64,000 nt of DNA from Alphaproteobacteria bacterium. Lineage in GTDB: Bacteria; Pseudomonadota; Alphaproteobacteria; UBA828. The notes beneath the pieces were generated by a model. It made no database searches. It was not told the DNA's origin and saw only the letters and a list, made by a program, of their open reading frames with translations. The stretch covers positions 224,001 to 288,000 of the forward strand of contig CBDCQT010000010.1 of NCBI GenBank assembly GCA_965220745.1, in the 5' to 3' direction. This document shows, piece after piece, positions 1 through 64,000 of this stretch (its first letter is position 1; the number at the start of each line of letters is the position of its first letter). The translations under genes and the position numbers were made by a program.

Positions 1-300
1 GGTGGAGCCCATGAGCGCCATCCCGATGACGAGTGCCGGCGACAGCCCGGAAATCGCACCGCGATAGCCGCTTGCGAGCGCGATGAGCAGACAGGCGGCG
101 AAGTTCCCGAACAGGACAAGGCCGACTCCCTGCGACGTATAGGGAGCCAACGGTCCCGAGAAGATGAAGGCGCCGAAGGCGACCTGGGCGGCAAGCAGCC
201 CCAAGCCCGAGGTAAAGCCTGCCGACAGCGCCGGTGTGGCCTTCCCGGACACGATGTCCGCACGAAGCTCGGACGCGAATTGCCGGAGTGCTGACGTCAC
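1..300 (-). CDS. SulP-family anion transporter, N-terminal part (runs off window)
   Basis: Manual translation from GTG at 300: MTSALRQF...AFGAFIFSGPLAPYTSQGVGLVLFG...ALASGYRGAISG. Hydrophobic, resembles the SulP N-terminus. Confidence 0.65.
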   Translation of the reverse strand, partial: MTSALRQFASELRADIVSGKATPALSAGFTSGLGLLAAQVAFGAFIFSGPLAPYTSQGVGLVLFGNFAACLLIALASGYRGAISGLSPALVIGMALMGST

Positions 301-523
301 ACGGATGACCTATGGCGAATTCAGAAGGGCGAGGTGGCCGAAACGGCTAGGGGTAGTGTACGCAATCGAGGGCCTCTCGCCGACGTTCTCAATACGGTTG
401 TGGCCAGTATCGCGGGGGGCGTGCCTCAATCATTTCCCTCAATCGCCGGGCGCTCACTCCGTTCGCTTGGCTCCGCGCTACGCGCGCGGCGCGGCGGCAG
501 CCGCGGCAAAGGTGAAATCGGGT

Positions 524-760
524 CTAACTCAGCGGGATCATCACGTGGGTGCGAAAGTGCGCGCGCTCCTGCAGCCGCTCGTACCAGGCCGCGATGGTGG
601 GGATGCGCCGGTTGGGATTGAGCGTGCCGTAGTCGTCCGTGTCGAGCCCGCCGAAGGGGCCGCCCACATCCTCCCGCTCGTGGGTCAGGCCCAGCTCGGC
701 CACGGTCCACATCACCCTCTGCACGTTGATCGAGTTCTTGCGGCCCCACACCACCAGCGT
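524..760 (-). pseudogene. Glutathione S-transferase duplicate with 387-bp internal deletion and lost start codon (ATG->ACG)
   Basis: Near-identical to both ends of 2821..3444. The junction at 592-603 joins full-copy 2889 to 3276; homology extends through the RBS region to ~776. Confidence 0.9.
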
Positions 761-871
761 CTTGCGCCTCCTCCCCGGCCCCTTGCCTCGCGAGGCCGGA
801 CACCCCAGGCATGGCCTCGACAATCGCGCTCAACTAGCATTCTAACCGGACCATCCAATGGGGGCCGGTCA

Positions 872-1924
872 ATGCGCCGTCTGACAGAGAAGCAGAAGCG
901 ATGGCTTGCACGGCATGCAGAGTTGAGCCACCGCCGCTCTATGCGTCGGCGCGGCCGCGTACTCGGAGCGCCGGGAGTTAAGCGAATCCACTCCCTCCGG
1001 GTTCCCCAACAGCTTAGCCTTGAATACAACTATGAGGAAACGCTCGCCTTATGTAGCGAGCTGCGCTACCTTGCTCAAATTCCCGGGGCGGGACTAAAGA
1101 TCGATTTTACGACGCTTCAAGATGTTGGCCCTGCTGCTGCGTTGGTTCTTGCAGCCGAGCTCCATTGTTGGCGGCTGAATTCGCTAAGGCGCCCTACGGT
1201 TATCGATATTCACGATTGGAATCAGGACGTTCGGTTTCTTCTCGATGAGATGGGTTTGTTTGATCTCGTTGATGCTATCAATCCGCCGCCGCCGCTTGGT
1301 CCACCGCCGCTACGCTTTATCCGGTTTAAGTCAGGTAAAGCCGCCGATGGAGAACTCGCAAAGAGATTGCGCATTGATCTGGAAAAAATAACTGGTGAGA
1401 TACCGGGTTGGAGCGACCTCTACCGAGGACTAGCCGAAGCCATGACAAACGTACGACAGCACGCCTATGAGGGGAGTGGTGGCGGAAATCTGGAGAGGTG
1501 GTGGATGTTCGGCGCCTACCACAACCCGTCTCGGCTTCTCACATGTGCGTTTTTTGATCGAGGCGTTGGGATCCCAGCAACATTGCCACGAACGCACTCG
1601 GAAAGAGTCACTGGCTTATTGGAAAGGCTCGGATTGCCCAACAACGACGCGTCAATGATCGCAGCTGCCATGGAACTGGGTCGGACTCGAACGGGATTTC
1701 AGCATCAGGGGCGCGGCTTGGCAGACGTCCAGAGATTTGTTGAGCATTCCGAGAATGGGGCGCTACGCATCTTGAGCGGAGGCGGAAAGTACACATATCA
1801 GGATGACGAGAAGGTAACGTCGTCGCTGCCGTCGCCGATCGGTGGCACGCTCATCGAGTGGACGGTGACGTTGCCGGGACGGGAGACCGCTGATGACAGG
1901 AACCATCGAGATTCGGGTAGCTGA
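872..1924 (+). CDS. STAS-like domain + GHKL (HATPase_c) ATPase/Ser kinase-like protein
   Basis: ATG at 872. N-box EAMTNVRQHA, G1 DRGVGI, G2 GRGL, G3 GTLI; N-terminal IDFTTLQDVGPAAALVL...LLDEMGLFDLV is STAS-like. Confidence 0.8.
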   Translation: MRRLTEKQKRWLARHAELSHRRSMRRRGRVLGAPGVKRIHSLRVPQQLSLEYNYEETLALCSELRYLAQIPGAGLKIDFTTLQDVGPAAALVLAAELHCWRLNSLRRPTVIDIHDWNQDVRFLLDEMGLFDLVDAINPPPPLGPPPLRFIRFKSGKAADGELAKRLRIDLEKITGEIPGWSDLYRGLAEAMTNVRQHAYEGSGGGNLERWWMFGAYHNPSRLLTCAFFDRGVGIPATLPRTHSERVTGLLERLGLPNNDASMIAAAMELGRTRTGFQHQGRGLADVQRFVEHSENGALRILSGGGKYTYQDDEKVTSSLPSPIGGTLIEWTVTLPGRETADDRNHRDSGS

Positions 1925-2219
1925 GGATTTCAGTAGGACGCCCGCTGGCCGGTATCGGAGTGACGGCCGCTGGAGTGGAGAGGCGTTCCGCGAGGATCAT
2001 CTCGGGCCAGCGCTGCAAGCCGACACTCCGCGGGTTGTCGTCTACCTAGACGGTGTGGAGGGTTACGGCTCGTCGTTTCTTGAAGAGGCTTTTGGTGGTT
2101 TAGTGAGGAGGGCCAACCTTACGGGCCAAAGGCTCCACAGGGTGTTAGAGATCAAGACGAACGATGAGGCCTGGAAGAGAGAAATCTGGGATTATATTGA
2201 CCAGGCAGCAGCGCGCTGA
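1893..2219 (+). CDS. STAS-like domain protein (DUF4325-type)
   Basis: GRYRSDG.WSGEAFRE and LDGVEGYGSSFLEEAFGGL motifs; overlaps the upstream gene by 32 nt. Confidence 0.8.
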   Translation: MTGTIEIRVAEDFSRTPAGRYRSDGRWSGEAFREDHLGPALQADTPRVVVYLDGVEGYGSSFLEEAFGGLVRRANLTGQRLHRVLEIKTNDEAWKREIWDYIDQAAAR

Positions 2220-2258
2220 GAGCCGAAAACGCTGGCTTCGGTAGTCTCGGGTTGTAGC

Positions 2259-2702
2259 ATGTCCTGGCATTTTGCTGTCCCAATAGCTACGGCACTGATT
2301 TCGGGCTTCATATCCTATTCAGTTGGCCAGCGTATTGAGCGACGCAGGGAATTGGGCCGGAGTCTTGAAGATTTAGAGGAGTTAATTTGGACGTTTTCGC
2401 AACGAAGCGCAGAATATTGGGCGATTGCTGCAGATGACCCGAGGTCTGGTGAGCTGGAAATTTCCATGAAACACCTATCGACCAGGATAGGAAACGTTAT
2501 TGGCCGTCTCAACAGACAATACCGTGGCTTCCAGTTCAACAATTTTAATCAGCTGATATCATTGAGGCAGGCGGCCTTGGCATCGCCGTTTGAAGAGAGC
2601 ACTCGACAGAGAAACGTGCAACGCGGTGATGACGTTAGAATGGAGGCGGACAGGTTGGTCGGCGACCTCTATTCGGCCAGACGTGGTTGGATCAAGTTCT
2701 AG
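2259..2702 (+). CDS. Hypothetical protein, N-terminal TM helix + helical domain
   Basis: ORF of 147 aa; hydrophobic FAVPIATALISGFISYSVG followed by a basic stretch; AT-richer codons. Confidence 0.65.
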   Translation: MSWHFAVPIATALISGFISYSVGQRIERRRELGRSLEDLEELIWTFSQRSAEYWAIAADDPRSGELEISMKHLSTRIGNVIGRLNRQYRGFQFNNFNQLISLRQAALASPFEESTRQRNVQRGDDVRMEADRLVGDLYSARRGWIKF

Positions 2703-2820
2703 TGGCAATCGGCTGATTAACGGTCCCCGCAAATCAACGGCTCCGCCAGCGACCGTGTTGTTCAGGCGCAGTCCCGCACCGCCCGCGCCGCGCGCCGCGC
2801 GCCGCCGGGGCGGCCCCGCC

Positions 2821-3444
2821 TCAGCTCAGCGGGATCATCACGTGGGTGCGGAAGTGCGCGCGCTCCTGCAGGCGTTCGTACCAGGCCGCGATGTTGGGGA
2901 GCGCCGGGCGCTCGATGTCCAGTGCGTGGTAACGATAGCAAGCGGCACCGACAGCGATGTCGCCCATGGTGAGCGTGTCCGCCGCGACGAAGCTGCGCCC
3001 CTCCATATGGGCATCGAGAATGTGCCAGGTCTCGCCCATGGCCCGCGCACAGCGCTCGATCCGTGCCATGTCGCGCTTATCTGCCGGCGTGCGGATGAGG
3101 CCGATGAAGACCGGCGCGAGGTCAGGCAGGAGCGTCGTCTGCATCCAGTCGAGCCAGCGGTCGGCAAGCGCTCGGGCCGACGGGTCCTCGGGCCAGAGGT
3201 GGCCTGCGCCGTAGCGCGCGGCTAGGTAGCGCACGCAGCTATGCGATTCCCAGATGGTGGTGCCGTCGCCGTCCACGATGGTGGGGATGCGCCGGTTGGG
3301 ATTGAGCGTGCCGTAGTCGTCCGTGTCGAGCCCGCCGAAGGGCCCGCCCACGTCCTTCCGCTCGTGGGCCAGGCCCAGCTCTGCCACGGTCCACATCACC
3401 TTCTGCACGTTGATCGAGTTCTTGCGGCCCCATACCACCAGCAT
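2821..3444 (-). CDS. Glutathione S-transferase (GstB/YliJ-like)
   Basis: MLVVWGRKNSINVQKV, NPNRRIPT, WESHSCVRYL, TMGDIAVG; RBS GGAGG upstream of ATG 3444. Confidence 0.92.
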   Translation of the reverse strand: MLVVWGRKNSINVQKVMWTVAELGLAHERKDVGGPFGGLDTDDYGTLNPNRRIPTIVDGDGTTIWESHSCVRYLAARYGAGHLWPEDPSARALADRWLDWMQTTLLPDLAPVFIGLIRTPADKRDMARIERCARAMGETWHILDAHMEGRSFVAADTLTMGDIAVGAACYRYHALDIERPALPNIAAWYERLQERAHFRTHVMIPLS

Positions 3445-3794
3445 CTTGCGCCTCCTCCCCTGCCTCGAGAGCGTTTCCGCTTTGCGCGAAAACGCTCTCG
3501 CAATTTTTCGCTCACGGCAGCCAGCCGCCGCGCGAGTCCGCGCGCCTATGGGCGCGACGGCTGGCGCCTGCGCGGGCGCGCCGCATAAGCGGCGGGCCGC
3601 GGTCGCGGCCTGACGCGCGTCCGCCAAAGACGGACGCGCTCCAGCCCCGCGAGGCCGGCAGTATGCCGGATGGCGGCGGACCGGACCACGGCGGCAGGCG
3701 AAATCCATCGCGCTTCCGCTAGCCGTCGCGTCCGCGCCGCGATAGGCTCTGGCCCACGGGCGCCGGGAGCCGTCTGGCGCGAGAGGAGGGTGCG

Positions 3795-5198
3795 ATGAAG
3801 GGGAACTTTCAGCAGTACGACAACGCAGACCTTTGGCAGAAGGACCGGGACCACAACATCCATCCCTGGACCGACTTCGCGACCTTCAAGGAGGAAGGCT
3901 CCGAGGTCATGGCGGAGGCCGAGGGGGTCTACGTCTACAACGCCGAGGGCGAGCGCTATATGGACGGTATCGGCGGCCTCTGGTGCGTCAACATCGGCTA
4001 TGGCCGGGAAGAGATGGCGCAAGCGATCGCCGATCAGGTGCGCCGCATCCCCTACTATTCGACCTTCACCCACCTGACCACGCCGCCGGCGGCGGAGCTT
4101 GCGGCGAAGCTCGCCGAGCTCGCGCCGGCTTCCATCAATCACGTGTTCTACGGCACCGGCGGCTCGATGGCGAACGACACCGCCATCCGCGTGATTCACT
4201 TCTATTTCAACCGCCTGGGCAAGCCGAACAAGAAGAAGATCATCTCGCGCGTCGACGCCTATCACGGCTCGACCTACCTCGCGATGACCATGACCGGGGT
4301 GAAGTTTGACCATGACGGCTTCGACCTCGCCCCCGACCTCGTGCACCACATTCCGGCACCCCACACCTATCGGCGCCCCGATGGCATGAGCGTGGAAGAA
4401 TTCTGCGACGAGAAGGTGGCCGACCTTGAGAACAAGATCCTGGAGCTCGGGCCGGAGAACGTCGCCTGCTTCATCGCCGAGCCGATCATGGGCGGCGGCG
4501 GCGTGATCGTGCCCCCGCCCGGCTACCACGCCCGCACCAAGGCGGTGTGCGAGAAGTACGAGGTGCTCTATATCTCGGACGAAGTGGTGACCGGCTTCGG
4601 GCGGCTCGGGCACTTCTTCGCTTCCGAGCCGGTGTTCGACTTCACGCCCGATGTGATCACCTCGGCCAAGGGGCTCACCTCGGGCTACATCCCGCATTCG
4701 GCGACGCTGTTCTCGGACGCGATGTACGAGGTGATCAGCGTGCCTCAGTCCGACGGCGCGCTCTTCACCCACGGCTTCACCTATGCCGGGCACCCGGTCT
4801 CCTGCGCCGCCGGTGTCAAGAACATCGAGATCATGGAGCGCGAGGACCTGTGCGGTCACGTGCGCGACGTCGGCCCCTACTTCGAGGAGCGGCTGAACGA
4901 GCTGCTGACGCTGCCGCTGATCGGCGATGTGCGGGGCAAGAAGTTCATGATGTGCGTCGAGGCCGTGAAGAATAAGGAGACCAAGGAGGTCTTCGCCGCA
5001 GACGCCAAGATCGGCGCGCGGATCACGCGCCACTGCCAGAGCCGCGGCCTGCTGGTGCGCCCGCTCGGCCACATGAACGTGCTCTCGCCGCCGCTCACGC
5101 TCACGCGCGAGCAGATCGACACCCTCGTGGAAACGCTGCGGGAGAGCATTATCGCGACCCAGAACGACCTGGTCCGCGAGAATCTCTGGAAAGGCTGA
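3795..5198 (+). CDS. Class III PLP aminotransferase (omega-amine/polyamine:pyruvate type)
   Basis: GGLWCVNIGYG, AYHGS, FIAEPIMG, DEVVTGFGRLG, SAKGLTSGY (PLP Lys), HGFTYAGHP. Confidence 0.92.
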   Translation: MKGNFQQYDNADLWQKDRDHNIHPWTDFATFKEEGSEVMAEAEGVYVYNAEGERYMDGIGGLWCVNIGYGREEMAQAIADQVRRIPYYSTFTHLTTPPAAELAAKLAELAPASINHVFYGTGGSMANDTAIRVIHFYFNRLGKPNKKKIISRVDAYHGSTYLAMTMTGVKFDHDGFDLAPDLVHHIPAPHTYRRPDGMSVEEFCDEKVADLENKILELGPENVACFIAEPIMGGGGVIVPPPGYHARTKAVCEKYEVLYISDEVVTGFGRLGHFFASEPVFDFTPDVITSAKGLTSGYIPHSATLFSDAMYEVISVPQSDGALFTHGFTYAGHPVSCAAGVKNIEIMEREDLCGHVRDVGPYFEERLNELLTLPLIGDVRGKKFMMCVEAVKNKETKEVFAADAKIGARITRHCQSRGLLVRPLGHMNVLSPPLTLTREQIDTLVETLRESIIATQNDLVRENLWKG

Positions 5199-5267
5199 GA
5201 CGCGGGCAGAAACGCGGCAGCGAGATGATGGCCGCTACTGCGGCCTGAAAATCAGGAGGATCGGGAC

Positions 5268-5933
5268 GTGGCACTACCGCTCGCACCACAGCTGATCGTC
5301 AACAGCCGCATGCTCTATTTCTGCTGGGTTCCGGAGGATCCAGCGGCGGCGGCGGCGCTGCTGCCGGAGGGACTCACACCGGCCGAGAATCAGGCGATCT
5401 TCATCAACCAGTACGTCGTGGATCGCGACGATCAGACCTCGCACTTCGGCGCCTATTCGCTGACTTACGCCGGGCTCGATCTGGCCGGCCTCGACCTTGA
5501 GGACGGCACGCCCGGCCGCTGGTGGACCCACTATCTCAACTCGAACCCGGTGATGTGCGACTATGCGGCGAAGCGCGGCGTGCCGGCGGTGCCGGGCCGC
5601 ACCACGCTCTACCGCGACGGCGATCGGGTGACCGCGACCACCTACGCGGACGACCAGCCGATCATCCGCAGTGTCGCGCGCATCGGCTCAGGGATCGCGG
5701 ACACGGCGCGCGGCCATCTGCGCTACATCACCGCCGTCGACGGCCGCCTGATGAGTGGCAACTATGCCTACGTGGGCGAGCTATCGGACGATTTCGAGCT
5801 GCTCTCGCTGGAGTTCCTGGCGCCGGACCATTCGTGCTACGCGCTGCGTCCGGCGTCGCCGCCCGAGGTCACCTTCGGCTTCTATGGGCCGCGTGTCTCG
5901 TTCTGCTATCCGGGCGGCGACGGGCCGCTTTAG
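5268..5933 (+). CDS. Acetoacetate decarboxylase-superfamily protein
   Basis: DPAAAAALLPEGLTP...FGAYSLTY pattern typical of the ADC fold; RBS GGAGG upstream. Confidence 0.6.
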   Translation: MALPLAPQLIVNSRMLYFCWVPEDPAAAAALLPEGLTPAENQAIFINQYVVDRDDQTSHFGAYSLTYAGLDLAGLDLEDGTPGRWWTHYLNSNPVMCDYAAKRGVPAVPGRTTLYRDGDRVTATTYADDQPIIRSVARIGSGIADTARGHLRYITAVDGRLMSGNYAYVGELSDDFELLSLEFLAPDHSCYALRPASPPEVTFGFYGPRVSFCYPGGDGPL

Positions 5934-5952
5934 GCCCCCACGAGACGTATCT

Positions 5953-6792
5953 CTACTCCGGCGAATAGCCGGGGCAGATCACGTACTTTGGCTCGGTGCA
6001 GCCGCCGGTGAGTTCGCGCAGGCGCTCCTGATAGTTCCAGGCGCGCACCGCCTCGTAGTGATCGAATGCGTGCTTGACCAGGAATTCCACCGGGTCGATC
6101 ACCTCCTCGCGGCGCACTACTCCCTCACCGGCGGCGAGCGCGGTGCGCGGCGAGAGCGCGAGCAGATAGGCGCGCGGATCGATCACGCCATCGACGCCGA
6201 AGCCCACGGCGTCTCGGGCTGCCGTCGGGCCGAAGATAGGCAACACCAGATAGGGGCCTTCGCCGACGCCGTAATGGTGGAGCGTCTGGCCGAAGTCGGC
6301 GTCGTCCGCTTTCAGGCCGAGGTCGGTGGCGACGTCGAAGAGCCCCGCCGCGCCGGCAGTGCTGTTGACCACGAAGCGGCCGAAGCTCGTGGCGGCACGG
6401 CCCGGGTTGAGCTGTAGCAGGTGGTTTGCGGTGACCACCGGCTCCGCCATATTGGTGAAGCCGCGGCTGACCGCGTGCCGTGCGTCGGTCGGCATGAAGC
6501 CCCGGTAGAACCGCGCCACCGGCTCGAACACGAGAAAGTCGAGCGCACCGTTGACGTAGAAGAAGACGCGGTTCACCCCCTCGAAAGGATCGTCATAGCC
6601 GTCTTTGCCGCCCTCGCGCGGGAGTACCGGCCAATCGGCACCGCGGCTCTCGACAGGGGGAGCGTCATCGATGGACTCGGTTTCCCCATCCCGCATCCGC
6701 TCGAGAACCGAGCAGCCCTGCACGACGGGGATGACCAGGAGCAGCACGATTGCCGCCGCTGCGATCCGACGGCCGAGGCCTGGCGATCTCAT
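5953..6792 (-). CDS. mlaA: VacJ/MlaA lipoprotein
   Basis: Lipobox VQGC, DPFEGVNR, RFVVNSTAG.AGLFDVA, DFGQTL, GPYLVLPIFGP. Confidence 0.9.
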   Translation of the reverse strand: MRSPGLGRRIAAAAIVLLLVIPVVQGCSVLERMRDGETESIDDAPPVESRGADWPVLPREGGKDGYDDPFEGVNRVFFYVNGALDFLVFEPVARFYRGFMPTDARHAVSRGFTNMAEPVVTANHLLQLNPGRAATSFGRFVVNSTAGAAGLFDVATDLGLKADDADFGQTLHHYGVGEGPYLVLPIFGPTAARDAVGFGVDGVIDPRAYLLALSPRTALAAGEGVVRREEVIDPVEFLVKHAFDHYEAVRAWNYQERLRELTGGCTEPKYVICPGYSPE

Positions 6793-6805
6793 GTGGGCGG
6801 GCAAC

Positions 6806-7858
6806 CTAAGGGCCGGCGTCCTGATTCAGGACCGCGCGGAAGGTGGCGGGATCGACATTGCCGCCGGAGAGCACGGCGACCACGGTGCGCCCGGCAGTGA
6901 CGATCTTGCCGGCAAGCACCGCCGCCAGCGCCACCGCGCCACCGGGCTCGACCACGAGCTTGAGATGCAGGAAGGCCGCCCGCATGGCAGCGCCCACCTC
7001 GGCATCGCTCACGGCTACGCCGCTGTGCACCCGCTCCACGTTGATCGGGAAGGTAAGCGCACCGGGCTTCAGAGCGAGGAGTGCGTCGCAGAAGCTCTGG
7101 CCTCGTGCACCGGAGACGCCGACGCGACGGCCCTGTTCGAACGACATGGCATGGTCATCGTAGCCCTGCGGTTCTGCGGTGTGAAGGCGGGTCTCCGGCC
7201 AGGCATCGGCGATGGCGAGCGACGTGCCGGCCATCAGACCGCCACCGCCGGCAGGCACGACCACCGCATCGGGCCGGCAGCCGAACGCTTTGCATTGCCC
7301 GACGATTTCGTGCCCGACCGTGCCCTGGCCGGCGATGACATTGAAGTCGTCATAGGGCTTGACCAGCGTCGCGCCGCGTTCCTCCGCGATCCGCTTGCCG
7401 AGCGCCTCCCGTGCCTCGGAGGCGCGGTCGTAGAGCACGATCTCGGCGCCGTGGCGTCGGGTGCCGGCGATCTTCACCTCTGGCGCGTCCCGCGGCATGA
7501 CGATGACCGCCGGCACGCCGACGAGCCTGGCCGCCGCCGCGACGGCCTGAGCGTGGTTGCCGGAGGAATAGGTGACCACGCCGCGGGCCTTGGCAGCCGG
7601 ATCGAGTTGCAGGAGCCGGTTGCAGGCCCCCCGGAACTTGAACGAGCCGGTGCGCTGAAGCGGTTCCGCCTTGAGCAGCAGGCGCCCGCCGATCAACTCG
7701 TCGAGGGCGTTGGCCCTGAGCAGTGGCGTCTCGACCGCGTGGCCGGCCAAGCGCTCCGCAGCCCCGCGCACGTCGGAAGGCTTGGGCAGCAGCTCTGACG
7801 CCGTCGTATCCGAAGCGGCACCCTGCGGGTCGCTCACCGGAACCTCCGCCGCCGCCAT
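6806..7858 (-). CDS. Threonine/serine dehydratase (PLP fold II)
   Basis: LQRTGSFKFRGA, SSGNHAQ, PAGGGGL, VVEPGGA, LSGGN; exact start uncertain. Confidence 0.9.
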   Translation of the reverse strand: MAAAEVPVSDPQGAASDTTASELLPKPSDVRGAAERLAGHAVETPLLRANALDELIGGRLLLKAEPLQRTGSFKFRGACNRLLQLDPAAKARGVVTYSSGNHAQAVAAAARLVGVPAVIVMPRDAPEVKIAGTRRHGAEIVLYDRASEAREALGKRIAEERGATLVKPYDDFNVIAGQGTVGHEIVGQCKAFGCRPDAVVVPAGGGGLMAGTSLAIADAWPETRLHTAEPQGYDDHAMSFEQGRRVGVSGARGQSFCDALLALKPGALTFPINVERVHSGVAVSDAEVGAAMRAAFLHLKLVVEPGGAVALAAVLAGKIVTAGRTVVAVLSGGNVDPATFRAVLNQDAGP

Positions 7859-10068
7859 CCTGAGCGGCGGGCCTCGCCCCGATCCGGCCGGTCGACGGGC
7901 ATGACGCCGTCGTCGGGCGAAAACCGACACAGCGCACGAAAATCGACATGGGCACCCCGCTCGCCGTTGCCGATTCGCAAGCAATGGGCATCCACGGTGC
8001 GTTGGGACATACCGCGCGCGAGGTCGTGTTCCAGACTCGACGCCGTCGGCCGCCGGCCGAGCTGCCAGCGATAAACTTGTGTTCCTTCCAGAACCCGCTG
8101 CACGTAGTTGCGGGTTTCTGAGAGCGGGATCATTTCGATCCAGTCGATGATGTCCACATCCGGGTCGTGCCGGGGATCGCCGTTCGCCGCGATCCAGCGG
8201 GCGACGTTGCGCGGCCCGCCATTATAGGCGGCGACGGCCAGCAGGTACGAACCATCGAAGCGCGCGAGCATGTCGCTCAAGTAGCGGCTGCCGAGCGCGA
8301 CATTGTGCGCGCGATTGGAGGTGAGGCGCTTGCTGGACTGGCTCAGGCCCATCTTGCGGGCCACGCTCTTTGCGGTCCGGGGCATCAGCTGCATCAAACC
8401 GAGCGCGCCTGAGCCGCTCCGTGCCAGTCGGTCGAAGCGGCTCTCCTGGCGGATCAGCGCGAGCACCAGGGCATGTTCGAGAGCGCCGTCCTCCCGTGCG
8501 AACGGCACGTTCACTAGCGGAAACAGCCGGTCGATGGAGACGTACCCGTCCCGCGCGGCCTGCTGGGCGGCACGGATCGCCTGCTCGGGCTGACCGACGG
8601 AAAGCGCAAACGCCGAAATCATGGCGTAATCCGCCTCGTTGCGCGCGAGCGTGCTCAGGCGTTTGTAGAAAGAATCCACAAGATAGTCGCGGCCGAGAAA
8701 CGTCAGGAAGCGAACGGCCGCGAACAGCGCATGGCCGTTGAGCGTCGCAGCGCCGGCGGCACCGGACGCGGCGCCGATCAGCGGCGCGTCGGATGCGGCA
8801 ATCCGGGCCATTGCGACCTGGCCATAGAAGGTGGCCGGATACGCCGCGGCCTTGCCGTACCAGAGAGCCGCCCCCTCCGGATCGCCGGACGTGTCTGCGG
8901 CCAGGCCCGTCCAATAGGCCGCGCGTGCCCGGCTGATCGGCATGGTCACCGCGCCGTACATACGCTCGAAATGGAGAAACGCACCGCGCGCGTCGTCCAG
9001 GAAACGAAGCGCGATCCACCCGGCGAGCCATTCGGCGTCGGAATAGGTCGAGGCCGCGCTCTGGCGGTGCTCGGCGGCAAGCGCATAGGCCTCATCGACC
9101 AGCCCCTCCTCCAGAGCGCGACGCGCCAGGGTGGCCCGCTCCCGCCACCAGAGCTTGGGCCGGGGGCCAAGGTCCCCTGGCGGCGTCTCCAAGAGGGCCC
9201 GGGCATCCTCGTCGCGACCCTTCTTTCGCCGCCACCGCAGCCGCTCGTAGACAAGACCTGGATGATCGCGAAGCGACTGCGGCACCCGCGCAATCGCCCG
9301 ATCTACGCCCCCGGCGTAGGCGCGCAGCGTCAGCCGTGCCTCCGCCAGCCGCTGTTGCCCCTCGCCGACATAGCGGTACATGCGCCGCGCCGCGCGGGCG
9401 TGATTGGCCCACACCAGGCGATCCAGGCGGGCGACGTGATCCTCGGGCCGCAGGTGCGCCCGGTAGCGGCGGTAGGTCTTCCGCAGCTCCCGCCCGGTGA
9501 ACCACCCCTCGACCCAAGCCTTGCGGACCAGTGCTGCCGCGCGCTTTTCCTGGCCGATGCCGAACAGGGCGTCGGCATGGCGCAGGCGGCCCTCACGGCT
9601 GATGGGATCGCGCCAGCGATACCAAGCGAGGACATCCGCATCGGAAACCCCCTTCGCCATCGCCGATTCGGCGTTGATCTGGAGCAGCCGCTGGTCCGGC
9701 CAGTCAGGATGCTCGTCGATGAACTGCGCGATGTCGGCGAAGGAAGCGCGGGTGCCCGGGCTGCTGTAGTCCCACCAGCGCAGGATCGTGGCGCCGAGGG
9801 GGTCGCTGCTCCTGCGGGCAAGGCGATGGGCACGGCTCCAGTTGTTGCGCGCGCCCGCCCTGAAGGCGTCGGCATAAAGCGCGATGTCGGCCCGCGCCAC
9901 GGCCGGCGGCATAGGCGGCGCCGGCTCCTCCTTGGCATAAGTCGGTGAACCGAAGACGATCGGCGGAAGCAAGGCCAGGGTAACGAGCACTGTCCAAATC
10001 GGCGGCGCGACGCGAGCGCGTACACGGTCCAGGAAAGCGGCGACTCGACGCGGCCTTGTTCCCAACAT
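7834..10068 (-). CDS. Soluble lytic murein transglycosylase (Slt70-like)
   Basis: [33 protein letters not shown]; helical N-terminal repeats; start uncertain. Confidence 0.9.
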
Positions 10069-10120
10069 GCTGCCAACCTATTCTCGCCGAAGCCGCAATG
10101 CACGACCGTGGGAGCGTGTC

Positions 10121-10996
10121 ATGTTCCAGGGATATCTGACGGCCCTGATCACGCCGTTCCGCAATGGCGAAGTGGATGAAGACGCCTACCGTGATTTCGT
10201 CGACTGGCAAATCGAGGAGGGCGCCGCCGGGCTCGTGCCCTGCGGAACCACGGGTGAATCGCCGACCCTCAGCCACGAGGAACACCACCGGGTGACCGAG
10301 ATCTGCATCGAGGTCGCGGCGGGACGGGTTCCGGTCGTGGCCGGCACGGGCTCGAACTCGACCGAAGAGGCGATCAGCCTCACCCGTCACGCCAAGGACG
10401 CCGGCGCAGACGGCGCGCTGCTCGTCATGCCCTATTACAACAAGCCGACGCAAGAGGGGATGTACGCCCACTACAAGGCGGTCAACGACGCCGTGGACAT
10501 CCCGCAAATCATCTACAACATCCCCGGCCGGAGCGTGGTGGACATGTCGGTCGAGACCATGGCCCGCCTCGCCGAGCTCCCCAACGTCGTGGGCGTGAAG
10601 GACGCGACCGCCGACCTGGCCCGGCCCACGCGCACCAGGAACACCATCGGCGAGGAGTTCTGTCAGCTCTCGGGCGAGGACGGGACGATCCTGGGCTTCC
10701 TGGCTCAGGGCGGCGACGGCTGCATCTCGGTGACTGCGAACGTAGCCCCGCGCCAGTGCGCGGGCTTCTTCGCCGCGTGGGATCGCGGCGATGCCGCCGA
10801 GGCGCTGGATCGGCACACCCAGCTGATGCCGCTCCACGACACGCTCTTCGTCGAGAGCAATCCGATCCCGGTCAAGTATGCCGCGTCGCTGCTCGGCAAG
10901 TGCGAGCCGGAGGTGAGGCTGCCGCTGACCTCCCCCAGCGAGGCAAACCGCGAGCGGATCGAATCGGCGATGCGCCGGGCTGGCCTCCTCAACTGA
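10121..10996 (+). CDS. dapA: 4-hydroxy-tetrahydrodipicolinate synthase
   Basis: [40 protein letters not shown]. Confidence 0.95.
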
Positions 10997-11036
10997 GTAC
11001 GGCACCGGGGCAACGCCCCGCGGCCCACCCCATCCG

Positions 11037-11510
11037 ATGAGCGGCAACACCGCGCCCGGCGGCAAACGAATCGCGCAGAATCGCAAGGCGCGCCGCGACT
11101 ATCATCTTGAGCGTCCCTTCGAGGTCGGCATCCGGCTCACCGGGACCGAGGTCAAGTCGCTCCGGGCGGGGCGGGCCAACATCAACGATGCCTACGCCAC
11201 CGAACGCGGCGGCGAGGTGTTTCTGATCAACGCTCACATCGCCCAATACGACGGCGCCGGCCCGTTCAATCACGACCCCCTGCGGCCGCGAAAGCTGCTG
11301 CTGCACAAGCGGGAGATACGCAAGCTGGTGGGGGCGCTGCGCCGCGGTGGCGTGACCCTGGTCCCGCTGGCGCTCTACTTCAACGAGCGCGGTATCGCCA
11401 AGGTGGCGCTCGCCATGGCCTCGGGCAAGCGCAAGTACGACAAGCGCGCCGCCGAGAAGGAGCGTGACTGGAAGCGCCAGAAGGAACGGCTGGTCCGCGA
11501 ACGCGGATAG
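11037..11510 (+). CDS. smpB: SsrA-binding protein
   Basis: NRKARRDY, GTEVKSLR, RKLLLHKREI, GKRKYDKR. Confidence 0.97.
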   Translation: MSGNTAPGGKRIAQNRKARRDYHLERPFEVGIRLTGTEVKSLRAGRANINDAYATERGGEVFLINAHIAQYDGAGPFNHDPLRPRKLLLHKREIRKLVGALRRGGVTLVPLALYFNERGIAKVALAMASGKRKYDKRAAEKERDWKRQKERLVRERG

Positions 11511-11524
11511 AAAAATTTGCCGCC

Positions 11525-12187
11525 TCAGGCGCGGGCCTCGCCCAACACATCCCGAATTGCGGCGAAGACATCGGCGAACATCGCCGGCGTGAGACGGCCC
11601 GTGTTCGTGTTGAGGCGCGAGCAATGGTAGCTGTCGAACAGACTGTGCCTGTCGTCCAGGTTATGGACTGCGCCGTGGACAAAGCGATGGCTGCCGGTGC
11701 GGAACCCCTGCGACCTCAGCACCGCGCCGTGGGCGACCAATCCCAGCGCGAGGATCGCCCGAAGCCGTGTCATCGCCGCGATCTCGGCCGTGAGGAACTG
11801 ACGGCACGCCGCGATTTCCGCCCCCTTCGGCTGATTCTGCGGCGGGACGCAGCGAACCGCATTGGTGATCCGGCAATCGTGCAGCGTGAGGCCATCGGCG
11901 GCGTGAGCGCCGTAGGCACCGCGGGCGAAGCCGAAATCGCCGAGGGTGGCGTAAAGCAGGTCGCCGGCGAAGTCGCCAGTGAAGGGCCGGCCAGTGCGAT
12001 TAGCCCCGCGCAGGCCGGGCGCGAGACCGACAATCAACAGTCGCGCATTAAGTCCACCGAAGCTCGTCACCGGTGCATTGTGCCAGTCCGGCTCGGCAGC
12101 CCTATGACCTTCACGAAAAGCGGCGAGTCGCGGGCACAGATCGCAGTCCCGGTCCGGTGCACGCGGAGCCGGCACCGGCGTGTTCAC
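11525..12187 (-). CDS. Uracil-DNA glycosylase (Fe-S, family 5-like)
   Basis: CDLCPRL, GLAPGLRGANRTGRPFTGD, NAVRCVPP, SYHCSRLN; GTG start overlaps the NYN stop. Confidence 0.9.
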   Translation of the reverse strand: MNTPVPAPRAPDRDCDLCPRLAAFREGHRAAEPDWHNAPVTSFGGLNARLLIVGLAPGLRGANRTGRPFTGDFAGDLLYATLGDFGFARGAYGAHAADGLTLHDCRITNAVRCVPPQNQPKGAEIAACRQFLTAEIAAMTRLRAILALGLVAHGAVLRSQGFRTGSHRFVHGAVHNLDDRHSLFDSYHCSRLNTNTGRLTPAMFADVFAAIRDVLGEARA

Positions 12188-12828
12188 GCCGTGTGCGCGA
12201 CCTCGTCGGCCATCTCGTCCTCCTCGCCCTCTTCGCCGTACCCCTCGTACTCGTCCTCCATCGGCTCCCTCAGGGTCCGGGCACGTTCGTGCCGCCACTT
12301 CGGCTCGCGCGCGATCACGGGCTCGAGCTCCTGCAGCTCGATGAAGGTGTCGGCTTGTCGGCGGAGTTCGTCGGCAATCATCGGGGGCTGCGAGCGGATC
12401 GTGCTGACAACCGATACCCGCACACCCTTGCGCTGGACGGCCTCGGTCACACGACGGAAATCGCCATCGCCCGAGAACAGCACGATGTGGTCGAGGACGT
12501 CGGCCAGCTCCATCATATCGACTGCAATTTCGATATCCATGTCGCCCTTGACCTTGCGGCGACCCAAGGAATCGGTGAACTCCTTGGTCGGCTTCGTGAT
12601 CAAGGTGTAGCCGTTGTAGTCGAGCCAATCGACCAGCGGCCGGATCGGCGAATACTCCTGATCCTCGATGAGGGCCGTGTAATAGAGAGCGCGGATGAGC
12701 CGGGCCTTGCCCGCGAACTCCTCTCGCAAGCGCTTGTAGTCAATGTCGAATCCGAGCGAACGGGCCGCGGCGTAGAGATTTGCGCCGTCAATAAAGAGGC
12801 CGATCCGCTCTTGCGGGTTGAAATCCAT
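12184..12828 (-). CDS. NYN domain (LabA/DUF88) protein
   Basis: FIDGANLY, KGDMDIEIAVD, SGDGDF; acidic tail. Confidence 0.92.
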   Translation of the reverse strand: MDFNPQERIGLFIDGANLYAAARSLGFDIDYKRLREEFAGKARLIRALYYTALIEDQEYSPIRPLVDWLDYNGYTLITKPTKEFTDSLGRRKVKGDMDIEIAVDMMELADVLDHIVLFSGDGDFRRVTEAVQRKGVRVSVVSTIRSQPPMIADELRRQADTFIELQELEPVIAREPKWRHERARTLREPMEDEYEGYGEEGEEDEMADEVAHTA

Positions 12829-12991
12829 CAAGTTCTATCCTTCTCGGTCAGGTAAGGCAGAATACCGGAGAGCATGCCGTTGCTGCGTGGCGCATCTCTC
12901 CGTCGCCCACGAAGTCGCGGGCGCTCGGCACGCGCGCCATAACTAGGGATTATCGGAGAGCGGGACAAGTGCAAGAGTACGTTTCGTCACA

Positions 12992-13519
12992 ATGATTCTG
13001 GTTGCACTCGGTGCGAACCTCGCAAGCGCGCGCCATGGCACGCCGGCCGAGGGGCTGGACGCAGCGCTCGATGCGCTTGCCGCGCGCGGAATCCTTCCCG
13101 TTGCGCGGTCGCGGTGGTACCGCAGCGCGCCGGTTCCACCCGCGCAAGGCCCCTGGTTCGTCAACGGCGTGGTCCGGGTCGAAACGACGCTCTCCCCCGT
13201 TCCGCTCATGGCGCACCTCCTTGCCGTCGAAGCGGCGTTCGGACGACGGCGGAGCATTGCCGGCGCGGACCGTCCCCTCGACCTCGATCTCCTGGACTAC
13301 GATGGCCAGGTCGTCCACCACGCCGCCAGCGACGGCGGACCGGCACTCAGCCTCCCTCACCCCAGTCTTGCGGAACGCGCGTTCGTGCTGGCACCGCTCA
13401 TTGAGGTGGCCCCCGACTGGCGGCATCCGGTGAGCGGCGCCACCGCGGCATCTCTGCTCGCCGTGGTGGCGGGGGATCAGACCATCGAGCCGCTTTCGCC
13501 TGCCCCAACCGGCGCGTGA
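12992..13519 (+). CDS. folK: 2-amino-4-hydroxy-6-hydroxymethyldihydropteridine pyrophosphokinase
   Basis: ALGANL, FVNGVV, RPLDLDLL, LPHP, RAFVLAPL. Confidence 0.93.
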   Translation: MILVALGANLASARHGTPAEGLDAALDALAARGILPVARSRWYRSAPVPPAQGPWFVNGVVRVETTLSPVPLMAHLLAVEAAFGRRRSIAGADRPLDLDLLDYDGQVVHHAASDGGPALSLPHPSLAERAFVLAPLIEVAPDWRHPVSGATAASLLAVVAGDQTIEPLSPAPTGA

Positions 13520-13735
13520 CTGCGCCGGCGCTCCGGTAGCGAACCGCCCACAATCGGACGCCGCGACCGCCCGATCGCAAAATCGCATATTGATTTGATC
13601 ATTTTCGATAGCGAGAGATATCATGGCCCGGCCGCGGACGGCGGCCCGCTAGGGCGGAGGCGGCGGCTTCCGACGAGGGCTCTGCAATCGCGTCGGCTGA
13701 GCCTTCAGCAGCTGGCGCTACGGTCGAAGGACGGA

Positions 13736-15040
13736 ATGCGAAGACTACTGGCAGCCGGCATTGCCGGCTTGATGATGATTTCCCTCCCGGCGATTACGCT
13801 CGCCGACGAGGACCAGGAAACCTATGAGCAGCTCGATCTGTTCGGCGACATTCTCGAACGAATACGGGACGAGTATGTCGAGGAAGTAAGCACGTCCGAC
13901 CTGATCGATGCCGCCATCGAGGGCATGATCGGCTCGCTCGACCCCCATTCGAAGTACCATAACCCCAAGAGCTACAAGGAAGTCCAGGTTCAGGCGCGGG
14001 GTGAGTTCGGCGGCCTCGGCATCGAGGTGACGATGGAGAACGGCCTCGTCAAGGTGATCGCGCCGATCGACGACACGCCCGCGCAGCGTGCCGGAATCGA
14101 GGCGGGGGACCTGGTGACCCATCTCGACGACGAACCGGTGCTCGGTCTCACCCTCCAGCAGGCGGTCGACAGGATGCGCGGCCCCGCCAACTCCGAGATC
14201 ACGCTCACCGTCCGCCGCAGAGGGGTGGAGGAGGATCTGACGTTTCCGATCACCCGCGCGATCATCAAAATTCGTTCGGTGCGCGCGCGGGTAGTGGATG
14301 ACGAGATCATCCTCGCGCGGATCTCGACGTTCTCCGAGCACACGTCCGACGATCTCGAGGGAACACTAGGCGACCTGTGGGACGAGCAGGGCGATCAGGT
14401 GCTCGGCGCCGTGCTTGACCTGCGCAACAATCCCGGAGGCCTTCTCGATCAGGCGATTGCGGTCTCGGATGCGTTCCTGGAACGGGGTGAAATCGTATCG
14501 ACCAGGGGTCGGGACCCCGACAGCATTCTGCGCTTCAACGCGCGCCAAGGAGACATCATCGACGGCCTGCCGCTGGTCGTGCTGATCAACAGCGGGACGG
14601 CCTCGGCCTCAGAGATCGTGGCCGGTGCGCTGCAGGATCACGGGCGGGCACTACTCCTCGGCACCCGCTCGTTCGGCAAGGGCTCGGTGCAGACGGTGCT
14701 TCCCCTCAGCGGGCGCGGCGCACTGCGGCTTACCACGGCGCGCTACTTCACGCCGTCCGGCCGCTCGATCCAGGAACAGGGGATCGACCCCGATATCGTC
14801 GTGGAGCAGATTCGGCCCGAGCCCGAGCCCGAGGCTGACGCGGTGCCTGAACGGCGGGAAGAGGACCTGCGGGGCCATCTCGACAATGACGGGTCGGATG
14901 TCGAGGACGAAGTTGACCCGGTGACTGAGGAGGCTGCCCAGGTTGAGGACGACCCGGCGGATGGCGACTATCAGCTGGCCCGCGCGATCGAGCAGCTGCG
15001 CGGCTTCCACGTCCTCTCGGGCAGAGCGATCGTAAACTGA
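13736..15040 (+). CDS. ctpA: Carboxy-terminal processing protease S41 (PDZ)
   Basis: [36 protein letters not shown]. Confidence 0.92.
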
Positions 15041-15074
15041 GCCGGTACGCGCGTCGGCCCCATCTCCGGGTGAC

Positions 15075-15587
15075 ATGAATAGTCTCGACGGGCTCCCCTA
15101 TCGGCCCTGTGTCGGCGTGCTGTTGTTCAACGCACGGCGGCAAGTCTTCGTCGGACAGCGCATCGACATGGTGCAGGAAGCCTGGCAGATGCCGCAGGGC
15201 GGCATCGACCGGGGCGAGGACCCGCGCGATACGGCGCTAAGGGAGCTTGAGGAAGAGACCGGCGTCAGACCCGACAAGGTGGAGCTTGTCGCGGAAACGC
15301 GGGAATGGCTGCGCTACGACTTGCCGCCAAACCTGGTAAACCGCGTTTGGCGCGGGCGCTACCGGGGCCAGGAGCAGAAATGGTTCGCCGCGTGCTTCCT
15401 CGGCACCGATGCCGACATCGATATCAATACGTCGCATCCCGAGTTCAGCGACTGGCGCTGGTCTCCCGTCGACGAAATCGCCGCGAACGCGGTTTCCTTC
15501 AAGCGGGCGCTCTACGAAGCGGTGATTGCTGAGTTCCGGCCGTTTCTTTCGCCCGCGCCCGCACCAGACGGCGGACATAAAGCCTGA
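15075..15587 (+). CDS. rppH: RNA pyrophosphohydrolase
   Basis: [17 protein letters not shown]...RELEEETG Nudix box, GQEQKWF. Confidence 0.93.
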
Positions 15588-16362
15588 GCGCAAGCCAAGT
15601 CAGCGCCGCGATAATTCTTCCCAGCCGTCCCTGCGGCTTGATGCCGACCGCCTTCAAAGTCATGCCAACGCCGCGCTGAACGTGATCCCGCCGGTAGAGC
15701 GGTAGCGTGCGCGCCGCATAAGCGAGGGTGGCGCGTCGGCGAACGTAGGGATCGGGCTCTCCGGCACCGGAGTGATAGGCGTAGGAGAGCTCGTCGTCGG
15801 TCGACTCGAATAGACGGCCGAGCGCCACCTTGGCGCGCGCGAGCCGGCCGACGCCCTCGATATCCCGATAGCGCTTCATGGTGGTGTAGAAGAGCTTGTA
15901 GTGGCGGAACTCGTCGCCCGCGATCCGCTTGCAGATCGCCTTGAAGACCGGTTCTTCGGCGGCGTCGCGCAGCGCACTGTAGTAGGTGGACGTGCCGACC
16001 TCGACGATGCAGCGCGCCACCATCTCGGCGCAGCGTGACCCCCGGATCGATTCGCTCGCCTCCACGTCGATGGGATGGCCCGCGACGAAGCGGGCGAAGG
16101 TCGCATCGAAGTCGAACGAGGGGTCCGCGAGCTCGGCGTAGCGGCGCAGGACCGCGCCGTGCTGGACCTCCTCCTCCGCCCACGCAAGCGCGTCGGCGCA
16201 GAAGCCGGGATCGTCGTGAAACACGCCGCAGAGATACTTGCCGTAGTCGGCGCTGTGGTGCTCGACCATGCACGCGGCCTTGGCAATCTTGACCATCTCC
16301 GGGTCGAGCTTCGACCGGTCGAACTGGTCCCAAGGGATGTCGTCAAGGGTCCAGTGGCCCAT
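15499..16362 (-). CDS. Ferritin-like di-iron protein
   Basis: Two E...EXXH sets (MVEHHS/EEEVQHG; IVEVGT/GDEFRHY). Confidence 0.8.
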
Positions 16363-16468
16363 GGTCCGCGTCCTGGATTAAGACGATTCAACGGTCCCGC
16401 ATAATAGCACGTGCAGGCCGAATGTCGCTAAGGACGGAATCGATTTCATATCCTGCTTGACGGCTCAT

Positions 16469-16491
16469 AACCTTTATTCAAAATACATCTT
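16469..16491. promoter_or_regulatory. Putative NsrR operator upstream of nirK
   Basis: AACCTTTATTC-A-AAATACATCTT vs NsrR 11-1-11 consensus AAGATGYATTT-N-AAATRCATCTT: right half exact, left 7/11. Confidence 0.6.
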
Positions 16492-16605
16492 TTAGGTGCC
16501 CACGGGTTGTCTCAGCGGCCCATCGAATGGGTTGAGGCAGGGCCGATCCGATCCGGGCGCATTGAATACATGCGATGAGGCAACAGCGGATAGGAGGGTA
16601 CAGCC

Positions 16606-17715
16606 ATGCTACACGTGAACAGACGTGACGTTCTTAAGATGGGTGGCGCGCTAGGCGCTGCCTCGGCCGCAACCCCGGTCATGGTGGCGTCGGCCAGCGA
16701 CGCGGACGTCAGCGGCCTCCCCAGGGTCAAGCAGGAGCTCGTCGCTCCGCCCTTCGTTCCGGCCCATGAGCAGGTTGCCACGGACGGACCGAAGATCATC
16801 GAGGTGGAGCTCACCGCCACCGAGGACAAACGCGAAATCGACGACGACGGCACCATGCTCAACACGCTGTCGTTCAACGGCTCGATCCCAGGGCCGCTGA
16901 TGATCTGCCACGAGGGCGACTACATCGAGCTCACGCTGAAGAACCCGGCGAGCAACATCTTCGAGCACAACATCGACTTCCACGCGTCGACCGGCGCGCT
17001 CGGCGGCGGCGGGCTCACGCTCATCTCGCCCGGCGAGCAGGTCAAGCTGCGCTGGAAGGCGACCAAGGCCGGCACCTACATCTACCACTGCGCGCCGGGC
17101 GGAACGATGATCCCCTTCCATGTCGTCTCCGGCATGAATGGGGCGGTGATGGTGCTGCCGCGCGACGGCCTCAAGGACCGTCACGGTAACCCGCTCCGCT
17201 ACGACCGGGCCTATTACATCGGCGAGCAGGACTTCTACGTGCCCCGCGACGCCGATGGCGAATTTATCGACTACGTCGACCACACCGAGGGCATGTCCGA
17301 CATGTTCGACGTGATGCAGACACTCACGCCGAGCCACGTCGTGCTGAACGGCCGGGTCGGCGCGCTCACCGGCGACAACGCGATGACGGCGAACGTCGGC
17401 GAGTCGGTGCTGTTCATCCACTCCCAGGCCAACCGCGATTCCAGACCGCACCTGATCGGCGGCCACGGCGACTACGTCTGGGAGCAGGGCTCGTTCGTCG
17501 ACCCACCGGCGGAAGGGCTCGAGACCTGGTTCATCCGGGGCGGCTCCGCCGGTGCCGCGCTCTATACCTTCAGGCAGTCGGGAGCCTACGTGTATCTCTC
17601 CCACAACCTGATCGAGGCGGTTCAACTGGGCTGTCTCGGCGTCGTCGTCGTCGAGGGCGAGTGGGACCACGACCTGATGACGCAGGTCCAGCCGCCGACC
17701 GTGATGACGGCCTAG
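16606..17715 (+). CDS. nirK: Copper-containing nitrite reductase
   Basis: TAT signal RRDVLK; [38 protein letters not shown] carry all type 1/type 2 Cu ligands. Confidence 0.97.
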
Positions 17716-17833
17716 ATCCTCCCGCACACTGGCTGCTCCCGGTTCTCCGGGAGCGGCCGATTTCTTTGTCTGTTAGTTTGAGCTTTCGTAGTACGGGATT
17801 CATAACGGGGTTCGCGGCTCGCGAACGGTCCCC

Positions 17834-18316
17834 CTATCTCCCGGTCGCACCCGCTCCTTGCGACACGAGTCTGCGTTCTTCCCTTGCTGCGAAGATGCGC
17901 CGGAACACCGGCGCCGGCTTCAGCATGTCTTCCAGCGTGTACTGATCGAGCACGCCGAAAAAGGCTTGCAGGCCCTCCTCGAGAACCCCGGTCAAACGGC
18001 ATGGACCGGCGATCGGGCACGTGTTCTTCTCCCGACCGGCGAAGCACTCGACCAGCTGAAAGTTCCCTTCGGTGGCGCGGATGACCTCGCCCAGATTGAT
18101 CTCGCTCGCCGGCATCGCGAGCTCCAGGCCGCCGTTCTTGCCTCGGGTCGTCGTGATGTATCCCTCCTGACCCAGCTGATGGATCAGCTTCATCAGGTGG
18201 TTCTCGGAAATTCCGTAGGCATCGGAGATTTCCCGGATCGTGCAGCGCCGGTGGCGGTTGAGACCCAGGTAGATGAGGGCTCTCAAGCAATAGTCGCTGT
18301 ATTTCGTCAGCTGCAT
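17834..18316 (-). CDS. nsrR: Rrf2-family NO-responsive repressor
   Basis: MQLTKYSDY.LRAL, ISENHLMK, RGKNGG, three Cys (LVECF...CPIAGPC); adjacent to nirK. Confidence 0.8.
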   Translation of the reverse strand: MQLTKYSDYCLRALIYLGLNRHRRCTIREISDAYGISENHLMKLIHQLGQEGYITTTRGKNGGLELAMPASEINLGEVIRATEGNFQLVECFAGREKNTCPIAGPCRLTGVLEEGLQAFFGVLDQYTLEDMLKPAPVFRRIFAAREERRLVSQGAGATGR

Positions 18317-18426
18317 GTAACCGACCTCATCGGTGCGGGCATCGATTTTAGCCCGCATCTCTCGCCAGGGTCACGGCCTGCGTCGCGCCCAGGCGTTCGA
18401 TCCGCCAGGAGCGGGCCGAAAAGCGT

Positions 18427-18598
18427 ATCGGATCGCATGAAGGACATCCTCGACCGCTATCCCCTGCCGCCGGCCACGGTCGTGCACTCGATCTATGCCG
18501 CCTGAGCGAACCTGACATGCGAGGAACCGAGTGCGGTAATCCCGCTCGCTCGGGTCTGTGAGGGGAGGGGCTCGGTAACGACCCCTCCTACTCCGCCC
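18427..18598 (+). mobile_element. Group II intron 3' remnant (IEP C-terminus + domains V and VI)
   Basis: ...ILDRYPLPPATVVHSIYAA* (stop 18505), then DV GAACCGAGTGCGGTAATCCCGCTCGCTCGGGTC and DVI GGAGGGGCTCG-GTAA-CGACCCCTCC-T-A-CTCC with bulged A at 18590. Confidence 0.8.
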
Positions 18599-18952
18599 GC
18601 GGTGTCACGTAAATCAATGAGTTAGCAGGCCCATTGGCGTCCAATCTACGCATCGATCAACAAGCGGCTACCACGAGGCTGGCGCAGGCAAGCTAGTCTC
18701 CCGCGGCCGAGGCCATCGCGAACCCGCCTTGGGGTTGCGGGATTGCAACAACACCCTGAGCCTGAGGAAAACCAAGCGATTGCACTCCCGACCTCGGTCG
18801 CACGTTCGAATCCGACAGGCATTCCAAATACCATCGTGGTAGGCTGCAAATCTGGTTTGGGAAGCTCGCTATGCTTCTTTCCGGCGTGTTGGGCCAAATG
18901 TGGGGCTGGCGAGAGTTTTTCCCAAAAGGGCATTTTACTTCTACAGGTTACG

Positions 18953-18984
18953 GGAGGGTTCGAATCCCCGTCCCTCCTCCGCCA
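18953..18984 (+). other. Degenerate tRNA 3'-end fragment (Ser-like; att scar)
   Basis: GGAGGGTTCGAATCCCCGTCCCTCCTCCGCCA: T-loop GTTCGAATC and terminal CCGCCA, no 5' half. Confidence 0.5.
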
Positions 18985-19071
18985 TACACCGCCGCCCCAT
19001 TTCGCCTTGCCTGCGACCGGGTGGTCTTTATCGCCGCCGGGCGCGCCGCCAAACGCTGAGAGGACGAATCG

Positions 19072-19740
19072 ATGGAACTGTACGAGGTCATGCGCACGAC
19101 CTTCGCCTGCCGCGATTTCACCGACGATCACCTGCCCGACGAGGTGATCTACGAGATGATCGAGAACGCCCGCTTCTCGCCGAGCGGGGGCAACCGCCAG
19201 GGCAACCGGGTCATCATCGTGCGCGACATGGCGACCAGGCAGCGGCTTTCCGACCTGACGATACCGGTCGCCAAGCGCTACCGCGCCCAGATCGATGCGG
19301 GCGAAAGTCCTTGGAGCGCCTGGGTTCCGACTAAGCTCACGCCCGAGCAGATCGAGGCGACTTCGGCACCGGCCATGCTGACCGAGCCGTTGATCAAGTC
19401 CTCGGTCGTGCTGGTGGTCTGCGTCGACCTCAAAGTGGTCGCCGCAACCGATCAGTATCTGGACCGCGTCGGCGTGATCAGCGGGGCCTCGATCTATCCC
19501 TTCGCCTGGAGCCTGCTGCTGGCAGCCCGACAGAACGGGTTCGGCGGCACGATCACAACCCTCCCCATCGCCCACGAGCCCGAGATCAAGACGCTGCTCA
19601 ACATCCCGGAGGATCACGCGGTCTGCGCGGTCATGCCCTTCGGGCGCCCGGTCAAGCAGCTCACCAAGCTGAGACGCCGCCCGGTGGAGGAGATCGCCAC
19701 CCGCGAGCGTTTCGACGGCGAGGTATTCACGCAGAATTGA
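19072..19740 (+). CDS. Nitroreductase family protein
   Basis: MRTTFACRDF, ARFSPSGGNRQ, LLLAARQNGFGG, PFGRP. Confidence 0.88.
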   Translation: MELYEVMRTTFACRDFTDDHLPDEVIYEMIENARFSPSGGNRQGNRVIIVRDMATRQRLSDLTIPVAKRYRAQIDAGESPWSAWVPTKLTPEQIEATSAPAMLTEPLIKSSVVLVVCVDLKVVAATDQYLDRVGVISGASIYPFAWSLLLAARQNGFGGTITTLPIAHEPEIKTLLNIPEDHAVCAVMPFGRPVKQLTKLRRRPVEEIATRERFDGEVFTQN

Positions 19741-19781
19741 TGCGTGCCTGGGGCGTCGGCACCGCGACCAGGCTGAGACGA

Positions 19782-19815
19782 CGAGACCCCGCCAGGGTCA
19801 CCCTGCGGGGTCTCG
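19782..19815 (+). terminator. GC-rich hairpin after nitroreductase (possible terminator)
   Basis: CGAGACCCCG...CGGGGTCTCG inverted repeat; weak U-tract. Confidence 0.45.
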
Positions 19816-19854
19816 CGCCTTTCGGCGGACCGCCTGCACCGGCGGTCTCGAAAC

Positions 19855-19873
19855 TGGCTCCCCGGGCCGGACT
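19855..19873 (-). repeat. att-site duplication of tRNA-Asn 3' end (distal island boundary)
   Basis: TGGCTCCCCGGGCCGGACT is identical to 56312-56330. Confidence 0.9.
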
Positions 19874-19909
19874 TGAGTGTGTTCAGTAAAGTATTGATAT
19901 AAAATAATT

Positions 19910-20545
19910 TGTCAATCGGCTTTGAAGATTGACTCCCTATCGGCGTGCAAAATTGACCCCCCTGAGAGGCACGGCGGAGGTTGTACCGGTAGCCAATAGG
20001 GGGGACCCGCGCGGCTTCGTGTAGCGCCCCGCGTTACGCGAAGCGAAGCCGCGTGGGGGGTGCCTGTTGGCCCACCGGGGCAACCGGTCCGCAGGGGAGG
20101 CCGCGCCGGATCAGGATCGGTTCTTGAAGCGCCAGCTCTCGTTGCCGGTCTCGATGATCTCGCAGTGGTGGGTGAGACGATCGAGCAGCGCTGTGGTCAT
20201 CTTGGGGTCGCCGAAGACGGAGGGCCACTCGCCGAAGGCGAGGTTGGTTGTGATGACGGTGGAGGTTCTCTCGTAGAGCCGGCTCATGAGGTGGAAGAGG
20301 AGCTGCCCGCCGGCCTGTGCGAAGGGCAGGTAGCCGAGCTCGTCGAGGATGACGAAGTCGCGGCGGACGAGCTGCTCTGCGGTGCGTCCCTGGCGTCCGG
20401 CGCGGAGTTCGGCCTCGAGGTGGTTGACCAGGTCGACAACGTTGTAGCACCGGCCTCGGGCGCCCTTGCGGATGCAGGAGCGCGCGACGGCGACGGCGAG
20501 ATGGGTCTTGCCGGTGCCGGTGCCGCCGACCAGCACGATGTTGCG
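19910..20545 (-). mobile_element. IS21-family remnant: right end + truncated istB (20111-20545)
   Basis: TGTCAATCGG...AAAATTGACCCC repeats; ist[32 protein letters not shown]. Confidence 0.88.
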
Positions 20546-21158
20546 CTAGAGCAGGTTCCGATCATACGCGGTCATATCCTGCAGCAGCGAAGTAGTTTTG
20601 GCATTCGGCGGGTGTGAAGTTGTCTGTGGCTTCGCCGATGGCGTCCCAGAGTTCCGGGACGGTGCGGGCGGCGCGTCGCTTGAGGTAGGCCTTGAACTTG
20701 GAGAAGGCCATCTCGATCGGGTTGAGGTCGGGGCTGTAGGGCGGCAGGAAGTGGAGCTCGGCCCCGGCCTGGTGAATGGCGTCGCGGACAGCGCTGCTGC
20801 GGTGGCAGGCAAGGTTGTCCATCACCACGATGTCGCCGGGCTTGAGCGTGGGCACCAGCACTTGGTCTACGTAGGCGAGGAAGGCGGCGCCATGCATGGC
20901 GCCGTCGAGCACCATGGGAGCGGTCATCCCGCTCAGCCTGAGGGCACCGACGAAGGTTGTGGTCTTCCAGTGGCCATGGGGCACAGGGGCGCGGCACCTC
21001 TGTCCGCGCGGAGCCCGGCCCGAGCGTCTCGCCATCTTGGTGGACGCGCCTGTTTCATCGACGAAGACGAGCTTCTCAGGGTCGAGATCGGGCTGGGCTT
21101 CGACCCAGGCGCGCCTGCGCCTGAGCACGTCAGCGCGTTGCTGCTCGCTGGCGTGTGC
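20546..21158 (-). mobile_element. IS630-family remnant (DDE half of transposase, 20562-21158)
   Basis: [25 protein letters not shown]; end CTAGAGCAGGTTCC interrupts istB. Confidence 0.88.
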
Positions 21159-21357
21159 CGGCGGCGCCGCGCTTCCCGGCGATCCGGACGATCAGGTGGC
21201 GGCTCTGGCTCGGGGGGTGACGCGCCTTGAGGACGAGCCCCGGCCCCCTCTGCTGGCACGGTTCCTGGTGTCCGGTGGTGGTGCGGCGGCCTTGACGGCG
21301 GCGGAAGGGTCGGGGCGGGAAACGTGAGCCCGGCGGCAACGGAAGTGGAGGCTGGCG

Positions 21358-21573
21358 ATGATGACCGAGACTCTGGCGCGCGAGCTGCTGCGTCGCGAGG
21401 AGGTGGAGGAGCGGTTCGGCGTATCGCGCAGTTGGATCTATTGCGAGATGCGGGCCGGACGGTTCCTGGAACCGGTGAGGATCAGCAAGCGCGCGGTGAG
21501 ATGGCGCGTGTCGGACCTCGACGAGTGGGCCGCAAGCAGGCCGGTGGCGCACGGTGAGGTCGGGCACCGATGA
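21358..21573 (+). CDS. AlpA-family regulator/excisionase-like
   Basis: LLRREEVEERFGVSRSWIY...GRF.EPVRI..RAVRW. Confidence 0.85.
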   Translation: MMTETLARELLRREEVEERFGVSRSWIYCEMRAGRFLEPVRISKRAVRWRVSDLDEWAASRPVAHGEVGHR

Positions 21574-21938
21574 ACAGGCCGGCGCCAAATTCGTGGGCGA
21601 AACCGTCGTCTTTCCTTGTCACCAATCCAAGGTAGGGCCGTTGAGCGGACCGAATCGAAGAGGTTGGTACCGTTGATGCGCGCGCCGGGCACCGCCGCGA
21701 CATCGTGATATAGTGCGGGGGCACCCAGGGAGTTCGGCATGTTCTGATCGGCGGTGTTGGGCAGCATGTGGGGCCGGCAAGATGGCGGGCCAAAAAACGA
21801 GGCGAATACAACGGGATACAGGAGCTGCCGAGTCCCACCCCCTTGCTGCGCCCATGCGACAAAGTCTTCCGCGTCGTGCCGAGAGAGAACGGGACGGCCG
21901 GCATTGCGTTCTGCAGCAACGAGACAGTCGGACGGCGC

Positions 21939-22952
21939 CTACGGCTCGATCCAGTCTTCCGCCGCGTGCACGAAATTCTGCTTCATGTACCAGGCAAGGT
22001 AGTCGCCCGAACTGATGGGAGGCTCCTTTGGGGGATTCCGGGCGTCCATACACGTTGGCAGGCACTCGACGACGAAATCGGAATTCGGATGTATGAACAG
22101 CGGGATCGAGTAACGATCGCGGCCCGACCGGTTGATCACCCGGTGCGGCGTGGACATGAAGCGCCCGTTGGTCCAGCGCTTCAACAAGTCGCCGGAGTTG
22201 AACAGGAACGAATCCGGAATAGGCGGCGCGGGGAACCACTCCTCGGACGGCCCCAGCAGCTCGAGGCCGGGGACTTCCGTGGTCGGTAGCATGGTCACGA
22301 ACGTGCTGTCGGTATGGGGCGCAAGATGGAATTGGTTCGTTTCGAGCCGGTCATTGGCGCGGAAGTGCGAGACCCGCAACATCGAGAGCGCCTCGTACAC
22401 GCCGAATGCCGGACTGAAATAGTGCGAAGGAAGATCGAGACTGGCCGCGAATATCGGCAGCATCCGGCGGAAGAGCGCCTCCGCGGTCTCGAAATATTCG
22501 ACTAATATCTCTCTAAATCCAGGCAAATTGCCCGGCCACTGATTCTTGACGTCGAGCGGCCTTGGTGCCCGGTCGCGCAGCATGAAAAAAGCCTCGGCAA
22601 CGTCGGGCTTTATCGTGCCCGTATAATGTTCCGAGGTGCGCGAAGCTTCGCCGCCGAAGCTCATGAATCCGACGTGATTTTCGTCGATCGGGATCCTGTT
22701 TTTCTCCTCGGCGGGGAGTGAATGAAACCGCGCCGTTTCGGCGAACGTACGGTCGATCAGCACCTTGGGAACGTCATGATTGACGACGTAGAAGAAGCCG
22801 ATCTCCGCAAGCGCTTCACGGAGTTCGCGGCCGAGGCGCTCGCGTGCGCCCCGCTCTCCCGCGAGGTAGCCCGCCAGGTCGAGCACCGGGATGTCGCAGC
22901 CGGTCGCGGGGTCTCTCCATCTGCGGGAGGCTGCTCCAGGTGGGTCGCCCAT
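21939..22952 (-). CDS. 2-oxoglutarate/Fe(II) oxygenase (IPNS-like family)
   Basis: IPVLDL, GFFYVVNH, HTD...H...RYS facial triad and RxS motif. Confidence 0.9.
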   Translation of the reverse strand: MGDPPGAASRRWRDPATGCDIPVLDLAGYLAGERGARERLGRELREALAEIGFFYVVNHDVPKVLIDRTFAETARFHSLPAEEKNRIPIDENHVGFMSFGGEASRTSEHYTGTIKPDVAEAFFMLRDRAPRPLDVKNQWPGNLPGFREILVEYFETAEALFRRMLPIFAASLDLPSHYFSPAFGVYEALSMLRVSHFRANDRLETNQFHLAPHTDSTFVTMLPTTEVPGLELLGPSEEWFPAPPIPDSFLFNSGDLLKRWTNGRFMSTPHRVINRSGRDRYSIPLFIHPNSDFVVECLPTCMDARNPPKEPPISSGDYLAWYMKQNFVHAAEDWIEP

Positions 22953-23111
22953 CGTTCCGCGCCGGTTCGTCCAAACGCGGGCCGCGCGGCCGCCGGCGCC
23001 TCGATAGCTTGGCCGGTATGGCGCGGCCCAGGCAATGTTGATAGCATAAAGTCCATACAGAGGGCGACGAATAAGCAGCCAGAACTGTCGCCGGCCAGGG
23101 GAGGAACAGCC

Positions 23112-24227
23112 ATGCTGCGGAGAATCAGAGCGATTGACCGCCTAACTTCGGGACGCATGAGTCGGCGGGAGTTTCAGAAGGCACTGGGTTTATTCGGCCT
23201 GAGCCTGGTCGCGTATCCGGTCGTTACACGGCCCGTACGTGCAGCGGATAATCTGTTGGTGTTCGGCTGGGCCGGTTTTGACGATCCGGCGCTTTTTCCC
23301 GGCTACGAGGAAAAACACGGCAGTCCGGACCATGCCTTCTTCAGCGATGAGCAGGAAGGTATCCAGAAGCTCAAGGCCGGCTTTGGGGCGGACATCGTTC
23401 GACCCTGTATCGATGTGATGCAGCAATGGATGACGGCTGATCTCAAGCCGATCGACGAATCGAAGCTGCTCTATCTCGACGAGCAATTCGAGTCCATTCG
23501 CGCGCCCGCGCCGGCCTATCACGACGGCCAGAGGTTCTTCGTCTCACTCTATTGGGGCTTCACGTCGTTCATCTACCGCACCGACATGACAGACATCACG
23601 CCGGAAGAGGAATCCTGGTCGCTTCTCTTCGATGATCGTTTCGCGGGGCGAATCGCGGTTTGGGACAGCACCGACTGCGTGATCCCGCACACCTCGCTGG
23701 CGCTCGGTCATTTGGACGATCCGTTTCGCCCGGATGGTGAGCGACTGGATCAGGTTGCCGACATGATACGCAAGCAGCGCAATCTGGCCCGGCTCTACTA
23801 CCCGGACGTGACGACGGGCGTGCAGGCGATCGCCTCCGGCGAAGTGGTGATCAGCTACGCCTGGTCCGAGTTCCTGCAACCGCTCCGGGACGAGGGAATT
23901 CCGTTCCGCTGGGCGAAGCCCAAGGAAGGCTTGATCAGCTACAATTGCGGCCTAGCGCTCCGAGACGGCAACGCCAGCGAAGAGGCGCAGTACGATTTCG
24001 TCAACGCGTCGATGTCGGCGGATGCAGGGAAGTTCCTGATTGAGGTCTTCAACCTCGGCGCGGCCAACCAGAAGAGCTTCGATATGGTCGACCCCTCGCT
24101 GATCAAGGAGATCGAGCTGACGTCGCCGGAGGAATCGCTTGCCGGCTCGCATCCCTTCGTCTACGTGCCGATCGAATTGAAGAGCAAGCACATCGAGCTT
24201 TTCGAGAGCATCAAGGCTGGCGCTTGA
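23112..24227 (+). CDS. Polyamine-type ABC substrate-binding protein (PotD/PotF-like), TAT signal
   Basis: SRREFQK TAT motif; FGWAGF, YWG, SWSLLFD, ASGEVV, PKEG. Confidence 0.85.
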   Translation: MLRRIRAIDRLTSGRMSRREFQKALGLFGLSLVAYPVVTRPVRAADNLLVFGWAGFDDPALFPGYEEKHGSPDHAFFSDEQEGIQKLKAGFGADIVRPCIDVMQQWMTADLKPIDESKLLYLDEQFESIRAPAPAYHDGQRFFVSLYWGFTSFIYRTDMTDITPEEESWSLLFDDRFAGRIAVWDSTDCVIPHTSLALGHLDDPFRPDGERLDQVADMIRKQRNLARLYYPDVTTGVQAIASGEVVISYAWSEFLQPLRDEGIPFRWAKPKEGLISYNCGLALRDGNASEEAQYDFVNASMSADAGKFLIEVFNLGAANQKSFDMVDPSLIKEIELTSPEESLAGSHPFVYVPIELKSKHIELFESIKAGA

Positions 24228-24313
24228 GGCCTGATCACGACTGATCGAGGCAGCCGACAAGCGGAGCGACCGTCGCCTCTCCCTCCGGGGCGGTCGCGGT
24301 CCGGTTTACGCGC

Positions 24314-25426
24314 CTATTGCGGCCCCTCGTCCGCCGGCAGCAGGATCACGGCATCGCGCGACCAGGTGAGCCAGACGCGGTCAGCGGAGGGGGTCGCGGC
24401 GCCCAGCATCGGCTGCATGTTCTGTGTCGCGACCGCGATCGGCTCGTCGCGGCTGGCGATACGGACATGAAAATGGCTGCGGTCGCCGAGGTAGGCCGCC
24501 GCTTCGATATCGCCGCACGCCATGTTCGCGTGTTGGTCAGGCGCCTCGTTCGATACGCGAATCTTCTCCGGCCGGACGGCGACGGTGACATCGCCCCCGT
24601 CCTTGAGCGCAAACTCGGGCCGCCACGCCTCGACAATGCCCACCGGCCCGGCATCGACCGTGACGAAGTTGGGCCCGGCTGCCCTGACAATGCCGGGGAA
24701 GAGGTTGATCGTGCCGATGAAGTCGGCCACCACGCGGGACGACGGCCGCTCATAGAGGCGCGTCGGCGTATCGACCTGCAGCACGCGGCCCTCCGCCATC
24801 ACGGCAATGCGGTCGGAGATGGATAGCGCCTCCTCCTGATCGTGCGTGACGAACACGAACGTGATGCCGACTTTCCTCTGCAGGGCGCGAAGCTCGATCT
24901 GCATCTGCGCGCGAAGCTTCTTGTCCAGCGCGCCCAGGGGCTCGTCGAGCAGCAGGACCAGGGGGCGGCGCACGAGCGCGCGTGCGAGGGCGACGCGCTG
25001 GCGCTGCCCACCGGAGAGCTGATGCGCGTGGCGGTTCTCGAACCCCTGCAACTTGATGAGGGAGAGCGCCGCATCGACCCGCCGATCGCGCTCCGCACGC
25101 GAGAGCTTCAGCCGGCGCAAGCCGTAGGCGATGTTGTCGCGCACGTCGAGGTGCGGAAAGATCGCATAGTTCTGGAACACCATGTTGACCGGCCGGCGGT
25201 TGGGCGGAACGGCGGACATGGGCTGGCCGTCGAGCAAGATCTCGCCCGCGCTCGGCGTCTCGAAGCCCGCGATCATGCGCAGCAGCGTCGTCTTGCCGCA
25301 CCCGGAGGGCCCGAGCAGCGCGAAGAACTCCCCCTGCCCGATCTCGAGATCGACCGAGTCCACAGCACGAACGCTCCCGAACCGCTTCGACAGATCGCGA
25401 AGCGCAATGAAGTCGGCGCGGCTCAT
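24314..25426 (-). CDS. Polyamine-type ABC ATPase (PotA-like)
   Basis: GPSGCGKT, LSGGQRQR, LLDEP, THDQEEA, TOBE domain. Confidence 0.92.
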   Translation of the reverse strand: MSRADFIALRDLSKRFGSVRAVDSVDLEIGQGEFFALLGPSGCGKTTLLRMIAGFETPSAGEILLDGQPMSAVPPNRRPVNMVFQNYAIFPHLDVRDNIAYGLRRLKLSRAERDRRVDAALSLIKLQGFENRHAHQLSGGQRQRVALARALVRRPLVLLLDEPLGALDKKLRAQMQIELRALQRKVGITFVFVTHDQEEALSISDRIAVMAEGRVLQVDTPTRLYERPSSRVVADFIGTINLFPGIVRAAGPNFVTVDAGPVGIVEAWRPEFALKDGGDVTVAVRPEKIRVSNEAPDQHANMACGDIEAAAYLGDRSHFHVRIASRDEPIAVATQNMQPMLGAATPSADRVWLTWSRDAVILLPADEGPQ

Positions 25427-26253
25427 CGGACGACCACGGAGTCCGCCTCCAACCCCGGGCGCAGCCCGCGCCGGCGGATCCATTCGGCGAGGACGATCAG
25501 GAGACCCGAGGCGAGCAGGATGCAGGCGCCGAGCGCCAGGACGTTGGGGAGCTTCTTGGGAAAGCGCAGCTGGCTCCAGATGTAGATCGGCAGCGTGGGG
25601 TCCTTACCCGCCAGGAAGAAGGCGATGACGAACTCGTCGAACGACCACGTGAACGTGAGCAGAAGGCTGGCGACGATACCCGGGTACGCGAGCGGAAAGG
25701 TCACGCGCCAGAAGGTCGTCCACCCGCTTTCGCCGAGATCGAGAGACGCCTCCTCGAGATGCTTCTCGAAGCCCTCCAGGCGCGAAATCATGACGAGCAT
25801 CGAGAAGGGAAGGGTGATCAGCACGTGACCGGCGCCGATGGTGACGAGCGAAAGCGGGACGCCAAGGGAATTGGCCAGGATGAGGAGTGAGATGCCGAGG
25901 ATGATTCCCGGTATGACGAAGGGGACCAGCACGAAGCCGATGATCGCGCCCCGCCCCGCCAGTCGATAGCGGGTCAGCGCTCGCGCCGCCAATGTGCCGA
26001 GCACAGTGCTGGCGACGGCGACGCAGACGCCGACCGTCAGGCTGTTCAGCAGCGAGTCGATCAGCGCCCCCTGCGCCGCCATGCTCTCGTACCATTTAAC
26101 CGTGAAGCCCTTTAGCGGGAACGCGACGTAGATGGAGTCGTTGAACGAGAAGAGCGGCAGGAACAGCACCGGGACGTAGAGAAACGCGAGATAAACGACC
26201 GCGTATATCAGCAGGGAATCAAAGCGCCGGCCTTTGACCAGATACCCCTTCAT
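25423..26253 (-). CDS. ABC permease (PotC-like)
   Basis: FSFN, EEASLDLG, SFDEF, TLP. Confidence 0.9.
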   Translation of the reverse strand: MKGYLVKGRRFDSLLIYAVVYLAFLYVPVLFLPLFSFNDSIYVAFPLKGFTVKWYESMAAQGALIDSLLNSLTVGVCVAVASTVLGTLAARALTRYRLAGRGAIIGFVLVPFVIPGIILGISLLILANSLGVPLSLVTIGAGHVLITLPFSMLVMISRLEGFEKHLEEASLDLGESGWTTFWRVTFPLAYPGIVASLLLTFTWSFDEFVIAFFLAGKDPTLPIYIWSQLRFPKKLPNVLALGACILLASGLLIVLAEWIRRRGLRPGLEADSVVVR

Positions 26254-27179
26254 GCGACGCGCCGTGTCATCTTGCGTGCGAACCAGGCGATGACGATCAC
26301 GGAAAGGCCGATCGTAATCATCGAACTCACGGCCATCGCCGCGCCGGACGGCCAGTTGTTGGCAGGCCCAAACATGACCTGAATGATATTGCCGATCATG
26401 AGGCCCGTGGTCCCGCCGACGAGTTTCGGCGTGACGTAGTCGCCCACGGTGGGAATGAAAACCAGGAGCGCCGCCGCGATGACGCCGGGCATCGACAGCG
26501 GCAGGGTGACGCGGAGGAAGCGGGCCAGCGGGCCGTCGCCGAGATCGGTCGCGGCTTCCAGCAGCGAGCGGTCGATCTTCGCGAGCGACACGTAGATGGG
26601 AAGGATGGCGAACGCCGCCCACGCGTGCGCCAGCGTTATGACCACGGCGATCGGGTTGTAGAGCAGAAAGCCGAGCGGCTCGTCGATCACGCCGATCGAG
26701 GTGAGCCCTGAGTTGATGACGCCGTTGTAGCCGAGGACGATCTTCCAGGCGAAAACGCGCAGCAGGTAGCTCGTCCAGAACGGCACGGTAATCAGGACCA
26801 ACCACAGGATCTTCGCCTGCTTGACGCGAAACGCGACGAAATACGCCATCGGGTAAGCGAGCCCCACCGCCGCGGCGGCCACGCAAAGCGAGATCAGGAG
26901 GGACTTGCCGAGAAGCAGCGGATAGGCAGGGTGAATGAAAAAGTTCGTGTAGTTGTCCGTGGTGGCAATCGCCTCGTATCCGCCGCCTGTCTTCGTCCAG
27001 AAGCTGTAGACGATGACGATCCCGAGGGGCACGGCGAGCAGCAAAAGCATGATCGCGAGCGTCGGCGACAAGAGGACGAAACCGCGCAGTTGCTCGCTGC
27101 GCAGAAAATACCCACCGATCCGAGTTGCCAGCCGATCGAGCGCTCCTCGCCCATTGGGCAGGGGTTGCACGCTAGTCAA
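26250..27179 (-). CDS. ABC permease (PotB-like)
   Basis: PFWTSYLLR, LLEAATDLG, GDYVTP, NWPSGAA. Confidence 0.9.
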   Translation of the reverse strand: MTSVQPLPNGRGALDRLATRIGGYFLRSEQLRGFVLLSPTLAIMLLLLAVPLGIVIVYSFWTKTGGGYEAIATTDNYTNFFIHPAYPLLLGKSLLISLCVAAAAVGLAYPMAYFVAFRVKQAKILWLVLITVPFWTSYLLRVFAWKIVLGYNGVINSGLTSIGVIDEPLGFLLYNPIAVVITLAHAWAAFAILPIYVSLAKIDRSLLEAATDLGDGPLARFLRVTLPLSMPGVIAAALLVFIPTVGDYVTPKLVGGTTGLMIGNIIQVMFGPANNWPSGAAMAVSSMITIGLSVIVIAWFARKMTRRVA

Positions 27180-27505
27180 AGGCGCGCGACTCCCTTCCTA
27201 TCCCGGAACACGTCGCCCTCTCCCGAGTGCCGGTCGGCGGACGCGGCGAATCCCCCTGCAAGAGCGGGCCGGTGGGAGCCCGACGAAGCGTGGTCTCACG
27301 GAAAGACATCACATCCGCGATCATACGCCTGTGCGGGCGACAATCACGCACGTTCGAGGCGTCTCAAGCGTCCGCGCGCCGCGCACCGCGTGCGCGGCCT
27401 CGTTGACCTCAGCATCCGCATTCTTCGCGAGGACCACGGAATGAGGCGCTTGCCGCGGGGGTGTGCGACCATGGGACCGAACGATGATCGTTTCGGGAGC
27501 CGGCG

Positions 27506-28591
27506 ATGAGCGCTCTGAGGGCCCGCTTACAGGGGATCCTGGACGACTACGTGGCGCAGGGCGTCGTCGGCGCCTCGCTCGCGCTGCGGGCGCCGGGTGA
27601 GGAGGATGTTCTGATCGCGAGCGGGCTCGCCAATCGCACGCGACAGGAGCCGCTGACACCCGATCATCTCTTCCGCATCGCGAGTTGCACCAAGACCTAT
27701 GTCGCAGCCTGTCTTCTGCAGCTCGCCCAGGAGGGCCGGCTCGACCTCGACGAGCCCATCACCCGCTGGTTCCCCGACCTGCCCAAGGCGGAGCGCCTGC
27801 CGGTTCGCATTCTCGTCAACCACCGCAGCGGCCTGCCCGAGTTCGAGAACCACATGCCGATGATCTCGGACCGCGTCTGGACGCCGCAGGAAATCGTGGA
27901 CTTCGCTTTTGAGGCGACGGAGCAGGGCGAGCCCTGGCGCACGATGCAATACAACAACACCGGCTACATCCTGGCCGGCATGATCATCGCGCTGGAAACC
28001 GGCGGCACACTCAGCCAGGCACTCCGCTCACGCCTGTTCGAGCCGCTCGGTCTCCAAGACACCTGGGTCGGCACCGACGAGCCCTATCCCGCCGAGCGCG
28101 TGGCGCGCGGCTACTTCCACAAAGAGGACGAGGACGGCCAGTGGGACATTGCAGGCGCCGGCGAGCCGGTCGACGGCTGCTGGGATTCGACCGACTGGTT
28201 TCCGCTTTCCGGCGCCAATGCGGCAGGCGATATCATAGCCACGCCGCACGATCTGATGCGCTGGATCGAAGGACTCTTCGCAGGCAAAGTGCTGGACGAA
28301 GCCCGCCTTCACGAGATGGCCGGCAATCTGAAGGAGGCGAGCTTTCCCGGCGCGCCGATCACGGCGAACGGCCACGGCATCCTGGTGTCCAAGATCGACG
28401 GGCTGGAGATCAAGGGCCACATCGGCCAGCTACCGGGCCACACCACCTGCACGGGCCACCACGAGGCCACGGGCGTGAGCGCGACGCTCTGCCAGAATTC
28501 CGGGGCGGGCGACTTCGAATCGTTCTATCTGGCGGGCATTCACGCTCCCTTCGCAGCCTGCTTCCGTGCGGTGGGAGCGACGCAATCCTGA
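27506..28591 (+). CDS. Serine hydrolase (beta-lactamase/D-aminopeptidase fold), no signal peptide
   Basis: FRIASCTK (SxxK), LVNHRSG, YNNTGY (YxN), GHIG. Confidence 0.85.
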   Translation: MSALRARLQGILDDYVAQGVVGASLALRAPGEEDVLIASGLANRTRQEPLTPDHLFRIASCTKTYVAACLLQLAQEGRLDLDEPITRWFPDLPKAERLPVRILVNHRSGLPEFENHMPMISDRVWTPQEIVDFAFEATEQGEPWRTMQYNNTGYILAGMIIALETGGTLSQALRSRLFEPLGLQDTWVGTDEPYPAERVARGYFHKEDEDGQWDIAGAGEPVDGCWDSTDWFPLSGANAAGDIIATPHDLMRWIEGLFAGKVLDEARLHEMAGNLKEASFPGAPITANGHGILVSKIDGLEIKGHIGQLPGHTTCTGHHEATGVSATLCQNSGAGDFESFYLAGIHAPFAACFRAVGATQS

Positions 28592-28793
28592 CTGTCTTGC
28601 TGCCTGTCATGTCTCTTTAACTTGCACCCGAGCCACTCTGGCTCTCGCACGCCCATCAATGTCGTAGATTACGACGGTGACCACGATTCCGGAGAAATAC
28701 GACGCTCGCGTACTTGCTGTTGAGCGATGTGGACAAGTCAATCGGCGCTCCCCGAGAAAGTATCGACGGGAAGAACAAATCATGCAGGCAGCG

Positions 28794-29616
28794 TTAGTAG
28801 GACTGGCAATTCGTGTTCAATCCGAATAACCGAGAGGCTTGCTCCAAGTAGGGAAATTCTGACCTCGCAACACTCACAGCCGACTTGGCGATGGTCGCGA
28901 CGAGCATCTCTTGGCCGTCGTCTGTAGCCTCAGCGATCGCGGTACCTTGAGGATCGTAGATTCCGCTTCGGCCGACGTACCGTAGCTCGTTCTCAGCGCC
29001 AATCCGGTTGGCGTAGGCGATGTAGAGCTGATTCTCGATGGCCCGCGCTGGGATCACGTGGCGAGCAATGTGCCCGTGCGGTTCCATGAGTGACGTTGTA
29101 ACCGCAATCAGATCACTGCCGTTGCGGGCGCGCTCCCGGGCGAGGCTCCGGGAATTCGATGTCGAAACAGATTAGCACCGCAATCGTGACGCCTTTGAGT
29201 TCGACCAGGACGGGTTCGCTTCCCCGCAGGAACGTGGATTTCTCCCAGTCGCCGTAGAGAGCGCGTTTCCGATAGTTGGCCAGGATCGCTCCGTCGGCGC
29301 CAGTCAGCAGTGCTGCGTTGTAGAGTCCGCCGTCCTGTGTCTCGTAGTACCCAACAAGGATGGCCGTTGCGTTCGACTTGGCCACGGCTCGCAGCGCAGA
29401 GACCGTCTCTTGATTGATATGGCGGGCGATGCGCTCAGTCTCCTCTCGGTTGAAATAGCCGGTAAGGAAACACTCGGGAAAGACCAGGAGGTCAACACCA
29501 CGGTGCGAAGCCTGAGCGGTCGTCCGCGAAATGGTCGCCATATTGGCAGCAACGTTCCCCAGCAGACCGGAGTCCTGCCATACGCCGACAGTGAGGATGG
29601 CCTCCGGGACGGTCAT
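28794..29616 (-). pseudogene. Carbon-nitrogen hydrolase (amidase), frameshifted near 29145
   Basis: E-K-C triad (VFPEC, YRK, ICFDIEFPE). One extra base after FPE shifts to RPGARPQRQ*; the other frame continues ARERARNGSDLIAV...PARAIENQ. Confidence 0.85.
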
Positions 29617-30413
29617 GCGTCTTGGCTGCGATGCGCACCCAGGAGGCGCGGCAGGTCGCCGAACCGTGCAATCGCTCCGAACACGACCACGGCGATCAAG
29701 ACGAATAGAACGGCAGCCGATGCCATGACGGGCGTGTAACCGTACCGAAGGGAGTTGAATATCTTGATCGGGAGGGTCTCGGCGGAGAAGCCTGCGACCA
29801 TGTAGGCGATGATGTACTCGTTCAGGCTGAGGACGACGGCGAAGGCGAAGCCCGACACGACGTAGGGGCGGACCAGGGGAAAGACCACGGTCAGGAACAC
29901 GGTTCGCCGGTTCGCGCCCATGGTCCGGGCGGCTTCGATCAAAGAGCGGTCGATACTTTCGAGGCCGAGCGAGATGGTGACCAGGGGAAGCGCGACCAGA
30001 AACACGCCGTGCGAGATGATCGTCGCGAGAATGTGCCCGTAGAGGCCGGCCGAGATCCAGAACACCATGAACCCGAGCGCGGAGATGACCGGCGGCAGAA
30101 GGAACGGTGCGATGCCGAGCCCGAACAGGACGCGCCCCAGAAGACCGCCGCGAGACCAGATATAGAGGGCCAGCGGCAGCGCGACGGATACCGCGAGAAG
30201 GCCGGCAAGCACGGCAATGATCGCCGAGTTGGTCAGGGAGCCGGCCCAGTCGCTCTTGGTGAAGAGTTCGCCGTACCATTTCAAGGAAAGTCCTTCAGGC
30301 GGGAACAGGAGACGCTTGGGCTGGTTGACGGATACCCCGGCAACCACGACGAGGGGCGCGGCCAGGAAGACCAGGACGCCGGCGACGAATGCCCTGCAGA
30401 GCCAACCCGTCAT
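29613..30413 (-). CDS. ABC permease (PotC-like)
   Basis: LIEAARTMGA EAA motif, SLNEY, TLPI. Confidence 0.9.
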   Translation of the reverse strand: MTGWLCRAFVAGVLVFLAAPLVVVAGVSVNQPKRLLFPPEGLSLKWYGELFTKSDWAGSLTNSAIIAVLAGLLAVSVALPLALYIWSRGGLLGRVLFGLGIAPFLLPPVISALGFMVFWISAGLYGHILATIISHGVFLVALPLVTISLGLESIDRSLIEAARTMGANRRTVFLTVVFPLVRPYVVSGFAFAVVLSLNEYIIAYMVAGFSAETLPIKIFNSLRYGYTPVMASAAVLFVLIAVVVFGAIARFGDLPRLLGAHRSQDA

Positions 30414-31267
30414 GGCTGGCTGCCTTTGCGGTCGCCGCTGACGGCGAGGGCCAGACCGACCAGTGCGAGCGATACGAGAAGGAAAAACATCGCCATCGCA
30501 GCGCCGAAGGGAATGTTGGATTGAAAGATGGCCTGGTCGGTGATGTGGACCGGCAGGGTCCAGTGCGCCGGCCGCCCCAGCACCTGGGGAAGCAGGTAAG
30601 CGCCAAGGGTAAAGACGAACACGAGGATGAAGGCGCCGGTGATGGTGCGCCGCATGATCGGCAGCGTCACGCTTACGAACGCCCTGAGCGGCGATGCGCC
30701 GGACATGCGGGCCGCCTCCGGCAGTTCAGGGTCGAGCCGGGAGACCGCGGGATACATCGTGAGAACCGCGTAAGGGAAACCGAGATAGCTCAGTCCCAGG
30801 ATCAGCGCCACCAAACCCGGCGTGTACGCTTGGGGAGCATCGCTCAGGCCGAGCAACGCAATGAAGTTTCCAATTCCAGCCGTTCGCGACAGGAGAGTCG
30901 ACCACGCAAAGCCGATGATGACCTCGGAAAGCGAAAGAACGGAGAGGATGAACACCAGGATGATCGTTTGGGTACGGCGGTCCATCCGGCTCAGGATGTA
31001 GGTGAAGGGAAAGGCGATCACGACGACGATCGCCGCCGCTCCCGCGGCAAGCGCGATCGATGTGAACAGGATCTTCCCGAAGAACGGCGACAAGAAGCGA
31101 ATGTAGTTGGAGAGCTCGAAGGATGGCTCGAAGAACCCGCCCTCGATGCGCTTGAAGAAGCTGACGGTCAGCATGATCGCGAACGGGATGACAAAGAACA
31201 CGAGCAGCACCAGGGCGGGGAAGAACGCCTGGGGCCACGAGGCGGCCTCTTCCCGTCGCTGCCTCAT
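30410..31267 (-). CDS. ABC permease (PotB-like)
   Basis: LPEAARMSGAS, LGAYLLPQVLG, NIPFGAA. Confidence 0.9.
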   Translation of the reverse strand: MRQRREEAASWPQAFFPALVLLVFFVIPFAIMLTVSFFKRIEGGFFEPSFELSNYIRFLSPFFGKILFTSIALAAGAAAIVVVIAFPFTYILSRMDRRTQTIILVFILSVLSLSEVIIGFAWSTLLSRTAGIGNFIALLGLSDAPQAYTPGLVALILGLSYLGFPYAVLTMYPAVSRLDPELPEAARMSGASPLRAFVSVTLPIMRRTITGAFILVFVFTLGAYLLPQVLGRPAHWTLPVHITDQAIFQSNIPFGAAMAMFFLLVSLALVGLALAVSGDRKGSQP

Positions 31268-32316
31268 GGTGGGGTCAGCGCTGCGCGCCCGGTGTGGAAG
31301 GTGATACCCACCCGCTGTCCCACGCCGACGTTTGGTCGATCCCTGGGTGAGGAAACCGAAAGTATTGTGAGACCGCTCACGGCAACGGAAATCTCGACGC
31401 TGGCTCCCAGATCCCGGATGAACTCGACGACGCCCTCGAAATCGCCGTCGTCAAGGGTGGCGCTCAGCGCCACGTCTTCGGGCCGGATGGAGAGAACCCC
31501 TTCGGCACCGACGGCGATGTTGTGCGCCCGCGCGTCAGGAACGGCGACGGTGCGGCCGAATATCTCGACCGCATCCGCGCCCACCCGACGGCACGTAACG
31601 AGATTGCTCGTGCCGATGAAGTCTGCGACGAAGGAGTCTGCGGGGTTGCGGTAGATGTCGATCGGCGGCGCGGCTTGAAGAATGCGACCCCGGTCCATCA
31701 CCACGACCAGATCGGCCATTGTCATGGCCTCGCGCTGGTCGTGGGTCACGACAATGGTCGTGATGCCAAGCTTCTGCTGGAGCAGGCGCAGCTCGATCTG
31801 CATGTGCTCCCGGAGCTTGGTATCGAGCGCGGACAATGGCTCGTCCAGCAGGAAGAGCGTGGGCTCGATGGCGAGCGCGCGCGCGATCGCGACGCGCTGT
31901 CGTTGACCGCCTGACAGCTGATGAACGCGCCGGTCCTGCACGTCGGGAAGCTTTACGAGATCGAGCAGCTCATCCACGCGCGCGCTGCAGGTCGCGCGTG
32001 TTTCTCCCCGAATTCTCAGCGGATAGGCGATATTTTCGGCGACCGTGAGATGAGGAAAGAGAGCGAGGGACTGAAACACCATTCCGAAGCCACGTCTGTG
32101 GGCAGGGATGCCGGACTGGTCGACCCCGTCGAGCAGCACCTGGCCGGCGGTCGGAATCTCGAGGCCCGCGACGAGGCGCAATAGAGTCGTTTTGCCGCAG
32201 CCGGAAGGGCCGAGAAGACAGACGAATTGGCCGTCCGGAATTTCGAGGGTGACGTCGTCAACGGCGGTCACGCCGCCGAACGTTTTGGACAGGCCCTGGG
32301 TGCGGAGAGACGTCAC
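31264..32316 (-). CDS. ABC ATPase (PotA-like)
   Basis: GPSGCGKT, LSGGQRQR, LLDEP, THDQREA. Confidence 0.92.
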   Translation of the reverse strand: MTSLRTQGLSKTFGGVTAVDDVTLEIPDGQFVCLLGPSGCGKTTLLRLVAGLEIPTAGQVLLDGVDQSGIPAHRRGFGMVFQSLALFPHLTVAENIAYPLRIRGETRATCSARVDELLDLVKLPDVQDRRVHQLSGGQRQRVAIARALAIEPTLFLLDEPLSALDTKLREHMQIELRLLQQKLGITTIVVTHDQREAMTMADLVVVMDRGRILQAAPPIDIYRNPADSFVADFIGTSNLVTCRRVGADAVEIFGRTVAVPDARAHNIAVGAEGVLSIRPEDVALSATLDDGDFEGVVEFIRDLGASVEISVAVSGLTILSVSSPRDRPNVGVGQRVGITFHTGRAALTPP

Positions 32317-32380
32317 CGCCTACATCTAGCACGTAGACGGGATGCCGCAGGAGCCTCCCGTCCTCGAAACAGCGCGAGCG

Positions 32381-33472
32381 CTAGCCGACGATCAGTTCAG
32401 ACCACTTCTGGTTCAGCCAATCGCCGCGAGCTTCGTAGATGTCGTAGCGGGGCAGGATCGGAGGAATGTCGCTCGAGACTGCGGCGAACTCTTCATCGGT
32501 GAGATCCGTGAGTTCTCGCCTGATGGTCGGTGCCGTTCCCACGTAGCGCGACAGCTTCGATTGAATGGACGGCTGGCACATGTAGTCGATGAACACATGC
32601 GCCTCGTCCAGCCTCTCCGATGCCTTCGATACGCTCCAGGAGCCCGAGTCCAGCACCCCGCCTTCAACCGGGAAGGTCGATCGAACCGGCTGACCGTCGG
32701 CAGCCGCAAGACCCGTTACGTCATGGTAGTACTGCCCCATCGGAATTTCGCCGGTCTCCAGCGCCTGCTGGAATTGACCTTCGTCGCGGTACCACAGACG
32801 GACGTTGGGCTTCACTTCCGCAAGCTTGTCCATGACCTGAAGAATCCCCTCCTCAGTGTCGAGAATCCCTGTGCCGCCGAACCAGGTCGCCGCAGTCACT
32901 TCCAGCAGGTACGAGTTGGTCACGAGCGCGAGGAGCGCGATGCTGTCCTCGTTGGCTGGGTCCCAGAGCGCCTTCCAGCTTGTCGGCGCCTCGGGGTACG
33001 TGTCGGTATTGGTCACAAGCGTGATGTACCAGGAAACCGCGCCAATCCCGCTGATCGATCCGTCATCGTAGCGATGGACGAAGTGATCAGGCAGGTTCGT
33101 CGTGTTGGGAAGCCTTGCCTCGTCGAGCGGAGCCCAGAGCCGGCTGTTCTGTCCCTTCAGGCGCGGCACGTGCGCCATCATCGAGACATCTGCAGGTGCC
33201 TCACCTCCCCGGGCCGCGCTCTCAAGCTGCACGACCCAAGCCTCGCCCGTCGGCTGGCCGATCGATTCAATCTCGATGCCCGTCTCCGCGGTGAAATCCG
33301 GATAGATGTGCTGGTCGAACGAGTCCTGAAAATAGCCGCCGTAGGTGCCGACCTTCAGCGGCTCAGCCGAAGCCGCCCGTCGCACGAACGGGGTGGCAAC
33401 TGCCGTCGCACCGAGGGCGGCGGCGGAACTCGCCAGGAAAACCCTTCGCGTAAGCTTGTATCGTCCTTGCAT
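32381..33472 (-). CDS. Polyamine-type ABC substrate-binding protein, TAT signal
   Basis: TRRVFLA; TYGG, PTSWKALWDP, PVEGG. Confidence 0.87.
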   Translation of the reverse strand: MQGRYKLTRRVFLASSAAALGATAVATPFVRRAASAEPLKVGTYGGYFQDSFDQHIYPDFTAETGIEIESIGQPTGEAWVVQLESAARGGEAPADVSMMAHVPRLKGQNSRLWAPLDEARLPNTTNLPDHFVHRYDDGSISGIGAVSWYITLVTNTDTYPEAPTSWKALWDPANEDSIALLALVTNSYLLEVTAATWFGGTGILDTEEGILQVMDKLAEVKPNVRLWYRDEGQFQQALETGEIPMGQYYHDVTGLAAADGQPVRSTFPVEGGVLDSGSWSVSKASERLDEAHVFIDYMCQPSIQSKLSRYVGTAPTIRRELTDLTDEEFAAVSSDIPPILPRYDIYEARGDWLNQKWSELIVG

Positions 33473-33765
33473 CTCGCATCTCCTGATCAGAGAAGGTGGT
33501 GGAGGTCGTGGGCGCGGCCGTCGGCGCCCGGAAACGCTAAACGCGTAGTCGCCCGAAGAGGACTGCGTGCGGCAGAGCTTCTCGACCGCAAGCCAGTTGC
33601 GTGAACACGCCTGGCGGGCGCAGGTCGGCGGATCTCTGTCATCCGCCTCGTCGGCCCCCCTCCCTCGCGCCAGGGCGCATGAACGTCGACACCCACTCTA
33701 GGCCGCAAGGCATAACGATTGGATAGCGCTCACGGAAACCTTGGTTTGACGAACACGAATGTAAC

Positions 33766-34662
33766 TTACTTGCCGTATGCACTTCTGAGATCGCCGGCGA
33801 AGGTCTCCACGACCTGCGTCTGACGATACCCGGACCTCAGGATCATGTCGAACACGCAAACGTACAACACGGCATCCGACGCCAGACGGCGCAACACGCC
33901 GCTCTCTACCCATGACCCTGCATAGTGTTCGGGAAGAAAGCCGATGTAACGACCGCTCATCACCGAAATGAGCTGAGGTTCGATCTGGTAGACGACGGCG
34001 GCAACGTTATTGAATCCCAGCGACTTGCGGTGCTCGTCGCGCCAGTAAGCACGGCTGACGATTGGCTCGTTTCTCAGACTATCAATGTCGAGTTTCCGCT
34101 CCTCGACATCGAACAGGTGATGCCCCTGACCGCAATAGAGACCGTGAGTCTCTTCATAGAGAGGCGTGTAATCCAGTCCCTTGATCTTGTGGGGAAAACT
34201 TCCGATTCCGATATGCAGATCACCTTTAAGGACTTTTTCCTGAAGGTTCTGGGGAAATTCCTGACTCAAACACAGTGTCACCTCGTTCGGGCGGGCCGAA
34301 AAGCGACTGATGACCTCGTGAAGCCTGCAGTTGGGATCCGTCGCGATACAGTCGACGACTCCGACCTTGAGATCGCCGGCAAGTTGACCCTTCAGGCTGC
34401 CGACCTCCTCCGAAAAGTCGTCAAGCGCCTTCAGCAGCCGCTGGGTGGCAGCGAAGACCATCTCGCCTTTTTCCGTCAGCCGAAAGCCAGTGCGGCCCCG
34501 CTGGCACACGCTGACTCCCAAACGCTGCTCAAGCGCTGTGATGTGATTGGATATGGTCGGCTGACTGACGTTGAGCTCGGCCTGTGCCGCAGCGAACCCC
34601 CCGTGACGCACCACGGCGTCGAACACTCTCAGGACCCGAAGGTCCGTTCCTGCAAGCTGCAT
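33766..34662 (-). CDS. LysR-family transcriptional regulator
   Basis: DLRVLRVF...GGFAAAQAELNVSQPTIS..I..LE HTH. Confidence 0.92.
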   Translation of the reverse strand: MQLAGTDLRVLRVFDAVVRHGGFAAAQAELNVSQPTISNHITALEQRLGVSVCQRGRTGFRLTEKGEMVFAATQRLLKALDDFSEEVGSLKGQLAGDLKVGVVDCIATDPNCRLHEVISRFSARPNEVTLCLSQEFPQNLQEKVLKGDLHIGIGSFPHKIKGLDYTPLYEETHGLYCGQGHHLFDVEERKLDIDSLRNEPIVSRAYWRDEHRKSLGFNNVAAVVYQIEPQLISVMSGRYIGFLPEHYAGSWVESGVLRRLASDAVLYVCVFDMILRSGYRQTQVVETFAGDLRSAYGK

Positions 34663-34779
34663 GACCGCACCAAGTGCTACCGTCCTTCGTCCACTATGAT
34701 GATGAGATGGAATTCGGGTCAAGCAACGCGAGACCACCTGAGTCAGGCGGGAAGAGCGCCGAAGGAGGCGCGTGCCACC

Positions 34780-34924
34780 TGCCTCGCTACAGCGACAGCT
34801 ACACCGACAGGCGCCTGCACTCGGCTCTCGGATACCTGTGTCCCAACCGCTTTGAGGAGGAACAGTCCCGCACTCTGGTCAAGTCGGTCGCCTGAAACCG
34901 TCCGACCCCAAGGGGACTACTCCA
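34780..34924 (+). mobile_element. IS3-family 3' remnant
   Basis: RRLHSALGYLCPNRFE transposase C-terminus and end ...CCAAGGGGACTACTCCA. Confidence 0.7.
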
Positions 34925-35101
34925 CGGTTCCGATTGTTCTCGATATGGGATGCCAACTCGTTGACTCGGCACCAGCGATCTGCCAGTGTTTTTCTCGCTA
35001 TCAAAGGAGGTTAAGCCGTTGTTCCAACTCGCGCAGGACGGCGGCGGGGAGGAATCAAGCACGAAACCGCCGTTGAATTGCTAACCATGGGAGGCTTCAA
35101 A

Positions 35102-36334
35102 ATGGTGTATCGTGCGAAAATAAAATCCTTGACTTGCGCCGCAGTCCTGGTTTTGGCGGGCTCTCTCATGGGTTCCATCACACCCGGAGCCCATGCCAGC
35201 GATGAGCCCATCAAGGTGGGCGCACCCATTCCTATTACCGGTCCCTTCGCCAGTGACGGGTTCGTGATGGAGAAGGCGGAAAAGCTCGCCATTGCGGACA
35301 TAAACGCGCAAGGCGGGCTGCTCGGCCGACAGATCGAGATGATCGTGTACGACATCGGCGATCTCACGCCGGACAAGCTTCAAGCGGCGGCCCTCAATCT
35401 GGTCGAACAGGAGGAGGTCCACGTCTTGATCAACGGGTACGGCGGCATGGGGCCCGATATCCCGGCGTTCTGCCCGTACGATGTGCCGTATCTTCACGTT
35501 GACGGCCCGGAGTACGTGATCGATCTTGCTGAACAGATGGGATGCAAGAATATCTACATGTTCATCGATACGGCCGCGAATTACGGCGGGATCACGTTTC
35601 GCCAGCTGACGCAGATGGGCCACGAATTCTCAAGTAATAAACTGGCCATTATCCAGGGGCCGTTCGATTGGGAAATCGAAATGACGGGGGGCGCGATCGC
35701 GGCAGCCGAGGAGCTCGGCTGGGAGATCGTCCTGACAGAGCAGGTCGATTTCGGTATCAGCGAGTGGGGACCGATCCTCAGCAAACTCCACGAAGCTCAA
35801 CCTGCCCTGATCTACTCCGAGTTTTTGGATCCGGCGGGCGTGAACGCCCTCGTCGATCAGTTCAACACCAACCCGGTCAAGGGGGCACTCCTTTACGTCG
35901 GCTACACCGGTGCCGTCCCGGCCTTCAACGAGGTCGTCTCGCGGGGAATCGCCGACGGCGTACTGGGGATGACGCCTTCGGCCCACATGCCGGACGAAAA
36001 AGGCCGTGCGTTCGTGAAAAGATGGCGTGAGGCCTATGACGAAGACCCGGCAATCGGTATCGCAGCCGAGATCTACGACCAAGTCATGTTTTGGGCGACC
36101 GCTGTCGAAAAGGTTGGCTCGGTCGACGATTATGACGCGATCCACGAAGAAATTCGGACGATGACCTACGACGGCATCACGGGCAAGCTCACGATTAACG
36201 ACCGGCACCACGTAACCTCGACCGACGAAGCCGCGCCGGCCCAGATTCTTCAGGTCCAGAACAGCGAGCTCGTGACGCTCATGATCGGCTCCAACGTGAT
36301 TGCCGACTTCATGAAGCCCGATTGGCACAACTGA
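35102..36334 (+). CDS. Branched-chain amino acid-type (HAAT) ABC substrate-binding protein
   Basis: PIKVG..PITGPFA, INAQGGLLGRQI, YDGITG; RBS GGAGG. Confidence 0.88.
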   Translation: MVYRAKIKSLTCAAVLVLAGSLMGSITPGAHASDEPIKVGAPIPITGPFASDGFVMEKAEKLAIADINAQGGLLGRQIEMIVYDIGDLTPDKLQAAALNLVEQEEVHVLINGYGGMGPDIPAFCPYDVPYLHVDGPEYVIDLAEQMGCKNIYMFIDTAANYGGITFRQLTQMGHEFSSNKLAIIQGPFDWEIEMTGGAIAAAEELGWEIVLTEQVDFGISEWGPILSKLHEAQPALIYSEFLDPAGVNALVDQFNTNPVKGALLYVGYTGAVPAFNEVVSRGIADGVLGMTPSAHMPDEKGRAFVKRWREAYDEDPAIGIAAEIYDQVMFWATAVEKVGSVDDYDAIHEEIRTMTYDGITGKLTINDRHHVTSTDEAAPAQILQVQNSELVTLMIGSNVIADFMKPDWHN

Positions 36335-36558
36335 GGGAATCGCATAAAAAAAGCCGGTGATCGGGATCGAACCTCGAGGGGACCCTGAGCGGGGGGTCGA
36401 TTCGACAATCGGCGCAAACGGCGTGGGCTCGGCTTGATTGGTCCAGAAGACGTGTCCACGTCGGTTTGCTCGGCTCTCACCTCTAGGGAGCGCCGCCGCC
36501 ACGCGTTGGGAATACCAGCGTATCATCCACCCGTGCAGCCACGCAGAAACAGCTGAGG

Positions 36559-37317
36559 ATGTCCTCCGCTACGACGACCGGTCCGCTGCTGTCGGTGCAG
36601 GGCGTAACTCGATCATTCGGTGCGCTCGTCGCTCTCAACGACCTGTCGTTCGACATCGAGCGAGGCGAAATCTTTGGTGTCGCCGGACCCAATGGGGCCG
36701 GAAAATCGACGCTCCTGAACGTTTGCACCGGCACGCTCAAACCCAATTCGGGCAAAATCTTCTTTAACAACGAAAGAATCGACGGTTGGTCCCCGCATCG
36801 GCTGTGTCACAAAGCCTTGGCCCGTACCTTTCAAATCCCGCAAATCTTCAGCTCTTTCAGCGTGGATGAGAATGTCGCCGTCGGCACTCTCTTTGGATTG
36901 GGCAAGAAATCCATCGAGGGTCGGACGAAGAGAGAATTCCGCGACGAAATCCTCGCCGAATGCGGTCTCGATCCACGGCGCGACATGATGGCCAGCAAGG
37001 TCGATCTTCTGACCCGCAAGATGACGATGCTGGCGGCCTCGCTTGCGACGAAGCCGGAGCTGGTTTTCATGGATGAGCCTCTCGCCGGATTCACGACAGA
37101 CGAAATCGACCAGATGGTCGCACTGATCCTGCACCTGCGGGAGCGACTGGATATCACCTTCATGATTATCGAGCACAAGGTTCGGGCGCTGACCCATATG
37201 TCCGACCGAATCATGATCCTGGACCACGGTCAGCGCATCTGCCTGGATGCTCCGCTCAACGTCATGCGCGACCCGAAGGTGGTCGAAATCTATTTGGGGT
37301 CCGAGGCCGTTGCTTGA
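36559..37317 (+). CDS. HAAT ABC ATPase (LivG-like), degenerate signature
   Basis: GPNGAGKS, ARTFQ, MDEP.AG, IEH, VVEIYLG. Confidence 0.88.
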   Translation: MSSATTTGPLLSVQGVTRSFGALVALNDLSFDIERGEIFGVAGPNGAGKSTLLNVCTGTLKPNSGKIFFNNERIDGWSPHRLCHKALARTFQIPQIFSSFSVDENVAVGTLFGLGKKSIEGRTKREFRDEILAECGLDPRRDMMASKVDLLTRKMTMLAASLATKPELVFMDEPLAGFTTDEIDQMVALILHLRERLDITFMIIEHKVRALTHMSDRIMILDHGQRICLDAPLNVMRDPKVVEIYLGSEAVA

Positions 37318-38002
37318 GGTCGCGAATCTCAACGTCTTTTACGATGAATTCCACGTGCTGCACGACGTGTCGATACACGTGGCCGAGAACGAAGCGGTGG
37401 CTTTGATCGGAGCCAACGGCCACGGGAAGAGCACGTTGATGAAGGCGATCTGCGGCCTGACTCCCATCCGGTCGGGTGACGTGACGTTTCAGGGCAAGCG
37501 GCTCAATGGTTTGTCTGTGTCCGAGATCGTCAAGCAGGGCCTGGTCTATGTTGCGGAGGATCGCAGACTCTTTCCCGACATGACGGTCCGGGAGAATCTC
37601 GATCTCGGCGCCTACTTGCCCCACGCCCGCAAACGGAAAAGCGAAAACCTGAACCTGGTCTTCGAGCTCTACCCGCAATTGAAGGAGCGGCAAGGCCAGG
37701 TGGCGCGGACCCTGAGCGGGGGCGAGGCGCAAATGCTCGCGCTGGCCAGGGGCCTGATGTCGGCAGCCAAGTTTATGGCAATCGACGAGCCCTCCTTCGG
37801 CCTTGCTCCGAATCTCGTGCAGAACATGTTGCGCACGATTGCGCGGATCAACAAGGAAGGAATTACCGTACTTCTCGTCGAGGAAAACATTGCTCAACTC
37901 GAGACCTTCATCGACCGTGTGTATTTTCTGGAAGAGGGAAAGACCAGCTATGAAGGTCCGCTTCAGTCCCTCGAGCACCGGCGGACAGAGGACAGGGCTT
38001 GA
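37310..38002 (+). CDS. HAAT ABC ATPase (LivF-like)
   Basis: GANGHGKS, LSGGEAQM, IDEPSFGLAP, LLVEEN. Confidence 0.88.
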   Translation: MLEVANLNVFYDEFHVLHDVSIHVAENEAVALIGANGHGKSTLMKAICGLTPIRSGDVTFQGKRLNGLSVSEIVKQGLVYVAEDRRLFPDMTVRENLDLGAYLPHARKRKSENLNLVFELYPQLKERQGQVARTLSGGEAQMLALARGLMSAAKFMAIDEPSFGLAPNLVQNMLRTIARINKEGITVLLVEENIAQLETFIDRVYFLEEGKTSYEGPLQSLEHRRTEDRA

Positions 38003-38131
38003 CGTAGACGGCTGAGCAACCCGTGGTCGTGACCACGACAGGTATCGTCAGAACCGGGGGCGCCGGGGAGATCCCGTTTCAACTTTGGGCGGGTCCGGGG
38101 TTTCGGGTTCAAGGGAATGGATGGCTGGTGA

Positions 38132-39004
38132 ATGCATCAGATCATCGAAATCCTGATCAGCGGGATCATGCTGGGCGCCGTCTACGCGTTGTTGGCATTT
38201 GGCCTGTCCCTGGTCTACGGCGTCACCCGGATCCTCAATTTCGCCTATGGCGCGATTTATGCTGTGGGCGGATATCTCGCGTGGGTTCTGACGGTCGGGT
38301 ATCTGGAGCTGAGCTATGCGGTGACCTTTCTCATCCTGATCCCGACCCTCTTCGTGTTGGGCATGGCGCTCGAGCGGTTGGTGATCCGCCCTCTGCGCTG
38401 GAAGCCGGGCTGGAACATAACGACGATGATGGTGACGCTGGGCCTGGCGTTCTTTATCGACAACGCGAACTTGATAGGGTTTGGCCCCGAGAACAAGGTT
38501 CTTCCGCCTCTCGTGCCGGGCAAGCTCGAGGCTTTCGGGTTTGTCCTTTCGTACCACAAGATCGTCATCTTCCTGTTGGCGATCGTATTCGTGGTCGGGC
38601 TCGAACTATTCTTGCGCAAGACACGCTATGGGCGGGCCATGCGGGCCGTGGCCCAGGACATGCAGGGCGCCAACATGGTCGGGATCAACGTCAATCAGAT
38701 CTTCGGCTATGCCTTCGGACTATCGGCCGTTCTCGCAGGTCTCGCCGGGGTATTGCTCGCACCAATTCACCTGATTTCCCCGTTTGTGGGCTGGGTCCCG
38801 TTCCTGAAGGCCTTCGTGATCGTTGTGCTGGGGGGCCTCGGCAGCACGCGGGGCACACTCGTTGCCGCGTTCATACTGGGGATTATCGAGGCCTACACCA
38901 CGTTCTGGGTCGGAGCGAGCTGGACCATACCGCTGTGGCTCATCACCCTGCTCGTGATCCTGATATTTCGCCCCAGCGGACTGTTCGGCGGCTGGACGCG
39001 ATGA
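38132..39004 (+). CDS. HAAT permease (LivH-like)
   Basis: YALLAFGLSLVYG, NFAYG, GRAMRAV, VVLGGLGS. Confidence 0.9.
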   Translation: MHQIIEILISGIMLGAVYALLAFGLSLVYGVTRILNFAYGAIYAVGGYLAWVLTVGYLELSYAVTFLILIPTLFVLGMALERLVIRPLRWKPGWNITTMMVTLGLAFFIDNANLIGFGPENKVLPPLVPGKLEAFGFVLSYHKIVIFLLAIVFVVGLELFLRKTRYGRAMRAVAQDMQGANMVGINVNQIFGYAFGLSAVLAGLAGVLLAPIHLISPFVGWVPFLKAFVIVVLGGLGSTRGTLVAAFILGIIEAYTTFWVGASWTIPLWLITLLVILIFRPSGLFGGWTR

Positions 39005-39104
39005 CGATGAGGGAAACCCGCAGCCTTCGTCGAACGGCGCGCGTCCCGGCGGCCGAATTGTCGGGCACCGCAACAACGAGAACGGTAGGAAGCGAGCCGC
39101 CACC

Positions 39105-40079
39105 ATGAATCGCGTCTATTTCCTCATCGCCGTCGGCGTTCTTGCGGTTCTGGGAGCCGTGATCGGGGACAAGTATTTCATCCATATTTTGATCCTGTGC
39201 TTTATCTGGAGCATGGTTGTCGCGGGCTGGGATCTCGTGCTGGGCTACGCCGGGATCGTCAACTTTGCGCAGCTCGTGTTCTTCGCCGTAGGCGCGTACG
39301 GCTCGTCTATGGCCGCCATGAGTCTGGGCGCCCCGTCCATCACGCCGCTCCTGGTCGGGATGGGTTGCGCTGGTGTCGTCGGCCTGCTGATCGGCCTGCC
39401 GTGTCTGCGTCTTCGTGGCGAGTTCATCGCCCTCTTTACCTTTACCGTCCATCTCGCCCTGCCTCCGCTCATCCGCCAGGGGCGTCCGATCGGGACCGGC
39501 GGCGCCACCGGACTCTTGGGCGTACCGCCGCTCGAGATCGGCAACTTCGCTCTCGTCGCTCAGAACAAGCTTGCCTGGTTTTACGTCACCCTATGCGTGG
39601 CCGCTGTCGCCATCTACATAATCTATTTCATTATCGTGCCCGGACGATGGGGCAAAGCGTTCGTTGCCATGCGGGACTCGGAAGAATTCGCCAAGAGTCT
39701 CGGCGTTAACTACTACAGGTACAAGCTTGTCGTATTCACAGTCTCGGCAATGATTACCGGGTTGGCCGGAGCACTTTACGCTCATTACGTGATTGTCGTG
39801 ACGCCCAAGATTCTCGGAACCGAATTCTTTCTGATTGTTATGGTCATGCTCTCGGTGGGCGGTCTAGGCCGATTCCCCGGTGTGATTCTGGGCGCGTTTA
39901 TCGTCACAATTGGCAACGAATGGCTTCGCGAAGTCGGGCAGTATCGCCTTCTTCTTCTCGGTCTGGCCGTCGTCCTGATTATTTTGTTCATGCCCAAAGG
40001 CATCGTGGCGCTCCCCGATCAATTCCAACACTTCAAGTTGAAACGATCGTCTGCTTCCAGTCGCAAGAGCCAGGAATGA
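39105..40079 (+). CDS. HAAT permease (LivM-like)
   Basis: GYAGIVNF, LRLRGEF, AMRDSE, GLAGALYAH, MPKGI. Confidence 0.9.
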   Translation: MNRVYFLIAVGVLAVLGAVIGDKYFIHILILCFIWSMVVAGWDLVLGYAGIVNFAQLVFFAVGAYGSSMAAMSLGAPSITPLLVGMGCAGVVGLLIGLPCLRLRGEFIALFTFTVHLALPPLIRQGRPIGTGGATGLLGVPPLEIGNFALVAQNKLAWFYVTLCVAAVAIYIIYFIIVPGRWGKAFVAMRDSEEFAKSLGVNYYRYKLVVFTVSAMITGLAGALYAHYVIVVTPKILGTEFFLIVMVMLSVGGLGRFPGVILGAFIVTIGNEWLREVGQYRLLLLGLAVVLIILFMPKGIVALPDQFQHFKLKRSSASSRKSQE

Positions 40080-40117
40080 AGCGGCTCATTCGCGCAAAGA
40101 ACGAAAGGGAAAGGGAA

Positions 40118-40501
40118 ATGTCAAAAGCCACAGTATTCAAGAAATCGGATTTTCGCTACGAGGAAATGAGCGGGCTACCGGTGCACAACACCACGATTGC
40201 TCGCCTCATCACGCCCGAGTTGAGCGAAACCCTGGGAGGAGGGGTCGTCGTCTTCGAGAAGTGCTCTTACGAGTGGACGGTCACCTACGACGAAATCCTC
40301 TACCTCCTCGACGGGCAATTGCGCGTAATCGTCGCCGGAGAGAATTTCGATTGCGATACGGGCGATGCCATCTGGCTCCCGCGCGACACGCCGCTCATAT
40401 ACGAAACTGAGGAAAAGGCCGTCTGCTTTTACGCCATCTACCCGGGAGACGGGGTGCGCTGGGATCTCATCGGACTCCCGCCGCTGCCGCCAAAAGCCTG
40501 A
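40118..40501 (+). CDS. EutQ-like cupin
   Basis: LGGG...WTVTYDEILYLLDG...GDAIWLP...YAIYP. Confidence 0.75.
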   Translation: MSKATVFKKSDFRYEEMSGLPVHNTTIARLITPELSETLGGGVVVFEKCSYEWTVTYDEILYLLDGQLRVIVAGENFDCDTGDAIWLPRDTPLIYETEEKAVCFYAIYPGDGVRWDLIGLPPLPPKA

Positions 40502-40759
40502 CTGGCATGACGTGCGGGGCGCGGTTGTTCGCCGAGCCGGCGGCGCAGCCGTGCGCCGTCCCCTCTCGGTTTGCGGCAGGCGGGCCGGCTGTGCCATCGA
40601 AACTCTCGCGGCCCCGCTTCAACGGCGACGGTTGGTGACCGGCGTTCGCTCGGCGCCGTGCTGCGCTCCCTGACCGATCGAGATCTGGCCCCGGCGGGAC
40701 CAGGCGACGGTGAAGCCACCGGCCCGCGCGATGCAAGCCGTAATTCCCGGCCTATCGGG

Positions 40760-41125
40760 CTACGATTTGTTGATATGCAAGAAGAAGCACTTTCGAACGC
40801 GTTCGTGAACCTCCCAGAGAACCTTTTCACCCTGCGCAATGTAAAAGCTGTCTCCTGGCCCATAGGTTACCGCTCTGCCCGCGGAGTCTGTGACCGTGAC
40901 CTTCCCTTCGAGCAGCGTGCAGAGTTCGCTGAACGGGTAGACAAACTCCATCTTTCCAGGCGTACATTCCCAGACGCCGCTCATCAGCTGATCGTCCAGG
41001 GTGCCGAAGTCGAGCCGACATGCCTGCTTCGGATCGCCTTCGAGCACATTTGCATAGTCCGCATCGGCAAACGCCGGCCACGGTTCCAAGGTGCCTTGAT
41101 CCTTGCCTTGCAGAAAATCCAGCAT
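40760..41125 (-). CDS. DUF861-type cupin
   Basis: SGVWECTPG...ELCTLLEG.V...GPGDSF...WEV.ERVRK. Confidence 0.8.
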   Translation of the reverse strand: MLDFLQGKDQGTLEPWPAFADADYANVLEGDPKQACRLDFGTLDDQLMSGVWECTPGKMEFVYPFSELCTLLEGKVTVTDSAGRAVTYGPGDSFYIAQGEKVLWEVHERVRKCFFLHINKS

Positions 41126-41339
41126 CGTAGCCCTCCCTGGTCCGAGCTTGAGAACGCGCGGGAAAGGGCAATCGTCCTGCCCCGCCAGGCGACAAGTATG
41201 ATGCAACCGCGCCGTTCCGTCCACAGAGGCGGCCAATATCCACGCGTTTTCATCCGAACACGCCGAGCGTTCACCCGGCCACAATGAAGGGTCGGCCCGA
41301 CGGGCCAGGTCGTCGTCGCCGCCGAGCCCGCCGCCGTTC

Positions 41340-41729
41340 TTACTCTCTGGCGGCGGTCACTTCGACTTCTAACAGCAATCCCGGGAGCACGAGCGAGGGC
41401 ACGATGATGGCCTTGGATGCGGGCTTGGCCTCCCCCAATATCTCTCTCAGGAGGTCAACGTATTCTTCGTAATATTCGAGGCCGACCAGATAGGAATCCA
41501 TCTTGACAATATCGCCGTAACTCATCCCGGCGGATTTCAATACTTCAGATATGTTCTCCCACGCAGTTCGCGTTTGTGCCTCGAAACCCTTTACGACGTC
41601 GCCCGCAGGCGTAATGCCGACTTCGCCCGCCACCCACAGCAGCCGGGAGTTGGGAGACACTTCGGCTCCGTGACTGTAGATGTCGCCGACTGGCGGATGA
41701 ATAGTCTTCGGATTGTGGATTGTATTCAT
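41340..41729 (-). CDS. RidA/YjgF-family protein
   Basis: YSHG, VAGEVG, QTRTAWENI, PAS, LLEVEVTA. Confidence 0.85.
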   Translation of the reverse strand: MNTIHNPKTIHPPVGDIYSHGAEVSPNSRLLWVAGEVGITPAGDVVKGFEAQTRTAWENISEVLKSAGMSYGDIVKMDSYLVGLEYYEEYVDLLREILGEAKPASKAIIVPSLVLPGLLLEVEVTAARE

Positions 41730-42261
41730 AAGTCTGTGTCCTTCTCGGTTTAGCTATGAGCTGGTTTGCACTCGGTCCCGACTGCCGGGAGGCTTTGCGG
41801 AATGAGTTGGGTCCTCCCTTGCTTCGTCTCCTACAAGGAGCGGGCCGCCTCAACGGTTAGTATTGCGCGTCATTTTAGGCCGTTCCCGGTGATTGACGAG
41901 AGGTGACCGGCTCTTTGCGGGGCGGGACGGAAGGGCGCGGCGCCGCAGACATGGCCGCTTCAACCTGATGTTCCGGCGACGAACTTGCCCAATCGTTTGC
42001 GCTTTGTAATAGTGAATTCGGGCTTATCGATCCGTTCGAGAATCGAGCTTAGGGGAGACCACCGGCCGCCGGCATTCCGTGGAGAGGCCTGGAAGACGCG
42101 CTGCGATCCCGGGATCTTGAGAGCGAGCGTACCTGCTTGCCAAATGGCACGGCCCGGAAAGAGGCGAACACGTTCCTCGGCGCTTTCGCCGAGCCCGCGC
42201 GCGGCGCCCGTCGAAAAGCACTCCAGGGAGAAAACTGGATCGGGGAAGTGGGGGAGGGCCC

Positions 42262-42732
42262 ATGAGCGTGTCTGTGTCAATGACGGTCAACGGCGAGGAG
42301 GCCTCGGCCGCGGTCGAATCGCGCACGCTCCTCGTTCATTTTCTGCGCGAGCACCTGGGGCTCACCGGGACGCATGTCGGCTGCGATACGAGCCAGTGCG
42401 GGGCTTGCGTCGTTCACGTGAACGGACGCTCGGTCAAGTCCTGCACCCTACTCGCGGTTCAGGCCGAAGGGGCGGAAGTGCTCACGGTCGAAGGGCTCGC
42501 GAAGGGGGAAGAACTTCATCCGATGCAGGCCGCCTTCAGGGAGTGCCACGGCCTTCAATGCGGCTTCTGTACGCCCGGGATGCTGATGAGCGCGCTCGAC
42601 CTTGTCGCGCGCCATCCTGATCCCTCCGAAGAGACGGTCCGCCAGGGGCTCGAAGGCAACATCTGCCGCTGCACGGGCTACGTGAACATCGTCAAGTCGG
42701 TGATGGCCGGCGCGAAGGCGATGAGGAGTTAG
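42262..42732 (+). CDS. Molybdenum hydroxylase 2Fe-2S subunit (CoxS-like)
   Basis: [27 protein letters not shown]. Confidence 0.92.
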
Positions 42733-42736
42733 TGGA

Positions 42737-45124
42737 ATGGTGGACGAAGGTATCGGCGCTCCGGTGAGGCGCAAGGAAGATGCCCGGTTCCTGACGGGGC
42801 AGGGCAGATACGTCGACGATATCAAGAGACCCGGCCAGACCTACGCCTGTTTTGTCCGGTCGCCCCACGCCCATGCGCGCCTCAAGTCGATCGACACGGG
42901 GCAGGCGGCGCAGGCGCCGGGCTTCGTGGCGGCTTATACCGCCACCGATCTGGAACGCGATCGTATCGGCGCTCTTCCCTGTGTCTGGGTTTTCCAGAAC
43001 GCGGATGGCTCAGACATCAAATTGCCGCCCCATCCCCTTCTCGCGGTCGACAAGGTCCGCCATGTGGGCGATCCGGTCGCCGTCGTCATCGGAGAAAGCC
43101 TCAATACAGCCCTGGATGCGGCCGATCTCGTGGCGGTCGACTACGAGGAGTTGCCGGTTGCGGCCGATACGTCCAGCGCCGACGGAAAGGGAGCGCCCCA
43201 GCTTCATGAGGAAGCACCCGACAATGTTTGCTTCGATTGGGAAAACGGCAACAAGGATGCGGTCGAGGCCGCCTTCGCGAACGCGTACCACGTGACGAAG
43301 CTCGATTTCATCGTCAACCGGCTCGTGCAGGTTCCCATGGAGGTCCGCGCCGTCAATGCCGAGTACGACAGAATAAGCGGGCGCTACACGATCTATCTCT
43401 CGAGTCAGAATCCGCATATGGCCCGCAGCCTTATGGCGATCGACATATTGCACGTGCCCGAGACCAAAGTGCGGGTCATTGCGCCGGATGTAGGCGGGGG
43501 GTTCGGTGCCAAGAGCTTCGCCTATGGGGAGGAATGTATCGCGGCATGGGCCGCCAGGAAATTGGATCGTCCGGTCAAGTGGACGTCCAGTCGGTCGGAG
43601 AGCTTTCTCACCGATTCGCAGGCTCGCGACCATGTCACGCACGCAGAGCTTGCTCTCGATGCCGACGGGACCTTTCTTGCGCTGCGGGTGAGGACCACAG
43701 CGAACCTGGGAGCCTACCTATCGACCTTCGGACCGGCGATCCCGACCTTCTTTTTTACGACAATCATGTCGGGCACCTACACGACGCCGGCAATCCATTG
43801 CGAGATAAGAGGCGTGTTCACGAATACGGTTCCAGTCGACGCGTATCGCGGTGCGGGCCGACCGGAAGGCGCCCTGGTTATAGAGCGCTTGGTCGAAAAT
43901 GCCGCGCGCGAGATGGGGATCGATCGCGCGGAAATTCGACGGCGTAACTTCATCCCGAAGGACGCGATGCCGTACAGGACCCCGGTCGGCCTCGAGTACG
44001 ATACCGGCGACTTCGCCACTCTCATGGAAGAAGCGCTGAAGATCAGCGATTACGAGGGATTCGAACAGCGCCGGAACGAGAGCCGGGCGAGGGGCAGGCT
44101 GCGCGGGCTCGGCATCTCGTCTTTCATCGAGAACGGGTCCATGGGACCGTCGAAATTGTTGGGCTTGTTTGGCTCCCGTGTCGGCTTTCCGGAGTCGGCG
44201 CAGGTGCGTGTGCATCCCGAAGGCTCGGTGACGTTATTCACCGGCAGCCATTCGCACGGGCAAGGTCACGAAACCACGTTCGCCCAGGTGGTCGCGGACT
44301 GTCTGGGCATGTCCCTGAACAAGATCGAGGTCATCCACGGGGACAGCGATCAGATCCCCTATGGGACCGGCACCTACGGTTCGCGCTCGATGGCGCTCGG
44401 TGGATCATCGGCCTTCCTCGCGGTCGAAAAGGTTATCGAAAAGGGCCGGAGGATCGCGGCCCACCTGCTCGAAGCGAGGGACGTCGACATCGAATTCAGG
44501 GAAGGCGCCTACACGATCATGGGCACCGACAAGTCGGTGAGCTTCGAGGATGTTGCTGGCGAAGCGTATCTGGCGCAAAACTTCTCTCCCCAGGAGGTCG
44601 AGCCCGGCCTGGACGAGACGGCGTTCTACGATGCGCAGAACATGACGTACCCCAACGGGTGTCACGTCTGCGAAGTCGATATCAATAGGGAGACGGGCGA
44701 GCTGGAAATTGCGCGATACGTCGTCGTCGACGACTTCGGAACGATCATCAATCCGATGATCGTCGAGGGCCAGGTTCACGGCGCCCTCGCGCAGGGTATG
44801 GGCCAGGCGCTCCTGGAAAACGCCGTTTACGATCAGGATACGGGTCAGCTTCTGGCAGGCTCGTTCATGGACTACTGCATGCCGAGAGCAGGCTTCATTA
44901 GCACTCTTGACCACGCGACAAACGAGGACAATCCGTGTACCCACAACCCCCTCGGCGTCAAGGGGTGCGGAGAATCGGCAACCATCGGTTCCCCCGCCGC
45001 CGTGACGAATGCGATCGTCGATGCACTGTCCCCGCTCGGCATTACCCACATCAATATGCCGGCGACGCCGGAGAAACTGTGGCGCATCGTTCGGGAATCG
45101 GCTGAGGCGCGGCCGACCGGATAA
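42737..45124 (+). CDS. Molybdenum hydroxylase large subunit (form II CoxL-like/XDH family)
   Basis: RKEDARFLTG, GGGFGAK, AYRGAGR, GQGHETT, GVKGCGE. Confidence 0.92.
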   Translation: MVDEGIGAPVRRKEDARFLTGQGRYVDDIKRPGQTYACFVRSPHAHARLKSIDTGQAAQAPGFVAAYTATDLERDRIGALPCVWVFQNADGSDIKLPPHPLLAVDKVRHVGDPVAVVIGESLNTALDAADLVAVDYEELPVAADTSSADGKGAPQLHEEAPDNVCFDWENGNKDAVEAAFANAYHVTKLDFIVNRLVQVPMEVRAVNAEYDRISGRYTIYLSSQNPHMARSLMAIDILHVPETKVRVIAPDVGGGFGAKSFAYGEECIAAWAARKLDRPVKWTSSRSESFLTDSQARDHVTHAELALDADGTFLALRVRTTANLGAYLSTFGPAIPTFFFTTIMSGTYTTPAIHCEIRGVFTNTVPVDAYRGAGRPEGALVIERLVENAAREMGIDRAEIRRRNFIPKDAMPYRTPVGLEYDTGDFATLMEEALKISDYEGFEQRRNESRARGRLRGLGISSFIENGSMGPSKLLGLFGSRVGFPESAQVRVHPEGSVTLFTGSHSHGQGHETTFAQVVADCLGMSLNKIEVIHGDSDQIPYGTGTYGSRSMALGGSSAFLAVEKVIEKGRRIAAHLLEARDVDIEFREGAYTIMGTDKSVSFEDVAGEAYLAQNFSPQEVEPGLDETAFYDAQNMTYPNGCHVCEVDINRETGELEIARYVVVDDFGTIINPMIVEGQVHGALAQGMGQALLENAVYDQDTGQLLAGSFMDYCMPRAGFISTLDHATNEDNPCTHNPLGVKGCGESATIGSPAAVTNAIVDALSPLGITHINMPATPEKLWRIVRESAEARPTG

Positions 45125-45370
45125 GACTGCAAGCGGCGACGCAGCTGAGATCACTTGCCCAGATCCACAGACGGCCGAACTGGTCGCGCGGGGCGACCAT
45201 TGACGGCTCATTTCACCCATTGCAAGACGGAGGCATCGGGACCGTGGGGTGTCGCCTGCGTCTTCCATTGCATCTTCGACCTGCCGGAGACCTGGCTGCA
45301 CAGCCTCCTCCCGTTGCTCGTGAAGGAGGAAGTTCAACAGGCCATGGCCGCAGTACCTGCAGCCTACGGC

Positions 45371-45611
45371 TGTCAATCGGCTTTGAAGGTTGACCCCTTA
45401 TCGGCGTGCAAAATTGACCCCCCTGAGAGGCACGGCGGAGGTTGTCCCGGTAGTCAATAGGGGGGACCCGCGCGGCTTCGTGTAGCGCTCCACGCTACGC
45501 GAAGCGAAGCCGCGTGGGGGGTGCCTGTTGGCTTTGCGCGGTGCGCGGACGGCTGGCGCCTCAGCGACCAACGATAAGGCGACCGGATAGGCTCCACGCC
45601 GCGTGCGGGGG
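45371..45611 (-). mobile_element. Second IS21-family right end (solo)
   Basis: 45371-45532 is nearly identical to 19910-20071, same orientation. Confidence 0.85.
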
Positions 45612-46655
45612 TCAGCCGTGACTGCTGGCGGCGGCTCCACCCTCTGCCGCGAGATCGGCGGCGTCGCGCTTGAAGCACGCGACGAGCCCGCCCGCCGAGC
45701 CCACCTGTAGAGGCGGCCGACTTCGCTCGCAATCGTGGTCGCCTTCCGGGCAGCGGCTCAAGAACGGACAGCCCGGCGGCACGTCAATCGGGCTCGGAAT
45801 TTCGCCCTTGATGGTGTGCAGCGCGCTATCTTCGGCACCAACCCGAAGGCGCGGCGTCGACTTGAGCAGTGCCTGGCTGTAGGGGTGCCCCTCCGATCCG
45901 AAGAAGGCCTCCGTCTCCTGCAGCTCCATGAGCTGACCCAGATAAAGCACGGCGACACGGGTGGCGATCTGCCGCACCACGCTCAGGTCGTGCGTGATGA
46001 AGATGACGCTCAGGTCGAGCTCCCGTCTCAGTTGATCGATCAGGTTGAGAATCTGGCCTTGCATCGAGACGTCGAGCTTGGCGATCGGCTCGTCGGCAAT
46101 CAGAACTTTGGGCTCCAGCGCCAGCGCGCGGGCGATGACCACCCGCTGGCGCTGGCTGGCATTGAGTTCGTGGGAGTAGTGCTCGGCCGTCTCGGGCGGC
46201 AGGCCGACCCGCGCCAGGAGCGCTTCGACCCGCGCCGTCGCCTCGGCCTTGTCGCAGATCTTGTGTACGAGAAACGGCTCGGCGAGCACGCCGCCGACCC
46301 GCAGACGCCGGTTGAGCGCCGACGTCGGGTCCTGGAAGATCACCTGAACCAGCCTCGCGCGCTCCCGGGCACTCGGTCCGGTGAGCGCGCCGGCACGCGC
46401 GAGCATGACGTCGTCGAGCCAGATCTCACCCGCGACGGGCACCAGCGAGCCCGCGATGCAATTGGCGAGAGTGGTCTTGCCCGAGCCGCTTTCCCCGACG
46501 AGCGCGAGGCACTCGCCCCGATGGAGATCGAGGCTGACTCCGTCGACCGCGTGCACCCACTGCTTGACGCCTAACACCCTGTCCCTCAGCCCGCGCTTCA
46601 CCGGGAACAGCATGCGCAGCTCCTTGACGCTCACGTGAATGTCGGGGCCGCTCAT
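45612..46655 (-). CDS. Oligopeptide/dipeptide ABC ATPase (OppF-like), degenerate signature LNASQ
   Basis: GESGSGKT, FQDP, ADEP, THDL, HPYS, GCPF..RC. Confidence 0.9.
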   Translation of the reverse strand: MSGPDIHVSVKELRMLFPVKRGLRDRVLGVKQWVHAVDGVSLDLHRGECLALVGESGSGKTTLANCIAGSLVPVAGEIWLDDVMLARAGALTGPSARERARLVQVIFQDPTSALNRRLRVGGVLAEPFLVHKICDKAEATARVEALLARVGLPPETAEHYSHELNASQRQRVVIARALALEPKVLIADEPIAKLDVSMQGQILNLIDQLRRELDLSVIFITHDLSVVRQIATRVAVLYLGQLMELQETEAFFGSEGHPYSQALLKSTPRLRVGAEDSALHTIKGEIPSPIDVPPGCPFLSRCPEGDHDCERSRPPLQVGSAGGLVACFKRDAADLAAEGGAAASSHG

Positions 46656-47662
46656 GGGGTCGGTGCTGCCGCTGACGATCCGCTCACGGTCGCGTCCAGC
46701 GGGCTCCAACAACGATAGCTATGCCCGGCCAAAGGACTCTCCTCGTGCGGCGTTTCGCGCGCGCAGACGTCGAGGGCACGAGGACAACGCGGATGAAACT
46801 GACAGCCGCTAATCGGCTCGTCCCTCGGATTGGGCGGATTACCCGGCAGCGTCGCGAAGGGGAAACGGTACTCCTCGACGGAGGGCGAGCACGCCAGGAG
46901 AGCATCGGTATACGGGTGGCGCGGTGCGTTGAACACCGATGGCGCGTCGCCCTGCTCCACGATGCCGCCCGCGTACAGGATGAGAAGCCGTTCGCAGATC
47001 GTCGAGACGACGCGGAAGTCGTGCGAAATATACATAAGGGCGAGCTGACGCTCGTCGACGAGATGGCGGAGCAGCTCCAGGATCTGGGCCTGGATCGTCA
47101 CGTCGACTGCAGACGTGGGGTCGTCCGCAATGAGCAGGCTCGGCTCGCTGGCCAAGGCCATGGCGATGGCGACACGTTGCTTCATGCCGCCCGACAGTTC
47201 ACTCGGAAACGCGCGGAGCCGCCGTTCCGGCTCGGGAATACCCACCTGCCCCAGAAGTTGCACACTCTGTCGCGCGGCTTCGGCTCTGGTGACCGAGAGG
47301 TGCGTGCGAATCACCTCGCCAAGCTGGACACCCACCGGATAGACCGGCGTCAGCGACGCCGCAGCGTCCTGAAAGATGAGCGACATGCCGCCGCCGCGCA
47401 CCCGCCTCAGCTCGGGCCGCCGCAAGTTAAGGATGTCCTGGCCCGCGAACACGACTCGCCCCGCCGTGATGCGCCCCGGTGCGCGGATGATGTTCAACAG
47501 AGAGAGTGCCAGGACGGACTTGCCGCTACCGCTCTCGCCGACCACGCCGAGCCGCTCTCCGGCTTGGCAGGTCAGGCTCACTCCGTTCAGCGCCGCGAAC
47601 TCCCGGCCACCGACCCGGTAGACCGTGGTGAGACCCTCGACGCTGAGCAGTGGATCGTTCAC
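46652..47662 (-). CDS. Oligopeptide/dipeptide ABC ATPase (OppD-like), Walker B E->D
   Basis: GESGSGKS, LSGGMKQR, IADDPT, SHD, HPYT, GCQFHPRC. Confidence 0.9.
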   Translation of the reverse strand: MNDPLLSVEGLTTVYRVGGREFAALNGVSLTCQAGERLGVVGESGSGKSVLALSLLNIIRAPGRITAGRVVFAGQDILNLRRPELRRVRGGGMSLIFQDAAASLTPVYPVGVQLGEVIRTHLSVTRAEAARQSVQLLGQVGIPEPERRLRAFPSELSGGMKQRVAIAMALASEPSLLIADDPTSAVDVTIQAQILELLRHLVDERQLALMYISHDFRVVSTICERLLILYAGGIVEQGDAPSVFNAPRHPYTDALLACSPSVEEYRFPFATLPGNPPNPRDEPISGCQFHPRCPRALDVCARETPHEESPLAGHSYRCWSPLDATVSGSSAAAPTP

Positions 47663-48513
47663 CGGCGCTCTGTGGGATCGAGGTGGTAGCGCAGGCGCGC
47701 GCCGAACACGTTCCACGCGAGCACGAGGATGATGATCGCAAGCGCGGGGAAGATCGCGAGCCAGGGCGCCAGCAGCATGCTCTTCTGCGCTTCAGCCAGC
47801 ATGTTGCCCCAGTCCGGCGTGGGTGGCTGCACGCCAAGTCCGAGGAAGCTGAGCGCGGCGAGGTCCACGACCGCGTAGGCCAGTACGATGCTCGCCTGCA
47901 CGATGATCTGAGACAGGCAGTTGGGCAGCACGTGGCGCAAGGCGATGCGTAGCGGCGAGTAGCCGAGAAGTCGGCCCGCCTCGACATACTGCTCCTTCGT
48001 TTGGATACGCGCCTGCGAGCGCACCACCCGCGCGGCCGTCGGCATGTAGACGAGGGCGAGGCCAACCACCACCGGGATCAATCCGGGGCCGAAAATGGCG
48101 ACGAAGAGCACACCCATGATGAGCGCCGGGAAGCTCAGCAGGATGTCGCCGATGCGCATCATGATGTTGTCGACCCGACCGCCGATGTAGCCCGCAATGA
48201 GGCCGTAGACGGTGCCTAGGCCGACATCGATCACGACGACGGCAAACGCGCCTAGCAGCGCCATGCGGGTGCCGACGATGAGCCGGCTGAACAGGTCCCG
48301 TCCGCTGCGGTCGGTCCCGAACCAGAAATCGCCAGAGGGCGGCAGATAGTTCGAACCGGGATTGATCTGGTTCGGGTCCTGAGGCGCGATCCAGGGGCCG
48401 AACACCGCAATGATGACGAAGACCACCACGAGCGTCGCCGATATAGCGAGGGCGGGATCGCGCCGGAGAGCCGAGAGGATGGCCGCGGTTCGCATCCCGG
48501 CCTTACCCCTCAA
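47659..48513 (-). CDS. Peptide ABC permease (OppC-like)
   Basis: FGTDRSGRD, YVEAGR, RHVLPN, LSFLGLG.QPPTPDWG. Confidence 0.9.
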   Translation of the reverse strand: MRGKAGMRTAAILSALRRDPALAISATLVVVFVIIAVFGPWIAPQDPNQINPGSNYLPPSGDFWFGTDRSGRDLFSRLIVGTRMALLGAFAVVVIDVGLGTVYGLIAGYIGGRVDNIMMRIGDILLSFPALIMGVLFVAIFGPGLIPVVVGLALVYMPTAARVVRSQARIQTKEQYVEAGRLLGYSPLRIALRHVLPNCLSQIIVQASIVLAYAVVDLAALSFLGLGVQPPTPDWGNMLAEAQKSMLLAPWLAIFPALAIIILVLAWNVFGARLRYHLDPTERR

Positions 48514-49436
48514 TCGGCATAGCGGGGATCGAGCCGCGAGGCCACGATGTCCACCAGCAAGGTCGTCGCTGTGAAGGCCACGGCAATGCAGACCAGGATC
48601 GCCTGAACGACCGGGTAGTCCCGCTGATTGACGGCGTCGACCAGAAGCTGGCCGATGCCGCCCATGCCGAACACGAAGTCCACCAGGACCGTGCCGACGA
48701 TCATGTAGCCGAACTGTACGCCCAGGATGTTCACCACCGGGACCATCGCCGTGCGGAAGCCGTGACGGATGACGGCGATGGGTCTGAGGCCGCGCGCTTC
48801 GGCGGCGAGGATGTACTCCCGATTAAGCACGTCGATCATGCCTGCGCGCAGTGTGTTGGTCTGCGCGGCCGTCATGGCGAGCCCGAGGACACACCAGGGC
48901 ATGAGGAGGTGAGAGATTCGATCCCAGCCGAAGCCCTCGCCGCGGCCGAAGGGCGGCAACCAGCCGAGCCAGAAGGAGAACACAATGATCGCGAGGATGC
49001 CGGCCGTGAACACGGGCACCGAAAGCGTGACGAGCGTGGCACCGATGATGAGTTGATCGGAAAGCCGCCCCTGCCTGAGCGCAGCAATGACGCCGAGCGG
49101 TATCGAAATGAGCATCGACAGGATCAACCCGCCGATGAGAATTGTGAGCGTGATCGGCAGCGTCTCGCCGAGAAGCTCGGTGACCGGCTCCCGGGTCTTC
49201 AGAGAGATACCGAAATCGCCCTGCACCGCGTTCTTGGCCCAGTTCCAGAACTGAACCGTCAGCGGCTTATCCAGGTCGAACTCCCGGCGAAGCTGCTCCT
49301 TCACCTCGGCGGGCACCGGGCTTCCGGCAGTCAGCACCGTCACCGGGTCGCCGGGCACCACCCTGAGCGCGAGGAATATCAGGATCGAAACGGCGATGAC
49401 GATCGGAATGAACGCGATGAGCCGCTGGGCGATCAC
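48510..49436 (-). CDS. Peptide ABC permease (OppB-like)
   Basis: PGDP, LDKPL..QF, GDFG.S, AEARGL, RDYPVVQ; start approximate. Confidence 0.88.
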   Translation of the reverse strand: MIAQRLIAFIPIVIAVSILIFLALRVVPGDPVTVLTAGSPVPAEVKEQLRREFDLDKPLTVQFWNWAKNAVQGDFGISLKTREPVTELLGETLPITLTILIGGLILSMLISIPLGVIAALRQGRLSDQLIIGATLVTLSVPVFTAGILAIIVFSFWLGWLPPFGRGEGFGWDRISHLLMPWCVLGLAMTAAQTNTLRAGMIDVLNREYILAAEARGLRPIAVIRHGFRTAMVPVVNILGVQFGYMIVGTVLVDFVFGMGGIGQLLVDAVNQRDYPVVQAILVCIAVAFTATTLLVDIVASRLDPRYAD

Positions 49437-49601
49437 GGCCGATACCAACCCCTGCCATGGCCAGGCCGAAGGGGGGCGCCCAATCTCGGACGCCCGCCCG
49501 TCGACCGGAACCAATCGATAACCTGCCGCCCCACCGTATGCCGGTCGCCACCGGCTCCAGCGGACACCATTACGTCAAATGACTTTCCTGCTTCGGGTCA
49601 C

Positions 49602-51194
49602 TCACTCACTGAAGGCGATGTCGGCGTAGCGGTCGTATACATAGACCGGCAGGGTCTGTGCACCCGTAAGCCTTGACGACTGGAAGCGCACCGTCTGCGG
49701 GAACGCCAGGCAAAGCGACGGTTGTCGCTCCGTGAGGATCCGCTGGCATTCCTTGAAGGCGACCGCCCGTTCGGCATCGTCCGTGGTGTAGAGCGATGTC
49801 TCGAAATGCTTGTCGTACTCCTCGTCGGCATGCTCGGTAAAGTTGGGTCCGAACTCGCCGCCGTTGGGGCCGTACCATTGCAGCAGGAAGCTCGAAATAT
49901 CCGTATAGTCGGATATCCAGTACATCAGGATGCTGTCGAAGTCGTGCGAGTAGGCCAGTGCGATGGTATCCGGCGCCGGCAGCCGCTGGATGGTGAAGTC
50001 GATACCGAGCGGCTTGACCTGCTGTTGGATCGCGAGCGCCAGTGCCTCGTAGCGGACACCGGGGTTCACAGCCATGTTTGCGGAAAAGCCGTCCGGCAAC
50101 GAGCTCTCGGCCATCAGTGCTTTGGCCTTCTCGATGTCGGGCGCGTAGGTGCCCGCGTTCTCGTCATGCGAACTGAACGGAACGTTGGGCGGAATGAAGG
50201 ATCCGTAGGCCGGCTCGATGTACTTCTTGCTAAAGGCGGCGAGTGCCGCGCCCGGATCGATCGCGTAGCGAATCGCTTGCCGCACCTTGACGTCGTTGAA
50301 CGGCGGCTTCTGGTTGGCCATGTGGAGTAGTGTGTGCTCCCAGCCCGGCGCCGTCTGGATGTTCACTTCGTCCGACCGCTCGAGGATGATGGCCTGGTCG
50401 CGCGGCACGTCGTAGGACAGATGAATGTCGCCACTCTGTAGCCCGGCGACGATTGTGGTCGCGTCCTTGATGTTGCGGAACTCGATCCGCTCGATCGGTG
50501 GCTTGCCCTCGTAATAATCCTCGAATGCCTCGAGCACGACGCGGCTGGGGTCGCGATCGACGAATTTGTACGGGCCGGCGCCGACGGGACTGGTTCCGAT
50601 ACCGTCTCCCAGTTCCTGGACATGCTCCTTGTTGCAGATGTTGCCGCCTTCGAAGTAGCCGATGAACTGGAATTGGTGGTCGGGCTGCTTCATCCGCACC
50701 TCGATCGTCAGATCGTCGAGGGCGACGGCCTCGTCCACATTGACGAACATGTAGAGCTCCCACGCCCCCTCGTTCGGGTCCGCGATGCGATTGAAGGTGA
50801 ACGCGACATCCTCCGCCGTCACGGGCGCGCCGTTATGGAACTTCGCCCCCTCGCGAAGCGTGTAGCGATAGGTCAGAGGGTCCGGATTCTCCCAGGACAC
50901 GGCCAGGCTTGGACGCAATTCGCCGGTCACCGGATCCTCGCGCATGAGCGTGTCGTAGATCTGGGTTTGCACATAGATCGCGGCGAACCCGCCCCAGACC
51001 TTGGGGTCGAGGGTTCCGACCTCTTCCACGTGGGCGACCACGAGAGTGTTGCCCTCGGTCCTCGCTTCCACAATCCGCGGCAGGATCAGCGAAGAAGCGC
51101 CAACCGCGGCGCCGGTGCCGAGGCTTCGCTGGAGGAACTGCCGTCGCGTTTGAATACGCTGCATAATTGATTGCACGCCAAGGTCGTCTTTCAT
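49602..51194 (-). CDS. Peptide/nickel ABC substrate-binding protein (family 5), TAT signal
   Basis: TRRQFL, IYDTL, PSLA.SW, LREG.KFHNG, GAGPYK, PFNDVKVRQAI. Confidence 0.92.
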   Translation of the reverse strand: MKDDLGVQSIMQRIQTRRQFLQRSLGTGAAVGASSLILPRIVEARTEGNTLVVAHVEEVGTLDPKVWGGFAAIYVQTQIYDTLMREDPVTGELRPSLAVSWENPDPLTYRYTLREGAKFHNGAPVTAEDVAFTFNRIADPNEGAWELYMFVNVDEAVALDDLTIEVRMKQPDHQFQFIGYFEGGNICNKEHVQELGDGIGTSPVGAGPYKFVDRDPSRVVLEAFEDYYEGKPPIERIEFRNIKDATTIVAGLQSGDIHLSYDVPRDQAIILERSDEVNIQTAPGWEHTLLHMANQKPPFNDVKVRQAIRYAIDPGAALAAFSKKYIEPAYGSFIPPNVPFSSHDENAGTYAPDIEKAKALMAESSLPDGFSANMAVNPGVRYEALALAIQQQVKPLGIDFTIQRLPAPDTIALAYSHDFDSILMYWISDYTDISSFLLQWYGPNGGEFGPNFTEHADEEYDKHFETSLYTTDDAERAVAFKECQRILTERQPSLCLAFPQTVRFQSSRLTGAQTLPVYVYDRYADIAFSE

Positions 51195-51872
51195 GGTTGC
51201 CTCCCATTGCGCCGCGCCGTTCCGTCTCTCGCGCGGAACGTGTCACGATGATGCCCGCGCCACATTGCGCGTGGCGTTTAATCCCATCGGCGGGACGCTC
51301 GCGGTCGGCCAATCGCCCTACTGTATGCGGCGACCGTGTGACCCGCCGCTTCCTCGACCATGGTCGTGAGCCGATACTTGGTCATGCTCCCGACGATGGC
51401 CGGTGCTAAATCAATTCCAAGAAAGCACGCTTCACTATTCGCGACGACGGTACCAGAAAGCCCAAATGCCGTACAGACTTTGGAATGGGCCCTCCGGGGC
51501 CCAATCCAGTTGGTGGTCGTTACGATCCGACTCAGGGGTGTGGAATGATGCAGGCAGCTCATGGTCGCCCTCGACATGCAACTGGAGACCAACGAGAGTT
51601 AGACCAACGAGAACTACACCAAGTGGCAACCGCGCGCGCGGCTGCTCGTCGATATTGGCCATGCCATCCTCGACGACAGCGAGCGCTACGGGATCTACTT
51701 GAGGAACCCCCGAAACCACGCAGCGTATCCAGAACTGTTGTTCGGCGCATAGGTTCGGTGCCGGTCGGCGCGGTGACCCATTAATCTTGGTGGATTGTGA
51801 GGGGTCAACAAGGCGAGGTTAACAACAACCGATCTCGGGCGGCCACTTTCGCATCACCTGCCGCTCTGGAGC

Positions 51873-52118
51873 TTGGCGCGCAAGGAAGCCGGGATCGAAG
51901 ACGTGCGCCTTCATGACCTTCGTCACTCGTTCGCGAGCCACGCAGTTCTGCAAGGCATCCTGTTGCCGGTCGTCTCTCGCTTACTCGGTCACAAGCGTCC
52001 GAACATGATGATGCGCTACGCCGATGTCCACGAACGCGAGACCGAGGCGGCCGCGGAGCGCATCGGTGCGTCCATCCCGCAGGCGTTGGATGGCAGGTGG
52101 GTCAGCTCTTACGGCTGA
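51873..52118 (+). pseudogene. Tyrosine recombinase C-terminal fragment
   Basis: RLHDLRHSFAS...LLGH...RYA catalytic motifs with no N-terminal domain. Confidence 0.85.
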
Positions 52119-52349
52119 CTCTCCCGCGTATCGTCGTTCCGACCCTACACTTCGCCCAACACAAGCAGACGGATCACATCAGGTTTCGAAGGGCCTCTCT
52201 GCAGCGCATCACAATGGCGCCCGCGGAATGAGCCCGCCGCAAGCGTGCTGGACGAGAAAATGCGGACCAGCCGTCATACCTCGCTGCCGCGCCGTGCACG
52301 CCTGCGCCCATTGTCAAAGTGACCTGCCGAATCGCAGGGATAAACGATT

Positions 52350-52820
52350 TCAATATTGCTCACTGCGATCTCCGTCGTACGGGCTCCGACCCAGCCGCTC
52401 CTGATAGTCGAGCGTCCGCCAGTTCGCGCGTAACAGCCACTGCTCTTCCCGCTGTCGTTGGGCGAGAGCCCGGTCGATTTCCACCTCGTCGAAGCCGCTT
52501 CGCCGGGCCATGACGTATTGATCTGCGAGGATGTGGCCTGTCGCACGAAGCCGACCCCGGTAGCCCAGCAGCCGCAAATGGCGAGCCAGCGAGAAGCCTC
52601 GACCGTCCATGTGCGATGGGAAGGTAATGCGAATGAGGGCGATGCGCTCGAAGAGGGGCACGATGTCTTCGGCGGGCGCGGTGTTCTCGACGTCGAGCGT
52701 GGCCCGGTCAGGCAGAGCGGAATGGTCGTCCTCCCCTCTCCACCGGACAAATTCGCCGCGCCAGTCGTCGTCCTGAAACCCGCAGTCGCGGACGAGAATC
52801 CCGGGGCTTCCGTGTCCCAT
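52350..52820 (-). CDS. DUF934 protein (sulfite reductase-associated)
   Basis: FPSHMDGRGFSLAR.LR..GYRG.LRATG..LADQ...RSGFD. Confidence 0.85.
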   Translation of the reverse strand: MGHGSPGILVRDCGFQDDDWRGEFVRWRGEDDHSALPDRATLDVENTAPAEDIVPLFERIALIRITFPSHMDGRGFSLARHLRLLGYRGRLRATGHILADQYVMARRSGFDEVEIDRALAQRQREEQWLLRANWRTLDYQERLGRSPYDGDRSEQY

Positions 52821-52822
52821 AC

Positions 52823-53140
52823 CTAGCCTCCTGCGGCCGAGATGTCGGGATAGAGCGCCGCCTTGAAGGGCTGCATGCCGACGCGCCGGTACGTCGCGAG
52901 AAAGGCTTCGTCTTCGTCCGACCGGAGCTTGAGGTAGGTGTCGATCAGCCGCTCCACGGCAGGGACGACGTCGTCTGTTGCAAAGCCAGGGCCTGTGCGT
53001 TCGCCGAGCGCGGCGGTCTCCGTTCCGTCGCCTCCAAGGGTGATTTGGTAGTTCTCGGCACCGGCACGATCGAGGCCGAGAATGCCGATGTGCCCGACAT
53101 GGTGATGCCCGCACGCATTGATACAGCCAGAAATCTTGAT
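52823..53140 (-). pseudogene. Sulfite/nitrite reductase hemoprotein (CysI-like) C-terminal fragment, truncated by IS
   Basis: Manual translation IKISGCINACGHHHVGHIGILG...YQITLGG...PFKAALY*; 5' end abuts the IS at 53141. Confidence 0.85.
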
Positions 53141-54403
53141 TGACCTGCCCCCGTCGACTGGTCCAGGTCGAATGTTAGTGCATCGCGGGTTCCTCGGCCA
53201 AGCTGGGTGGCCGGCGGAGCGTAGCGGAGCCGGGCGGCCAGCTTGGCATGATGATCGTCTCCGGGGCCGGCGGCCGGTATCCCAGGCTGCCGTGTGGGCG
53301 GATCGCGTTGTAATGGCACCGCCACGATTCGATGAGAACCTGGGCTTCCTTCAGGGTGTAGAAGATCTCCCCGTTCAGGAGCTCGTCGCGCAGCCGCGCA
53401 TTGAAGCTCTCGATGTAGCCGTTCTCCCAGGGTGAGCCCGGCTCGATGAAGGCGGTGCGGGCGCTGACCGCAGCGATCCACCGCCTGACGGCCTCGGCGA
53501 CGAACTCCGGACCGTTGTCGGAACGGATCCAGGTCGGAATGCCGCGCAGGATGAACAGGTCGGTCAGCACATCGATGACGTCGATCGAGGAAAGCCTCCT
53601 GCGCACCCGGATGACCAGGCTCTCGCGGGTGAACTCGTCCAGGACGTTGAGCATGCGGAAGGCCCTGCCGTCATACGTCCGGTGATGGACGAAGTCGTAG
53701 GACCAGACGTGATCCGCCCTCTCGGCGCGCAGCCGGATGCAGGAGCCGTCATTGAGCCAAAGCCGGCCCCGCTTCGGTTGCTTGCCGGGCACCTTCAGCC
53801 CCTCGCGCCGCCACAAGCGCTCGATCCGCTTGTCGTTGACCTGCCAGCCGGCATCGCGAAGCAGGGCCGCGATGCGGCGATAGCCGTAACGGCCGTACTG
53901 GCGGGCCAGCTCGATCATGTACGCGACCAGGCGGTCCTCGTCGTCGCGGCCGCGCGGGATGCGGCGCTGGGTCGAGCGGTGCTGCCCCAGCACCCGGCAA
54001 GCGCGGCGTTCCGAGACCCCGAGCCGGTCACAGACATGATCGATGCACTGGCGCCGGCGCGAGGGGCTTAGAAGTTTCCCCCTGCGGCCTCTTTGAGAAT
54101 CTGCTTGTCCAGCGTCAGATCGGAGACCGCACGGCGCAGCCGCTCGTTCTCCTTCTCGAGCTCCTTCAAACGGCGGAGCTGATCGCCGCTCATCCCGGCA
54201 TACTCCTTGCGCCAGCGGTAGAAGGTAACCTCGCTGATCCCAAGCTCGCGGATCGCGTCCGCCATCGACATGCCCTGGCCGTTCAGAACCTCAGCCCGCC
54301 GCAGCAGGCTCACGATCTCCTCGGGCTTGTAACGCTTCCTTGCCATCGTCGGTCCTCCTCTTTCCATAACCTAAGGGTGGACCAATCCGATGGGGGAGGA
54401 TCA
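53141..54403 (-). mobile_element. Complete IS3-family element (IS407-like): orfA 54068-54346, orfB ending 53175, -1 frameshift
   Basis: Terminal IRs TGACCTGCCCCCGTCGACTGGTCCA / TGATCCTCCCCCATCGGATTGGTCCA; WSYDF, RSDNGPEF, ENGYIESFN; no target duplication. Confidence 0.93.
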
Positions 54404-54429
54404 GTGGCGTGTTCATGGACACATTCAAA

Positions 54430-54492
54430 GGGGGGGCAATTTTGGACGCCGATCACCCCCAATAGGGGGTCAATTTTCCACGCTTAACAACA
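54430..54492 (-). mobile_element. IS21-family left end (solo)
   Basis: Reverse strand TGTTGTTAAGCGTGGAAAATTGACCCC...ATCGGCGTCCAAAATTGCCCCC shares the repeat with the ends at 19910/45371. Confidence 0.75.
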
Positions 54493-54650
54493 GCTCTGGG
54501 CGAGGCGGACGGGCGCCGAGGTGGACTGTGCGCTGGTCGTGCGCAGGCCGTAGCGCTGACGGGATGCCGGAGATGGCGAATGAGCGAGAAGGAATTGAAG
54601 AGGGAGTGTGGAAACGGCGAATGGGAATAGGGGGGAGCAGAATGATCGAC

Positions 54651-54890
54651 ATGAACGAGCCTGAAATGCTGCGCCGCTCGGAGGTGGAAGCTCGGCTCGG
54701 CGTGTCGCGCAGTTGGATCTACTCGGAGATGCGGGCGGGGAGATTTCCGGAACCCGTGAGGATCGGTACGCGCGCGGTGAGATGGAGAGTAGCGGACTTG
54801 GATGAATGGGCGGCCGGGCGGCCGGCGTCACATGGAGACAAGAACGACAGCGAAGGCGGTGGCGGGGAGGAAGGCGGCCGACCTCCATGA
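54651..54890 (+). CDS. AlpA-family regulator/excisionase-like
   Basis: MLRRSEVEARLGVSRSWIY...GRFPEPVRIG.RAVRW. Confidence 0.87.
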   Translation: MNEPEMLRRSEVEARLGVSRSWIYSEMRAGRFPEPVRIGTRAVRWRVADLDEWAAGRPASHGDKNDSEGGGGEEGGRPP

Positions 54891-54984
54891 CTATGGCGGT
54901 GAAGAGGGAGGCTGGATTTAGCGCCTGTTCGTGGCGTAGAGCCTGTGGCTTCCTGCAAAAAACTTGGCGGAAGGCGGCGTGCAT

Positions 54985-56160
54985 TCATGGCCGGAGTTGC
55001 ACGGCGGTAGCGCCCCCGCCCGTGAGGTATTGGGCCCAGTCTGCCATGAGGTGGCGGCGGCGCTCGAACAGATCGCTCCGAAAATAGGCGCCCTCGACTC
55101 CGGGAACCGTGTGGGCGAGGGCAGCTTCGGCGAGCTCCCGGGGTTGCCCGGTCTCGGCGCACCAATCCCGGAAGCTCGAACGAAATCCATGAACGGTGGC
55201 CCGTTCGGCCAGGCCGGTGTCGCGAAGAAGCTTGGTCAAGGCCATATCGGAAAGGGGACGACCCTTGCGAACGGGAGAGGGAAAGATCAGGTCGGAGTCC
55301 TTGCGCAAGGGGCGTGCCCTTGCGAGCACGCTGAGCGCGGCGTCAGAAAGCGGTATGCGATGTTCGACGCCGGACTTCATGCGCCGGGCGGGAATGCGCC
55401 ACTCGCGTGCATCCAAATCAATTTCCTCCCAGGTCGCGCAGCGACTCTCGCCTGATCGTGCCGCCGTGAGGACCGTGAAGCGCAGGCACAGTCTTGCGAA
55501 CAGTGAGGCTCGCGAAGCGTCCACGGTTGCGAGTGCGTCGGGAACGTCGCGATACGGCAGGGAGCGGAGATGCTCTTTCACGGCGGGCTGAGCGGGGAGG
55601 GCTCCGTTAATGGCGTCTGCAGCGATGTTGGAGTCTACATGGCCATGTGCTTGGGCCCAGGCGAGGGTCGAGCGTATGGCTTGGCGCAGTTTTCGCGCCT
55701 GCTCGGGGCGGCTGGTCCACAGCGGAGTGAGCACACGCAGCACGTCCTCACGGCCGATCCTGTCGACGCGTTTGTCGCCGAGGATCGGGAAGACATGCTT
55801 GTTCAGTCCCTGCCACCACTTCTTGGCGACTCGTTCGCTGCGCCAGCGGGGGCGGTTTGCTTCGTGGGTCCGTTGGGCCGCCTCGCGGAAGGTAGGAGCC
55901 TTGACCTTGCGTTTGGCAGCCAAGGGATCGCCGCCGCCGCGCGCGAGCCGTCTGTTCTCAAACGCTTTGTCCCGGGCCTCCGCCAGACTGACCAGTGGAA
56001 AGCTGCCGAGTCCGATGTCGCGTCTGACGCCGTCTACGGTCACGCGCTGTATCCAGGACTTCGATCCGCCCGGGGTGACATTGAGAATTAGCGTGCCGCC
56101 ATCGCTGTAACGGCCCGGTCTGGAGAGTGCCCGTACCTTGGCGACGGACAACTTGGCCAT
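54985..56160 (-). CDS. P4-like tyrosine integrase with arm-binding domain
   Basis: PGRYSDG, GLGSFPLVSLAEAR, TAARSGE, MKSG, HGFRSSFRDW, ALAH...AY.RSD; intact. Confidence 0.95.
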   Translation of the reverse strand: MAKLSVAKVRALSRPGRYSDGGTLILNVTPGGSKSWIQRVTVDGVRRDIGLGSFPLVSLAEARDKAFENRRLARGGGDPLAAKRKVKAPTFREAAQRTHEANRPRWRSERVAKKWWQGLNKHVFPILGDKRVDRIGREDVLRVLTPLWTSRPEQARKLRQAIRSTLAWAQAHGHVDSNIAADAINGALPAQPAVKEHLRSLPYRDVPDALATVDASRASLFARLCLRFTVLTAARSGESRCATWEEIDLDAREWRIPARRMKSGVEHRIPLSDAALSVLARARPLRKDSDLIFPSPVRKGRPLSDMALTKLLRDTGLAERATVHGFRSSFRDWCAETGQPRELAEAALAHTVPGVEGAYFRSDLFERRRHLMADWAQYLTGGGATAVQLRP

Positions 56161-56163
56161 ATT

Positions 56164-56186
56164 CTCTTTCCCACGCTCTTTCCCAC
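56164..56186. repeat. Tandem CTCTTTCCCAC repeats (putative integrase arm sites)
   Basis: CTCTTTCCCAC at 56164-56174 and 56176-56186, between int and the tRNA. Confidence 0.5.
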
Positions 56187-56311
56187 AATTGGACCGGGAC
56201 CATACAGGAGCGGTACGGAAGAAGCAAGCACGAACACATGAAAAAAGCCCTGGATTTTCAGGGCTTAGGAGCGAATCCGGGGCATTCCACGGAACGCCCC
56301 GGATCAAGAAT

Positions 56312-56387
56312 TGGCTCCCCGGGCCGGACTCGAACCAGCGACCCAGCGGTTAACAGCCGCTTGCTCTACCAACTGAGCTACCGGGGA
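56312..56387 (-). tRNA. tRNA-Asn (GTT)
   Basis: TCCCCGGTAGCTCAGTTGGTAGAGCAAGCGGCTGTTAACCGC...GGTTCGAGTCC...GGGGAGCCA, 76 nt. Confidence 0.97.
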
Positions 56388-56550
56388 TCATCGATCGCTG
56401 TTTTGGCCGCTCACCTCTTGGCTGAACGTCCAATTGCGCGCCCTATATAGCATCAAGCCGGCCGCCATTCCAGACACCACCGCCTTGGGGCACCGCCGGC
56501 GGGGGCCGGTTGCACCGCCGGCTGAATCGTGGCAAGTCTCGGCCGCGTGT

Positions 56551-56626
<76 letters not shown>

Positions 56627-56960
56627 ATCCTTTCAATGGGTTAGGTGGCTTACCCGTATCCGCCGAAACTGCTGTGTCACCGGTATGTCACCGCAGCGCT
56701 GCAAGCTCGCGCTCCGGGCGCCCCATGAGTTGAAGCGGATGCGGCGCTGGCTCTCGGGCACAGACCGGCGTCCCCCTATGTCTCGGGTCAAGACACACTC
56801 CAGCGGCGGTCTTGTCCGTTGGATGGACAAAATACCATTTCGCCTTGATAGCCCCTGCAGGGCCCGGCATCTGCTTATCATCGCAATTGAAATGACAGTC
56901 AGTCTCATTACTGCGATTTTTGCCAGAGCTCACGCTAGTCATTCCTATTGAGAAGAATAA

Positions 56961-56975
56961 TGAGAATGGATTTCA
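56961..56975. promoter_or_regulatory. Fur-like box in AT-rich region upstream of bfr
   Basis: TGAGAAT-G-GATTTCA vs 7-1-7 TGATAAT-N-ATTATCA. Confidence 0.4.
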
Positions 56976-57165
56976 GAGAGAAAGCCAGTATCTTTTGAGC
57001 GTACGTTAGAATTAAATCAGCGATAAGTGCTTTAGTTCTTGCCATTATCTGGCTTTTGTACTATTTCATTAGATAATGGTGGCTTAGTGATCATTAGTGG
57101 ACCATGGAACAGCCTATCGTCGGCAGCCACCGCCCCCGGACGGGTTGGAACGAGTGGAGGAGCAA

Positions 57166-57645
57166 ATGAAGGGCGACCCCAAGGTCATCGAGTGTCTCAA
57201 TGCGGTGCTCAAGAACGAGCTGACCGCGATCAACCAGTATTTCCTGCACTCGCGGATGCTCCGGAACTGGGGCGTCTCCAAGCTCGCGAAATACGAGTAC
57301 GACCAATCCATTGACGAGATGAAGCACGCGGACGAGATCATCGAGCGCGTCCTGTTCCTCGAGGGCCTGCCTAACCTGCAGGATCTCGGCAAGCTCATGA
57401 TCGGCGAGGACGTAAAGGAAATCCTCGACTGCGACCTCGCCCTCGAGAACATGGCGATCCCCACCCTGCGGGAGGGAATCGCGCATTGCGAGCAGGTCGA
57501 CGACTACGTGACCCGGCACCTCCTGCGCGAGATCCTGGAGAGCGAGGAAGAGCACGTCGACTGGCTAGAGACGCAATACGAGCTGATCAAGCGGATGGGT
57601 CTCGAGAACTACGTCCAGCTTCAGAGCGAGCCAGCCGACGACTGA
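57166..57645 (+). CDS. bfr: Bacterioferritin
   Basis: [29 protein letters not shown] (heme Met), EEEHVDWL. Confidence 0.97.
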
Positions 57646-57837
57646 GCCGGAAACACGGACAGGCCTTCGATTATTCGGCGGGGGCCGAACCTCCGGCACG
57701 CACATCATCGGAAGCTGCCTCTTCGACGGGGCGCGTATCTTGCGCCTCGTGGGCGGGCCTCTCACCCCTGATCATGTCGCGAAGGGCTTGCGCCGCCTGG
57801 ACGATATCCGCCGGCTTCAGCGCGGCCCAGGCGTGCA

Positions 57838-58068
57838 TTAGGGGTGCGCGCCCTCGCCGACGGCCCGTTCCCTGATGGGTGCCGCCGGGCTGCCGTGCGG
57901 CCGGTCTTCGTGGACCCCGTCGATCAGTCCCTGGGCGAAGCTGAGGCAGCGGCCGCACTGGGGCCCGTTGCCCAGTTCCTGGTAAGCCTTGCGCGCGCAA
58001 CGGACACCGTTCTGCGCCACTGCGCGGATCTCGCTGTCCCGATAGGCATTGCAAACGCACACGTACAT
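57838..58068 (-). CDS. bfd: Bacterioferritin-associated ferredoxin
   Basis: MYVCVCN...CGRC 2Fe-2S motif. Confidence 0.88.
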   Translation of the reverse strand: MYVCVCNAYRDSEIRAVAQNGVRCARKAYQELGNGPQCGRCLSFAQGLIDGVHEDRPHGSPAAPIRERAVGEGAHP

Positions 58069-58106
58069 GGCGGCACTCCGCTCTACAGCTCCAATCTTGG
58101 AGAGAA

Positions 58107-58137
58107 TGCGAACGAGTGTCAATGAGAATTCGTGTCA
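58107..58137. promoter_or_regulatory. Tandem Fur-like boxes upstream of bfd
   Basis: TGCGAAC-G-AGTGTCA (58107-58121) and TGAGAAT-T-CGTGTCA (58123-58137). Confidence 0.45.
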
Positions 58138-58153
58138 GGTGCGTTCTCAGCGC

Positions 58154-59293
58154 TTATGTCCGCCGGGATACCGACGCGGCGACCAGGTGATTGTCCCAGC
58201 GAGCCGCTTCGAGGCCACCGACGGCGAGCGGTCGTGTCGTACCCGAGCGCGCATCGATGACAACCACGCCGCCCAGCCCGCTGCTGGCCAGAAACTCATC
58301 AGGAAGCGAGCCAGGTGCGATGCCGCAGCCGTCCGGGACCCTGGTGGATGACTGGTAGCGGCCCGTGCCAACATCCCAGAACGTCACGAGGTTGCCGCGC
58401 GGCGCGGAGACGGCGATGGTCCGGCCGCTCGGGTCGAAACAGACGCTGCCGCAGTAGTTCTTCATCGCCCGAATGACGTTCGGCGGACCGTGCAAGAGGT
58501 GTAGCGGGCCTTCCCCGCGCTGCAGGGCAACCAGAGGGACGCGGTCATGCGCCGGGCCCTCGTACTGCATGGCGACCGCGACCGTATCGTCGGGGGCCAC
58601 GGCCAGATGGCGGATGCTGAGCCGATGCAGAGCGGGGTCGAGTGTCAGTTCCCGCCGCAGCGCGCCGCTCCGCCTGTCCACGAAACAGAGCGACGGCGCC
58701 ATGGTGGGGAAGTTGAGCTTGACGCGAGGCAGGTCGGGGTGGGTCGCGATGCCGCCGTTGGCGACGACCAGGGTCTCGCCGTCGGAGAGCAGCGCCATCT
58801 CGTGCGGGCCGATGCCGTGGGAGGGAAGCTCGCCCAGGCGCTTGTACCCGCGCTCCGCGTCGTAGATGCCGATGACGCCGCGCTCGCCGTCGAAATCGTT
58901 TTCGGTGGCGTAGAGCAGCCGCCCGTCCGGGCTGAAGACGCCGTGCCCATAGAAATGTCGGTCGGTAGGCGCTTCCACTCGTCGGGCGACGGTGCCCTGC
59001 ACGAGGTCCAGAACCAGCGCGAAGCGTCCCGGACGCCTTGCGAAATGCACGGCAGCGCTTCCGTCGGGGCGCACAGCGAACGAATGGCCCCGCGCCGGCA
59101 GCGGCAGATCGAAGAGCGAGGTGACGTCCTCAGCAAAGCCGCTGACCCGGTAGCCGCCGGTGATGTCGGCGTGGGCGCTCAGATAGAGCGGCACGCAAGA
59201 GGCAGCGGCTTTGGCGCGGAACGGCGCTGGCAGCAACGAGCCGGCGACCCCGCCGGCGAGCAGGCGCAGCGTATTCCGGCGATCAATCGCCAT
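58154..59293 (-). CDS. DUF1513 TAT-exported beta-propeller
   Basis: DRRNTL; PARGH, ARRPG, HFYGHG.FS.DG, TEND, GIGPHE, ANGGI.THP, WDNH. Confidence 0.9.
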   Translation of the reverse strand: MAIDRRNTLRLLAGGVAGSLLPAPFRAKAAASCVPLYLSAHADITGGYRVSGFAEDVTSLFDLPLPARGHSFAVRPDGSAAVHFARRPGRFALVLDLVQGTVARRVEAPTDRHFYGHGVFSPDGRLLYATENDFDGERGVIGIYDAERGYKRLGELPSHGIGPHEMALLSDGETLVVANGGIATHPDLPRVKLNFPTMAPSLCFVDRRSGALRRELTLDPALHRLSIRHLAVAPDDTVAVAMQYEGPAHDRVPLVALQRGEGPLHLLHGPPNVIRAMKNYCGSVCFDPSGRTIAVSAPRGNLVTFWDVGTGRYQSSTRVPDGCGIAPGSLPDEFLASSGLGGVVVIDARSGTTRPLAVGGLEAARWDNHLVAASVSRRT

Positions 59294-60392
59294 CGAGGGC
59301 ATTGAAGCCGACGGTGAGCCCAAGCGCAGGCGCCAGGCGATCCCGCACGATTTGCTTCAGCGCCTGCACCTGCTTGGCGAGCTTTTGGACCGGCGGGCGG
59401 CGCGCGGGGTCGGCCGCTGCCTGCTCCACAGGGCCTTCGATTGACTGTGCCGTGGCAAGCGTGAGGCGGAACGCCTTCCGCATCAGGCGGTCGAGCTTGG
59501 GATCGGCAACGGCGGTGAGCTCGCCGAGACCGGCGCTGCCCTCGCCGAGATAGAGCGCCTGCAATGCCTCCAAGGTGACGGCGATGTTGTGCTGCGACCG
59601 CCCGCTCAGGCGGGATTCCGCCAGCACCGGGCGAACCGTTTGCGCGCTCTCGCCGATGACTGGCTTGAGGTTGATGTCGTAGATCAGCTGCAGGCTGTCG
59701 TGGAGCCCCTGGAAGAAGGCCAAGGTGGCGGCGGCATGATCCTCGAAATGAGGATTGTCAGGCCCCGGGGTCGACATCAGTTGGGCGAAGGCGTCGTCGC
59801 CCTCCCGCCACTCCGAGAGGATACCCGCCGCCATGGTGCGCATGTTCGCTGCCACGGCTGTGAGCAGCCCGCAGCCCTTGGCATCGGCGCCGAGATAGCG
59901 GTCGTCGTAGACAAGCACTTCGGCGGCCAACAGGCCCTGCACGGCCACGTTGGTGCGCCCGATGCGCGCAGCCAGCGTCGCGTCGTCCTCGCCGCCGGCG
60001 ACAAGCTCGGCAACGGCTTGGCCCACCTTGTTCCGTGCCTGGGGCCAGAAATAGAAGCGAAAACCGCGCATCCGGGAGTCGACCGGGCCGAAGCGCAGGT
60101 GCTGGACGCCCATCCACGCGTCCATGGCATCGTAAAAGGCGGCGCGGAGCCGCTCTTGATCGGCGCCGCTTTCCCCGGCGCAGAACGCCTCCGCAGCTCC
60201 GGCGAAGGCGTTCGTTGCTGTTGCCAGCTGCTCGTAGCGAGGCAGCGCATGGGTCTCCACCAGGGCGGCATTCACGCGGGCGTAATCGGCCGGTGCAATC
60301 TCCTGCGCGTGCGAGTCGGACGTGGCCCACAAAACGAGGAGACCAATCAGCGCGAGCGGCAAGAATGCACGGTTCATCAGGTCAGGTCCCAT
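59283..60392 (-). CDS. Imelysin-family protein
   Basis: AW...QHLRFGP, FWPQ, VQGLLAAE, GFNALDGD C-terminus. Confidence 0.88.
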   Translation of the reverse strand: MGPDLMNRAFLPLALIGLLVLWATSDSHAQEIAPADYARVNAALVETHALPRYEQLATATNAFAGAAEAFCAGESGADQERLRAAFYDAMDAWMGVQHLRFGPVDSRMRGFRFYFWPQARNKVGQAVAELVAGGEDDATLAARIGRTNVAVQGLLAAEVLVYDDRYLGADAKGCGLLTAVAANMRTMAAGILSEWREGDDAFAQLMSTPGPDNPHFEDHAAATLAFFQGLHDSLQLIYDINLKPVIGESAQTVRPVLAESRLSGRSQHNIAVTLEALQALYLGEGSAGLGELTAVADPKLDRLMRKAFRLTLATAQSIEGPVEQAAADPARRPPVQKLAKQVQALKQIVRDRLAPALGLTVGFNALDGD

Positions 60393-60395
60393 CCT

Positions 60396-61880
60396 TCAGA
60401 GGGAACGCAGGAAGGCAAGCAGCGCCGCGCGCTCCTCGCGCGTCATGGCGACGACGCGCTGTTTCGCCGCCTCCGCCTCGCCACCGTGCCAGAGGATCGC
60501 TTCGAGCAGGTTGCGGGCGCGGCCGTCGTGCAGAAAGAACGTGTGTCCGCTCACGGTCTCCGTGAGCCCGATGCCCCAGAGCGGCGGCGTGCGCCATTCG
60601 CGGCCGCTGGCCTCGCCCTCGGGCCGGCCGTCGGCGAGCCCTTCCCCCATGTCGTGAAGCAGGAGGTCGGTGTAGGGCCAGATGAGCTGGAAGGACTGCT
60701 CCTCTCCGATGGAGTCCCGACGCGTCACGAATTTGGGCGTGTGGCAGCCGATGCAGTTAGCGTCGTAGAAGAGCCGCTTGCCTTCGAGCACCTGCGGATC
60801 GCTCAGGTCACGACGCGCCGGCACGCCGAGATTGCGCGTGTAGAAGGTGAGCAGGTCGAAGAGCGCGGCGCTCGCCTCGACCGTGTGCTCTGCCGAAGCC
60901 CCGCCGTGCGGCGCGGTCCGGCATGTCTCCTGGATCTCCGTGCAGTCGCCGTGGGGAGGCGGGTAGAGCGGCGTCGAGATTCCCACATCGCCGCGAAAGG
61001 CTGCCGCCGCCTGCTGTGAGACGGTGGGCTGCCCTGCCTTCCAGCCGAAGCGGCCGAGCATGGGTTTGCCGTGCTCGTCGCTCCACACGGTGTTGGCCCG
61101 GCCCGAGATGCCGTCGCCGTCGCGGTCGTCCGGGTCGGTGCCGGCAAGGATGTCGGCGTCCGATATCGCCTCCAACAGGCCCATGCCGATGACCGGCGGC
61201 GCGACGCGGGGCGACAGCATCGTCTCCGGGTGAAGCGGCCCATAGTGCAAGCCTGAGATGCCATAGGTGGGCTTGCGGAGTTCGACCACCTCGCCGTCTG
61301 CCAGCGCGATCAGCATCTCCTCGTAGGCGATTGTTACATCGCCTTCAGCCAGAATTCCCTGTGTCGAGAAGTTCTGGAGCTGGCCGCCGTAGGTGGGCTC
61401 GGGGATTGTGGCTTGCCGGTGCTCCCGCAGCACCGCCCGGTCGGCCTCGGTCTGAGGCGGGATCGAGAGCCGCACGAGCATCGTTTCGGCCCGTTCGCCG
61501 ACCGCAGGCGGGCGGCCGCGGCCATCCTTCAGGTGACAGCGCTGACAGGCCCGTGCATTGAAGAGCGGACCGAGCCCGTCAGATGACGTGGTCGAGCTCG
61601 GCGCCGACACCCAGATCTTCCTGAAGATGCCGTTGCCGACCCTGAAGTCGCGCTGGAGTTTGAAAGGCATATTGGCGGAGGGGTGCGAAAACGCGTCCCG
61701 ATTCAGCCGCTTGAACACCGTCGCTGCGCCCGCCGGCCTGCGCTCGTAAGGCTCGGCCTTGGAGAAATCCTGCGTTGGCTGCGTCACTGCCGCGATGCGT
61801 GCCCGCTCGTCCTCCGGTTCCGCTGCCGGCAGGGCGTGGGCCATGGCCACGAGCACGACCGCGCCGGCCAATGCCGGCAT
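60396..61880 (-). CDS. Di-heme oxidoreductase family protein (DUF1111-type)
   Basis: DGLGPLFNA, CQRCH and CIGCH heme motifs, GRFGWKA, PYTDLLLHDMG, WRTPPLWG, HDGRAR. Confidence 0.92.
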   Translation of the reverse strand: MPALAGAVVLVAMAHALPAAEPEDERARIAAVTQPTQDFSKAEPYERRPAGAATVFKRLNRDAFSHPSANMPFKLQRDFRVGNGIFRKIWVSAPSSTTSSDGLGPLFNARACQRCHLKDGRGRPPAVGERAETMLVRLSIPPQTEADRAVLREHRQATIPEPTYGGQLQNFSTQGILAEGDVTIAYEEMLIALADGEVVELRKPTYGISGLHYGPLHPETMLSPRVAPPVIGMGLLEAISDADILAGTDPDDRDGDGISGRANTVWSDEHGKPMLGRFGWKAGQPTVSQQAAAAFRGDVGISTPLYPPPHGDCTEIQETCRTAPHGGASAEHTVEASAALFDLLTFYTRNLGVPARRDLSDPQVLEGKRLFYDANCIGCHTPKFVTRRDSIGEEQSFQLIWPYTDLLLHDMGEGLADGRPEGEASGREWRTPPLWGIGLTETVSGHTFFLHDGRARNLLEAILWHGGEAEAAKQRVVAMTREERAALLAFLRSL

Positions 61881-61955
61881 TGCACGCGCTACCGCTCTCT
61901 CGATCCGAGCGTATCCGGCGCCTGGCTCGGTGCTGAAACGATTTGAGAATAACAC

Positions 61956-62004
61956 TGATAATCTTTCGCAATTAAGTTGACGTGCATTCTAGGAACGATT
62001 ATCA
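61956..62004. promoter_or_regulatory. Fur-like boxes in divergent promoter
   Basis: TGATAAT-C-TTTCGCA (61956-61970) and TAGGAAC-G-ATTATCA (61990-62004). Confidence 0.55.
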
Positions 62005-62142
62005 GTCGCAGAGTAAGGCTGTCAACGTCGCCACGCGTGGGAGGGTAGCCGCGCGGGGGGTATCGCATCCCTCGGCGGTCGGCCGGTTCGCTGCCGGCCA
62101 GCGTTGGCAACACCGCGCTAGCTGCAGCAAAGGGGACAACCG

Positions 62143-63216
62143 ATGAAGCGTATAGGTTTGACAGGATTGGGCGTGGCGACCGCCGCGGCGCTCGCTTGGA
62201 ACACGCCGGCGATGGCGGACGACATGGTCGAGGACAAGCTCGCGACCATGGAACAGCGCATCAAGTACCTGGAGGAGCGCGTCGCCTCGCAGGACCAGAT
62301 GATCGTCGAGAAAGAAGGCGAGATGGCCGCTCTCTCCGACGGCTGGTTCAACAACGTCGAGATCGGCGGCGCCATCAAGGTCGAGCTTATCGGCGAAAGC
62401 CCGGCCGAGGGTGACAGCGGCACCAGGACGAACTTGAGGAAGGTGGAGCTCGGCATTGCGACTTCGATCAACGACGAGTGGGGCGGCGAGGTCGTCGTGG
62501 AGAACGACGACGGCACAATCGCGCTCGCGGACGCGTTCCTGACTTACGAGCCAGCGGGTGGCGGGCTTTCCGCCGCGATAGGCCAGCAGACCCTGCCCTT
62601 CGGCGTCTACGACACCAACATGATCACCGATCCGCTTACCAAGGATCTCGGCGAGACGGCCTACACCTCTCTGGTGTTGGGCGGCGAAGCCGCTCAATTC
62701 GGTTGGACGGCATTCACGTACTACGCGGATGAAGAGGAGCGTATCGACGGTTTCGGCGCCGGAGTCGGCATGACCATGGAAGGCGATGCCTCGGCCTTTG
62801 GCGTCGATGTGGTGTGGATCAGTGACATCGGCGATTCCGATGGGCTCAGCGGGATGTTCGACGACGATGTGCCGGGCTTGAGCGCAAGTGCCCGAGGTAG
62901 CGTTGGGCCGGTCTCTGCAATGGTCGAGTTGGTGACCGCGCTTGATGCCGATGGCTCCAACGCCGAGCCGTCGGCGTGGAGTGCCGAAGCCGCCTACGGT
63001 TTCGACCTGATGGGCAGGGAAGCAACCCTCGCCATTGCGGCCGGCGGCACTGAGGACGCCGAGGCCGCCGACCTAGCGGAGACGCTGATGCTACTCGGGA
63101 TCTCCGTGGGCATCTCCGAGGGCATCGGGATCGGCCTCGAATGGAAGCAAGAGGAAGGCTACGGCGCGGACGACGCTGACGACGCCGTCACCGTGCAAGT
63201 TGCGGCCGAGTTCTAG
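62143..63216 (+). CDS. Outer-membrane porin, LbtU-like
   Basis: Signal peptide, coiled coil, then VELGI...PFGVYDTNMITDPLTKDLGET; C-terminal QVAAEF. Confidence 0.75.
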   Translation: MKRIGLTGLGVATAAALAWNTPAMADDMVEDKLATMEQRIKYLEERVASQDQMIVEKEGEMAALSDGWFNNVEIGGAIKVELIGESPAEGDSGTRTNLRKVELGIATSINDEWGGEVVVENDDGTIALADAFLTYEPAGGGLSAAIGQQTLPFGVYDTNMITDPLTKDLGETAYTSLVLGGEAAQFGWTAFTYYADEEERIDGFGAGVGMTMEGDASAFGVDVVWISDIGDSDGLSGMFDDDVPGLSASARGSVGPVSAMVELVTALDADGSNAEPSAWSAEAAYGFDLMGREATLAIAAGGTEDAEAADLAETLMLLGISVGISEGIGIGLEWKQEEGYGADDADDAVTVQVAAEF

Positions 63217-63243
63217 GGCTGGAGAGAAGAAGGAGTACTGACG

Positions 63244-64000
<757 letters not shown>

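Follow-up and report, generated by a model that had tools for sequence, protein, structure and literature searches.

A VapKSC-like kinase-STAS cassette with a candidate membrane effector at a genus cargo hotspot in an alphaproteobacterium

Near one end of the DNA analysed here (the window, 64,000 nucleotides in all) lie three genes for a kinase, a small STAS protein and a membrane protein, and the question they raise is whether the trio is a new conflict system and, if so, in which of its parts. The initial annotation had put it forward as new, and as built on a stand-alone switch resembling SpoIIAB and its STAS partner. Novelty does not hold for the switch: because genes 1 and 2 are, on profile comparison, homologues of VapK and VapS, published in 2026, the kinase-STAS module is already known, and the triplet had been listed in a hotspot table of 2022. 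The family of the candidate effector is new, and the trigger is probably new as well. The cassette would work like VapKSC without being a member of it, since the candidate effector, the tail of the STAS protein and the ssDNA-contacting aromatic residue differ. The anatomy, the VapK/VapS homology, the conservation of the triplet, its mobility and its location in a phage defence hotspot were obtained directly. The features are as follows.

872..1924, + strand: gene 1, 350 aa; VapK-like kinase with a basic N-terminal helix, a STAS-like domain (~39-135) and a GHKL domain (~180-333)
887..964, + strand: Arg/Lys-rich N-terminal helix of gene 1 (residues 6-31), from the model and the charge of homologues
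1448..1450, + strand: N193 of gene 1, the invariant N-box Asn; counterpart, by motif, of CapK N218 and VapK N160
1893..2219, + strand: gene 2, 108 aa; VapS-like STAS protein (DUF4325), predicted to cap gene 3
2070..2075, + strand: S60 and S61 of gene 2, either of which may be the phospho-acceptor; both lie buried where gene 3 is predicted to bind
2259..2702, + strand: gene 3, 147 aa; candidate effector from an unnamed family, with one membrane pass and a four-helix bundle in the cytoplasm
2271..2327, + strand: predicted membrane helix of gene 3 (residues 5-23), with a basic stretch after it, N-out/C-in
2577..2591, + strand: gene 3 residues 107-111 (family consensus TGGxF; LASPF here), a conserved loop that touches the STAS serines in the model
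528..780, - strand: internally deleted GST duplicate, left boundary
2821..3444, - strand: right boundary, an intact copy of GST; cargo hotspot of the genus at its 3' end

The original description of three co-oriented, tightly spaced genes of low GC was borne out. The reading frames are real, genes 1 and 2 overlap by 32 nt, genes 2 and 3 are 39 nt apart, and GC over 872-2702 is 0.552 against a genome mean of 0.670, a value as low being found in 24 of 2,628 genome windows of the same size; the count of 29 G or C among the 60 nucleotides at 2281-2340 is likewise correct. GST sequence does stand on both sides, as had been claimed, but only the right copy is intact, the left one being an internally deleted remnant that matches it over a 5' part (201 bp at 93%) and the 3' end (76 bp at 95%). 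An assembly artefact as the origin of the cassette was considered and is not supported: single contigs from public runs of one sample, perhaps the one from which the window derives, cover 719-3115 and 449-658 with zero differences, bridging the GST deletion and the right junction, and in a second study 760-2854 is covered in pieces at ~98% identity, GST junction included. No further copies of genes 1-3 were found elsewhere in the genome, and a promoter and terminator scan of the cassette gave nothing that exceeds shuffled sequences.

How the genes came to lie here is indicated by related genomes. The GST region was matched in 20/20 congeners, and gene 1 is present in one of the 20, there at a different site. 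The SulP-like flank directly abuts GST, free of any insert, in four congeners, and three more carry other cargo behind GST, with a partial GST duplicate in two of these three. In light of the empty sites, the alternative cargo and the patchy occurrence of gene 1, it was concluded that the cassette arrived by horizontal transfer and sits in a cargo hotspot of the genus, the GST 3' end. Homologous cassettes are patchily distributed, low in GC and spread across phyla, with GC below that of their flanks at 44 of 45 loci; a scan of viral contigs with gene 1 gave 0 loci. No integrase was seen at the hotspot. The other cargo (among L161:2474-3764, L171:2163-3212 and L170:476-1145) is, in two congeners, an ORF of 349-357 aa with a GC of 0.47-0.48 and without a Pfam or PADLOC match at the thresholds used, and in the third, as read by eye, a HigB-like toxin with an HTH antitoxin. 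Two families of dispersed palindromic repeats, with ~20-25 genome copies each, occur at 422-492 and 3468-3641, the latter family being abundant in congeners too, and upstream of the SulP-like gene, outside the window and ~3 kb to its left, lies what looks by eye like an IS110-like transposase fragment (L158:8228-9025). Elsewhere the cassette has been broken by insertion sequences (L025:9068-12728, L042/L159), either between the STAS gene and gene 3 or inside them.

Gene 1 gives only weak HATPase_c matches, under the Pfam cut-off, and no Pfam match to HisKA. In its model (pLDDT 89.5) residues 6-31 form a helix at the N-terminus, followed by a domain of alternating beta and alpha elements (~39-135) and the GHKL domain. 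The GHKL residues E189, N193, H197, D229, G231, G233, G280 and G282 are invariant in 56/56 homologues, picked from the 120 matches listed, and the claim of complete GHKL boxes with no recognisable HisKA therefore stands. Secondary-structure order and a profile match to VapK-type kinases suggest that the domain preceding the GHKL fold is STAS-like. That match has a probability of 98.2 and an E-value of 4.5e-14, and the cassette kinases are ~18% identical to the VapK-type ones, a term that denotes the kinases of three DUF4325+PIN loci (L086, L092 and L093) rather than the published VapK protein itself.

The cassette kinases nevertheless differ from those of VapKSC. In a quick tree of 57 kinases, whose rows were our own selection and which has several long branches, the 44 linked to gene-3-type proteins fall on one side of a branch with an SH-aLRT of 98, and the PIN-linked kinases lie apart. 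The ssDNA-stacking aromatic of VapK (F54) aligns to D84 of gene 1, and in 43/56 homologues the column holds R, E, T, S, D or N, though a different aromatic might take over its role in the folded protein. The N-terminal segment carries a net charge of at least +9 in 51/56 homologues, and the basic helix is absent from all three VapK-type kinases compared, making it a candidate nucleic-acid sensor.

In a fold search the SpoIIAB structures came out on top (E 8e-5), and SpoIIAB and RsbW are the best structural and PDB-sequence matches of the kinase. A conventional anti-sigma/anti-anti-sigma switch, acting on a host sigma factor in trans and with gene 3 as an accessory, would account for these matches, for the GHKL serine-kinase fold and for the STAS partner. 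Unlike the SpoIIAB-SpoIIAA and RsbW-RsbV switches, however, the cassette is a mobile accessory without a linked sigma factor or phosphatase, and its kinase has an extra STAS-like domain. For 61 loci the neighbourhood was examined out to the second called gene on either side, 223 proteins by Pfam and 80 unannotated or suspect ones by PADLOC; at a Pfam E-value of 1e-12 or below the 223 included neither a sigma factor nor a PP2C phosphatase (trans partners are possible), the one phosphatase being of the LMW tyrosine type. The absence of both first noted at this locus also holds for the neighbours of these 61 loci, and a stand-alone kinase-STAS switch whose best fold match is SpoIIAB, as originally proposed, is supported. 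With a patchy, low-GC, cross-phylum distribution and a closer homology to VapK and VapS also against it, control of a sigma factor seems to us very improbable.

Gene 2 belongs to DUF4325 (Pfam E 1.8e-10), and the best PDB match of its profile is Escherichia VapS (9z7o_A, E=0.01), with VapS S48 aligned to S60. The phospho-acceptor motif of SpoIIAA is DSSG. Its place is taken here by GSSF, which had been named as the acceptor motif; the motif is present and includes a conserved serine, but it holds two serines rather than one acceptor, so that the identity of the phospho-acceptor is ambiguous. S61 is kept in 59/60 homologues and S60 in 47/60. Gene 2 ends at residue 108, its alignment to VapS stops before the VapS inhibitory C-terminal helix (94-116), and it has no counterpart of that helix.

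Two characterised systems provide the frame for interpretation. According to Chambers et al. (2026, EMBO J, PMC13373217), ssDNA activates CapK, the kinase that phosphorylates S54 of CapS, and VapS caps VapC with S48 buried, S48E breaking the complex. VapKSC lies near defence genes in 103/289 operons and gave ~2-log protection against one phage; activation of VapK itself was not examined in vitro, and a passage search of the main text found no membrane variant of VapKSC (PMC13373217). A PIN subfamily coupled to DUF4325 had been noted earlier, as Matelska et al. (2017, PMC5499597) record. VapKSC and the cassette share the order kinase, STAS gene, third gene, a homologous STAS-GHKL kinase without an HTH, and a DUF4325-family STAS protein with a conserved Ser/Thr at the acceptor loop, whereas the third gene encodes the PIN RNase VapC in the one and a single-pass membrane four-helix protein in the other. 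With CapK/CapS the cassette has in common a GHKL kinase and a STAS serine whose phosphorylation, in CapKS, breaks an interface; S54 of CapS is, by our own count in the Appendix table of that paper, the second serine of its motif, like the better-conserved S61 here. When compared without computational alignment, CapK has an HTH and CapS a wHTH, and the cassette kinase and STAS protein have neither. Moreover, CapK and CapS precede the immune operon that they repress, whereas the cassette pair precedes gene 3 and a convergent GST gene here, and variable neighbours elsewhere.

The third gene co-occurs with the pair. Among 64 GTDB loci found by kinase alignment, the STAS gene directly follows the kinase in 61, the other three being cut by a contig end or frameshifted. 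A gene-3 family member comes next in 51 of the 61 (49 adjacent, two split by insertion sequences), eight have a divergent protein of like size in its position (E 1e-6 to 4) and two have none. The reverse search, with gene 3 in 400 genomes of the class, gave 17 matches, 15 with the STAS gene directly upstream, one IS-split triplet and one marginal, and the doubt originally raised over whether gene 3 co-occurs with the pair is answered from both directions. One locus has an intact kinase and STAS gene and lacks gene 3 (L035); in another the STAS gene is frameshifted, which may be an error of sequencing, and the divergent third gene next to it is intact (L054). Sampling of DUF4325 in 300 genomes of the phylum (29 loci covered, three more matches left out) yielded seven of cassette type, four with a clear and three with a weak gene-3 score, and three of kinase-STAS-PIN type, the remainder being two-gene or fused forms. 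Kinase-STAS pairs without a recognisable effector and single-chain fusions of 335-520 aa were observed (L085, L087, L088, L102, L103, L112, L113; L089, L094, L096, L097, L099, L101, L106-L108); in the fusions DUF4325 is C-terminal, and several have a GHKL domain. Loci of the vapKSC type (L086, L092, L093, L181) include one in E. coli adjoining mntR.

Gene 3 has no match in Pfam, PADLOC or NCBIfam; when 53 family members were compared with PHROGs and Pfam, no family was matched by more than two, and none matched PIN. The gene-3 profile gives no score to the VapC of L086, and it collects 2,627 clusters at 50% identity. The model (pLDDT 94) is an all-helical four-helix bundle whose first helix runs on from a hydrophobic N-terminal segment. 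Fold searches found no solved structural relative and returned only generic four-helix bundles, the top Z of 13.6 being one that unrelated helical bundles also reach, so that no family is thereby assigned or excluded. That the protein is membrane-anchored, as first described, rests on the family: the helix is marginal in this copy (Kyte-Doolittle maximum 1.57, 19-residue window), but among 202 members (53 aligned and 149 of the profile matches) the N-terminal hydrophobic window reaches 1.6 or more in 129, and in 194 K+R after the helix exceed K+R before it, placing the C-terminus in the cytoplasm by the positive-inside rule. A YW motif, TGGxF and three arginines are conserved in the family, none of its residues is invariant, and much of the conserved surface is the STAS-binding loop.

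That loop is defined by a predicted complex. Gene 3 emerged as the predicted STAS partner when complex prediction, suggested in the initial annotation, was carried out: over three runs the score of genes 2 and 3 together was 0.86, while none of three controls rose above 0.00. The mark was reached by 116/157 solved and 2/215 mismatched pairs, counts that are only rough for our own alignments. Contacts agree to at least 98% across runs, and partner pLDDT is at least 88. In the model the contact runs between residues 55-62 of gene 2 and residues 103-111 of gene 3, with the lowest error at S60/S61 and their neighbours. The model thus supports binding of gene 2 to gene 3. A buried serine loop against the third protein is seen in a crystal structure for VapS-VapC and in a prediction for this cassette.

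Binding could also mean that gene 3 is input rather than output, tethering and sequestering the STAS protein at the membrane or sensing membrane perturbation (phage entry, holins). The output would then be free or phosphorylated STAS protein, or else the kinase, with some target in the host or the phage. Gene 3 lacks catalytic residues and its fold resembles generic sensor four-helix bundles; with no invariant residue, and with the STAS-binding loop as the focus of its conservation, it would suit a passive anchor equally well. Kinase-STAS pairs without a third gene also occur, as in system 112 of Rousset et al. (2022, PMC9122126). Yet in both CapKS and VapKSC it is the regulated output that binds over the serine of the STAS protein, gene 3 sits at the operon position of VapC, and the positive-inside rule gives it a cytoplasmic bundle, unlike periplasmic sensor domains. 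A role as anchor or sensor is, on balance, unlikely.

The case for defence lies in genomic context. The P2 gpA-gpQ interval is a phage defence hotspot that holds non-defence cargo too, as Rousset et al. (2022, PMC9122126) report, and in the two E. coli records examined, as in Pantoea, the triplet occupies the interval from replication gene A to the portal gene of a P2-like prophage; temperate phage AS1 has it too. These locations are stronger support than neighbour counts. Defence, R-M or methylase genes neighbour 13/61 loci against 3/36 controls (p=0.08), defence and TA genes together 16/61 (p=0.026), mobile elements 12/61 against 2/36 (p=0.049, two of the 12 being insertion sequences inside the cassette), and any of these classes 25/61 against 5/36 (p=0.004), with 36/61 loci having none. 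The controls were 135 genes of 36 (of 40) fixed-position loci, searched with Pfam and PADLOC; as they come from other genomes, gene calls are heuristic, the classification is our own and kin are not independent, the enrichment is modest support. The defence-island association that the initial annotation wished to see probed is therefore present in the known hotspot and the combined classes, but is not significant for defence genes alone. Defence genes seen near cassettes include PIN-TPR-GreAB and ShosT (L013:10282-15093), SIR2 and Avs2 (L017:5076-13816), and AriAB and GmrSD (L020:6307-10844). DNA-repair genes also occur beside cassettes, namely uvrA in L007, L023 and L045 (with ssb in L007), uvrB in L038, ImuB/DinB types in L030 and L059 and MmcB in L046; these neighbours (7/61 against 1/36, p=0.13, not significant) fit damage sensing. 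In the P2 table for E. coli, DinI is a frequent neighbour of DUF4325.

The same context admits a switch that serves the mobile element itself, as an addiction module, a DNA-damage-coupled modulator of lysogeny or lysis, or a superinfection-exclusion protein that is kept in check before induction. Mobile neighbours are enriched, temperate phage AS1 carries the triplet after a repressor-region gene, the HigB-like pair of one congener occupies the same GST site, the P2 hotspot has its non-defence cargo, and gene 3 weakly resembles the plasmid protein KilB (PF27072, pIJ101; Atlas 0.86-0.88). The KilB alignment, however, covers the N-terminal 60 residues only (9.5 bits), has an HHalign probability of 3.7 and is matched by 3/500 tail-shuffled nulls. 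Most copies, moreover, are solitary chromosomal inserts between housekeeping genes, and the kinase is matched in only 6/72,556 plasmids. Service to a mobile element thus strikes us as rather improbable.

Earlier surveys had met the cassette without explaining it. The validated three-hypothetical-gene system of the P2 hotspot (pFR109) is presumably the Rst_3HP of DefenseFinder. Identity of the cassette with pFR109 was considered and rejected from Table S2A, the proteins being different by eye. Table S5A of PMC9122126 includes the E. coli locus NZ_CP025842, and all three of its proteins match the cassette profiles, with E-values of 5e-91, 7e-35 and 2e-20. Among the matches listed there, system 61 (68 occurrences, "1 TM in protein 3") resembles the cassette family by eye and system 19 (155 occurrences) has the same layout; neither appears in Tables S2A/B among the systems that were validated or additionally tested, and no mechanism is given (PMC9122126). 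DefensePredictor (PMC13092281) scored as defensive (log-odds 7.5) a DUF4325 protein with at least 95 occurrences in the Rousset P2 table. It also includes VPUS, an E. coli unit of three genes, the second of them STAS-like, that was non-defensive against 24 phages; should VPUS be of the cassette family, this negative screen would weaken the defence reading, but its annotation and its length of 1,871 bp fit vapKSC (1,860 bp) better than they fit the cassette in its E. coli form (2,160 bp). PADLOC v2 (library of 2023) matched 0/3 window proteins and 0/21 proteins of homologous triplets and vapKSC. No description of the triplet's mechanism was found in the literature searched, most subscription papers and all bioRxiv supplements lying outside its scope.

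Taken together, the comparisons lead us to regard as somewhat probable a VapKSC-like switch that releases a membrane toxin by phosphorylation and so brings about abortive infection. At rest, the serine loop of gene 2 is predicted to cap the cytoplasmic bundle of gene 3 in the inner membrane. By homology, a phage- or damage-derived signal would activate gene 1, most likely a nucleic acid held by the STAS domain of the kinase and its basic N-terminal helix. The kinase would then, as CapS and VapS suggest, phosphorylate S61 or S60, and the cap would dissociate. Freed gene 3 might oligomerise and depolarise the membrane or halt growth, aborting the infection, and this is the weakest step. Points that weigh against the model are the lone membrane helix of gene 3, marginal in this copy, its conservation centred on the STAS-binding loop, the column of the VapK aromatic, loci L035 and L054, and the 36/61 loci with no defence, TA or mobile neighbour. 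A more specific version can be offered tentatively, and we rather doubt it: a nucleic-acid-sensing kinase that, by way of its basic helix, responds to a ligand other than the ssDNA of VapK may open a family of single-pass pore toxins by phosphorylating a STAS plug. If that is true, kinase-gated membrane permeabilisation would be commoner than VapKSC in Pseudomonadota (seven against three of the 29 DUF4325 loci sampled).

On the reading of gene 3 as a phosphorylation-released toxin, the switch described in 2026 with a repressor or an RNase as output would be extended to a third output, an unnamed membrane family with thousands of members. The model names residues to mutate, for a cassette that has stood unexplained in E. 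coli P2 hotspot tables since 2022, and the existence of an E. coli version, in 15/5,426 complete genomes, makes testing easy. Should gene 3 turn out to form pores and to be gated through the phosphorylation of the protein that caps it, the cassette would represent a new effector class joined to a portable switch.
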